Part shown: one piece after another, positions 1-64,000 of the stretch
How positions within the stretch are numbered: position 1 is the first letter of the stretch
Layout: every line of letters begins with the position of its first letter
Source of the DNA: Squalus acanthias
Lineage: Eukaryota
DNA: 64,000 nt
NCBI GenBank assembly: GCA_030390025.1
Contig: CM059432.1
Coordinates: forward strand, 62,560,001 to 62,624,000
Reading direction: 5' to 3'
The notes under the pieces: model-generated
Seen by the model: only the letters and a program-made list of their open reading frames with translations
Told to the model about the DNA's origin: nothing
Databases searched by the model: none
Position numbers and translations under genes: made by a program

Positions 1-46
1 CACCACCCCCCCCCCCCCCCCCCATCGCGAAAATAAGTAGGACGTT

Positions 47-420
47 TACACAAGATGGTTACAGATGAAAGCCATTCGGTCCACCTTTCTTCCATCCAGA
101 AAGACCCTACTATCAACTTAATGTTAAATGATTCCATAGATTTTCCTTCACAGCACTGTCCAGGAATCCATTCCATGAATTGAACACTCCTTGTGTAAAG
201 CATCGCCTAAGATCAGTCCTAAATTTGCCTTTTACTAATTTGAATCTGTTCCCACTTATCCTATTGTCACAGTTTATTTTAAATGAGTATTCAGGATTAG
301 CCTTTTCTATACTCTTAACTATCTTGTACACCACTGTAAGATCACCACTGAGATGCCACCTTTCCACTCAGAAGAGCCCATGTTTCTCGACTCTCCTCAG
401 AATTCTAGCACTGGGAATCA
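47..420 (-). mobile_element. Old CR1 LINE 3' remnant
   Basis: Minus ORF 113-367 (LSGDLTVVYKIVK...GNRFKLVKGKFRTDLRRCFTQGVFNSWN) is the degenerate C-terminal motif of CR1 ORF2. Confidence 0.75.
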
Positions 421-1005
421 GCTTTGTGGGGCTTCTCTACAGAGCTTCACTGTCTCCCTTGTTTCTCAACCACCAGAAGGGGAAGACCAGATTAGCTTTT
501 TATCATCACAACTCCAGACTACCTGTGAGCAACACTAGGAGAGATCTGCTATTTAAAAAAAAAATTAAAATTACTGATTTTAAGCAGCCTACAAATTACC
601 TGTAATCAGAACCATTCTCCTTTAATAAAATCTCAGGGTTGTGACAAAATATAGGCTTACTATTACAGCTTGATCTTCTTGGAGGAGGAGGAGAGAATAA
701 TGAGTGTACCGGAGTAACTAAATAAGTATTATTTTTCATAATTCTGCTCTTGGAAGAAATTGAGAGTTGGAGTGCCAGCAAGAAATGAGAGGTGTTGAAA
801 GTTGCACATTCTTTCTTGTGAATATATAAATTAATTTTTTGCTATAAATGTCAAATTATTTAAATGTTTTAAGGCAAGGAATTTGTGTTATGAATGTTAG
901 TAAAGTGATATTGGTATTTTGACTCTACTCCACATTAAAATCTGTCAAACATGTTTGAATGCATAGCTCAATGTTTATGTATTTTTTCCCATCCTAGTGC
1001 TAAAG

Positions 1006-13245
<12,240 letters not shown>

Positions 13246-13560
13246 AAACAATAGTACTAAGAACTTAAAATCAGTAATGCTTACTTCTGATCTTGGTTAC
13301 TGAAACTGTTTTGCTATTTGGCAGATGTACTTTACATTATTTTGCTTAATTATCCTATAGCCTTTTTTTTGCTTTTGTATTGCCAAGCTTAAGGTAATAT
13401 CTTTTAGCATATTCAAAACCAAGGCAATCAGCTAACACCACTGCCAGAGTTGTAAATAACAGGTTAAAATTTTACACTTTTCATGTATGATGCCATTTTA
13501 GAGACTAAGGAAATGAAATAATGTTGATGAAGTCGTGTAAAATTACTGATTTGTGCTATC

Positions 13561-13566
13561 ATTAAA
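13561..13566 (+). promoter_or_regulatory. Candidate MCM4 polyadenylation signal (ATTAAA)
   Basis: ATTAAA about 315 nt after the stop codon, followed by GT/T-rich sequence. Confidence 0.4.
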
Positions 13567-14249
13567 AGTTTGCATTAACTGCTTTTACTGTGAAGTTTGT
13601 TTGACATGGAGATGGAACCTCTCCACTTTCCAGAATGGAAGACAGAAAACTTCCAAGTAATTTGGATTTGTATTAATGTTAGATTTTAAGCTTGAGCCTA
13701 ATACACAAGATCATTAAAATCCCAAACCTTTACTAATTGTGCCACGTAAATTTGATGTTCCTGCCACCTGATAGAGTTGAGAGACAGAGCACAGACAATT
13801 TGTCAAACTTGATTTTTGGCTGTTGACAATTGCAGCAAAGCCTGTTGTAGGCAGAAGAGATGAGTAACATGAGTAAAATGAATTGGAGCCAGCAGCCACT
13901 CCCTGCTGCATTAGAAATATGAGTAAGCTTTAAAACCTGAAAGCCTAGATTTTCTGATATTAGCAGGTTTTGGACCAACTGAAATGGACGTGTGTTCTTT
14001 GCACCAGTTTTTCATGAGCTTATTAGCATAGTTTTATATGCAACTTTAGACATGTATACAGATTACGCCAGCGTGGAAAATTACAAGCAAATGAAATTTA
14101 ATGGGAATGGGACAATTAAAGGAAAGTGTCACTGGAGATTGACAACATTCTGCAGATCCTCAAAAGGCATCGCAACCGATGAGTGGCTTTTTGCCAAGGC
14201 TGATGGGGCACAGGACTAAGAAGTTACTGGCAAAAACAAAAGGAATGGA

Positions 14250-14900
14250 ATCTATAGGTATAAGTCTGCAGGATAATGATGGTGCAGTGCAGCCCAGCAC
14301 CTAACCCCTATTGATGACAGCCTTGAACTGGAGGTGGTGCTGCTTGAAGTAGGCCATTCCTGTAGGCGAGTATTCCAGCATGCCTGCAGCGCATTGGAAG
14401 CAGATTAGAGGCTCCACCTCAGTGTTACTTTTACTGAATGTACCAACCCTGTGCTGCATGGTAGCTTTAAGTGGCCTTGCAGTTGATGCACTTATTTGCA
14501 TCTAGCATTATACAGTCCCAGAGCTTTAGAAGAAAGTTCCCTATGGTCACTGCAAGTTCGATGTGCCAGAGCCCCTAGAAATAATTGGTAGCATCTTGGA
14601 GGGTGTGGCCAATTAGGATACATTGGTTGCATATCCTGGGATGGCTTCCTCCAGGCAATGCCATTGAAAGTAAGATTTACTGTGATAGATACTTCCTTGG
14701 AAGCACCCTAACTGTATTGTTAGTCAGGTATTTACATATCTGTGGGTCTGCTGTCCCAGCATCCTTTGTATGCAGTGATCATCTACCAAAGTGAAGTGTG
14801 TTTACGTCTGCAGATGTGGATGGTTACAGAGCATCTCTAATGCAACCAAGCCTTTCGTGCCAACTGGCATAAAGGCTCATGAGAGGCTAAGCAGCAGGCA
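14250..14900 (-). pseudogene. Highly decayed Harbinger transposase remnant
   Basis: Minus-strand FQCAAGMLEYSP resembles the FRCLDHSGGALQCMP segment of the element at 61221-61637; a PGGSHP-like segment lies upstream. Confidence 0.4.
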
Positions 14901-15697
14901 GCAACAACTTACATTTATATAGTGCCTTTAACATAGAAAAATGTTTTACAGGTGTGTTATTAAACAAAAAGGAAAAAATGAAGAAACACAGTAAACAAAT
15001 TGCTAAAATAGATTGGCCTGTGACTGACTTTTTTATTATGGTGTCCTTTCCATTTGCTCCAGTCTCTACTGCCACCCAGCAACCCTGGATACCCATTTCA
15101 AATGGGTGTGATTTAGGTTAAACATGCTGCATGCCTGAATGGTGGAAATGGTGCGCAGGATGGACATGTTCTAAATTCGTATTAAATGAAATGCCAGCCT
15201 AGTTGAGGCAGACACTGCTGCTGGTCCCACCCGCTGGAAACATGTTCGTGTATATAATGTGGGCAGAGTTCCGGCGGGGCAGGCCTGCTGCCCAATTTAC
15301 ATCACAACAATCCGTGAGTGGAATAAGAAAATCCACACTGAACAGTGTTTACAAACTAGTGACGCCTAATGAAAATAGGAAAAACGGTATTTGTAATCTT
15401 CAAACCAGCCATTTCAGTCTAGTTATATTTGCTTGTAACACTACATAATCAAGATATTTTGACTAGGCGCTTAGACATTTTAACCAGGAGACCACATTTT
15501 AAATCCCACCCTTAACAATCGCCACATCTGAGTTTCTACTACTTTCTCTGGAGTTGGAATACAAGTGATCTTTTCCCTAACCTTCAGGTGTAAGCCTCTT
15601 GATAGATCAGCTTAGATGGTATCTGGAAATGTACTCTTACATTTTACGTTCACAAATTTGAATCTCAAAATGGGCAGAACAATGGATTTTTAAAAAT

Positions 15698-16560
15698 GTA
15701 TTCATTCATGGGATGTGGGCGTTGCTGGCAAGGCCAGCATTTATTGCCCATTCCCTAATTGCCCTTGAGAAGGTGGTGGTGAGCTGCCTCTTGAACCGCT
15801 GCAGTCCATGTGGTGAAGGTACTCCCACAGTGCTGTTAGGGAGGGAGTTCCAGGATTTTGACCCAGCGACGATGAAGGAACAGGATGGTGTGTGACTTGG
15901 AGGGGAACTTGGAGGTGATGGTGTTCCCATGCACCTGCTGCCCTTGTCCTTCTAGGCAGCAGATGTCACTTGTTTGGGAGGTGCTGTTGAAGAAGCCTTG
16001 ATGAGTTGCTGCAGTGCATCTTGTAGATGGTACACACTGCAGACATGGTGCGCCGCTGGTGAAGGGAGTGAAAGGTATGATTCTGTGAGTGACTATGTCA
16101 GGCTGTTGCTTGACTAGTCTGTGGGACAGCTCTCTCAATTTTGGTACAAATCTCCAGATGTTAGTTAGGAGGATCTTGCAGGGTCGACTGGGCTGCTTGT
16201 GCCTTTGTCCGAATCCAGTGCCTTGGTCAATGCCAGGTCATCCGTATGGTTTTATTCTTATTATTGATTTTTGTAGCAGTTTGATACAACTGAGTGGCTT
16301 GCTAGGCCATTTCAGAGTGTAGTTAAGAGTCAACCACGTTGCTGTGGGTCTGGAGGCACATATAGGCCAGACCGGGTAAAGACGGCAGATTTCCTTCCCT
16401 AAAGGACATTAGTGAACCATTACTGATACTAGCTTTTTATTCCAGATTTATTTAATTAATTGAATTTAAATTCCCCAGCTGCTGACTCATGTCTCCAGAT
16501 TATTAGTTCAGATCTCTGGATCTTATGTCCAGTAACATAACCACTATGCTACCGTACCCC
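15698..16560 (-). mobile_element. Internally deleted non-LTR element: tRNA-like head + 5' region + start of endonuclease + 3' end of the LINE family seen at 55347-56590
   Basis: 15698-16072 aligns by eye with 55350-55745. It then jumps to ELSHRLVKQQPDIV (endonuclease N-terminus) and ends in GGGTACGGTAGCATAGTGGTTATGTTACTGGAC on the minus strand. Confidence 0.7.
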
Positions 16561-16697
16561 GTTGACCTTTTACTTTAGGACCTGGATTTAAATCCGGTTC
16601 TTGGGATGAAAGTCTCTTTCTGCCAGCTGGAAGGATCCAAAATATAATGTGTTTGGATAGTCTCAATATGGTGTATGTTCACAGAAGAATATGCACT

Positions 16698-19600
16698 AAA
16701 CATAGAAGATAGGAGCAGGAGTAGGCCATTCCGCCCCTCGAGCCTGCTCCGCCATTCAATGCGATCATGGCTGATCATCCAAATTCAGTACCCTGTCCCT
16801 GCTTTCTCCCCATATCCCTTGATCCTCTTAGCCTTAAGAAATATATCTAACTCCTTGAATATATTTAATGAATTGGCCTCAACTGCCTTCTGTGGTAGCG
16901 AATTCCACAGGTTCACCACTCTCTGGGTGAAGAAATTCCTCCTCATCTCAGTCCTAAATGGCTTACCCCTTATCCTTAGACTGTGACCCCTGCTTCTGGA
17001 CTCCCCGGCCATCGGGAACATCCTTCCTGCATCTAGTCTGTCTAGTCCTGTTAGAATTTTATAAGTTTCAATGAGATCCCCTCTCATTATTCTAAACTCC
17101 AGCGAATATAAGCCTAATCGACCCAATCTCTTCATACGTCATTCCTGCCATCCCAGGTATCAGTCTGGTGAATCTTCGCTGCACTCCCTCCATGGCAAGA
17201 ACATCCTTCCTCAGATAAGGCGACCAAAACTGCACACAATACTCAAGGTGTGGTCTCACCAAGGCCCTGTACAACTGCAGCAAGACATCCTTGCTCCTGT
17301 ACTCGAATCCTCTCGCTATGAAGGCCAACATACCATTTGCCTTCTTAACCACCTGCTGCACCTGCATGCTTACCTTCAGCGACTGGTGCACAAGGACACC
17401 CAGGTCTCGTTGCACTTCCCCTTTTCCCAATCTATTGCCGTTCAGATAATAATCTGCCTTCCTGTTTTTGCCACGAAAGTGGATAACCTCGCATTTATCC
17501 ACATTATACTGCATCTGCCCAATCACCCAACCTGTCCAAATCATACTGGAGTTTCTCTGCATCCTCCTCACAGCACACACGCCCACCCAGCTTTGTGTCG
17601 TCTGCAAACTTGGAGATATTACATCTAGTTCCCTCGTCTAGATCATTAATATATATTGTGAATAACTGGGGTCCTAGCACCGATCCCTGCGGCACCCCAC
17701 TAGTCACTGCCTGCCACTCGGAAAAAGACCCGTTTATCCCAACTCTTTGCTTCCTGTCTGCTAACCAGTTTTCTATCCAAGTCAGTACCTTACCCCCAAT
17801 CCCATGTGCTTTAACTTTGTACGCTAATCTCTTATACGGGACCTTATCGAAAGCCTTCTGAAAGTCCAAATACACCACATCCACTGGTTCTCCCTTATCT
17901 ATTCTACCAGTTACATCCTCAAAAAATTCCAGTAGATTAGTCAAGCATGATTTACCTTTTGTAAATCCATGTTGACTTTGTCCGATCCTGTCACTGTTTT
18001 CCAAGTGCTCTGATATTACATCTTTTATAATGGACTCTAGCATTTTCCCCACTACCGATGTCAAGCTTACCGGTCTATAATTCCCCGTTTTCTCTCTACC
18101 ACCTTTTTTAAATAGTGGGGTTACATTAGCTACCCTCCAATCCATGGGAACTGTTCCAGAGTCTATAGAATTTTGGAAGATGACCAGCAATGCATCTATT
18201 ATTTTTAGGGCCACTTCCTTAAGTACCCTAGGATGTAGATTATCAGGCCCTGGGGATTTATCAGCCTTCAATCCCATCAATTTCCCTAACACCATTTCCC
18301 TACAAATACTGATTTCATTCAATTCCTCCCTCTCATTAGACCCTATGTTCCCCGACATCTCTGGGAGTTTATTTGTGTCCTCCTTTGTGAAGACAGAACC
18401 AAAGTATGTATTTAATTGGTCTGCCATTTCTTTGTTCCCCATTATAAATTCCCCTGATTCTGACTGCAAGGGACCTACGCTTGACTTCACCAATCTTTTT
18501 CTCTTCACATATCTATAGAAGCTTTTACAGTCAGTTTTTATGTTCCCTGCAAGCTTACTCTCATACTCTATTTTCCCCCTCTTCATTAATCCCTTTGCCC
18601 TCCTTTGCTGAATCCTAAACTGCTCCCAATCCTCAGCTTTGCTGCTTTTTCTGGCCAATTTATATGTCCTCTCCTTGGATCTTATGCTATTCCTAATTTC
18701 CCTTGTTAGCCACGGTTGTGTCACCTTTTTTGTTTTATTTTTATGCCAAACAGGGATGAACAAATTCTGTAGTTCATCCATGCGATCTTTAAATGTTTGC
18801 CATTGCCTATCCACCGTCACCCTTTAAGTAACATTCCCCAATCCATCCTAGCCAACTCGCGCCTCATACCATCGTAGTTTCCTTTATTTAAATTCAGTAC
18901 CCTAGTCTCTGAGTCAACTATTACTTCACTCTCCATCTTAATGAAGAATTCTATCATATTATGATCGCTCCTCCTCAGGGGCCTCGCACAACAAGATTGC
19001 TAATTAATCCTTTCTCATTACATAATACCCAGTCTAAGATGGCCTGACCTTCAGTTAGTTCCTCGACAGATTGGTCCAGGAAACCATCCCGTATACACTC
19101 TACGAATTCCTTTTCCACAGTATTGCTACTAATTTGGTTAGCCCAATCTATATGTAGATTAAAGTCACCCATGATAACTGCTGTGCCCTTATTGCACGCA
19201 TCTCTAATTTCCTGTTTAATGCCATCCCCAACCTTAGCATTACTGTTTGGGGGTCTGTATACAACTCCCACTAACGTTTTCTGCTCCTTGGTATTTCTCA
19301 GCTCTACCCATACAGATTCCACATCATCAGAGCTAATATCCTTCCTTACTATTGTGTTAATCTCCTCTTTAACCAGCAATGCTACCCCACCTCCTTTTCC
19401 TTTTTCCCTGTCCTTCCTGAATATTGAATACCCCTGGATGTTGAATTCCCAGCCTTGGTCACCCTGGAGCCATGTCTCCGTAATCTCAATTATATCATAT
19501 CCGTTTACATCTATTTGCACAGCTAATTCATCCACCTTATTACGAATGCTCCTCGCATTAAGACACAAAGCCTTCAGGCTTGTTTTTTTAACACTCTTAG

Positions 19601-19735
19601 ACCTTTTAGAATTATTGTTTACTGTGACCATGTTTGATTTACACCCTTGATTTCTCTGACTTTCACTTTTGCTTTTCTCCTTCCTGTCTTTTGCTTCTAT
19701 CCTCGCTTCCCTTTCCTCTGTCTCCCTGCACAGGT
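16698..19735 (-). mobile_element. Young CR1 LINE (HER1-like), nearly full ORF2 with a few frameshifts
   Basis: ORF 18975-19781 is the APE endonuclease (LNARSIRNK, TETWL, VYRPP, MGDFN). ORF 17504-18820 is the RT ([28 protein letters not shown]). ORFs 17092-17607 and 16785-17135 are the C-terminus. Confidence 0.97.
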
Positions 19736-19948
19736 AAATTGGTAATTTCAAATAGAAAGGCTGTAATGATGGCTGGTGCAAGAAATGGGTGCAGTTGGAC
19801 TCTGCGGTTTCAAGATACTGAGAGGTTCCTTTTCAAGATAAATATTTAACATTCAAATAATTAACAACATTTAAAACTTAATTACATCGAGTTACACAGA
19901 ATTCACAGCACAGGAACAGGCCATTTGGCCCAACTGGTCTATGCTCCA

Positions 19949-20412
19949 CATGACGTATGAGGAGAGATTGGGTCGATTGGGCTTATACTCACTGGAGTTT
20001 AGAAGAATGAGAGGGGATCTCATTGAAACTTATAAAATCTAACAGGACTAGACAGACTAGATGCAGGAAGGATGTTCCCGATGGTCGGGGAGTCCAGAAC
20101 CAGGGGTCACAGTCTAAAGATAAGGGGTAAGCCATTTAGGACAGAGATGAGGAGGAATTTCTTCACCCAGAGAGTGGTGAACCTGTGGAATTCGCTACCA
20201 CAGAAGGCAATGGAGGCCAATTCATTAAATATATTCAAGAAGGAGTTAGATATATTTCTTAAGGCTAAAGGGATCAAGGGATATGGGGAAAAGGCAGGGA
20301 CAGGGTACTGAATTTGGATGATCAGCCATGATCTCATTGAATGGAGGAGCAGGCTCGAGGGGCGGAATGGCCTACTCCTGCTCCTATCTTCTATGTTTCT
20401 ATGTTTCTATGT
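19949..20412 (+). mobile_element. CR1 3' end (about 460 bp), same subfamily as 16698-19735, opposite orientation
   Basis: ORF 20072-20311 is nearly identical to 16785-17135; ends in (TTTCTATG)n. Confidence 0.95.
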
Positions 20413-21169
20413 CACACACCAAAACATGATGAAATTCTAAGTACTACACTTTGGGGTTCTTTCTAATTACAAGCCCACCCTGCCTATAAACCGAAGCTTA
20501 ACCTTATGCACGAAGTATATGAGATAGCGTACTGCAGGATAAAGAATTTACCCTTATACTGATGGATTACACACTAGAAATAGATTACCATCATATACTC
20601 CTGGAGGAGGTTATGATAGAGACAAGACTAAAAACAGGTTAAGCTGGAAAGTTTGATTTTTAAAGTTGAACTCCATTTTTCATTCCCTTCTCCATCCCTT
20701 GACAACAAGGGTTTAGTTACGAAGATTTTCAATGAATTTATCATAAACAAAGCAAAGCCTGTGATCTCACTGCCCCCTGTTCCATCTCTATCCTGCTCCC
20801 TGTCAAGTTCTGGACTTGGCAAAAAAATGCCACCCCTGGGTTAGGTACTGGGTGGGAGTTGGCATCCGTAAAATCATAAAACATGACACAAAAATGTCTG
20901 TACAGGTTAAAGTCACAAACAATATTCTGTGCAACTGTGACTGCAACTTTCTGTATCTCTTCATCCTCCTTGATCTTTTTTCCACTTTTGACAATATTGA
21001 CCACTCCATCCTCCTCCAACTGGACCGAGTACTCAGGCTTTGGTTTCAACTGTACAGTTTTAGTATGATATTTTCTGACTTGTACTCTACTGATTTGACT
21101 ATATAGTTTAGTATTCTATTTGCTTTTTTGATTTCTGCTCGATAGTGAATAGACATGTAAAGCGCCAAG

Positions 21170-21760
21170 TCAATTAACACCCCACATCTCTTTCAACGTC
21201 ACCGTTAGCTATTTGAACACTATTCATGGAGTACATGCCCATTTTTCTTCCAGTATGCAATACTTTACAACTTTTAACATTGAATTTTATCTGCCATTGG
21301 TCTGTCCACTTACAGAGTTTATTTATCTCATTTTGTAGGTCCTTGACTGCCTCTTCTGATTCAGCTGCCTCCTCTAGTTTTGTATGAATTGCAGATTTGA
21401 CCGGAATTTCTGAATCCAGGTCACTAATAGATATTACAAATAATAGGGGTCCTAATCCTAAAGCCTGGGGGACTCCACTCAGTACTTTCCCATCCAGGCA
21501 TCTCTTTCCTAACAATTACCCACTGACTACTTTACTACTTTGTACGCTTCAGCCAATTTATTTTCCATTTCCAGGTTTTACCTTTAGCCCTTTTCATTTT
21601 AACCTTTTGTGACTGATGGACACTGCAAGGAGCTTTTGTATTTATTTCTCCCGATTGCAGTATTTTAATATCATACTTTTTTTTAGAAACACTCTTTTAA
21701 GCTTTTGTAGCAGACTTTTGTCAAAGGCTTTCTGGAAGGCCAGGTCACTGAAGGGATAAT
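21170..21760 (-). mobile_element. Old CR1 RT remnant (continues at about 23210-23560)
   Basis: Minus ORFs contain LSGVPQALGLGPLLF, FQKAFDK and DVPREWKRPNIVPI. Confidence 0.7.
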
Positions 21761-23600
21761 TACAAGTCCTAGTCCTTTTTGGGCTACCCCAGATCAGGCA
21801 TATTCCCCAGATGTTCACCTTCAACTAAAGTTAAAGATAGCTGAATCCTAGAGACGCTTAATTGGGTCTAAAGGTCAGACTACCTCTCCCTAAAGGAAAG
21901 GAATGACATGAAGATGTTACCATCTTCCGGATAGCACTTTTAACAAGTTTAACTAGACTGTAACCTTCCGGATATTATGAGGGTCCGGAATACCCCCCAG
22001 AATTCTGCAACTCCTTTGAGTGTACAGAAATTGAGTTTGTGAGTTTATACAGAAATACTCTGTGAGACAATTCTAAAAATATATAGATTTATTAAAGAAC
22101 CGACATTTAGTTAACAGCTGTTATGGCAATCGCAACTTTAACCTTTCAAAATACAAATAGCGTACATTTCTTATCCGAGATCCTTATTCTCAAATCTTAA
22201 CTTTGTTACATTTCCACACTTCTACTTATTTCTTAATCCAGAATATCCACCAAAATCAAACACCTTGATTACCCGAGACTCAGAGTTAAAAACTTACAGA
22301 GCGTGCCTGTGAAGTTGCCAGCGATTTCTGACTGTCCATTTGAAAAGCTCTTATATTTATATCTTTTTTTGGTGGTTTATCCTTTGAAGTTTTCCTGCTG
22401 ATGTAAGCTAATTGTCTCAAGTCATTCTTTGCTGACTTTCTTCTATTCTTTACTGTCATTTCAGCTGTTAGCTTTTAGAATCCTGCCTCCTGTTTAGGTG
22501 TTTCAAAAACCATCATAAAATGGTTATTATTGATTTATCTATTTGATGCTATTCTTAGGAAGTCTTTCTATTGAATTTCTAATATCACTTAACTACTTGT
22601 AAGCCAGACGTCGTGTCTCCTAACTATTCCATTTTCAATACAAACACAATGTAATTGCTTGGTGTCATCTATTGATATTATATTTTCAAAGCCTTCCTAT
22701 TTGTACCTTTTACAACTTGTAAACACTTCATCTAGGGTGTTCCATGCATTTCTTATTTACTTCAATTGGTTGTATTAACAATCATGTCTCCTGTTTCTAA
22801 GTTTAACATAAAACTATTTTATGGCAGTTATTTCTTTTACTTGATGTCATTTTTTCAAAGGCACTTGGTTTTTTTAATGTTCTGTGCTCCTGTTCGACGT
22901 GTTAGATTTTGACACTTTACTTGGGTCATTCCATTGTGTTGGTTCCAATGTTGAGACATAGAGGAACTTCCAGCCTGCTGTTTCAATAGGGCCTTGTCTT
23001 TGTATTTACAAACATTTCCCATTTCAAAGCTTGTGGTGTTTTACAGCTTTGTGTTAACAAACCATTTTATCTCATAAGCCTGTATTTCTGTTTTACGGAC
23101 TGTGTCGCCAAGGCTTTCATATTTTTAACCCGTTTATCATGTTTTAATATTATCAAATCTGTTTATAGGATGATGTATTTCTTGGAATATGGCTATTTCC
23201 TGCACATCACAACATCATAAAGATTTCCTCAGTCCAATTGATATGTCAAATAATCAAGTCAAGGAGGTTGGTGAGCCAGAATCTTCCTTTTCTGAAACTG
23301 CGTTGGCTGCTGTTTATAGACAAACCCCAAGTTTATGCCACCTGTTATTGATGTAAAGCTAATGATTTGTTTTGTCATCATATCTTTTAAATGGGTACGA
23401 TGTTAGGTCGTTTCCATTCTCGTGGGACATCCCTGGCATTCATCAACTCCTTCATAACTGTCAGTATCCAATAAATCTCAACCTGTGTCTCTCTTAGTAC
23501 ACTGGAATATATATCCATTCCTAGGATTAGTTGTTTCAAGCCCTTATAGGATATCCAACTGATTGACATATAAGTTATTAAGCCTACTTTCATTATATTT

Positions 23601-24056
23601 GTGTCAGTCATGGCTCAGTTGGTAGCACTCTGTGACAGAAGGGTGCAGGTTCAATTCCCACTCCAGAGACTTAAGCACAAAAATCTAGGCTGATACTCCA
23701 ATGCAGTACTGAGGGAGTGCTGCACTGTTGGTGGTGCTGTCTTTTGGATGAGACATTAAAGCAAGGCCCTGTCTTCTCTCTCAGGTGAATGTAAAAGATA
23801 CCATGGCACTCTTTCAAAGAAGAGCAGAGGAGTTATCCCCGATGTCCTGGCCAATATTTATCCCTCAATCAACATCACTATAAAAAAGTTTATCTGTTCC
23901 TTATTGCATTGCTGTTTGCAGGAGCTCGCTGTGCACAAATCTGCTGCTGCGTTTCCTACGTTACAACAGTGACTACACTTCAAAAGTACTTCATTGGTTG
24001 TAAAGCACTTTGGGGTGACCTGAGGTCGTGAAAGACACAATATAAATGCGTTTCTT
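23601..24056 (+). mobile_element. DeuSINE copy
   Basis: Colinear with 2172-2641, including the A and B boxes. Confidence 0.85.
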
Positions 24057-24299
24057 TATATTTTATTGCACCAAGCATGCCACTAGTGTCTTTCTGGTAA
24101 ATATGTGTAGGAAGCAATCATCGACTATATCAGCTACTTTAATATTCATCTTCAGTTTCAGTCCCATTAGCATCATGTACATACTCCAATATTAGAAAAT
24201 GTGAAATGTGTTTGGAACTGGTGAGGGGAAAGACAAAATTGAAAATAATAACACGCTGGATTGGGCTAGACATGGGGAAATGTTGGAAGTGAGATTGCT

Positions 24300-24445
24300 A
24301 TTTATTTTATGTGGGCGTCGCTGGCAAGTCCAGTCTTTCTTGCCCATCCCTAGTTGCCCTTGAGAAGGTGGTGGTGAGCAGCCTTCTTGAACTGCTGCAG
24401 TCTGTGTGGTGAAGGTCCTCCCACAGTGCTGTTAGGTAGGGAGCT
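24300..24445 (-). mobile_element. Short 3' fragment of the LINE family at 55347-56590
   Basis: GCCCATCCCTAGTTGCCCTTGAGAAGGTGGTGGTGAGC shared with 15750 and 55400. Confidence 0.8.
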
Positions 24446-24574
24446 TTGAAAAGACTGAGACTGATCATAATACATTTAAATAAGGAGCTATGTCGATTTT
24501 TTTTTCAAGCTGTAATCAAAGTAGGTCACGATTAAAACCGAAGAAATGAGTGGAAAGTTGGCAGGTGTGCAAGA

Positions 24575-25240
24575 GTAACGCAGCCGCAGTGATCCGGATG
24601 GGGGGGGGAGGGGAAGGTCAGCAGCCGCACATGCGCACACGGCTCCCGGCCCGGAAGTGACGCGCGCGGCTATATGTGCGCGCTCGCGATCGTCACGTGA
24701 GGGCGGCGGTGGCGGCGCCGGCTTTTCCTTGGGCTCCGACAAAGATGACAGGCTGCCGAGGTCCGAGGGGAGACGGGGGGTAACGCGCGGCCCAAGGACA
24801 CACGCAGCCATCTCAGCACCAGTGTACCGTGTCCGGGGCAGGCTTCATTCTGGAGTGTGTGAGCTTGGGGGCTCCGAGCGGGGCTGGGCTGGTCTCTGGC
24901 CATGCTCGGCGCCCGGCCCGGCCGTTCAGTCACCGCCGGAGGTGGGTGGGGAAGAAGGCCTGAGGGTCGACGAGAGTCTGTAACCTGAGAGCCGCGGCTC
25001 TCGCTCACCGTTCAGGCGCTGCCCGGCCTCGCCCTGCCCTGCCTGCCCGGGCCTGACTCTTTCTCTCTCTCCCCCCCCCCCCCCCCCAGCAGGGTGTGGG
25101 CCGCTCAGTGTGGGACTGGGAGCGGGAGGAGGCCAGGTTGAGGCGCTGTTGAGCGGGCGCTGGCCCCCAGCTCGCTCCGACTGTTGCCTTTCAGACCGGA
25201 AGCTGCACGCTGTGTGCTTGGTTTGTGTGGCGGTGACTCC
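24575..25240 (+). promoter_or_regulatory. CpG-island promoter of UBE2V2
   Basis: Abrupt GC/CpG-rich island with ETS/GABP motif CCGGAAGTG (24651), E-box GTCACGTGA (24692), NRF1-like GCACATGCGCAC (24627) and GC boxes. Confidence 0.85.
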
Positions 25241-28200
25241 CTGATTCATCAGTCAACGCTTTTTGAAATGTGTAGTTTGAGGGGAGGGGGCAGTTTCCTT
25301 GTCACATGTGTTTGCAATACACACACAGCCAGGCCTATATCTGCAGTGTGTTTAATTTATTACCTAGTCGAAAGCCCCGGCCTTTTTTGGCCTTTGCGTG
25401 TTTGGCCTACACGCCTTTCGGGCCACAGAAATATGAAACATTGTTTTTCGTGTTAAGTTTCAGGTTCTGTTGAGTGCTGCAGACTCTTAGTGCAGTATTC
25501 GGTTTGCTGCAAGATGTCTAATGTTTGGAGATCAAGTTTATTTACAAACTCTCCTGTGACGTATATAATAATTTGCAAATACAGCTGTGGCAAAGAGGAA
25601 GTAACTATACTATATTTAGTGTTAAAACTAAAGCTAAAACTTTTTTGCAAAATTCGTAACTTTGCTGTATTTGATTTGTTTTACAAATGAATATTTGACG
25701 CTATAGTTTAATCGTAATCTTTTCATTTTCTGCGTATCTTTTGTGGGCCATATAGTTGAGCGTGTTGAGATTTATGGTAGACATAAGGAAACTTCATTCA
25801 TGCAGATTATAAATGGGAATATTAGAATAAACGTTCTAACTCATTGGTCAGGGATTAACGAATTTACAACCGTAGCATGAAATGAGAAGTTAAACTTGGT
25901 TTTGTAAGTATTTTGATGCATCCTTTTAAGAAATATGCTTTGTTGCGATATAATTTACATGGGGTATTTTTATTGCAGCACCTATTCAGTGTAACAGCTG
26001 ATTCGAGTAGTTTCCTATTTCTGTCGCCTCCCAAAGTATGCTCTCTCCCTGTATAGTCTTCTCTATAGCAGCTTGGTGAGTGGCAGGCAAGCTCCAATGT
26101 CAGTCTTGGGAGGGAACAGCAATTGCAACTTCATTTTATAGAGTTTGACTCCAAGGTGGATTCAGAATATTAGTTTCAGTAAGTAATTGAAAATATTGCA
26201 GTGTAAATTCTTGATTTATTCTGCCTCGGTTTAATGTGTGATTTTTTTTCATTAAGGGGCTCTGAAATAGTTGCTGTTGGGCTGTGATCTGTAGTCTTTT
26301 TATTCATAGAGAATTCAGGTGGAATGTTAACTGGTTTGCAGTAAAATAGTGTGTTGGGTTTCAAACCTCATTCAAATATTTAACCTTTCAGTGATGTAGT
26401 GTTTAAATTATGTGGTTATAGGCTTTGTCCTAGCAGGGCTGATACTTGATCCAGTCATATGTGCTGCCAGGTAATATACAGTACATTGCACAAAGATGCT
26501 TTTATTGTTTTGCCTTGTTGAAAGCATAATTCATTGGTTGAGCTGCACAGGAATGGTAGTGGAGAATTGAGGTCTGTGTACTAAAGAATCTATTTTCTTT
26601 CTTGCCTTTGGAGCCTAGTGTCCTTCCATAGGTATTGATAACCCAAGCAATAGACAGTAAAAATGTTAAGGCTAGTTTATCAAATGTTAGGACGTTTCCT
26701 CATTGATTTGTTCTGAGGAAGAATGCATGGAACTGGGAAGGTATGGTTTATTGTGTTGCCTCTCGGGTGCCAGGATAAGGAACTCAAAGATTCATATGGG
26801 ACCTAAAGACAGAAAAGAAAGTGATTTTGAAAAGGAAGTTTGAGGATTTGGGTGTGAAATGATACATCAAGGGTAGTACAGTGCTTTAAGAGAGCAGGAG
26901 TTTAACAGTTCTAATTACTCTTGGTGTTCTGTTAGGCCAGTTAAAGACAAGCATAGATGTATCAAATTGTGGCTTGTGAGATGGTGTGGAAGGGAGGGTT
27001 TCAGATTCTTAGTCCATTGGGCTGAGTTCTGGGCAAGTGTAAGGTTTATAAACTGGACAGTCCTGAACCAAACCAATACTGATGGGCTTGCAGTGAGGCT
27101 AAATAGAGTAGTGGGGAGGATTTAAACAAGTAAAGCACAGGGAAGGGCAAATCAAAACTGCAGAATTGATAACCTGGAGAGAGAGGAAAAATATTGGAAG
27201 TGGAGGTAGGTAATGAGTTAAGCAAGATAATAAATTGGGAGTACCAGTAGGTGGCGGAAAACAGTCACCAAACAGTGTAATTAACTGAGACTTGACAAAC
27301 TTTGGTTATATTCCCTACAAATGAGGAGGTTAAAGGGTGATCTGATTGACTCAATGAAGGCAGTTGACAGGGACTTGGAACTGTTATTTCTCCAGTTGGA
27401 GAATCCAGATCAAGAGGTCACACAGTTTGAACGTAGCTTGTTAAATGTAAGTTTCTTCCAATGTTGAGCCCGCAAGACCATAGATGCTGAATTAATTGAG
27501 GTTCTTAAAAGTAGGATAGCTACTTAGAAAGTCTTGGCTGTGCTCTTTGATGTAGGAAAGATTTGAATATATTTTGTCTGTTTAAATTGTGAATTCTGGG
27601 AGATTCTCTCACTGCTAACTTACCTGACGAAGGAGCGAACTGTTCCGAAAGCTTGTAAAATTAAATAAATCTGTTGGACTATAACCTGGTGTTGTGCGAC
27701 TTCTCATACTTAGAAAGTGAGTATTAAGGCATGTGGAGAAAGTGTGGGAAATTGGGATTAGAAAGGTAAAGAGCAGCTGAAGCTCTCCTAAACTCCTGTC
27801 TCTCCACCCCTTTCTCCAACTTCAAACACATCTCGCAAAACTTACCTCCTTGATAGGAGCAGGAATAGTGGTGTCTTTCACTCTTGTACTTTCCTCCAAC
27901 TTGTTTGGCGTTCTCTGATCTCCCATAAAGCGCTTTGGAAAATTTGTTACGTGAGCGATGCCACGTTAATGAATTCATCTCTGTAATTTTTGTGAATTTG
28001 GATATTAAAGATTTATGTACTTACTAATGACTATATACCATCTCGTATATTTAAAAAAAAAAGCCTTTACCTGGATTATGCTAGTGTTTACAAAAATGGT
28101 TTTTGGTGTCTCACTTGTCTTCTGATGCAAGTGGATGTCTGTTGTGCTATGTTGTGTTGCTGCAAGAATATTTTCATGTAACCTATGGTCCATTTGAAAA

Positions 28201-31200
28201 AGGGTGTATTTGGTAAATCGGGTGGGTACTTTTGTCAACACTTGAAGTTCTTTTACAAGAAAATTATCAAATGGCACAGGTTAATTGTTCATAAATTATT
28301 GAAGCATTGATAGTTGCAGCACTAATAGTTTTGGCATGTAGGTGGTATTTCTGAAGCCTGTAAGGTAATTTGTTGTAGCAGCATCTGTTCTGCTTTTGCC
28401 AGGTTCTTTGATCATTGGGGGATGAGAGCAGTTGGATACAGGACTCCTATTTTTCTACATTGATCAGCACCTCTGCATAGCAATGCAGCTGAAGTTGGGA
28501 ACTTGGTGGAGTAGGAATGAAACCATCTACTAGTGCTGTCAGTTTTATTTTGACGTAGCTTTCTAATATGAGACTGTACTAAGTCAGTTAGAAAGGAAAC
28601 CTTCAGTAGATGCTGTTGCGTGTCTGGAGAAAAGGTTTATTTTTGATCAATTCAAACTCCCTTATTTTATATTGAACAGTTAATTTTTAAAAATTCTGTG
28701 GAACTTCCAATTCATACTAACATTTGTGCAGGAAATATTCTTGCAATTTAACTCTGGTTCCATGGCTGCCTATTGAACTTATTATAGAATGAAAAGAGTT
28801 GGCCTTTTACCATTCACTTTTCTAGTTGGGCAAATCTGATACTGAAAGTTAATAATCAATATGGGGGATCTCTTCTCTTTCCCTCTCCCCCCCCCCCCCC
28901 CCAAACTCTGGAATTGGTTCTTGGGTGCTGGTTGCCTGCTGGTATCTAACTCAAGTTGAAATTCTTCATGTGAGCATGGCCAGTAAATTTGTCATGTCAG
29001 AATAAAGTGGTCTTCTACTCGATCTGCCTGTTTGCATTCAGACATCCCTTCCCATTTTTGTGGTCCCTGGCTGACATTGATAATCGGTGCCAAACTGGGG
29101 AGTTTTGTGCTGTGGTTTTGTGCCAAAACTAATTTCTTAGTCTGTCTTTTCCCAGATTGGAAGGATTCTAATAAATTAATTTAAAATAAACTCAAATCTT
29201 AATTTATTTTGAAAGAAAGTTAGTAGAAGCGGATGTCTCGACCAGCATCTATAATAAAGTCACAACATTTGGTACACTTGTTCAGAATGATTTCAACTAT
29301 ATCCTTCCATTAAACCCAAGAAATTTGGGGAGTGGAACTCTGTCCTCGGGTCCTCTTTCTGTTTTGCCTCCTCGCCAGTGTAACTGTATCCCTTCCCAGA
29401 TTTTTTTTGGTAAAAGCCACTTTTCCCATGTTACAGAATGTCTATCTCTACCTTTGCATCTTTTTATCCAGTAGGAGTTATGTCGGTAGCTTCCTTGATT
29501 CACATCAGAATAATGAAGTGCAAGTTTTTCTAGGACCATATCACATCTGTTATTTAAATGCAATAACTGATACATAGGGAATGGCAGCCATTTTGTGCAA
29601 AACAAAATCCCACCAACAGTAATGAAGATAAATAACCAGTGCCACATTTTGGGGTTTAAAAAAAAAACACATCTCCATAAATATTCACACATTAGGAATT
29701 AAAATGCCTCATCCATTTGAGCTCAGCAGGAATTAGCTTCAACTAGCTCTCACTTGTGTGGGAGGGGATGGAAGCTGGTTCTGGACAGTTGGAGAGTCAG
29801 GTGTTAAGCTGTTGACTTCCTGTCCAGTTATGGAAAAAAGAACACGGGAATATGTGGTTTCATTTGGTGAAGGCTGACTGGAAAAGTGAAGTTAGTCTGC
29901 AAGGAGGTTTAATGAATTAAGTTGGTGAGGTGAGATTTACTGTAAGTGTTACTGTGTATATGTTAATTGTAAAATAAACCTGTTCAACCTCATCTCACTA
30001 AGGGCTTTTGGAAGATTGAGGAAGTGCATGTGTGAATGTAATATCCAGTTCATATAACAAAGGGGGTTTAATCGTTACAACTGTTAGTCATGCTATCTTA
30101 TGACTAGATACAATAGGATTTGAAATCTGCTTGAGAGACTATCTAGCACAGTCTGGACATTTCTGACTTTTTTTAAATGAGATTGGTTGAGGGAAGGAGG
30201 ACAGTGGGTGAATTTCCTGCTCCTCTTCAAATAGTGGCTTGTAATTTTTGATAATCACCAGCAGACTGAGCCTTGGTTCAACATCGGATCCCTCGGTAGC
30301 ACACTAGAGTGTAATCTTAAATTAGGCGCCCATGTCCTGGTGCGGAGCTCAAAAGCACAATGGCCCGGAATTTGCGGCCAGCGGCAAAGCAATGGCTTTT
30401 GCTGCTGGCCCCGAAGTAAGCTTCGCACAAAGATCTTGCGATCTGTGTTGAAGTTCGGGTTTTCTGACAAGTAATTCAAATCAACGGAGTTTAGTGGGGA
30501 TCCCAGAGTGCGAGCTGCTGTGATGTCAGCAAGCTGTTTAAGTAGCCAATCAAAACACACAATTCTCATAGACAGCGAACAAGGAAGTGAGTAAGCTCTT
30601 AAAATTCTAACTTTTTAAAAATGTAAGAGCAAAACAAAGATTGGGGCTCTCACATGGGGAAAAGGCAAACCTGAAATAAAGATGAACAAATTTTCTAAAG
30701 TTTCTTTATTTTAATTTTTATTAAAATGGATAAATTTGACATAACCTTTGTTTAACAGTCAATATGCTGTTAAAACCACAGTTACAATTAATTCCTTTGG
30801 GTCTAACTTTTAGTGGGGAATTTAACAGCGGTATTACTGCGAAAGAGCCGAAGGTTTCTGTGATTTGAGAGATTACATTGATTGCTGGCTCTGAGGGGAG
30901 TGTCAGCGCAGCCTGCGTTGGAGCAGTGAATGACAGACCGCAACTTTAGGATTTGTGCATGCGCCAAATCCCTAAGTTGCGGTCAGTTTCAAAGGCAAAA
31001 TGATGGCAAATGCAGCCAGTTTGCTGTCGTCCGTACCGCAAATTCCGGGCCATCGTGTTGATCCAGATACGAGTGCTACAGACTGAGCCAAGCTGACATG
31101 CAATGAGCCTCTTCCATTGATCGCTTTGATGGTTGTTCTGTGTTTAACCTTTTAACAATAGTCCCAACAAGTATATCTTGTGGTCCTTATCAATGGCTAT

Positions 31201-34200
31201 CTTATGTGACTTGGATATGGTGCTCACTAATGCTCTGCACAAGGGTGCCACCTTCTGAGCATCAATGCCAGTGTCTACTTTGGTGAGCATTCCAATTTAC
31301 CAGTCAGTGAAGAGTGCAATAGAATATGGAAGATCTTCAATTGATTTAAGCTTATCAGCGCACTGTTAGAAGCCAAGTACACATTTTTAACATTGTAGAG
31401 GAGATTTTTCATTGCTTTTGTCTGAAACCTTGGTGAAAGACCAGAGTGGTGATAAAGTTGCTTCACTCTGCCCCAACAATGTTTCTTAACTCCAGCTTCA
31501 GAGAGTACCCCTGTTGCACTAATTTGCTTTTACACCCTTCACGTATCCTACTTCAGGCATCCATAAAGCCTCTGATTGCGTTTATCATTTTGGTACCAAA
31601 TAGGGAGTGAGAAATGTGTACAAAAGATCGCCAGCTTTAAAGGAGTTGCGATTTGCTTAGTTTCTCATCATGGAGTTGTATAATGAGTCACAAACCCTTG
31701 GGCTATTTTAATTTTAACAGAAGTATTGGACAATTAAAACTGTCCTTATTGGCTCTGAATGCATGCACTTCAAACCACAGATTTTGTAAAGCTGTCAACT
31801 TGAGAAAGGCTACATAGATGGTTGATGTAGGAAATGGGGTGGGTGGGGGGGGGTACTTATGAAATATACAGACCAGGAAGGTCCCAGGTAGGATACTGAG
31901 TCTGTTAAGTAAGCTGATCTTGGCTTGGGAGGCAGTGGGATGCATAACTAAACTCAGTTTCCCTGGACTAGGGTCGAAAGAAATAATCGAGTTACAATGC
32001 TGATCACACATTCCTTGCTGATGTATGGACACCATGCAAGGACAGGAACAATCTTGGCTCTTGTGGAGAGGGAAACTGAACATTTCAGGTCGGTTCTGAT
32101 GAAATATCATCGACCTGAAGCGTTAACTCTGTTTCTCTCCACAGATGCTGCCTGACCTGAGTATTGTTTTTATTTAGATTTAACAACTTGATTCAGTTTA
32201 TTTTGTTTTTAGGATGAGTTCATAGCACTTTTAATTAATAAATTATCAATTGGTACTTAAACAAGAAACAAAAATGTTGATGCATGTTTGGGTGAGTGAG
32301 CTTTCCTTTGTCAAACTCATTATCAAACACAATTTGACACCGAGCTGCTTAAGGAGAAATTAGAACAGGTGACTCAAAGCTTGGACAAAGGTAGGTTTTA
32401 AGGAGCATCTTAAAAGAGCAGCGGGGGTTTAGGGAGGGAATTCCGAGCTGCTTCATGCGGTGAAAATACATATTGCAGGAATCTATCTGGGATTTTGTGA
32501 AATCCATCCTGAAATTACTTTTGTCCCCTGTAGGCAAGTAATTACTATGTATTACATACACTTGGCACACTGAGTTCATTGCTGGTATGAATTAACAGGA
32601 TGTGATTAAGAAACTGCTGGATTTTCTAGTTGTGGTGATTTGTTATAAATTTTAATTGCGTATCTGAGTACCATATGGATTTGTATATTTTATGTAACAA
32701 TATTGCATAAAGCAAGAATGTTAATGTAATTAAATTGCAATTTCTGTTAAGCCAGTCGTAAACACTTTTTAGTGTAACTTAATTTGCAGATCTAACTGGG
32801 GGAATTTTACATTCCATATTGTGGTGTTTGAAAGGGCATATAGGTATTTTTAACTTGATAGTTCTGGTCTTCTTTTTTTTTGTTTACAAAGTATTTCAGA
32901 TCTTGATGTTGGCTTACGGTTTAACTAACTCATTGTTTTATGTTGGACAGTTCCTCGCAATTTTTGTTTGTTGGAAGAGCTTGAAGAAGGGCAGAAAGGT
33001 GTAGGTGATGGAACTGTGAGCTGGGGCCTCGAGGATGATGAAGATATGACACTCACACGATGGACAGGAATGATTATTGGGCCACCCAGGGTCAGTAAAT
33101 TACCAAGTAATGTCATTATTGAGTTAAAATACTATTTTCCAGATGTTCTGTCCTCATGCTATACCTTGGAGGGAAAATTGTGCTCATGTTTTTCCACTTT
33201 GCTGTAAGGGTTGATTTGCATCAATTTTGATGTAATCAATACTAAAGGGACACTTTCAAAAATAGCGATGAACTCGTGTCCTGCTGTGTAATACCTCACT
33301 GTTTAGTGCTGTGTTGATACCTTAAGCCAGTGGGTGGAAGGCTCGAAGGTAGATGGCTAGTGCTTTATAGCAGTGGTTCTCAAACTATTTTGGTTGAAGG
33401 ACCCCTTTTCAAATCAATTATTAATCACGGACCCCCCCCCCCCCTCTAAATTATAATACTCATACAAAGAAAGTGCTGCATGTAAAGTGTTTAATGTTTT
33501 TAAGGAAACCGGTATTTACTTAGATATCAGTGAGATGGGCGTGCCTGCTTCTCTCTGCAGTCAGTCTATCCTTGGTGGGATGTTTGACTATTTATTTAAA
33601 GCTGTGCCTGCTGTTCATGTTCCTACTTGTTACAATAATTTTAGTACTGTCCTAAAAACTACTGCTCATCTACGGATTTTAATTACAAACCTTTTTTAAA
33701 TGTAATTTGAAATTGACAAAAGCTTCAATTTTAATTCAGTGCTAAAGAAGTGAAAATAAAGAACTCCAGACGATAAATAAAACTCTCAAAAGATACAGCT
33801 GCATGAGTGATTGGGATTGTCTGCTTCACACCCGTCCGCCGACATCCACATCAAACAGACTTGTTCTTTTCGCGATCAGGGCGTTCCCAGCGGGTCAGGA
33901 ACAAGTCCTTGCATTTCCAGCTCTCAGCCAGTCCGCACCCTGCCGTCTCCAGCCAGTGACACGCGAACCCAAACCCCAACACTCCTCTCCCCTCCCCCCC
34001 CAAAAAACAACAGCCGGACAACCTGACAGGCCCCGGGTCTCCAACAGCCCCGCTCCCTCCACCGCGCAACTTTCCCAGCACATAAATCAGTGTTGCCACA
34101 TTCACAGGATTTTAGCTCAATTTGGCCCAGCGGTGATTTCAACTCACCGGCATTAATGATCCAAGATTATCCCACGCAACTGGTTCGGGAAAAGTTCACT

Positions 34201-37200
34201 CAACGAATAAAAACCTGCCAGCAGGAGACTCGTGAATGACGGTGACTCGCCCTTGGTTGAACTTTAAAACATAGCGACTTGACAACTGACAAAACTTTTA
34301 TATTTTTCAGTCGCCCTTGCCAGCCAGCCAGCCAACCTCTGCTCCTCCCACAGACACCAGTGAGGCCATTGGTAGGAACCTGAACGTGAGCATTCTGGTC
34401 CCGCCTCCTTCCCGATCCTCTGGTTCATTTTTGCAGTTTGCAATTTTTCAGATCTTCAACGAATAATTGGTCAATGTTTTGTGGACCCCCTGTAATGTCT
34501 CTGTGGACAGACCCCAGTTTGAGAATCACTGCTTTATAGAAGTCTTTGGGGCCTTGGGTGGCCCTCATTTTTATGTAGCTAAGGTCCCCAGAAGGACCTG
34601 CTGAAGGCAGTGTCCTCAGCCATGGCAAAATCATCCCCTCTTTGCACTGGCTGCCTTCGCTAACTTACTCTAACGTTTGAGGGGGCTGGTTGAAGGGCAT
34701 GCACATTGAACTGTCCTGAGTCAGCTCCCCTGTATATGTACACATCTGCTAGAGCATTGATGGTGGGCAAGGGTTCTGACTGGCCATTGAGCAAGGGTTC
34801 TGACTGGCCACTGGACAAATCTAGCTTCAATAGATTGGAATCCAGAATAGAGAGCCTGTGGAAATCATGGTAGTTTGTAAAACTGGGTCGCCCTTTCCTG
34901 GTTTTTTTTGCCCCTTCCATAGGGAATGCAATGAACTGGCCAGTGCTGCTCCTATATTCTCCATCAGTTCGTTATGAAGCTGTCACTTGCTCCATGTTCA
35001 GCTGCAGACCCATACATGCATCTAGCCTGGTGTCACGGAGGAATCCACTAGCTGCATCTATCAGAATCACCATTTGACACATTCCTGGATACCTCATTGG
35101 CAGCCTTGACTTAGGATTGGAAACTGTGCCAGCATCATTCTTTTAATTGGCAGACCTCAGCTGTCCTGTGGCTTCTCCGTCAAGGGCAGGAATCTTCTCC
35201 TGACAGCTACAGTTGAGTACCCATCAACAACATTGTCGTTCTCCTTACCACTCATGCGAAGTGTCTCACCAGGTGATCCTCACTAATGCAAAGCAGTCCA
35301 TTGCAGGTGGGTGTCATTGAGCTGGTGCTTGGTACAGGGGAAGCAATGATCCAATGGGTGGCTAATTTTAGGAGGAAGGGAGAATTAGGGTCCTTGGTCC
35401 TGTGGCTGCTGCTCCTTTTGGTGTTGCTCTGGTTCATCTGAAAGGAAATAGAGAAGTTGGCATGGGTGCGATAAACGTCAAAATCTGAAGCAGTTTTCAA
35501 ACAAATTGGAGGTTAAACCTGACGGTTCTTTATGCCAACAGATTGCAGTTGAGTGGCTGTGTCTGGCGAGACTTTATGCAAAAGGCTTCCATGATAATTG
35601 GAATGTCTACTGGTCTGCTACTTTTGCATTTGCTCTATAAATAAAGTGCAAATTCTAATGTTTTTCTTTCAGACTTGCTTTGAAAACAGAATATACAGCC
35701 TGAAAATAGAGTGTGGAACTAAATATCCAGATGCACCTCCAATTGTTAGATTTGTAACAAAAATAAATATGAATGGAATAAATAATTCCAATGGAATGGT
35801 GAGTAAACTATTACCTAATTGTTTTCAAAACATTTGTTTAATGGTTTATTGGCCGTGTAATATCTAACTTTTTGCCTTTTGACCTTTCTGTTCATTTCTC
35901 CTTCCTTCTGGCTTTTTGTATGAAAATGAGTTTATTTGCTCCCTTAATTGAGTCATGCTATATGTTGGCACACCATCCTTGACTAAGAACCTGGATAGGT
36001 GATCAGCATGTACACTTTTGTCAATGCTGCTTTAAAAACTGGCTGTTAGAGCACGTAAGGGAAGGGGAGGATGACTTGCTTCCAAAGTTTTCCCCTATTA
36101 ATGTGGGAAAACACTATGTATTTGGTAGTGCCCGGCAATGCAGCTTTAATCGAGTAGAATAACAGTTGGGATCCATGTACAGTATATGGTGCTATATGCT
36201 GGACAATAGTCCTGCATAACTTTGTTTTGCTTTGTATTTCTCTTGTTCCCCTGCAACCCCCTCCCCCCAAATTAAATATCAGCTTGGCTCAATTGGAAGC
36301 ATTCTCCTCTGATTTGGATTCAGCCCCCATTCCAGGGAACAAATAATCAGGCTGGCATTCCATTGCAGTACAGAGGAAGTGCTGCAATGTTAGATCTGCC
36401 ATCCTTCGTATGAAATGCCAAACCAAGGATACAGGTAGGTATTGAAGAACTCAACTATTTGAAGAAAAGTAGGGTGTTGTCTCAGGGTCCTGGCTGGCAT
36501 TCCTCCCTTAACCAACGCTACCAAAAACAGATCAGTTGGTAATTTGGTTTATTGGTGCTTGTGGGATATTGCTGTGCACAAGCATTTGCCAACATTATTC
36601 ACTGCACCTACAAAGTGATTCATTGTGTGAAGTGGTTTGAGCTTTTGAGATGTGATCAGGTGCTACGTAAATGCTACTGATGTATGGAGAATGGCAAGAT
36701 CTTTTGTAATTCGCCATCTGAAAGAACCCAATATTCTAAGATTCTGTCTGCATCATTACATCACCCAAGGGTGGGGGGGGGGGAGCGGTTATACACACAA
36801 TTGTAGAATTTATTTTTTTAAATCAGGAAGTGATCTATTTTTGGATAACTAATTTATAATTCATTCCCTGCTATCTGTTGTCCTATATGTTCTTCATGGG
36901 TAATAGATAGGGAAAATAGGAATGATCAAGGAGAACTAGTACATAATGAGTCTTAGAGGAAGTAATGTGAGGAAACTGACTTGCCTTCCTTATTCCCCTC
37001 TTTCTCATTGGTATAATTGCGATCAGTAGCGCATTATGTTGGGAATTGTGAGGCCAACTCGTATCCTACCATCCCATGGTGCAGCCCATTGGGACTTGTA
37101 TACTGCAGCATCATTGGGATAACCCCATTCTCCCCAAATCTCATGACTGCTACAGATAGTACAGAGGAATCGGTGAGGCAACATGACTACATTGTGAGCC

Positions 37201-38090
37201 TAATATTGTTAGGATTAAAATTTGGTCCAAAACAATATAGTTTTACACCTTTTTATAGAATGAATAAAATGCAACTCCTTGGTTAAGCCAATTTGTATTC
37301 TTCTATCTGATCAAGTTTTGTCTCTAGTAGGTAAGTGAAATCCTTTTCATGTTAACGTAATTCATAAATTGTACATCTACATTAAGGATTTATAGAGATT
37401 ATTTGAATAGATCCCAGCAGGCAGAAAGTGGTGGACTGTAATTTTGTGTAGTGAGGTTAATTCTTGGGAGTTTTGATAAAGTTCAGCAAAACTAAAATAG
37501 ACTGGATTTATTCAGTTGTATACAAGACTACATTTTCAATGGAAATTGAAATTTGTTTTAGCTAAAAGTCTTGACTATCTGATCAGAAGGTTTCACTTTC
37601 CTTTTTAGAATCCTAATTCAGAAATTTTTGTGTATTCATACAAAATTTGTGTCTCTTTCTCTTCTTCCCCCTTCTTTTCTCCCCCTCTTTCTTTCCCCCC
37701 CCCCCCCCCCCCCCCCCCCCGCCCGCCGCCAACACCTACCACCACTTTCATTGGTTGACCCAGCTACAGAAGTCTGGCAAGCTTTCAGTTTTGTTAAACT
37801 ATTACATTTGACAGCTGTAAAGGATAAATTTAAATTAACTGTGTAGGTTACTATACCTTAAACTGTGGTCTTGTGACTGCTTAGTAATAGCAAAAAAAAC
37901 TGTTTAAAACTACGTGTGCATTTTACACTTTTTTTTCTTGCAGGTGGATTCACGTAGCATACCAATTCTATCAAAGTGGCAAAATTCCTATAGTATTAAG
38001 GCTGTACTTCAAGACCTACGGCGTATGATGACATGCAAAGAGAATGTGAAGATTTCACAGCCCCCCGAAGGACAAACTTACAGCAATTAA
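24745..38090 (+). CDS. UBE2V2: Ubiquitin-conjugating enzyme E2 variant 2 (MMS2/UEV), 4 coding exons, about 142 aa
   Basis: Exons 24745-24760 (ATGACAGGCTGCCGAG|gt, less certain), 32951-33090, 35673-35798, 37944-38090. Translation [52 protein letters not shown]...[32 protein letters not shown]...[10 protein letters not shown]. Position immediately downstream of MCM4, as in other vertebrates, supports V2 rather than V1. Confidence 0.93.
27533..27706 (+). mobile_element. Penelope-like element fragment flanked by a 12-bp TSD, inserted in a CR1 3' remnant
   Basis: TACTTAGAAAGT at 27521-27532 and again at 27707-27718. Internal CTGACGAAGGAGC...TTCCGAAAGCTTG...AATAAATCTGTTGGACTATAACCTGGTGTTG is typical of PLE pseudo-LTRs. 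Confidence 0.75.
27620..27658 (+). ncRNA. Minimal type I hammerhead ribozyme motif
   Basis: Stem I TTAC/GTAA, core CTGACGA, stem II GGAGC/GTTCC with 5-nt loop, GAAA, palindromic AGCT stem III. Confidence 0.65.
30362..31051. mobile_element. PIF/Harbinger-type MITE (690 bp)
   Basis: Perfect 16-bp TIRs GGCCCGGAATTTGCGG / CCGCAAATTCCGGGCC. Inserted in a decayed minus-strand SINE. A second copy lies inverted at 53385-54155. Confidence 0.85.
32062..32175 (+). mobile_element. Penelope-derived fragment with degenerate hammerhead core and inverted partial copy
   Basis: CTGATGAAATATCATCGACCTGAAGCGTTAACTCTGTTTCTCTCCACAG preceded by its inverted counterpart TGTGGAGAGGGAAAC..CATTTCAGGTCG. Confidence 0.6.
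33371..34531. mobile_element. Non-autonomous hAT (Charlie-like) transposon, 1161 bp
   Basis: TIRs CAGTGGTTCTCAAAC / GTTTGAGAATCACTG (one mismatch) and a perfect 8-bp TSD CTTTATAG (33363-33370, 34532-34539). Confidence 0.92.
34640..35300 (-). pseudogene. Decayed Harbinger transposase remnant
   Basis: Minus-strand pieces AASGFL, EQVTA, GQFIAFP and [12 protein letters not shown] occur in the order of the HARBI1-type motifs ATGSFQ, QVT.AL, YI.FP and FxNRKGFHSLN. Confidence 0.45.
36280..36675 (+). mobile_element. Degenerate DeuSINE copy
   Basis: Diverged match to 2172-2641 throughout. Confidence 0.6.
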
Positions 38091-39795
38091 TTTTAATGGA
38101 TCCAAAACCTTCTCTCAGAAACCTCACTTCCTATTCATGTCTTGTCAATTTTCCACAATACTAAATACCCACAAAAAAAACAGACCTGGATCTCTGTAAA
38201 TCTTAATGTATGCCCACGATAATGTTCCCAGCCACAAATAAATTCAATAGTGGTGCAGAGTAACTTATTTTCTCTTATCAAGGCAATGGTGATATAAAAA
38301 GCCATTTGGAATCTTGGCTTTTATTTGGATGGGGGAGTGGTAAAGATGAGGGAGTGAAACCAGGTCATTTATTGCCTGATCATAGCAGATATGTACGTTA
38401 CACAAGATTATTGGTTAATAAAGGCAGTAGTTGATGTATATAATGGCATGCTCTGGAACTTCTCAATGAAAAAGAGCTGTATTAAAAAAAATTTAGGTTG
38501 TCATGTATGTTATGCAAACTAAACTCATTCAATAAGAATTGTTGGAAGTTTTTGCTCATTATTTTGCTGCATTGTGGTGCAGATTAATTGTAATGTCAGT
38601 GTGTTGAGGATTGTTTTAATATTTGTATTTATGAAAATGACTTTCTGTTAAGCAGCTCTTGTGTATCAAGTAATGATATTGCGTTTGTTTACAGTCTGAT
38701 TCTACCAAAACACGCATTTGAATTTGCGAGAAAAGAATATCGGTGTATAGTTAGGACTTTCTAAGATTAAAGTTAGTCTTGAAGATGTGAAATAAGATGC
38801 AGTGAGATGCTTTTCGTTTCAGTCTCTGAATTGGGTAATTAATTATTGTTTGACTTTTTTTTAAAGTTAGTGGTAAAATCATTTGATGGTTACAGTTGAG
38901 AACTTTTTATTGATTTCAAGTTTGAAAATAATTAAGATTGATCTTCACCCTTTCAAAACAATTTTGTTCCTCGAGGGCAAAATGACACGGCTAGCTAAAA
39001 TGCTGGGCTGTTGGATTTTCCCTTTAGAATCCGATGGAAAAATCATAAATTTCTCAGACTAAAAGCTGCTAATGATCCTGTCAAAAGAAAATCAGGTAGT
39101 AATATAACTATCTGAAGTTTACTTTCTCTCGTGAGGGTATCTCACCAATTTGCTGTAATTAATAAGACTGTTCCCCATTCAAGTTTGAGAGAGAACTTAA
39201 GGTGGGTGTATTCATTTAATAAACAGAAGTTTAAAAACGTGCTAAATCTTTACACTTTTTTGCAGACCTTGGTGATTTTGCCACTAGTTTAAATTTTCCA
39301 TTAGAAGACTTTTTCAGGACTCGGCTTTTTCTTTTTCTTTTGCCACATTGGCTAGCTCATCTCGGAGAATGGCAATTGCTGACCAGGGATTGAAACTGCG
39401 ACCTGGTATAGTACTACATCATGCAATGTATTTACGCACTGATGCATCAATGGAGGGCTCCAGAATGAACTAACTGTTTACTGCAATGTACTCACCAAGG
39501 ATAGAACTGATAGTAACTGAGAATTGTATGTTGTTGAACAAGCAACATATCTAGGGGATTGACCAGTAAGTAAAGAACTTGCAGCAAGAAAAAGTATTTT
39601 CAGATTCCCTGTATATGTAAAGTGCTTTACAACCAATTAATTACCTCCAAGCAGTTACTGTTGGGCAACTGGCAAGAAATTTTGGAATGCAAATTCCACA
39701 AACAGCAAATTAGATGGATGAGCTAAGTATTTCAAAGTTCTTGAAGAACTTCATTGCATACTACTACATAGTATTTACAGCACAAATAGGCCATT

Positions 39796-42360
39796 CATAG
39801 AATGGTTACAGCCCAGAAGGAGGCCATTCGGCCTGTTGAGCCCGTTGCAAGAGAACTTCAGCTAGTCCCTTTCCCTGTAGCTCTGCAATTTTTTTTTTCC
39901 AATTCTCTTTTGAAAGCCACAATTGAGCCTGCCTCCACCACCCTTTCAGGCGGTGAATTCCAGATCCTAACCACTCGCTGCGTAAAAAGGTTTTTCCTCA
40001 TGTCACCTTTCGTTCTTTTGCCAATCACCTTGACTCTGTGTCCTCTGGTTCTTGACCCTTCCACCAATGGGAACAATTTCTCTCTCTACTCTGTCTAGAC
40101 CCCTCATAATTTTGAACACCTATCAAATCTCCTTTGACCCTTCTGCTCTAAAGTGAACAACCCCAGCTTCTTCAGTGTATCCACATAACTGAAGTCCCTC
40201 ATCCCTGGAATCATTCTCCTAAATCTTTTGTGCACCCTCTCTAAGGTCTTCATATCCTTCCTAAAGTGCAGTGCCCAGAATTGGACACACTACTCCAGTT
40301 GCGGCCGAGCCAGTGTTTTATAAAGTTCATAACTTCCTTGCTTTTGTACTCTGCCTTCCTTTATGAAGCCCAGTATCCTGTGTGCTTTTTTCACTGCTTT
40401 TCAACCTTCCCTGCCACTTTCAACGATTTGTGCACATTTACCCCCAGGTCTCTCTGTTCATGCACCCCCTTTAGGATTGTACCCTTTAGTTTGTAGTCCC
40501 TCTCCTCGTTCTTCCTACCAAAATGTATCACTTTGCACTTTTTTGCGTTCTATTTCATCTGCCAGATGTCCGCCCATTCCACCAGTGTGTCTGTCTTGAA
40601 GTCTATCACTATCCTCACTTCACTATACCTACAAGTTTTGTGTCATCTGTAAATTTTGAAATTGTGCCCTGTACTCCCAAGTTCAAGTCATTAATATATA
40701 TCAAGAAAAGCAGTGGTCCAATACCGACCCCTGGGAACACCACTGTATACCTTCCTCCAGTCTGAAAAATAGCAGTTCACCACTACTGTTTCCTGTCACT
40801 TAGCCAATTTCGTATCCATGCTGCCACTGTCCCTTTTATTCCATGGGCTTCAACTTTGCTGGCAAGCCTATTATGTGGCACTTTATCAAATGCCTTTTGA
40901 AAGTCCATATACACCACGTCAACCGCATTGCCCTCCTCAACCCTCTGTTACCTCATCAAAAAACTCAATCAAGTTAATCAAGATTTGCCTTTAACAAATC
41001 CGTGCTGGCTTTCCTTAATTAATCCATACTTGTCCAAGTACCTGTTAACTTTGTCCCTGATTATTGTTTCTAAAAGCTTCCCCACCACCGAGGTTAAACT
41101 GACTGACTTGTAGTTGCTGGGTTTATCCTTGCACCCTTTTTTGAACAAGGGTGTAACATTTGCAATTCTCCAGTCCTCTGGCACCACCCCCGTATCTCAG
41201 GAGGATTGGAAGATTATGGTGAGTACCTCCACGATTTCCTCCTTAACCTCCCTCAGCATTCGAGGATGCATTCCATCTGGTCCTAGTGTCTTATCCACAA
41301 GTTCAGACAGCCTTTCTAGTACCTCTATCAAATCTTCTCATCCAGTATCTTCACTGCCTCCTCTTTCACTATGACTGGCAGCATTTTCCTTGGTGAAGAC
41401 ATGCAAAGTACTCATTAGTACCTTAGCCATGCCCTCTGCCTCCATGCTTAGGTCTCCTTTTTGGTCTCTAATTGGCCCCACCCCTCTTACTAACCGATTA
41501 TTATTTATATGCCTATAGAAGACTTTTGAATTCCCTTTCATGTTAGTTACCAATCTATTCTCATACTCTTTGCCCCTCTTATTTTCTTTATTACTTCCCC
41601 TCTGAACTTTCTATATACAGCCTGATTCTTGTATTCTCAACCTGACATCTGTCATACGTGCTCTTTTTCTGCTTCATCTTGCTCTCTTCTTTCATCATCC
41701 AGGGATCTCTGGCTTTAGTTGCCCTACCTTTCCCCCTTGGGGGAATGTACCTCAACTGTACCCGAACCATATCCTCTTTAAAGGCAGCCCATTGTTCGAT
41801 TACAGTTTTGCCTGCCAATCTTTGATTCCAATTTACCCGGGCCAGATCTGTTCTCAACCCACTGAAATTTGCCTTCCTCCAATTAAGTAATTTTATTCTA
41901 GATTCCTCCGTCCTTTTCCATAGCTAATCTAAACCTTATGATACTATGATCACTGTTCCCTAAATGTTCCCCTACTGACACTTGCTCCACTTGACCCACC
42001 TCATTCCCCAGAACCAGATCCAGCAATACCTCCTTCCTCGTTGGGCCGGAAATGTACTGATCAGGATTATGTCAGAAATTCTTCCCCCATCTCTGCCCTT
42101 TACACTATTACTGTCCCAGTCTATATTAGGATAATTGAAGTCTCCCATTATTATATAGTTCTTGCACTTTGCTGTAATTTCTCTGCAAATTTGCTCCTCT
42201 ATATCTAGTTGGTGGCCTATAGAATACACCTAGTAGTGTAATGGCACCTCTATTATTTCTTAACTCTAACCAAATAGATTCTGTCCTTAACCCCTCCAGG
42301 ACATCCTCTCTCCAGCACTGTAACATTCTCTAACCAATACTGCCAACCCACCTCTTCTTT
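39796..42360 (-). mobile_element. CR1 LINE, same subfamily as 6561-9490, nested in an older CR1 (39765-39795 plus 42366-43050)
   Basis: Long colinear similarity to 6561-9490; EN/RT fragments in minus ORFs 40978-41187 and 41972-42229. Confidence 0.93.
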
Positions 42361-43279
42361 CCTTCCCATTTGGCCCAACAAGTCCGTGCAGTTGTTGATG
42401 CTCCATCGAGCCTCCTCCCATCCTTCTAATCCCACCAACATATCTTATTCCTTTCTCCCTTGTGTTAATCTAGATTCCACTTAACTGCATCTATGCTACT
42501 TGTTCCACATTCTAACTACTCTGGATAAAGAAGTTTCTCTTTAATTCCCGATTGGATTTATTAGTGACTTGTATTTACAATCCTTAATTCTGCTCTCCCC
42601 TGCAAGTGGCAACATGTTCTCTACATCTACCATTAAATCCTTTCATGGTCTCTCCATCAGGTCACCCTCGGCTGTCTATTTTCTAGAGAGAAGAACTTCA
42701 GCTTGTTCAGTCTCCCCTGATAGTTCTGGTATCATCCTTGTAAATCTTTTTGCACACTGTCCTGTATCTCTATATCCTTTTTATAATATGGAGACCAGAC
42801 CGGTTGACATTACTCAGTGTGGTCTAACCAAGGTTCTATACATATTTAGCATAACTTCTCTGCTTTTCAATTCTATCCATCTAGAAATGAACCCCAGTGC
42901 TTTGTTTGCTTTTTTTTATGGCCTTATTAACCTGGGTCACTAATTTTAGTGGTTTGTGTATCTATACCCCCAGATCCCTCTGCTCCTCTACCCCATTTAG
43001 ACACTTATTTTCCAAGGGGTATGTGGCCTCTTTATTCTTCCTACCAAAATGTATAGTGCAGAGGATAGATGTGGGAAGAACATATCATGGGACTCATGGC
43101 TGTGAACATCTTGTTGCGAATGCCATATTGACCCCATGCTGTATGATTTGCTTATTTGATAGACTAAATATGGATGGTTGTAGAGTAGGATGAAACTGCA
43201 CAATGAAGGACTAGGGAGCATATGTGCAATTTACACAGAAAACCTGTTATGTTGCTTAGTTTAGTATTTTGTGCACAAT

Positions 43280-43885
43280 GGGCCGTATATGCCGATGCCT
43301 ACGGGTGTGTACGCACCCGTAGGGACATCGGAAATGCCGGTTTCAGGCATATGAAGCGCATGCGCTGAAATCCGGCATTTCCAATCTGTCAAGAATGCTC
43401 TTGACAGATCGGACGCCTGCCCTAGAGAAGGGCCTCTGCGGGCGGATAGTTCCGCTTTCTGGAGAACCTCCGCCCACAGAAAACCCTTAGAAAGTAAGCT
43501 TATTTTTAGCCCTGTAAAAAAAACTTTCATTTTTTTTCAAAAAATAGATTAAAATATTTAATTTATTGTCATTTCAACTCATTTTAAAAGTGATTAAATG
43601 TTTTAGTGTTTTTGGGGTGATCTCCATTCATATATTTGACAGTTCTATCTGTCAAGTGTATGAAGGGAGATTCCCTTCTCCTATTGGCTCCCCATGGCCC
43701 ACGTGATCCCAGGGACGCTTGCGAACTGCATGCGCCTCTGGGATACGTGGGCCCTGCGCATTTCGAGTTGGAGAGGCCCAGGAATGGAAGTATACGCACC
43801 TCAGGAACCCTCAGGTACGTCTGCAGATTTTTTCCAAATTGGAGGCCTCCGCACGCAGGAAGCTTTCTATCTGAAAAGACGGGCC
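43280..43885. mobile_element. Putative Harbinger-type MITE with internal tandem hairpins
   Basis: Imperfect TIRs GGGCCGTATATGCCGAT vs GGCCCGTCTTTTCAGAT (12/17); GC-rich ends and AT-rich core. Confidence 0.55.
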
Positions 43886-44034
43886 TATGTTTCTAAGCAT
43901 CACCTGAAACCCTAGTATATTACACCCTTGACTAACTGCCACCGCTACTACTTTAATTCAATTGCCTGTGACTGCAACCTATCGAAAGGAGGAGGGGCAA
44001 TAATCTAGCCTTTTTGCAACTTGTTGCAGTACTG

Positions 44035-44610
44035 GCAGAGTTATAGTGCCTTTAAAGTAGTAAAACATCCCAAGGTGCTTCATAGGAGTGTTATCAGACA
44101 AAATTTGACACCAAGCCACAAAGAGGTAGGTTTTAAGGAGCATCTTAGAGGGAATTCCAGAGCTTGGGACCTAGACAGCTGAAGGCACGGCTGCTAATGG
44201 TGGAGCAAAATAAATCGCCCGAGGCCAGAATTGGAGAAAAGCAGAGTTCTTGGAGGGTTGCAGGGCTGCAGGAGGTTAGAGATAGGGAGGGGTGAGGCCA
44301 TGGAAGGAACTGAACACAAGGATGAAAATTTGAAATTTGAGCCTTTGCTGGACTGGGAGCCAGTGTAGGTCAACAACTACTGGGGTGATGGGAGAATGGG
44401 ACTTGATTTATATAGCACCTTTCATGTCCTCAGGATGCCCCAAATCATTTCACAGCCAATTAATTATTTTAGAAGTGTAGTCACTGTTGTTTAGGCAAAT
44501 GCGACAACCAAATTGCACACAGCAAGGTCCCACAAACAGTAATGAGATCAATCAGTCAGTCTGTTCTTGGTGGTGTTAGTTGAGGAATAAATGTTAGCCA
44601 GGACACAGGA
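44035..44610 (-). mobile_element. L2-like LINE 3' remnant followed by a DeuSINE fragment
   Basis: L2-type tail (SNLLQPCNPPRTL motif in ORF 44194-44376); DeuSINE tail and core at about 44400-44610. Confidence 0.6.
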
Positions 44611-45229
44611 GAGGGAGGGATGAGTTAATAATAAGGAGAACACATACTATTGGTCCCCCAGTGGTACAGAAACCCAAATACTATTGTGGACGAGGTGGGA
44701 TAGCTCCAGTGCATCCTGTCTATCTGCTGTCTCCACCCTGTGTCTAGTTTGGACCAGAGGTGTGTTAAGTTACTAAGAATATGCACACCTAGACTGTTAA
44801 TGCACCCTCTTTTAAATGCCATGTTGAGAATATGCAAAAGAACTATATCTGGGAAAACCAGTGCACAATTTTTCTCGGGTTAAATTTTTTTTTTAGAAAA
44901 TTGCTAGTTTTTCAGTTTCGATTTGCAATCTGTCTAATGTTTAGTTTCTTGAAGTAAGATGCGAGGGGAAAAAATGAGTCTCCCCATGTAGGGGAGCAGT
45001 ATTTTAAAAAAATTGTGAAGGTGAGGAAAAAAAGGTAAAAATTAACCTGCATGCACCACTCAACATTAATTTTTTTCCACAGAAGCATGCCTCCAGACCC
45101 TCACCCTCAAGAGTGGTGCGATCCACATTCTTAACAAGTGTATACAATTATAAATTTGTTGCCTATAGCCCTGATTGACTGAATATTATTTATAGTGGCT
45201 AGTTGACTGTTTTAATGGTTAATGGACCA

Positions 45230-45338
45230 TTCAGTGCGATTGTTGCAGACTGTTGTTGCTCAGTTATGCGTTAGCTGCAGCTAACGCATAACTGAGCAAC
45301 AGAACAGTCTGCAACAATCTCCAAGAAAGTGCACTGAA
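45230..45338. repeat. Near-perfect spacer-less palindrome
   Basis: 48-bp perfect palindrome at 45254-45301, plus outer arms 45238-45253/45304-45319 and 45230-45237/45331-45338. Confidence 0.95.
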
Positions 45339-46254
45339 AGCACACTTCTGCAAGCAAAAAAGAAAACTCATTTAATGTATTACTAGTATGTTAAGAGTTA
45401 ATTAAACCCCCAGAGGGTTAAGTGGCACAGTCCAGACTACAGCACATTTTATCAGTTGAAGTTGCATGTCACACAGTTCAGCATGAATTGAAACCACGTG
45501 GAAGAAACACAATTTGTGCATTTCTTCAAATAAGAACAGTCCAGTGCATTAACTACATATAAAAATTAAAGTTCAGCTGTTGTTGTTTTCACTTTGTACA
45601 GTACTGTTTGTGGTCATACAGAAAAGCTAATATTGTGGGTACAATACGTTTTTGACTAGCAGTATAGCAACAGGACGAGAAAGACCTTATTTCACCACCA
45701 GGTGTAAAGAAATTAATCTAATGGATGTGACACTTAGAGCATGCTGAGTAATCTAAAGGTTGTGAAATTGTCAGTTTTGTTCTGAATAGTAGAAAATGCA
45801 TTTTCTATTGCTCCATTTTATTGTTCCGTTATGCATGGTATGAAGTTGAATCCCCAACAGGTCTGGCTTTTCCTTGTTCGGATTGTTGAAATACAAATTT
45901 ATTTATAATTATTTGGTTTGGTGAAACTTGACCCCGAATTTCCCTTGCATTTGCGCCAATCAAAAATGATTTGTGTCCGTCGCTGGTCAGGAGAGTTCCG
46001 TGGGGCAGCTCATTTGCCTACACATTGATGTAAATCCTGTGTAATCTGCTGGACTGCATGGAAATTTAATTGCAGTCTTTAAAAGGATAGGTCAGCTTGC
46101 ACACATTGGCAGCAAGTGGGGGACATCCAGGTAAGAAGGAATTAATGCTTGGCTCAATCACTTGACTCTCATAACTTCTTTGCATATCTCATCAACCTTT
46201 TAAATCATACTTTGCAAGAATTATGGCAGAATCAACAAGAATGCTGCAGGCCAT

Positions 46255-46480
46255 GGCATAGGAAAGAAGAATGCAGAACTTCACTGAATCAGACCTCCAA
46301 GCCCTCCTGGAGGAGAGTGAAGGCAGGCGGAACTGATGCCTGGATATGGGTGCCACCAAGCCAACCAGAGAAAGCTCGTGCCACCTGGAGTGAGGAAGCA
46401 CTGGCATTAAGTGCCAATTCCCTCACCCCCCCCCCCCCCAGGACGCCAGACCACTACCAGAAAATAGTTCCAGTGATCGC
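46255..46480 (+). pseudogene. Harbinger Myb/SANT gene remnant
   Basis: RMQNFTESDLQALLEE...ARATWSEEALALSANSLT..RTPDHYQK resembles the trihelix domain of Harbinger Myb proteins. Confidence 0.55.
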
Positions 46481-48529
46481 ACCAGGACAGGCATAACACA
46501 CTGGACACAAGTACACTCTTCACTCCCTTGCAACACTTGCACAAATGACCCTGCAAAATGCATTCTGATTAAGCAAGTTATAACTGGGCACCTTGCACTA
46601 TGGTTATCCAACTCCCCTAACAGCAATTGCAACAGTATAGGGGCGATTTTGTCAATGGGGGTGCGTTGGCGAGCTTGTCGGGTTTTAGTCCCACCTCCAT
46701 CGACTTCTGGCCAACCCACGCTATTTTCCCTTGATTGACCTTGTTAATCCCGCCCAGCGGGCTTACCAGACCAATTAAGGGGAAGCCGGTTACAGAGAAC
46801 ATCAGCGTATGACATTTCATATGTGAAGCTGTCAAACACTGACATCCTATGTTGTTTGATGAGTCCTTGTATTCAAGACTCATCAAACCTCTTTCTTTTG
46901 CAGAAATTAGATGGTTGTTGCATCGGAGAATGCAGCAGCCATCTGCCATCTCTGCCGGTTAGATGCAAGAGTCTCCGCATCCCCAACTGTTGAAGCCTGC
47001 AGGAAGAAACAAAGGTAAGTAAACATTTTCTATCACTTTCCACTCACCTCACATACTTACCTCTCCACACTTGCACCCATCACTTACCTTCACAGCGCAC
47101 TTTTGCACCCCTCCAACCCCCGCAGACCCACTGCTCGCCTCGGTGACCCTGGCGGGGTTTCCCGACATCAGGAAGCCCGCGCCGCTCCTGGAAAAATGGG
47201 GATTTACAAATTACAGGACCTCTGATAGTGCAGTACTCCCTCAGTAGTGCACTGAAGTGTCAGCCTAGATTATGTTCTTATGTCTCTGGAGTGGGGATTG
47301 ACCTGACTCAAAGGTGAGAGTGCTACCACTGAGCCAAGACTGATATCCCTGGCCTGTGGTGTTAGTGACTGGGTATTAAAATTTGCTTCAACTGGGATGT
47401 GACATTTCCATACTGGCGCAGAAGAGATGGTCTTTTGAAGTTATAACCAAGGTTTATTTTGTAGGGAAGCTTTATTTTGCATATGTCTGTGCTGTCCTCT
47501 GGGTGCTTGAAATAAAAAAGTTTTCCATTCCCCAGCACTTGCCCTAATGAATATAAAGAGGGTATATTTCCTCACTGCAGTGTATTAGCGGTGTATAAAT
47601 GGTCCCAGAATTTTTTTTAAGCAGGAAAATCAGGTGGAAGCCATTTCCACCCAATTTCCGCCATTAAAATGGTTTTCCCAAGTTCTCTCACACTTTTTGA
47701 ACCTTCCAGCAATCTGCCCATTGCGGTGGAAATTGGGTCTTGCCGTGGATGGAAAGAGGGAAAATTTTGCGGGACTAATGTCATGCAACCCAAAGACACC
47801 TGAAAGGCTTTCGACCCAATATTGGAGCGGGCCATTTTAGGTGTTCTTGGCAGCCGCCTAACAATGTGTTAATGAGGGGACTATTAAATAGAAAGAAAAT
47901 AATGTGCACGGAAAATGAAAGAGATCTGGGGATCCTGATTGGCAATAAATTGAAGCTATTGCAACAATGCTGAGTGGCAGTGAGTAAAGCAAATCAGATG
48001 TTGGGATGTATTCAAAGGCCAAAATTGAGTCAAAATAGTCAGGTAATCCTATCACTTTATAAACCATTGGTGCAACGACACTTAGAACACCAGTTTTCCT
48101 CACGTCATGTCTGGGTCTGTTGTAGACTAATTGCTGGAGATTGGTTGCTATGATTAGTCAACAACTCCATTATTATATCATGCAACTACATGGATGGTAG
48201 AAGGCGAACTAGGTAGACCGTGGTCTTTTTTTATCTCGCAATTTCTTTGTTCCTAAGTTACTAGGAGGGCTGTACCTGTGTTGACTCATCATCTCCTGAC
48301 AATAAACAAACCTGGATAAAACAGGTTAATGGAAGCCCTCACCAGCCAGCTCTGTTCATCACAAGAATAAACCAAAGCACATGATCTAGTATCTAAATCA
48401 TCTGCTTTTTTTCTCCTTCAGAACCTTGGTGGTGGTGAGCACTCAGTACTCTTTGCTGTTTCAATCAGGATCTTTCCTTTTTGAACTTTTGAAGCTGCTG
48501 ATTGCTGAGGCTCTGAAAGCTACTGCTAA

Positions 48530-51500
48530 ATGACTTCTCTATTCAAGTCTACCAAGAAATGGAGGGACTCTGAGGAAGATCCCTTGTTACGAGAAGGCAG
48601 ACCTATGATAGGTAAACCGAATGTTCAAAGAAGAAATGGTAGGGATAATTTAATTAGTGTTAAATATACGCAGAAAGATCGAGAGAGTCTCGCATCGCAT
48701 GAGAGTCTGGATTATCTACCTTCTCACAGCGACATTTATAAAAAATGGCTGCGAGAAATCCCTTACAGGTAATGAGCACAATTCCTATCTATTATTTAAA
48801 TATTTTAATTTCAACAGTGGCAGATTTATTTGTTAAGTATGTAAATATGCTAAGAAACAAATCTATTCAAGGGCTCATTTTAGGGTGCTACCTTTGGCCT
48901 TAATGTCTTGGACTAGGAGCACATAAATCAACTAGTGTTCTTGCACCGAATGCTGTGAGTCTGTAGGACAGTATATGTGTGTCTTGTATGGACATTGACT
49001 GAGGACAGGATTGGGCTCAGATGGGATGTCTTTCACAGTGGAATAGCATACCAACATTTACTGCTTCGTCTCACACATGAAGAATGGGCACTTGGCCAAG
49101 GTTCTGGAGGGTGCCCAGTGTACATGGGGCTGTATCCCAACAGAAGTCAGTGCCTTCAGAAAAGGAAAGGGGAAATGATTGGAGTGTGGGGGGGGGGGGT
49201 AATTTTTCTTTCCAAAGATTTTTAATTTTATTCAGAATATAATGGCTTTAAGTACAAATATTTAGCAAAGGAATAATGTGGGGGTGTGATGATTGCAGTT
49301 TGTAATCAATCAGTCTCAGTAAGCAAGGATTTTCCCTGTGGTTATTCAGCTGCCTCGCAAAATTGCTGGAGGGAGTTCACGCAACAGATTTATGAGATAT
49401 TGTTAGGCACCAGTACAAAGTTTTTATATTCCGCTACTTTTGAGGCAGTGTGTGTGTGAGGGTAGGTGAGGGGTTGGCAGGGGGCTTATGGAGTTGATAT
49501 GTCTTTATTGGCTAGTTTACCATTATGTTCAGTACCATCACAATTAAACTACCAACATACAGACAGATAGGGAATAATTCGAGGGTTGGTTGTTTGCTGA
49601 CTGATGGTAGTAGCTGCATTATACGGTATAACATTTACAGTATGATAACAACCAGATGTCTTTCAAATTGCCAAATCTGTTGGATTGTTAATTCTACTTA
49701 GTAGTTAGTTCTAATTTTTTTAATTGTTGTTTCTCCCCATCTATCAGTGGCTATTTCTGGTTCCCTTTGCATGTGGGAAAAGCTGCTGCAAATCTCTTTG
49801 GATTTAAACAGAACAGGTTGCAGCTTTAATTTGCCCATTTTACTGTTGGCCAGAAAGTCCAATCTTGTTGACAATCATTAAACTATATTATTATGAGTCA
49901 TTTATCTTGCATTCTTATATGTTTTGTTTTAAGCAAGACGTTTGTTAAATGTGCAATCTAAGCTTTCTGTAAAGAACTGATAAAGCCGCAGTGGTCTACA
50001 GGATTATAGTCATCTTGGTTTCTGGGCAGCAGAAATTGAACCCTTTCAAAATTAAACAGCTATGATTGTAAGAGTTACTAAATGGAGTGACAGTTTTTAT
50101 TGCAAGATAAGTTGCATAATATTTAATGAATTCAAGTGTGAATATGTGGTCCAGGGACAGTTCTCTGTAACCAGTTATGCTTAACAGGCTTTACTGTTTA
50201 TTCTCAGAAATACTGTTCAGTAACCCAAATCTCAATTAGTTGTGTGATCTATCCTGTATCTGTCTTCAGGTGCAGTTTGCTCTCTCTAGGTGCAATTTTA
50301 ACCCAGCCCAGCTGGCAGAAACAGGGTGGGTGGTGGTTAAAATCGTGTCTGGAGTCTCTTCACACTTACCCTGTCCCGCCCCCCCCCCCCCCCCCCCAAT
50401 TTTAACTCACCAGATTTTGCATTCGGGAAAGGTGACCGCTCCGGGCAAGCAGGGACCTCTTTAAAATCTCAAAGTCGTGCTCCAATGGCATCATATCTGC
50501 CCTCATTGCATTTTAACTCCAAATTGCGGATGCGCCACACAGTCTCAGACCTGCCAGTAAAACTTGTACCTGGATTTTAGCTTGGAGGCGCATTCATGTG
50601 GGGATCCTGTTTTCAGGTCGGGAAACCAGGAAGTACGGGTTAACCGAACTGTCTTTAAATATTTTTCTGTAGGTTTCCTGCCCACAGCCAGCCTGATTGA
50701 CAGGCTGGAGGCCTGGCGGGTGGGAAATCCTACAGCACAAGGCTGTAGCCGAGCTGGGCTGAGAGCAGGTAGGTATAGTGGGGAGATGGGCGAGATCATG
50801 GGGAGTGTCCGATCGCGCGGGGGGGGGGGGGGGTTCCAATTGCTGGGGGTTTTACAAACATGGGGGTGGGGAAAATGGTGGTCAAGGGTCAGGGGGCAGA
50901 TGGTGGTCGGGGGGAGCAGACAGATCCCGGGCCTAGGGTATACTGGGTAGCTTGTTGGGCCCGGAAGAAACACTCCTGCTCCTCCTAGCTCACAAGCAGT
51001 GCTGTAATGCATTTACCTCAGATTCAGCTCTTCTCGCCTCCTTTCACCTGCCAGGTTTCCCGAGGGCTGGGAAACCCGGCCGCCTGTGGTTAAAAATTGA
51101 ATCACAGTTAATATGAAGACACACTGCCTCATTAAAATATTTATAGACGCGACTGCTGCCAACGAACCTGAAGTGTTCTGTGCATGCGCGCTTCCGGTTT
51201 GTCACGGGAGCTTCCTCGTTAAAAAATGTTTTAAAAAGCCGGGAAGGGAACAGGCTGGTTAAAAAAAAACGGAAGAGAGCGGGCTCATGAGAAAAAGCCG
51301 GGAATGGAGCGGCCTGGTTAAAAAAAGCCGTGATGGGAGCGGGCTTGTGAGAAAAAGCCAGGAATGGAGCGGGGTGGTTAAAAAAAGCGGGGAATGGAGC
51401 GGGCTGATTAAAAAAAGCTGGAATGGAGTGGGCTCGTTAAAAAAATCCGGGAACGGAGCGGGCTGGTTAAAAAAAGCTGGGATGGGAGCGGCTCGTTTAA

Positions 51501-54500
51501 AAATAGCTGGGAAGGGAGTGGGCTCGTTTAAAAAAAGCCGGGACGGGAGCGGGCACATTATCGTGCTCATTTTAAAAAAGTAGAGACATCATGCTTCCGG
51601 TTGTTGGAGTGCGCAGTACGCTTCTGCGCAGCTTCCGGTCATTGGCAGCAGTCACTCCGAATATTTATTCGCCTCCTGCGAGCAATTGGTCGCCCGCCCC
51701 TTGTCCCGCCTCCGTTAAAACTGAAAGTGGGAGGGTTCGAGATGGGTTGGGTTCCTGTTTCAGATTTTTTGAAATTTAACCTCTGACTCAACCCCAGCCC
51801 ACCTGTTTTTGGGAGTTAAGATTCAGCCCCTGGTGTCTGAGAGCCTCTGAAGTACAAAAAAGGGGCTCTCAACTGCAGCTCACTGGATTGCAGGATCTTT
51901 TGCTGTCTGGTTTGCCAGGAGAGTTTCTAGCTTCCAGGTCGCTGCTTCTACACTCTTTTTCCCTTACAACCCTCAGTCAGCTTTCTCTCCTTATTGGCCC
52001 AGAACTTGCTGGAAAAATAACAGCGAGTTCATGGTGCATGCCGTGTTTAGTGTGTAAAAAAACAGCAATTTGTGGCAAGGAAGAGATACAGCGTAAGCTG
52101 CAAATCGCCACAAATATCTGGGCAATTTGTGCTGTTCCGCCGTTAGCCTCACACAAATTGTAGCTCACTATCAACCTCCCCATAAGTGTCAAGAAATTGC
52201 TTGATTTGTGCCGTAAATATGAATTAAACTTGGCACAGAAAGTTAGGGCTGCTATTTCACAGTGTAAGGACCCTGTTAATGGGGTGATTTATGGTCCTGA
52301 TATGCCACTCAACCTTGGAGGTCCAGAAAGGGAACAATTGAAACTGTGGAGTCTCACTCCTGCAGGTAGCAAATTTTTCCGAGAGGTTTTTTAAATTTAT
52401 ATTTTTAAATTTATTTTCTTACTTTTCCTTTCGGTCTCTTTTTTCCCTCTCTCTTAATCCAATCAATTTTCTCTTCTCCTTATTTCTCTTTCTGTATCTA
52501 ATTTGACTCTAATTCACCCTTCTGCATCGTTTGCTCTGTTTCTTTCTCTATCCTTAAATATCATTGGTTAAGGAGATAGACGATTGGTCCCGTTGTTCAC
52601 CAAGGTCCCAGATGCCCCGTTGACCGTGTTATCAATTTGCACTGCCAGAAATTTGCGGTGCAACAATAATTGGAGCTGAAGGGTGAGGAAGAAATCCAGC
52701 TCATGGTGCATGTCTGAAAATGTGCCGCTCCAGCAAATTCTGGACCATTATGTTTTTCATTTTTCCATTATTGCTACTTTATTCTGGATGGACCAAGACT
52801 TGGAGGAGGAACAGTAGCCACAACAACCATCACCACCAGCAGCTGGGCCTCTCTGAAGACAGGAGGTACAGGCTAAGAGTCACCTTCTTGGACCTATCTG
52901 AGGAGCAGTGTAAAAGAAGGCTGCGCTTCTCCAGGCAGACTGTCGCAGAATTCTGTAGTCTCCTGGGACATGATATGCTGTCTGTTGGATCGGGGGATAT
53001 GTTTTGTCAGTGGCCCTCAAAGTCACCACAGCCCTGAATTTCTTCGCCACTGGATCCTTTCAGGCTGCTGTAGGAGACTTCAGCAGCATCTCGCAGTTCA
53101 TAGCTGCATTAAGCAGGTGACCAATGCCCTCTTCGCCAGGGAGGAGCAATACATCACCTTCCCCACTGACCTTAGCAGTCAACAGGAGAGATCTCTGGGC
53201 TTTGCAGCAGTGGCTGGCTTCCCTTGTGTGCAGGGTATCATTGATTTCACACATGTTGCCGTTAGGACACCATTTAGACAACTTCTATATCAATTACATT
53301 CTGACAATGCAGACTCAGAAGTTGCTTTTAAACCACTCTGCAGACCAAAGTGCCAAATGTGATTAATTTAATACAAAACATAATGGCCTGGAATTTGCAG
53401 TGGGTAATAACAGCGAACGAACAGCGTTCACTGTTATTACTCCTTTGAAACTGACCGCAACTTCAGTATTTAGTGCATGCGCATCCTAACGTGGGAATCC
53501 TGAAGTTGTTATTCACTGCTCCGACACTGCTCCGACACTTGTGCTGTGGCAACCCCCCCCCAACCGCCATAGCCGGCAATCAGTATAATAAGGGAAATCA
53601 GTGAAACTGATGAAAACTTTGGGTTTTCTGCGGTAATAATGCTGTTAAATACCCCATTAAAAGTTAGACCTTTTTAAATTAGGTGTAACTGGGGTTTTAA
53701 CAGTGTATTGACTGCTAAACAAATATTATGGCCCTGAAAAACTAATTTTGATTTTGTGGAGTGTCAAATTTATCCATTTTAAGAAAAATTAACATTTTTA
53801 AGAAACTAAATTTTTTTTAGTTTTTTAAAAAAGTTTGTTCATCTTTATTTCAGGTTTATCTTTTCCCAATGTGAGAGTCCCAATCTTTGTTTTGCTCTCT
53901 ATAACATTTTAATAAAGTTAGAATAAAAGGAACTTAATCACTTCCTAGTTCCCGGTCTATGAGAATTCTGCATTGTCATTGGCTGCTTAGACAGCTTGTT
54001 GACGTTAGGGATTCCTCATTAACTTACACTGATTTCAACTGAAGGTCGGAAAAGCCGAACTTCTTGCTACAGAGATTGCGAGATCTTTGTGGGGAGCTTA
54101 CTTCGGGGCCAGCAGCAAACGCCTTTGCTTCACTGCTGACCGCAAATTCCGGGCCATTGAATGACTTCTATTCATATCTCACCCAAGTGATCAACTGACA
54201 GTGTATTTCTTTAAAGAAGATTTCCTAACTCAGTTACTCTTATGAGGTGCTTCCCTCTTGGCCTGAGCAGAGCTGGTGGAAGGCTTCTGTTGCTTAAGTG
54301 GGGAATCTTGAGATGCTCGGGACCATTGACTTATGGGCGCTCAAGTCTGTGAGGGCCCAGCTGCAGACTGCAGCACCTTGGCTGCTGCCAGGGTGGTCTG
54401 GACAGACTGCAGCACTGCGGCTGCTGCCAGGGTGGTCTGGGCAGACTGCAGCCCCTCGGCTGCTGCCAGGGTGGTCTGGGCAGACTGCAGCCCCTCGGCT

Positions 54501-57500
54501 GCTGCCAGGGTGGTCTGGACAGACTGCGGCTGCTGCCAGGGTGGTCTGGGCAGACTGCAGCACTACGGCTGCTGCCAGGGTGGTCTGGGCAGACTGTAGC
54601 CCCTCGGCTGCTGCCAGGGTGGTCTGGACAGACTGCGGCTGCTGCCAGGGTGGTCTGGGCAGACTGCAGCACTGCGGCTGCTGCCAGGGTGGTCTGGGCA
54701 GACTGCAGCCCCTCGGCTGCTGCCAGGGTGGTCTGGTCCAGCTGACTTGCTGGCACTATGGTGGGTATTGATTGAGGAGAGACGAATGTGCTGACAACTT
54801 GAGAGAAGCCAACACGTCCCACTCCCACCGCCCCAGCGCCACTCCTGTGATCTACGGGAAAGCAGACTGCAGAAGATGGCTGACCCCTTAAAGTCCCAAT
54901 TCAATCCACCAATCTCTTCATTGTGAAGCCTAGAGTCTGCATTGCAACCGTTTGAGCTTCTATCGAAGCTGCAAAGTGTGAAAACATGAACTCCTGTTGT
55001 GAGAGCCTGGCTGTACCATCCCTGGAGATGGCCACATTCTCCAAGGTAGACTGCAGAGTGGTGATGCCATGTGAGATGACACCACACAGGCTAGAAATGG
55101 ACTCCTCCACACTCTGTCATAGTAGTGAAACTGCTTGGCACAGCTTCCAATAGCTTGTACAGCTGTTTGTGTGAGGCCAGCAGTTTTCTTCTCATGTCTG
55201 GGTCTATGAAGTCCTCATCTTTGTCCACTGGGAGAGGGCTGCACTCTTCGGCGAGCTCTTGCCTGGGCTGTCCCTGGCACCATACCTGCTACTGTCCACT
55301 GGTGCTGTGTGTTTCACCACTTGCAGACCCCTCTAGATCACCATCTTTTATTTTTATTCGTTCATGGGATCTGGGCGTCACTGGCAAGGTCAGCATTCAT
55401 TGCCCATCCCTAATTGCCCTTGAGAAGGTGGTGGTGAGCTGTCTTCTTGAACCGCTGCAGTCCGTGTGGTGAAGGTACTCCCACAGTGCTGTTAGGGAGG
55501 GAGTTCCAGGATTTTGACCCAGTGACGATGAAAGAACGGCGATATATTTCCAAGTCAGGATGGTGTGTGACTTGGAGGGGAACTTGGAGGTGGTGGTGTT
55601 CCCATGCGCCTGCTGCCCTTGTCCTTCTAGGTGGTAGAGGTCATGGGTTTGGGAGGTGCTGCCGAAGAAGCCTTGGCAAGCTGCTGCTGTGCATCTTGTA
55701 GATGGTACATACTGTAGCCACGGTACGCCGGTGGTGGAGGGAGTGAATGTTTAAGGTGGTGGATGGGGTGTCAATCAAGTGGGCTGCTTTGTCCTGGATG
55801 GTGTCGAGCTTCTTGAATGTTGCTGGAGCTGCACTCATCCAGGCAAGTGGAGAGTATTCCATTACACTCCTTACTTGTGCCTTGTAGATGGTGGAAAGGC
55901 TTTTGGGAGTCAGGAGGTGAGACACTTGCCACAGAATACCTAGCCTCTGACCTGCTCTTGTTGCCACAGTATTTATGTGGTTGGTCCAGTTAAGTTTCTG
56001 GTCAATGGTGACCCCCAGGATGTTGCTGGTGGGGGATTCAGCGATGGTAATGCCGTTGAGTGTCAAGGGGCGGTGGTTAGACTCTTGCTTGTTGGAGAAA
56101 GTAATTGCCCGACACTTCTGTGGCGCGAATGTTACCTGCCACTTATCAACCCAAGCCTGAATGTTGTCCAGGTCTTGTTGCCTGTGGGCATGGACTGCTT
56201 CAATTATGCTTCATTATCTGAGGAGTTGCGAATGGCACTGAACATTGGGCAGTCATCAGTGAACATCCCCATTTCTGACCTTATGTTGGAGGGAAGGTCA
56301 TTGATGAAGCAGCTGAAGATGGTTGGGCCTAGGACATTGCCCTGAGGAACTCCTGCAACGATGTCCTGGGGCTGTGATGATTGACCTTCAATCACCACAA
56401 CCACCTTCCTTTGTGCTAGGTATGACTCCAGCCAGTGGAGAGTTCCCCCCCCCCCCCCCCGATTCCCATTGACTTTAGTTTTACAAGGGCTTCTTGATGC
56501 CACACTCAGTCAAATGCTGCCTTGATGTCAAGGGCAGTCACTCCCACCTCACCTCTGGAATTCAGCTCCTTTGTCCATGTTTGGACCATCTACCTCACGC
56601 AGAGTGGCAAAAAGAGAAAGAGAGCAGTGAAGTGGGATGTGAGCATATTAAAGATGGTAAGACTATAATGGATAATATGGAAATAGCCGCCTTCTTAAAT
56701 GAGTACTTTATATCTGTTTTCACAGTGTAGGAAAAGGATATAATACCAACAGTACAAGGAAACCGTAAAATACATCAAGGGGAGGAGCTTAATGAATTTA
56801 ATATAAGTTTAAAAATGGTAATGGAGAATAAAAGGGGACTTAAGATAATTAAATCTCCAGGCCAATGGTTTTCACCCCAGGGTATTGAAAGAAATAGGTA
56901 AGGAAATTGAAGATGCCTTAGTCATAATTTTTCAAAGCTATTTAAATTCACTAATTGTGCCTTTGGATTGGAAAATTGAAAATGCCATTCCATTATTTAA
57001 GAAGGAAGGGAGGAAGAAACCAGGTAACTTCAGACCTGTCAGTTGAGCATTAATTGTGAGCAAGTTACTGGAATCTATCATCAGAGACAGAGTGACGCTG
57101 CACTTGGACAAGTATGAGTTGATCAAAGAGAGTGAGCATGGATTTTTGAAGTGTAGGTCATGTCTGACTTTTTTGAGGAAGTCAGTAGCATAGTGAATAT
57201 GGGAGTGTCTATGGATGTTGTCTATATGGACTTCCAGAGGCATTTGATAAGGTTTTGCACAAGATATTATTAGCAAAAATGGAAGCGCACAGAATTGGAG
57301 GTAACTTTATGACATGGGCCAGTAATTGGTTGGAAGCTTGGAGACAGAGAGTAGGGATAAAGAGAATGTTCTCTAATTGGCAGGATGTGACAAGAGGTAT
57401 TCCCCAGATGTGTACTGGAGCCTCAGCTTTTCCCCATATATATTAATGACTTAGATGAAGGAATAGAGAGTTATATATTCAAGTTTGTAGATGAAACTAA

Positions 57501-60500
57501 GTTAGGAGGCACAGTAAGTTGTGTTGATGGAAGCAGAAAGTCACAAAGGAACATAGACAGACTAATTGAGTGGGCAAAACTATGGCAGATGGAGTTCAAT
57601 GTGGTGAACTGTGAGGTCATCCACTTTGGATCTGAGAAAGACAAATCAGAATATTTTATTAATGGTGAGAGACTAGGAACAGTGGGGGAGCAAAGGGTTT
57701 TGGGTGTCCATGTATACAAATCACTAAAAGCTAGTGTACAGGTACAAAAAGTAATCAAAAAAGCTAATGTTGTCATTTATATCAAGAGGATTGGAATTCA
57801 GAAGTGAGGAATAGAAGATTCAGTTGTCCAGAGACTTGCTTAGACCCCATCTGGAGAACTGCGTTCAGTTTTGGGCACCAAACCTCAGGAACGATATATT
57901 GGCCTTGGCGGAAGTACAGCACAGATTTCACAAGAATGATGCCAGGGCTTAAAGGGTTAAATTATGAAAGCAGGTTGCATAAACTTAGCTTGTATTCCCT
58001 TGAGTTTAGAAGGTTGAGGGGTGATCTAACCAAGGTGTTAAAATGATAAAAAGATTCAATAGAGTACATAAAGACAACCTATTTCCTCTGATGGGGGAAT
58101 CCAGAGCAAGATGGCATACTCTTAAAATTAGATCTAATCAATTTAGGAGAGAAATCACAAAACACTTTTTCTTACAAAGGGTAGTTGAAATCTGAAACTT
58201 GCTCCCCCAAAAGGCTGTGGATGCTGGGTCAATTAAAACTTTCAAAACTGAGATTGATAGATTTTTGTTAGGTAAGGGTATCAAGGGATATGGAGCAAAG
58301 GTGGGTAAATGGAGTTGAGGTGCAGATCAGCAATGATCGAATTAAATGTTGAAACAGCCTTGAGGAGCTGAATGGCCTAACCTGTTCCTGTTCCTACTTG
58401 AGTTATTAGGAGTGGCACTCATGCTGCCTGCTCTCTTCCAGGTCAGACTGGGACTACTGGTTTATGATGGGACTTATTGGAATAGCAGTCGGGATCCTGG
58501 GATTTTTTATACATCAGGCCATTGACACTCTTATCAAATTGAAATGGAAGCTTGTTCTGCATTATGTACAGGTAAGGAACAGAAACAAAATAATTAGTGT
58601 ATGTGAACTTGCTTTAGAATTTCTTCTCAGTTTTCTATTAATTGAAATTGGTTTCAATTTCTTAAATTATGTGGGGGTAAATTGGATTCGGCCCGAAAAC
58701 GGGTTCGGGGATTGTGATCTGCCCACGCCCGTTCAAAGTGGTGTAGGCAGCATGCAAAATTTGTGCTGCCTGCTCATTATAATGATTGGAGTGCTGAGCT
58801 CAGCACTAAACACGCTGCTGGTTGGCTTAGCGCTCAAGAGGGGGGCCAATATTGGGTGCAGTCTACTGGCCAATAAAATTTCGCCTAGGCTCTCTGCACT
58901 TCTTAAGGGGAGGTTCTTTATTGCAGAAACACCTCATTGTCACTGTGGATGCAGCCATGTCACAACATGGAAGAGAAAGGGCACGGCCAATGTTCCCTTT
59001 AATTTCTTTTTGGGTGTGCGACCCCTTTAACGTGCCGCGCAGCTCATTCAAATTTCCGCAGGTGCGCAGTTTTTCCATTTAAAAGCCGGTGAGCCGGCTG
59101 TGTGGGACCTGCAGACAGCCACGCGGCTGCGCGGCCCCACAGCTTAAAGGGAACATTGGGCACGTCAGTGCTCAGTGGGGGTACACAGAAGAAGATAGGT
59201 TCTTTACCCATCGGGGGGCAAGAGGCCTTCCAGACAGAATGCCAGAAGGCAGTGGGAAGAGATAGCCCAAGCCGTCAGTGCCATTAGTGTTGCCCCCAGG
59301 ACCTGGATCCAGCACTGCAAGAAGTTTAATGTCCTCACACGAGTGGTCAAGGTGAGTGAATGCAACTTCAAATGCCATATCCCACCAACTGCACCACTAG
59401 CCTCACACACTGCACAATGCACCACACCCCCAGCACTCGCCTACCAACAATCTCTAGCAATCACAACTCATACCTCACAATCATAGCTTCACCTCACCCT
59501 CACACACTTACCACTGCTGCAAGCCTCACACCCACATCTCACACCTTGCACACAATGTCAGCTATTCAACCATGACAGGCACATCACCCAAACACATTGC
59601 ACCACACTCACTGACACACTTCCCTTTCTCTTGCAGGCCAAGACGGCTCACAACCGCCGTGAGCAGCAGCACACAGGCGGGGGTGAAGCACATCTGCAGA
59701 ACCTTACTGTGCTGGAGGACACTGTGCTGGAGATAATTGGAGGGGCCTGTCACTGATGCTGTGGCGAGGTTGAAAGTATTGCAGATGACAGTATGTTCAT
59801 TCCTAATCCTTCTCACATCCCACTTCCCCCTCATCGCACAATCTCTTCTCACTTACAAGCTACTGATAGTGTAAGTATGCACATCTTGCTTCCACCCCCT
59901 CCCCTCACCACAACCCGACCCATGTGCCTTTCTCCTTCCAGATATCCAAGAATTGCCAGCAGCCCAGCCTATCCCTGATGTAGCAGAGGAGGAGAATGAT
60001 GGAGAAGAAGAGGCACCGTCACTCGATTTGACACTCCCAGGCACCAGCTCAGAAAATGGCACAGCGCGAACTTTAGAGGGTAGTATAGAGGCGGGACCTG
60101 CACATGGTGAGTCACCGGGCACAAATGGACTGCAACCAAGGCCAAGGGGAAAGGGTAGCTCGGGTGCCAGCTCCCCAGAGGGGGAGTTCTCACACAAGTT
60201 CTGCTGCACAGGACTTAGATGAGGACTTTGATGGGACGGCCTTCAGAAGAAGGGTGATGGGCACGCACACAGAAATGCTTGGTGCAATGGCAGGCCTGTC
60301 AGAGAGCCTCTTGTCAGTGTCAAGGAGCATGGAGGAGTCTGGCTCCAACAATGCATGGGGCTTTGCGCAGAGCTTGGAGCCCATGATTTCCAGGATAGAA
60401 GTGATGGTCAACTTCATTCGAACACTTGTGGACCCAACCATGATGCTGGGTGTGATAGGCGATGTCGTAGCTTCCATTGCAGCACAAGCAGAAGCGACGG

Positions 60501-63303
60501 AGTGCTGTAATGGAAGATCAAACTGCTCTCATGCAGGCTCAGCTTGCTGCCACACAAGCTCAGACCGATGCCATCGTGGCTGGGTTTACAAGTGTGGAAA
60601 GGGGCTTGCAGGGTCTCACAGCAGTCCAGCAATCTATCTTCCAACAGATAGCTAGGAATGCTGAGGCACCGCCCAGGGGGAGTGGCAGTGGCTCCATGGA
60701 GTAAGAACGTGCTGTCCTTTCTCAGGATGACAGCATTCGTACTCCCACCACTGCCACTCTGCCAGTGCCCTTGCTGCTATCTGTCAGCCAGCCAGCCCAG
60801 ACTGCTGCCGCCCATGCCAAGGTGGTGCAGTCTATAGCCAGGCCTTCTAGGCCCAACGCTACTCGAGGTCATCCTGCAAGGCCATCTGGACTGTCCCCCA
60901 CAGAAAGTCAGCAGCCTTCCACCAGCTATGCTGCAGCTACTGGGGTAGCACTGTATAGGAGCACTAGAATAGGCAAAGGAACATAAAAGACAGACATAAA
61001 GGGAATGCACAAGGGTGATTAGTTGACTTTATTATATGGTATTGGATTGAATCCTTTAAATATTATGTTTGGAATGTTTGTTTTGTGGTGGCTCTCATTT
61101 CAACTTTGTGCCCAAGAGGACGTTGTGATGTTCTGTGACAGAGAGGAAGTGTTGAGCAACGGGGATCTGTGGTGTAATTCCTTGAAACTGGAGTCTGTTG
61201 AGGCGTTCACGGACAGCCCGTCAGGAACGGGGCTCTGCTGCCTGCCTCCTCCCTTCCTCCTCCTCTTCTTCCTCCTGAGGTGGTCGCAGAACCCGTGGTG
61301 GCAAGGGCTGCATCTTCATGATGACCAAGTTGTGGAGGATGCAGCAGACCACCCGCTCCGGCATGCACTGGAGGGCTCCTCCCGAGTGGTCAAGGCAGCG
61401 GAACCGTTGCTTTCGCACCCCAATTGTCTGCTCGATGACATTCCTGGTGGCAGCATGGCTGTTATTATATGACTGCTGGCCACGAGTGGTGGAGTTGCTG
61501 AGGGGAGTCATCAGCCAGGTGTCGAGCCCTTGTCTCCGAGCAGCCACCCTTGGGTTCGACGTGGTGGCTGGAAGATTGCTGGCACACCAGACTGGCACAG
61601 GATGAAGGCAGCATGACTGCTGCCAGAGAGCAGGCATTCACCATCATGATGTGCTGGGCATGGTCGCACTACAGCACATTAAGTGAGTGGTAGCCTTTGT
61701 GGTTGCGGAACATCTCAGGATTGATATGTGGCCCCTGCAAAGCCACGTGTGTGCTGTCGATGGTGCCCTGCACCATGGGGCAGCCCGATATCCTGCCAAA
61801 ACCATATGCACGCTCCTCCTCTTCTATCTGTTCAGAGAGAACACAATGAAGTCCCTTCTCCTGGAGTACAGAGCCTCAGTGGCCTCCCGGATGCAGCGAT
61901 GGACGGCGAACTGGGAGATGTTAGCTATGTCACCTGCTCCAGACTGGAAGGAGCCGGTGACGAAAAAATTCAGGGCCACAGTCAACTTGAGGGCCACTGG
62001 CAGCGCCATCGTTGCCCTGCCTCTGAGGCTGCAGGTATCATTCCAAGAGGTGGCAGCATTCTGTGACCATCTCCTTGGTGAAGCGGAGCCTCTGAATACA
62101 TTGCTCCTGGCTTAAGTGCAGGTAGGAGAAGTGCTCTCGGAAGACCCTTGGTGGGTAAGACCACTTGCTGAGAGCCCTCCTGCCCCTCCTCCTCCTCCCT
62201 CTGCGAGCAGCTTGTCTTCTTCTTTGCTGCCACTGCTCCATCTCCCTGTCATGCTCCAGCACAAGGGGGTCTGCAAGTCGAGCCCCCATAACTGGGAGCA
62301 AATGGTCTGGTCAGAACCCTTGAATTCAGAAGCAAGGCTTTCTCCACTTGCAGTACCACTCCCTGTCACCTCACCAACTTTAAATAACTGTAGAAAGCTC
62401 CAAACAGTTCCACAAACTTACACAGAGCCAATAGAAAGCAGAAAGTAAGTCACCTGCAAGTTGTTGATGATCCCTTTAAATACCACTGGTGGGGGGGTTC
62501 CCTCGTGCAGCTGAATACTTGTTCAGCTGTGTGTGCTTTGGAGAGGGCGTGCAGTCGAACGGCAACGTCCAAAATAGCAGGTCGTGCATCAAATCAGCAT
62601 TGCACGCTGATTGATGTCACGATCTGCCTCATTAGCATTCTTCTGGCAAACATCCACACTACCGACCTGCCCAAAATGGCGACTGCTGTGGTCGCCATTT
62701 TTCTGCTGAAACCAGCCTTAAATGTCGGCATGAAGAGGGGGAATTTCACGGCCTGTAACTATAAAACTGGAAAATGCACAATGTCTTCTTTTGAATTTAA
62801 TTTTATAGTTAAAGTAACTTTCCTGTTTATAAACTATTTCTCCCTAAAACACCATATTTTTGTTTTTATATATAAGGAATGTATTTATTGTTTCCCTTCT
62901 GTACTCTTCTCATGTCATGCACCATTCCTGGTCGAGGGCAGATAGATGGGCTGCTGTCAGTTGATAAGAGTTATATAGTGGCTGGTGTGTCTCTTGCTCT
63001 TTTCCCCCTCGTTGGGCAGACACCCCCGACCTCTGTTTAGTGCCATGATGAAATAGCCGAGACTGGTAAGTCACAGTGGAGAGTTGTCAGCAAACCTGTG
63101 TTCTTGATGGTGTGTTGACTTGGAGATGTGCCAGCCCTTTCCACAAGATCAATAAAAAATTCAATGACTGATATCTAATAGAATAACTTCAAATTTGTGT
63201 TTTTTTTTTCTACTATTTACAGAATAGTCAGTTTTTCCTCACCTGGATCTGTATAGTTGGAATTGGAGTGACGATGGTCACACTGTCCTCTGGAGTGGTG
63301 CTG
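48530..63303 (+). CDS. CLC-family chloride channel/Cl-/H+ exchanger, CLC-6/7-clade-like, first three coding exons (partial; continues beyond the window)
   Basis: Exons 48530-48768, 58442-58571 and 63223-63303 join in phase: MTSLFKS...ESLASHESLDYLPSHSDIYKKWLREIPYR|SDWDYWFMMGLIGIAVGILGFFIHQAIDTLIKLKWKLVLHYVQ|NSQFFLTWICIVGIGVTMVTLSSGVVL. The ESLDY motif, helix-B W..M.LIG..VG..G and the following hydrophobic helix are characteristic of CLC-6/7-type proteins. An acceptor at 48420-48421 suggests an upstream non-coding exon. Confidence 0.85.
50289..51830. mobile_element. Putative Harbinger-type non-autonomous element(s) carrying a 30-bp tandem array
   Basis: Ends GGTGCAATTTTAAC / GTTAAGATTCAGCCCC are partially inverted; GC-rich body; TSD unclear. 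Confidence 0.5.
51233..51555. repeat. Minisatellite, about 11 x 30 bp, consensus AAAAAAGCCGGGAATGGAGCGGGCTGGTTA
   Basis: Units counted directly in the sequence. Confidence 0.92.
51996..52746. mobile_element. Harbinger-type MITE (751 bp) with ATT TSD
   Basis: TIRs GGCCCAGAACTTGCTGGA / TCCAGCAAATTCTGGACC (16/18), flanked by ATT on both sides. Confidence 0.8.
52850..53275 (+). pseudogene. Harbinger (HARBI1-type) transposase N-terminal fragment
   Basis: FLDLSEEQCKRRLRFSRQTVAEFC, VALKVTTALNFFATGSFQ and HSCIKQVTNALF...GFAAVAGFPCVQGIIDFTHVA read across frameshifts. Confidence 0.85.
53385..54155. mobile_element. Harbinger-type MITE, inverted paralog of 30362-31051
   Basis: TIRs GGCCTGGAATTTGCAG / CCGCAAATTCCGGGCC; interior is the reverse complement of the 30 kb copy. 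Confidence 0.85.
54380..54740. repeat. Minisatellite of 39-bp and 31-bp units (GGCTGCTGCCAGGGTGGTCTGGRCAGACTGC[AGCMCYKC]), about 10 units
   Basis: Units read directly: 39,39,39,31,39,39,31,39,39,partial. Confidence 0.95.
54780..55330 (-). pseudogene. Harbinger Myb/SANT gene C-terminal remnant
   Basis: Minus-strand DEDFIDPDMRRKLLASHKQLYKLLEAVPSSFTTMTE/VEESISS parallels DEDFDGTAFRRRVMGTHTEMLGAMAGLSESLLSVSRSMEESGS in the element at 60 kb. Confidence 0.65.
55347..56590 (-). mobile_element. Non-LTR retrotransposon of the CR1/L2 group (distinct from the vertebrate-type CR1s here), 3' RT part
   Basis: Minus ORFs contain GVPQGNVLGPTIFSCFINDLP, MFTDD and ILGVTIDQKLNW...IYKAQVRSVMEYSPLAW. Confidence 0.9.
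56640..58396 (+). mobile_element. Older CR1 LINE, RT and 3' end
   Basis: VYMDFQRHLIR-like segment, KFVDETKLGG, WQMEFNVVNCEVIHFG, LYSLEFRRLRGDL and a CR1 tail. Confidence 0.9.
59180..60986 (+). pseudogene. Harbinger Myb/SANT (trihelix) DNA-binding protein gene, 3 exons, frameshifted
   Basis: QWEEIAQAVSAISVAPRTWIQHCKKFNVLTRVVK|gt at 59351; exon 59637-59790 AKTAHNRREQQHTGGG; exon from 59942 with acidic and coiled-coil regions; stops and frameshifts present. Confidence 0.85.
61170..62301 (-). pseudogene. Harbinger DDE transposase (HARBI1-like), frameshifted
   Basis: LSQEQCIQRLRFTKE, VALKLTVALNFFVTGSFQ, VQGTIDSTHVA, FRNHKGYHSLNV, WLMTP and HAATRNVIEQTIGVRKQRFRCLD...CCILHN. Confidence 0.92.
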
Positions 63304-64000
63304 GTAAGAAGCATTGTGATATAATCCTTTCACAAACAGCCACAAGGTCTTTAATAATTTGAACCATTCAATTATGAAACATGAACAAAATGCAGATTAC
63401 ATGATGATAGGTCAAATGTTATGCCTTTGGTGACTGAATTCTATTCAAGTTATCTCTTGTTATGGCACAAAAGAAGGAAGGGGATGGGGAAAGTCTGTGG
63501 ATGGAGGAACGTGGAGCAGTACTTTCATCAGGGTCACAGGTGAGGGGCAGGCCAGCTGCAAGTGGCCTGTATAATGGGTACCACTGAAGTAAGCACTCAA
63601 ATAATTAAACTTTTAAACACTTGAGTTGTCTCATTGGCTTTCACCTGTCAAGTTACTTTGCCTTTGTCAAGGCTAGAAAATAATTATTGATCCATGACAA
63701 GGTCAGTCTGTCTACTTGTCATCAAAGGATTATGATGTTGAGCTTTAGTTTTTTGCAAACCTTTAGCAGGTCATTTAAAAAATGACCACTACAAGGGTTT
63801 AAAAAGGTTCTGGGGAAAGTTGCAGTACAGAAGAGATAGTATAGTAATTTAACTAACATTATTTTATAATTCTTTTGACACTAGTGCTGCCTCCCAAAAT
63901 ATTTAATAATCAGAATGAAGAACATGGCTAATATCACAGTTGTGCAGCATTGAAGGATTCTTGTATAATTCTTACAGATTAATGTTATTTGTTTGATCTT

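What the first reader, a model, noticed from the sequence alone, without database searches (positions are those of the whole stretch)
48530..63303. Non-canonical CLC-6/7-clade chloride transporter gene next to MCM4-UBE2V2
Seen: three in-phase exons encode an N-terminus with ESLDY, then a W..M.LIG..VG..G helix and a second hydrophobic helix, with clean splice sites and no stops despite about 14 kb of TE-filled introns. Established: ESLDY marks the CLC-6/CLC-7/plant CLC-a-d branch, and human CLCN6 and CLCN7 lie elsewhere in the genome; no CLC gene is known beside human UBE2V2. Inference: this is an additional CLC paralog, poorly characterised, retained in this lineage and absent from mammals. 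The N-terminal EEDPLL matches the [DE]xxxL[LI]/DxxLL acidic dileucine sorting signals, suggesting an endolysosomal location.
Basis: partly seen in the sequence, partly recalled or inferred. Interest (0 to 1): 0.72.

Follow-up and report, generated by a model that had tools for sequence, protein, structure and literature searches.

The report
Overlooked ancient CLC chloride transporter branch
This is the start of a real shark gene for a chloride transporter of an old, unstudied branch that mammals seem to have lost, and whose pore lacks an amino acid that other members of the family use to couple chloride to protons.

Summary
The three coding exons are real. They give 150 residues without a stop, 83% identical to a full-length shark protein that NCBI auto-names 'chloride channel protein C-like'. 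The gene is neither CLC-6 nor CLC-7 (AU tests), and it is not shark-specific or a vertebrate duplicate. It belongs to a separate branch found in sharks, bichir, amphibians, reptiles, many birds, invertebrates down to sponges, a choanoflagellate, algae and euglenozoans. No named mammal or teleost appears among the 120 of 341 and 120 of 146 hits listed. Passerine and sea-turtle copies look decayed. UBE2V2 linkage recurs in turkey. Shark orthologs keep both glutamates, the central Ser and Tyr, and the ATP site. The central Phe is Val in 86 of 86 vertebrate rows; in CLC-ec1, losing that ring loosens Cl-/H+ coupling (PMC7274781). Best reading: a vesicular, ATP-binding anion/H+ exchanger with loosened coupling, inferred from orthologs only. 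The pore exons lie beyond the window. Ten literature searches found no description of the branch.

The parts
48422..48529 (+). Probable 5' untranslated part of the first coding exon, after a splice acceptor at 48420-48421 (inferred)
   Evidence: Pyrimidine tract plus CAG, no ATG in the stretch; in-frame stop directly before the ATG. A 3,331-nt contig of a related species matches from 48436 (X6).
48530..48768 (+). First coding exon: cytosolic N-terminus with acidic dileucine and ESLDY, start of helix A
   Evidence: 85% to Mustelus residues 1-80, E 7e-38
48572..48589 (+). EEDPLL, a [DE]xxxL[LI]-type candidate sorting signal (residues 15-20)
   Evidence: Present in 7 of 7 chondrichthyan N-termini, 6 of 6 turtles and 12 of 13 squamates; 3 of 30 frogs and 1 of 34 invertebrates; 6.8% of shuffles give such a motif
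48701..48715 (+). ESLDY (residues 58-62); S59, D61 and Y62 align with CLC-6 S50, D52 and Y53 of the ATP site and N-terminus/CBS interface
   Evidence: Alignment; PMC10575590 passages; conservation
58442..58571 (+). Second coding exon: helix B
   Evidence: 86% to Mustelus, E 3e-20; model helix 82-123
63223..63303 (+). Third coding exon: helix C. The gene runs on beyond the window; about 680 residues, with all pore motifs, are missing
   Evidence: E 6e-9; no further exon in the window; model helix 127-152
48769..58441 (+). Intron, 9,673 nt, with minisatellites and LINE remains
58572..63222 (+). Intron, 4,651 nt, mostly a decayed Harbinger-type element
37944..38090 (+). Last exon of the upstream neighbour UBE2V2
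9766..9951 (+). Part of an MCM4 exon (context)

Best explanation
The exons are the 5' end of a working gene of a third, ancient branch on the CLC-6/7 side of the CLC family. Shown: exon structure, orthology, separate branch, CLC fold with two CBS domains, and the residues present in orthologs. Inferred: the protein is a dimer in endosomal, lysosomal or other vesicle membranes, sent there in sharks by the N-terminal acidic dileucine. It binds ATP between ESLDY and the CBS domains. It exchanges anions for protons using the gating glutamate (E202, Mustelus numbering) and the proton glutamate (E269), with S159 and Y609 at the central site. Because the central phenylalanine is valine, and prolines stand before the central serine and before the gating glutamate, exchange is probably slower and looser than the 2:1 of CLC-7, and gating differs. 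Confidence in the separate branch alone is about 0.95; the figure given is for the whole mechanism.
For: Orthology: 83% over 150 residues to Mustelus, against 20% and 24% to fish CLC-7 and CLC-6. Tree of 50 rows: vertebrate plus invertebrate members 100/100; with the choanoflagellate and other protists 100/100; CLC-6, CLC-7 and plant rows apart at 98/95. AU tests reject vertebrate members with CLC-6 (p 1e-67), with CLC-7 (p 5e-110), and all three animal groups together (p 1.7e-8). One sponge protein groups with CLC-6 and another with this branch. A stingray kidney table lists separate clc-6 and clc-7 (PMC9396271, passage). Among 86 vertebrate and 34 invertebrate rows: gating E 84 and 34, proton E 84 and 34, central Ser 76 and 34, outer Phe 85 of 86. 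Central Phe is Val in 86 of 86 vertebrate rows, Val or Leu in 34 of 34 invertebrate rows, and Phe in 32 of 32 rows on the CLC-6/7/plant side. In CLC-ec1, F357A slows transport about 9-fold and shifts coupling to about 4.3:1, and F357L acts alike (PMC7274781, passages). ATP-site residues are kept. Model pLDDT 85, pTM 0.88; best folds CLC-7, AtCLCa and CLC-6 at 26-29% identity. The window changes 0 of 31 highly conserved sites. Contigs of 2.7-3.0 kb carry whole reading frames in a ray-like and a frog-like record, the size of spliced mRNA.
Against: No functional data exist here. All pore residues come from orthologs, not from the window. The Phe result is from a point mutant in another protein; a branch that has lived with Val for so long may have compensated, and 14 of 97 rows on this side of the larger tree keep Phe. 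The dileucine is missing in most frogs, bichir and invertebrates. The central Ser is Tyr in 6 of 6 full-length turtles and the central Tyr is Phe in 31 of 31 frog rows, so the filter is not fixed across the branch. R147 is not among the Sext amides listed in PMC9726985, so an effect of the Lys-to-Pro change is unsupported. GPEGP is not unique to the branch: it also stands in Dictyostelium ClcA and plant CLC-e/f. Three sharks have only partial or split models on record. The trees have no CLC-1/2/3 outgroup and used LG+G4 without a mixture model.
Confidence: 0.55

Rival explanations
1. Same separate branch, but an ordinary tightly coupled 2Cl-/H+ vesicular exchanger, largely redundant with CLC-6/7; other changes make up for the lost ring.
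For: Both glutamates, Ser, Tyr and the outer Phe are kept in sharks and invertebrates. The central Phe is only about 76% conserved across CLCs (PMC7274781). Redundancy would explain the repeated loss.
Against: Val is fixed in 86 of 86 vertebrate rows and non-aromatic in 34 of 34 invertebrate rows, while the CLC-6/7 side keeps Phe in 32 of 32. The gene has been kept beside CLC-6 and CLC-7 since before sponges.
Confidence: 0.2
2. A channel-like or non-chloride anion carrier (nitrate, iodide, bromide, bicarbonate or an organic anion), possibly at the surface of an ion-transporting epithelium, tuned differently in each lineage.
For: Three changes at pore motifs. Lineage-wide swaps at the central site: Tyr for Ser in turtles, Cys in an alligator, Phe or Leu in two birds, Phe for Tyr in frogs. 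The sorting motif is lost in frogs and invertebrates. Sea-turtle copies seem broken while freshwater turtles have whole ones.
Against: The proton glutamate, a mark of exchangers, is kept in 118 of 120 rows. The nitrate-type Pro at the central Ser is absent in all 120 rows. The fluoride-carrier marks (Met for Ser, an extra Glu; PMC10962343, passages) are absent.
Confidence: 0.17
3. The copy in this genome is a pseudogene whose first three exons are still clean.
For: The branch is often lost or decaying (passerines 11 of 71 and 14 of 48 conserved sites changed). Three sharks have partial or split models. The downstream exons could not be read.
Against: 0 of 31 conserved sites changed, clean splice sites and an open frame. 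The partial shark models are not decayed (1 of 140, 1 of 157, 3 of 105, 3 of 96). Eight chondrichthyan rows are 769-827 aa.
Confidence: 0.07
4. A diverged true ortholog of CLCN6 or CLCN7.
For: CLC-7 and CLC-6 are the best hits among solved structures; both Atlas searches rank a 'chloride transport protein 6-like' cluster first; JGI labels some members 'chloride channel 7'.
Against: Only 31-33% identity, against 47-48% to amphioxus and sea-anemone members. AU tests reject both groupings. Rays have their own clc-6 and clc-7.
Confidence: 0.01

Closest known systems
CLC-7 (CLCN7), lysosomal 2Cl-/H+ exchanger
   Same: Fold (Foldseek E 1.8e-40), ESLDY, both glutamates, central Ser and Tyr, outer Phe, CBS ATP site ending in TRKDL, an N-terminal sorting motif (PMC7940362 passage)
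   Different: 31.5% identity; separate branch; F514 is Val, the Lys before the gating Glu is Pro, the Gly before the central Ser is Pro; longer luminal loop with three N-glycosylation sequons; a need for OSTM1 was not tested
CLC-6 (CLCN6), late-endosomal exchanger
   Same: Fold, ATP-site residues S50, H630, R833 and H834, interface residues D52, Y53 and R828
   Different: 33% identity; D54 is Leu, H851 is Lys; same pore changes as against CLC-7; other locus
Dictyostelium ClcA (Q54AX6); the ClcB/C/D names are the source of NCBI's automatic labels
   Same: GPEGP; 34.9% identity
   Different: ClcA keeps the central Phe and lies outside the 100/100 clade. ClcB, C and D were not identified by name in my set, so their place is untested
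Arabidopsis AtCLCa, vacuolar nitrate/H+ exchanger
   Same: Fold (E 8.2e-40), alignment starts at ESLDY
   Different: The nitrate-type Pro at the central Ser is absent; the plant row lies on the CLC-6/7 side
NCBI 'chloride channel protein C-like' (also A-, B-, D-like) gene models
   Same: These are the orthologs
   Different: They carry only an automatic name; no paper on them was found

Membership tests
CLC family | Voltage_CLC membrane domain plus two CBS domains, CLC fold | tested here: met
   On the ortholog P0002: Pfam E 2e-69 and 6e-11 (one CBS stretch passes), model and Foldseek. The window itself holds helices A-C only
CLC-6/7/plant side of the family | N-terminal ESLDY segment; closer to CLC-6/7/AtCLCa than to CLC-3 or CLC-1/2/K | tested here: met
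   342, 332 and 284 bits against 175 (CLC-3) and 157 (CLC-2)
CLCN6 orthologs | Groups with CLC-6 in a tree | tested here: not met
   AU p 1e-67
CLCN7 orthologs | Groups with CLC-7 in a tree | tested here: not met
   AU p 5e-110
CLC anion/H+ exchangers | Gating glutamate and proton glutamate | tested here: met
   118 of 120 and 118 of 120 ortholog rows; these positions lie outside the window
CLC anion/H+ exchangers | Central Ser and Tyr | tested here: met
   8 of 8 chondrichthyan rows; not in turtles (Tyr for Ser, 6 of 6) or frogs (Phe for Tyr, 31 of 31)
CLC anion/H+ exchangers | Aromatic slide: outer Phe and central Phe (PMC7274781) | tested here: not met
   Outer Phe 85 of 86; central Phe 0 of 120
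CLC anion/H+ exchangers | Measured coupled 2:1 exchange | not testable with these tools
   Needs electrophysiology or flux assays
Endolysosomal CLCs | N-terminal sorting motif and vesicular location | tested here: inconclusive
   Motif conserved in sharks and most amniotes, missing in frogs and invertebrates; location not testable
Nitrate-selective plant CLCs | Pro at the central Ser position | tested here: not met
   0 of 120 rows
CLC-F fluoride/H+ antiporters | Met for the central Ser and an extra Glu beside the central site | tested here: not met
   PMC10962343 passages; Ser kept, and no Glu just before the central Phe position in 120 rows. That V319 of CLC-F matches the central Phe position is recalled
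This branch: UBE2V2 linkage | Same neighbour in other vertebrates | tested here: inconclusive
   One turkey model fuses this CLC with UBE2V2; its pieces are out of order, so only nearness is shown; the human locus could not be read

The most novel reading that the evidence does not exclude
Eukaryotes have an unrecognised, pre-animal CLC subfamily that works without the central phenylalanine. It is a naturally loose exchanger or a carrier of an anion other than chloride, retuned at the central site in turtles, crocodilians and frogs. It was lost independently in mammals, teleosts, songbirds and sea turtles, which is why CLC research missed it.
Probability: 0.3. Interest if true: 0.82.

Novelty: new variant of a known kind. 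Interest (0 to 1): 0.6.

Why it matters
Mammals have nine CLCs in three groups (PMC7940362), and that list frames the field. A further vertebrate branch, older than animals and present in Xenopus tropicalis and galliform birds, can be cloned and recorded at once. It carries, as fixed natural states, changes that biophysicists have made only as point mutants: central Phe to Val, central Ser to Tyr or Cys, central Tyr to Phe. It offers a direct test of what sets coupling and anion choice in CLCs. Its repeated loss may point to a physiological role that mammals no longer have.

Tried and rejected
No whole genome is held, so the downstream exons could not be read. Single exons alone found little among solved structures: exon 2 hit chicken CLC-7 at E 7.8 under seven designed repeat proteins, and exon 1 gave only chance hits. 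Expression in this species: no RNA holder listed on record. Identical pieces from X1-X3 also cover intron sequence and one crosses the first donor, so they say nothing on expression. No exon-exon joint was among the 15 joints shown (459 more not shown). Both Atlas searches gave only generic CLC clusters. Two look-ups of earlier findings gave nothing. over-counted changes in five fragments through the internal repeat of the CLC fold; one search corrects these and is the one used. GPEGP as a unique badge was rejected, as were fluoride and plant-type nitrate transport by sequence marks. An effect of the Lys-to-Pro change on selectivity was not supported by PMC9726985 (passages and section 7). The 10 strict dileucine matches in birds are mostly at another place; the homologous site reads EEEMLM. 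PMC9333335 (passage) lists only the nine human CLCs. PMC12873427 (passages) gave background on S107, Y445, F357 and E203. No complex prediction was run.

Full report
Observation. They join in frame to 150 residues without a stop, with canonical splice sites. The introns total 14,324 nt and hold LINE and Harbinger-type remains. A tblastn search with a full-length shark ortholog finds these three stretches and no fourth exon in the window. MCM4 and UBE2V2 lie upstream on the same strand. An acceptor 108 nt before the ATG suggests a non-coding first exon. No genome was held, so the remaining 680 or so residues, with every pore motif, are known only from orthologs.

Identity. Exon 1 found six longer proteins, five named from sharks and rays and one unnamed, at 70-92% identity; the named ones are called 'chloride channel protein A-, B- or C-like'. 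The Mustelus protein (P0002, 827 aa) found 341 proteins, of which 120 were listed. I treated 86 of these as vertebrate and 34 as invertebrate. Five are unnamed and were placed by tree or identity, and some rows are isoforms of one species. The named rows cover sharks and rays, bichir, caecilians, salamanders, frogs including Xenopus tropicalis, turtles, an alligator, lizards, snakes and non-passerine birds. They go on to amphioxus, tunicates, hemichordates, echinoderms, molluscs, brachiopods, nemerteans, a spider, cnidarians and a sponge. The window is 83% identical to P0002 and 20-24% to fish CLC-7 and CLC-6. Over its full length P0002 is 47-48% identical to amphioxus and sea-anemone members and 31-33% to CLC-7 and CLC-6.

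Phylogeny. A FastTree tree of 153 rows (representatives under 600 aa left out, two replaced by named cluster members) and an IQ-TREE tree of 50 hand-picked rows (LG+G4, unrooted, no CLC-1/2/3 outgroup) agree. Vertebrate and invertebrate members form one side of a 100/100 branch. With a choanoflagellate, an algal cluster and two euglenids (named) they form a larger 100/100 group. CLC-6, CLC-7 and a plant CLC lie apart (98/95), and Dictyostelium ClcA lies between. AU tests reject the vertebrate members with CLC-6 (p 1e-67), with CLC-7 (p 5e-110), and an animal-only union of all three groups (p 1.7e-8). A sponge protein groups with CLC-6 while another sponge has this branch, so the split is older than animals whatever the root. 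A stingray kidney table lists separate clc-6 and clc-7 and does not list this gene (PMC9396271, passages).

Distribution and loss. No named mammal or teleost is among the 120 of 341 near-length hits or the 120 of 146 shorter hits. No representative at 50% clustering nests with bichir. This is an absence in listed, annotated proteins: each search scored only 8,000 candidates, many short rows are unnamed, and clusters hide members. Lamprey, chimaera, gar, coelacanth and lungfish are also unlisted, so absence from the lists does not prove loss. The two passerine rows are short and decayed (11 of 71 and 14 of 48 conserved sites changed). Rows from six sea-turtle genera are all pieces, with 2-6 changes in 45-126 sites in the eight tested, including Asp for the gating Glu in three genera. 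Two whole freshwater-turtle proteins show 1-2 changes in 317 sites. Partial shark models (Pristiophorus, Heptranchias, Stegostoma) show 1-3 changes, and the window shows 0 of 31, so the shark gene looks constrained. A turkey gene model fuses this CLC with UBE2V2. That shows the same neighbour in a bird, though its pieces are out of order. Contigs of 2.7-3.0 kb carry whole frames in a ray-like and a frog-like record, and a 3,331-nt contig of a related species matches exon 1; these sizes fit spliced mRNA. Nothing bears on expression in this species.

Mechanism. The AlphaFold model of P0002 (pLDDT 85, pTM 0.88) matches CLC-7, AtCLCa and CLC-6 best, at 26-29% identity. Shown by alignment: gating Glu in 118 of 120 rows, proton Glu in 118 of 120, central Ser in 110 of 120, central Tyr in 86 of 120 (Phe in the rest), outer Phe in 85 of 86 vertebrate rows. 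The residues that bind ATP in CLC-6 (S50, H630, R833, H834; PMC10575590, passages) are kept as S59, H670, R785 and H786, so ESLDY in exon 1 is part of that site. Three things differ. The central Phe (CLC-7 F514) is Val in 86 of 86 vertebrate rows and Val or Leu in 34 of 34 invertebrate rows, against Phe in 32 of 32 rows on the CLC-6/7/plant side; on this branch's side of the larger tree 14 of 97 keep Phe. The Lys before the gating Glu is Pro in 109 of 120 rows. The Gly before the central Ser is Pro in 77 of 86 vertebrate rows. In CLC-ec1, removing the central ring slows transport about 9-fold and loosens coupling to about 4.3:1 (PMC7274781, passages). I infer a vesicular, ATP-binding anion/H+ exchanger with looser coupling and altered gating (0.55). 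Rivals are a normal 2:1 exchanger (0.2), a channel-like or non-chloride carrier (0.17), a pseudogene in this genome (0.07) and a CLC-6/7 ortholog (0.01). The filter varies by lineage: Tyr for the central Ser in 6 of 6 whole turtle proteins, Cys in an alligator, Phe or Leu in two birds, and Phe for the central Tyr in 31 of 31 frog rows. The acidic dileucine is kept in sharks, turtles, squamates and salamanders, reads EEEMLM in birds, and is missing in most frogs, bichir and invertebrates; shuffles give such a motif 6.8% of the time.

Against my reading. There are no functional data. GPEGP also occurs in Dictyostelium ClcA and plant CLC-e/f. The residue changed to Pro is not among the Sext amides named in PMC9726985. 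The central Phe is only about 76% conserved across the family. The tree model shares the pull between long branches.

Novelty. The genes are in NCBI under automatic names, so the gene itself is on record. Ten full-text searches were run; eight sought the branch and two sought mechanism papers. None returned a paper describing it. The library lacks most subscription journals, and I opened no supplements, where family trees could hide it.

Noticed in passing
window 45238-45319: A near-perfect palindrome of about 80 nt between UBE2V2 and the CLC gene, seen by eye; the repeat finder did not list it. Perhaps a small transposon remnant.
   Followed up: no
window 32929-33110: The UBE2V2 exon has Cys in the motif where the turkey protein has Arg; may be a lineage change, an allele or a base error.
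   Followed up: no
window 59199-62310: Decayed Harbinger-type element in the second intron: Myb/SANT-like frame on +, DDE_Tnp_4 frame on -. A related piece lies at 53005-53099, within 29-nt inverted arms at 52733-52761 and 53370-53398.
   Followed up: partly
window 51233-51554 and 54363-54736: Two minisatellites in the first intron: 30-nt unit x 10.8 and 39-nt unit x 10.
   Followed up: no
window 55018-56628: A very high-copy repeat (summed contig depth up to about 100,000) with a reverse-transcriptase frame on the - strand.
   Followed up: no
P0229, P0318, P0283, P0287, P0288, P0330, P0342, P0353 (sea turtles): Only pieces of the gene are listed for six sea-turtle genera, some with Asp for the gating Glu, while freshwater turtles have whole proteins with Tyr at the central Ser. 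Possible loss with the move to the sea.
   Followed up: partly
P0365, P0384, P0049, P0071 (birds): Passerine pieces are decayed; the gannet model has 21 of 317 conserved sites changed, including both glutamates; the bustard model is flagged low quality. The gene seems to be in loss in several bird lines.
   Followed up: partly
P0323 (turkey): A protein named UBE2V2 is a fused gene model of this CLC and UBE2V2 with CLC pieces out of order, probably an assembly error.
   Followed up: yes
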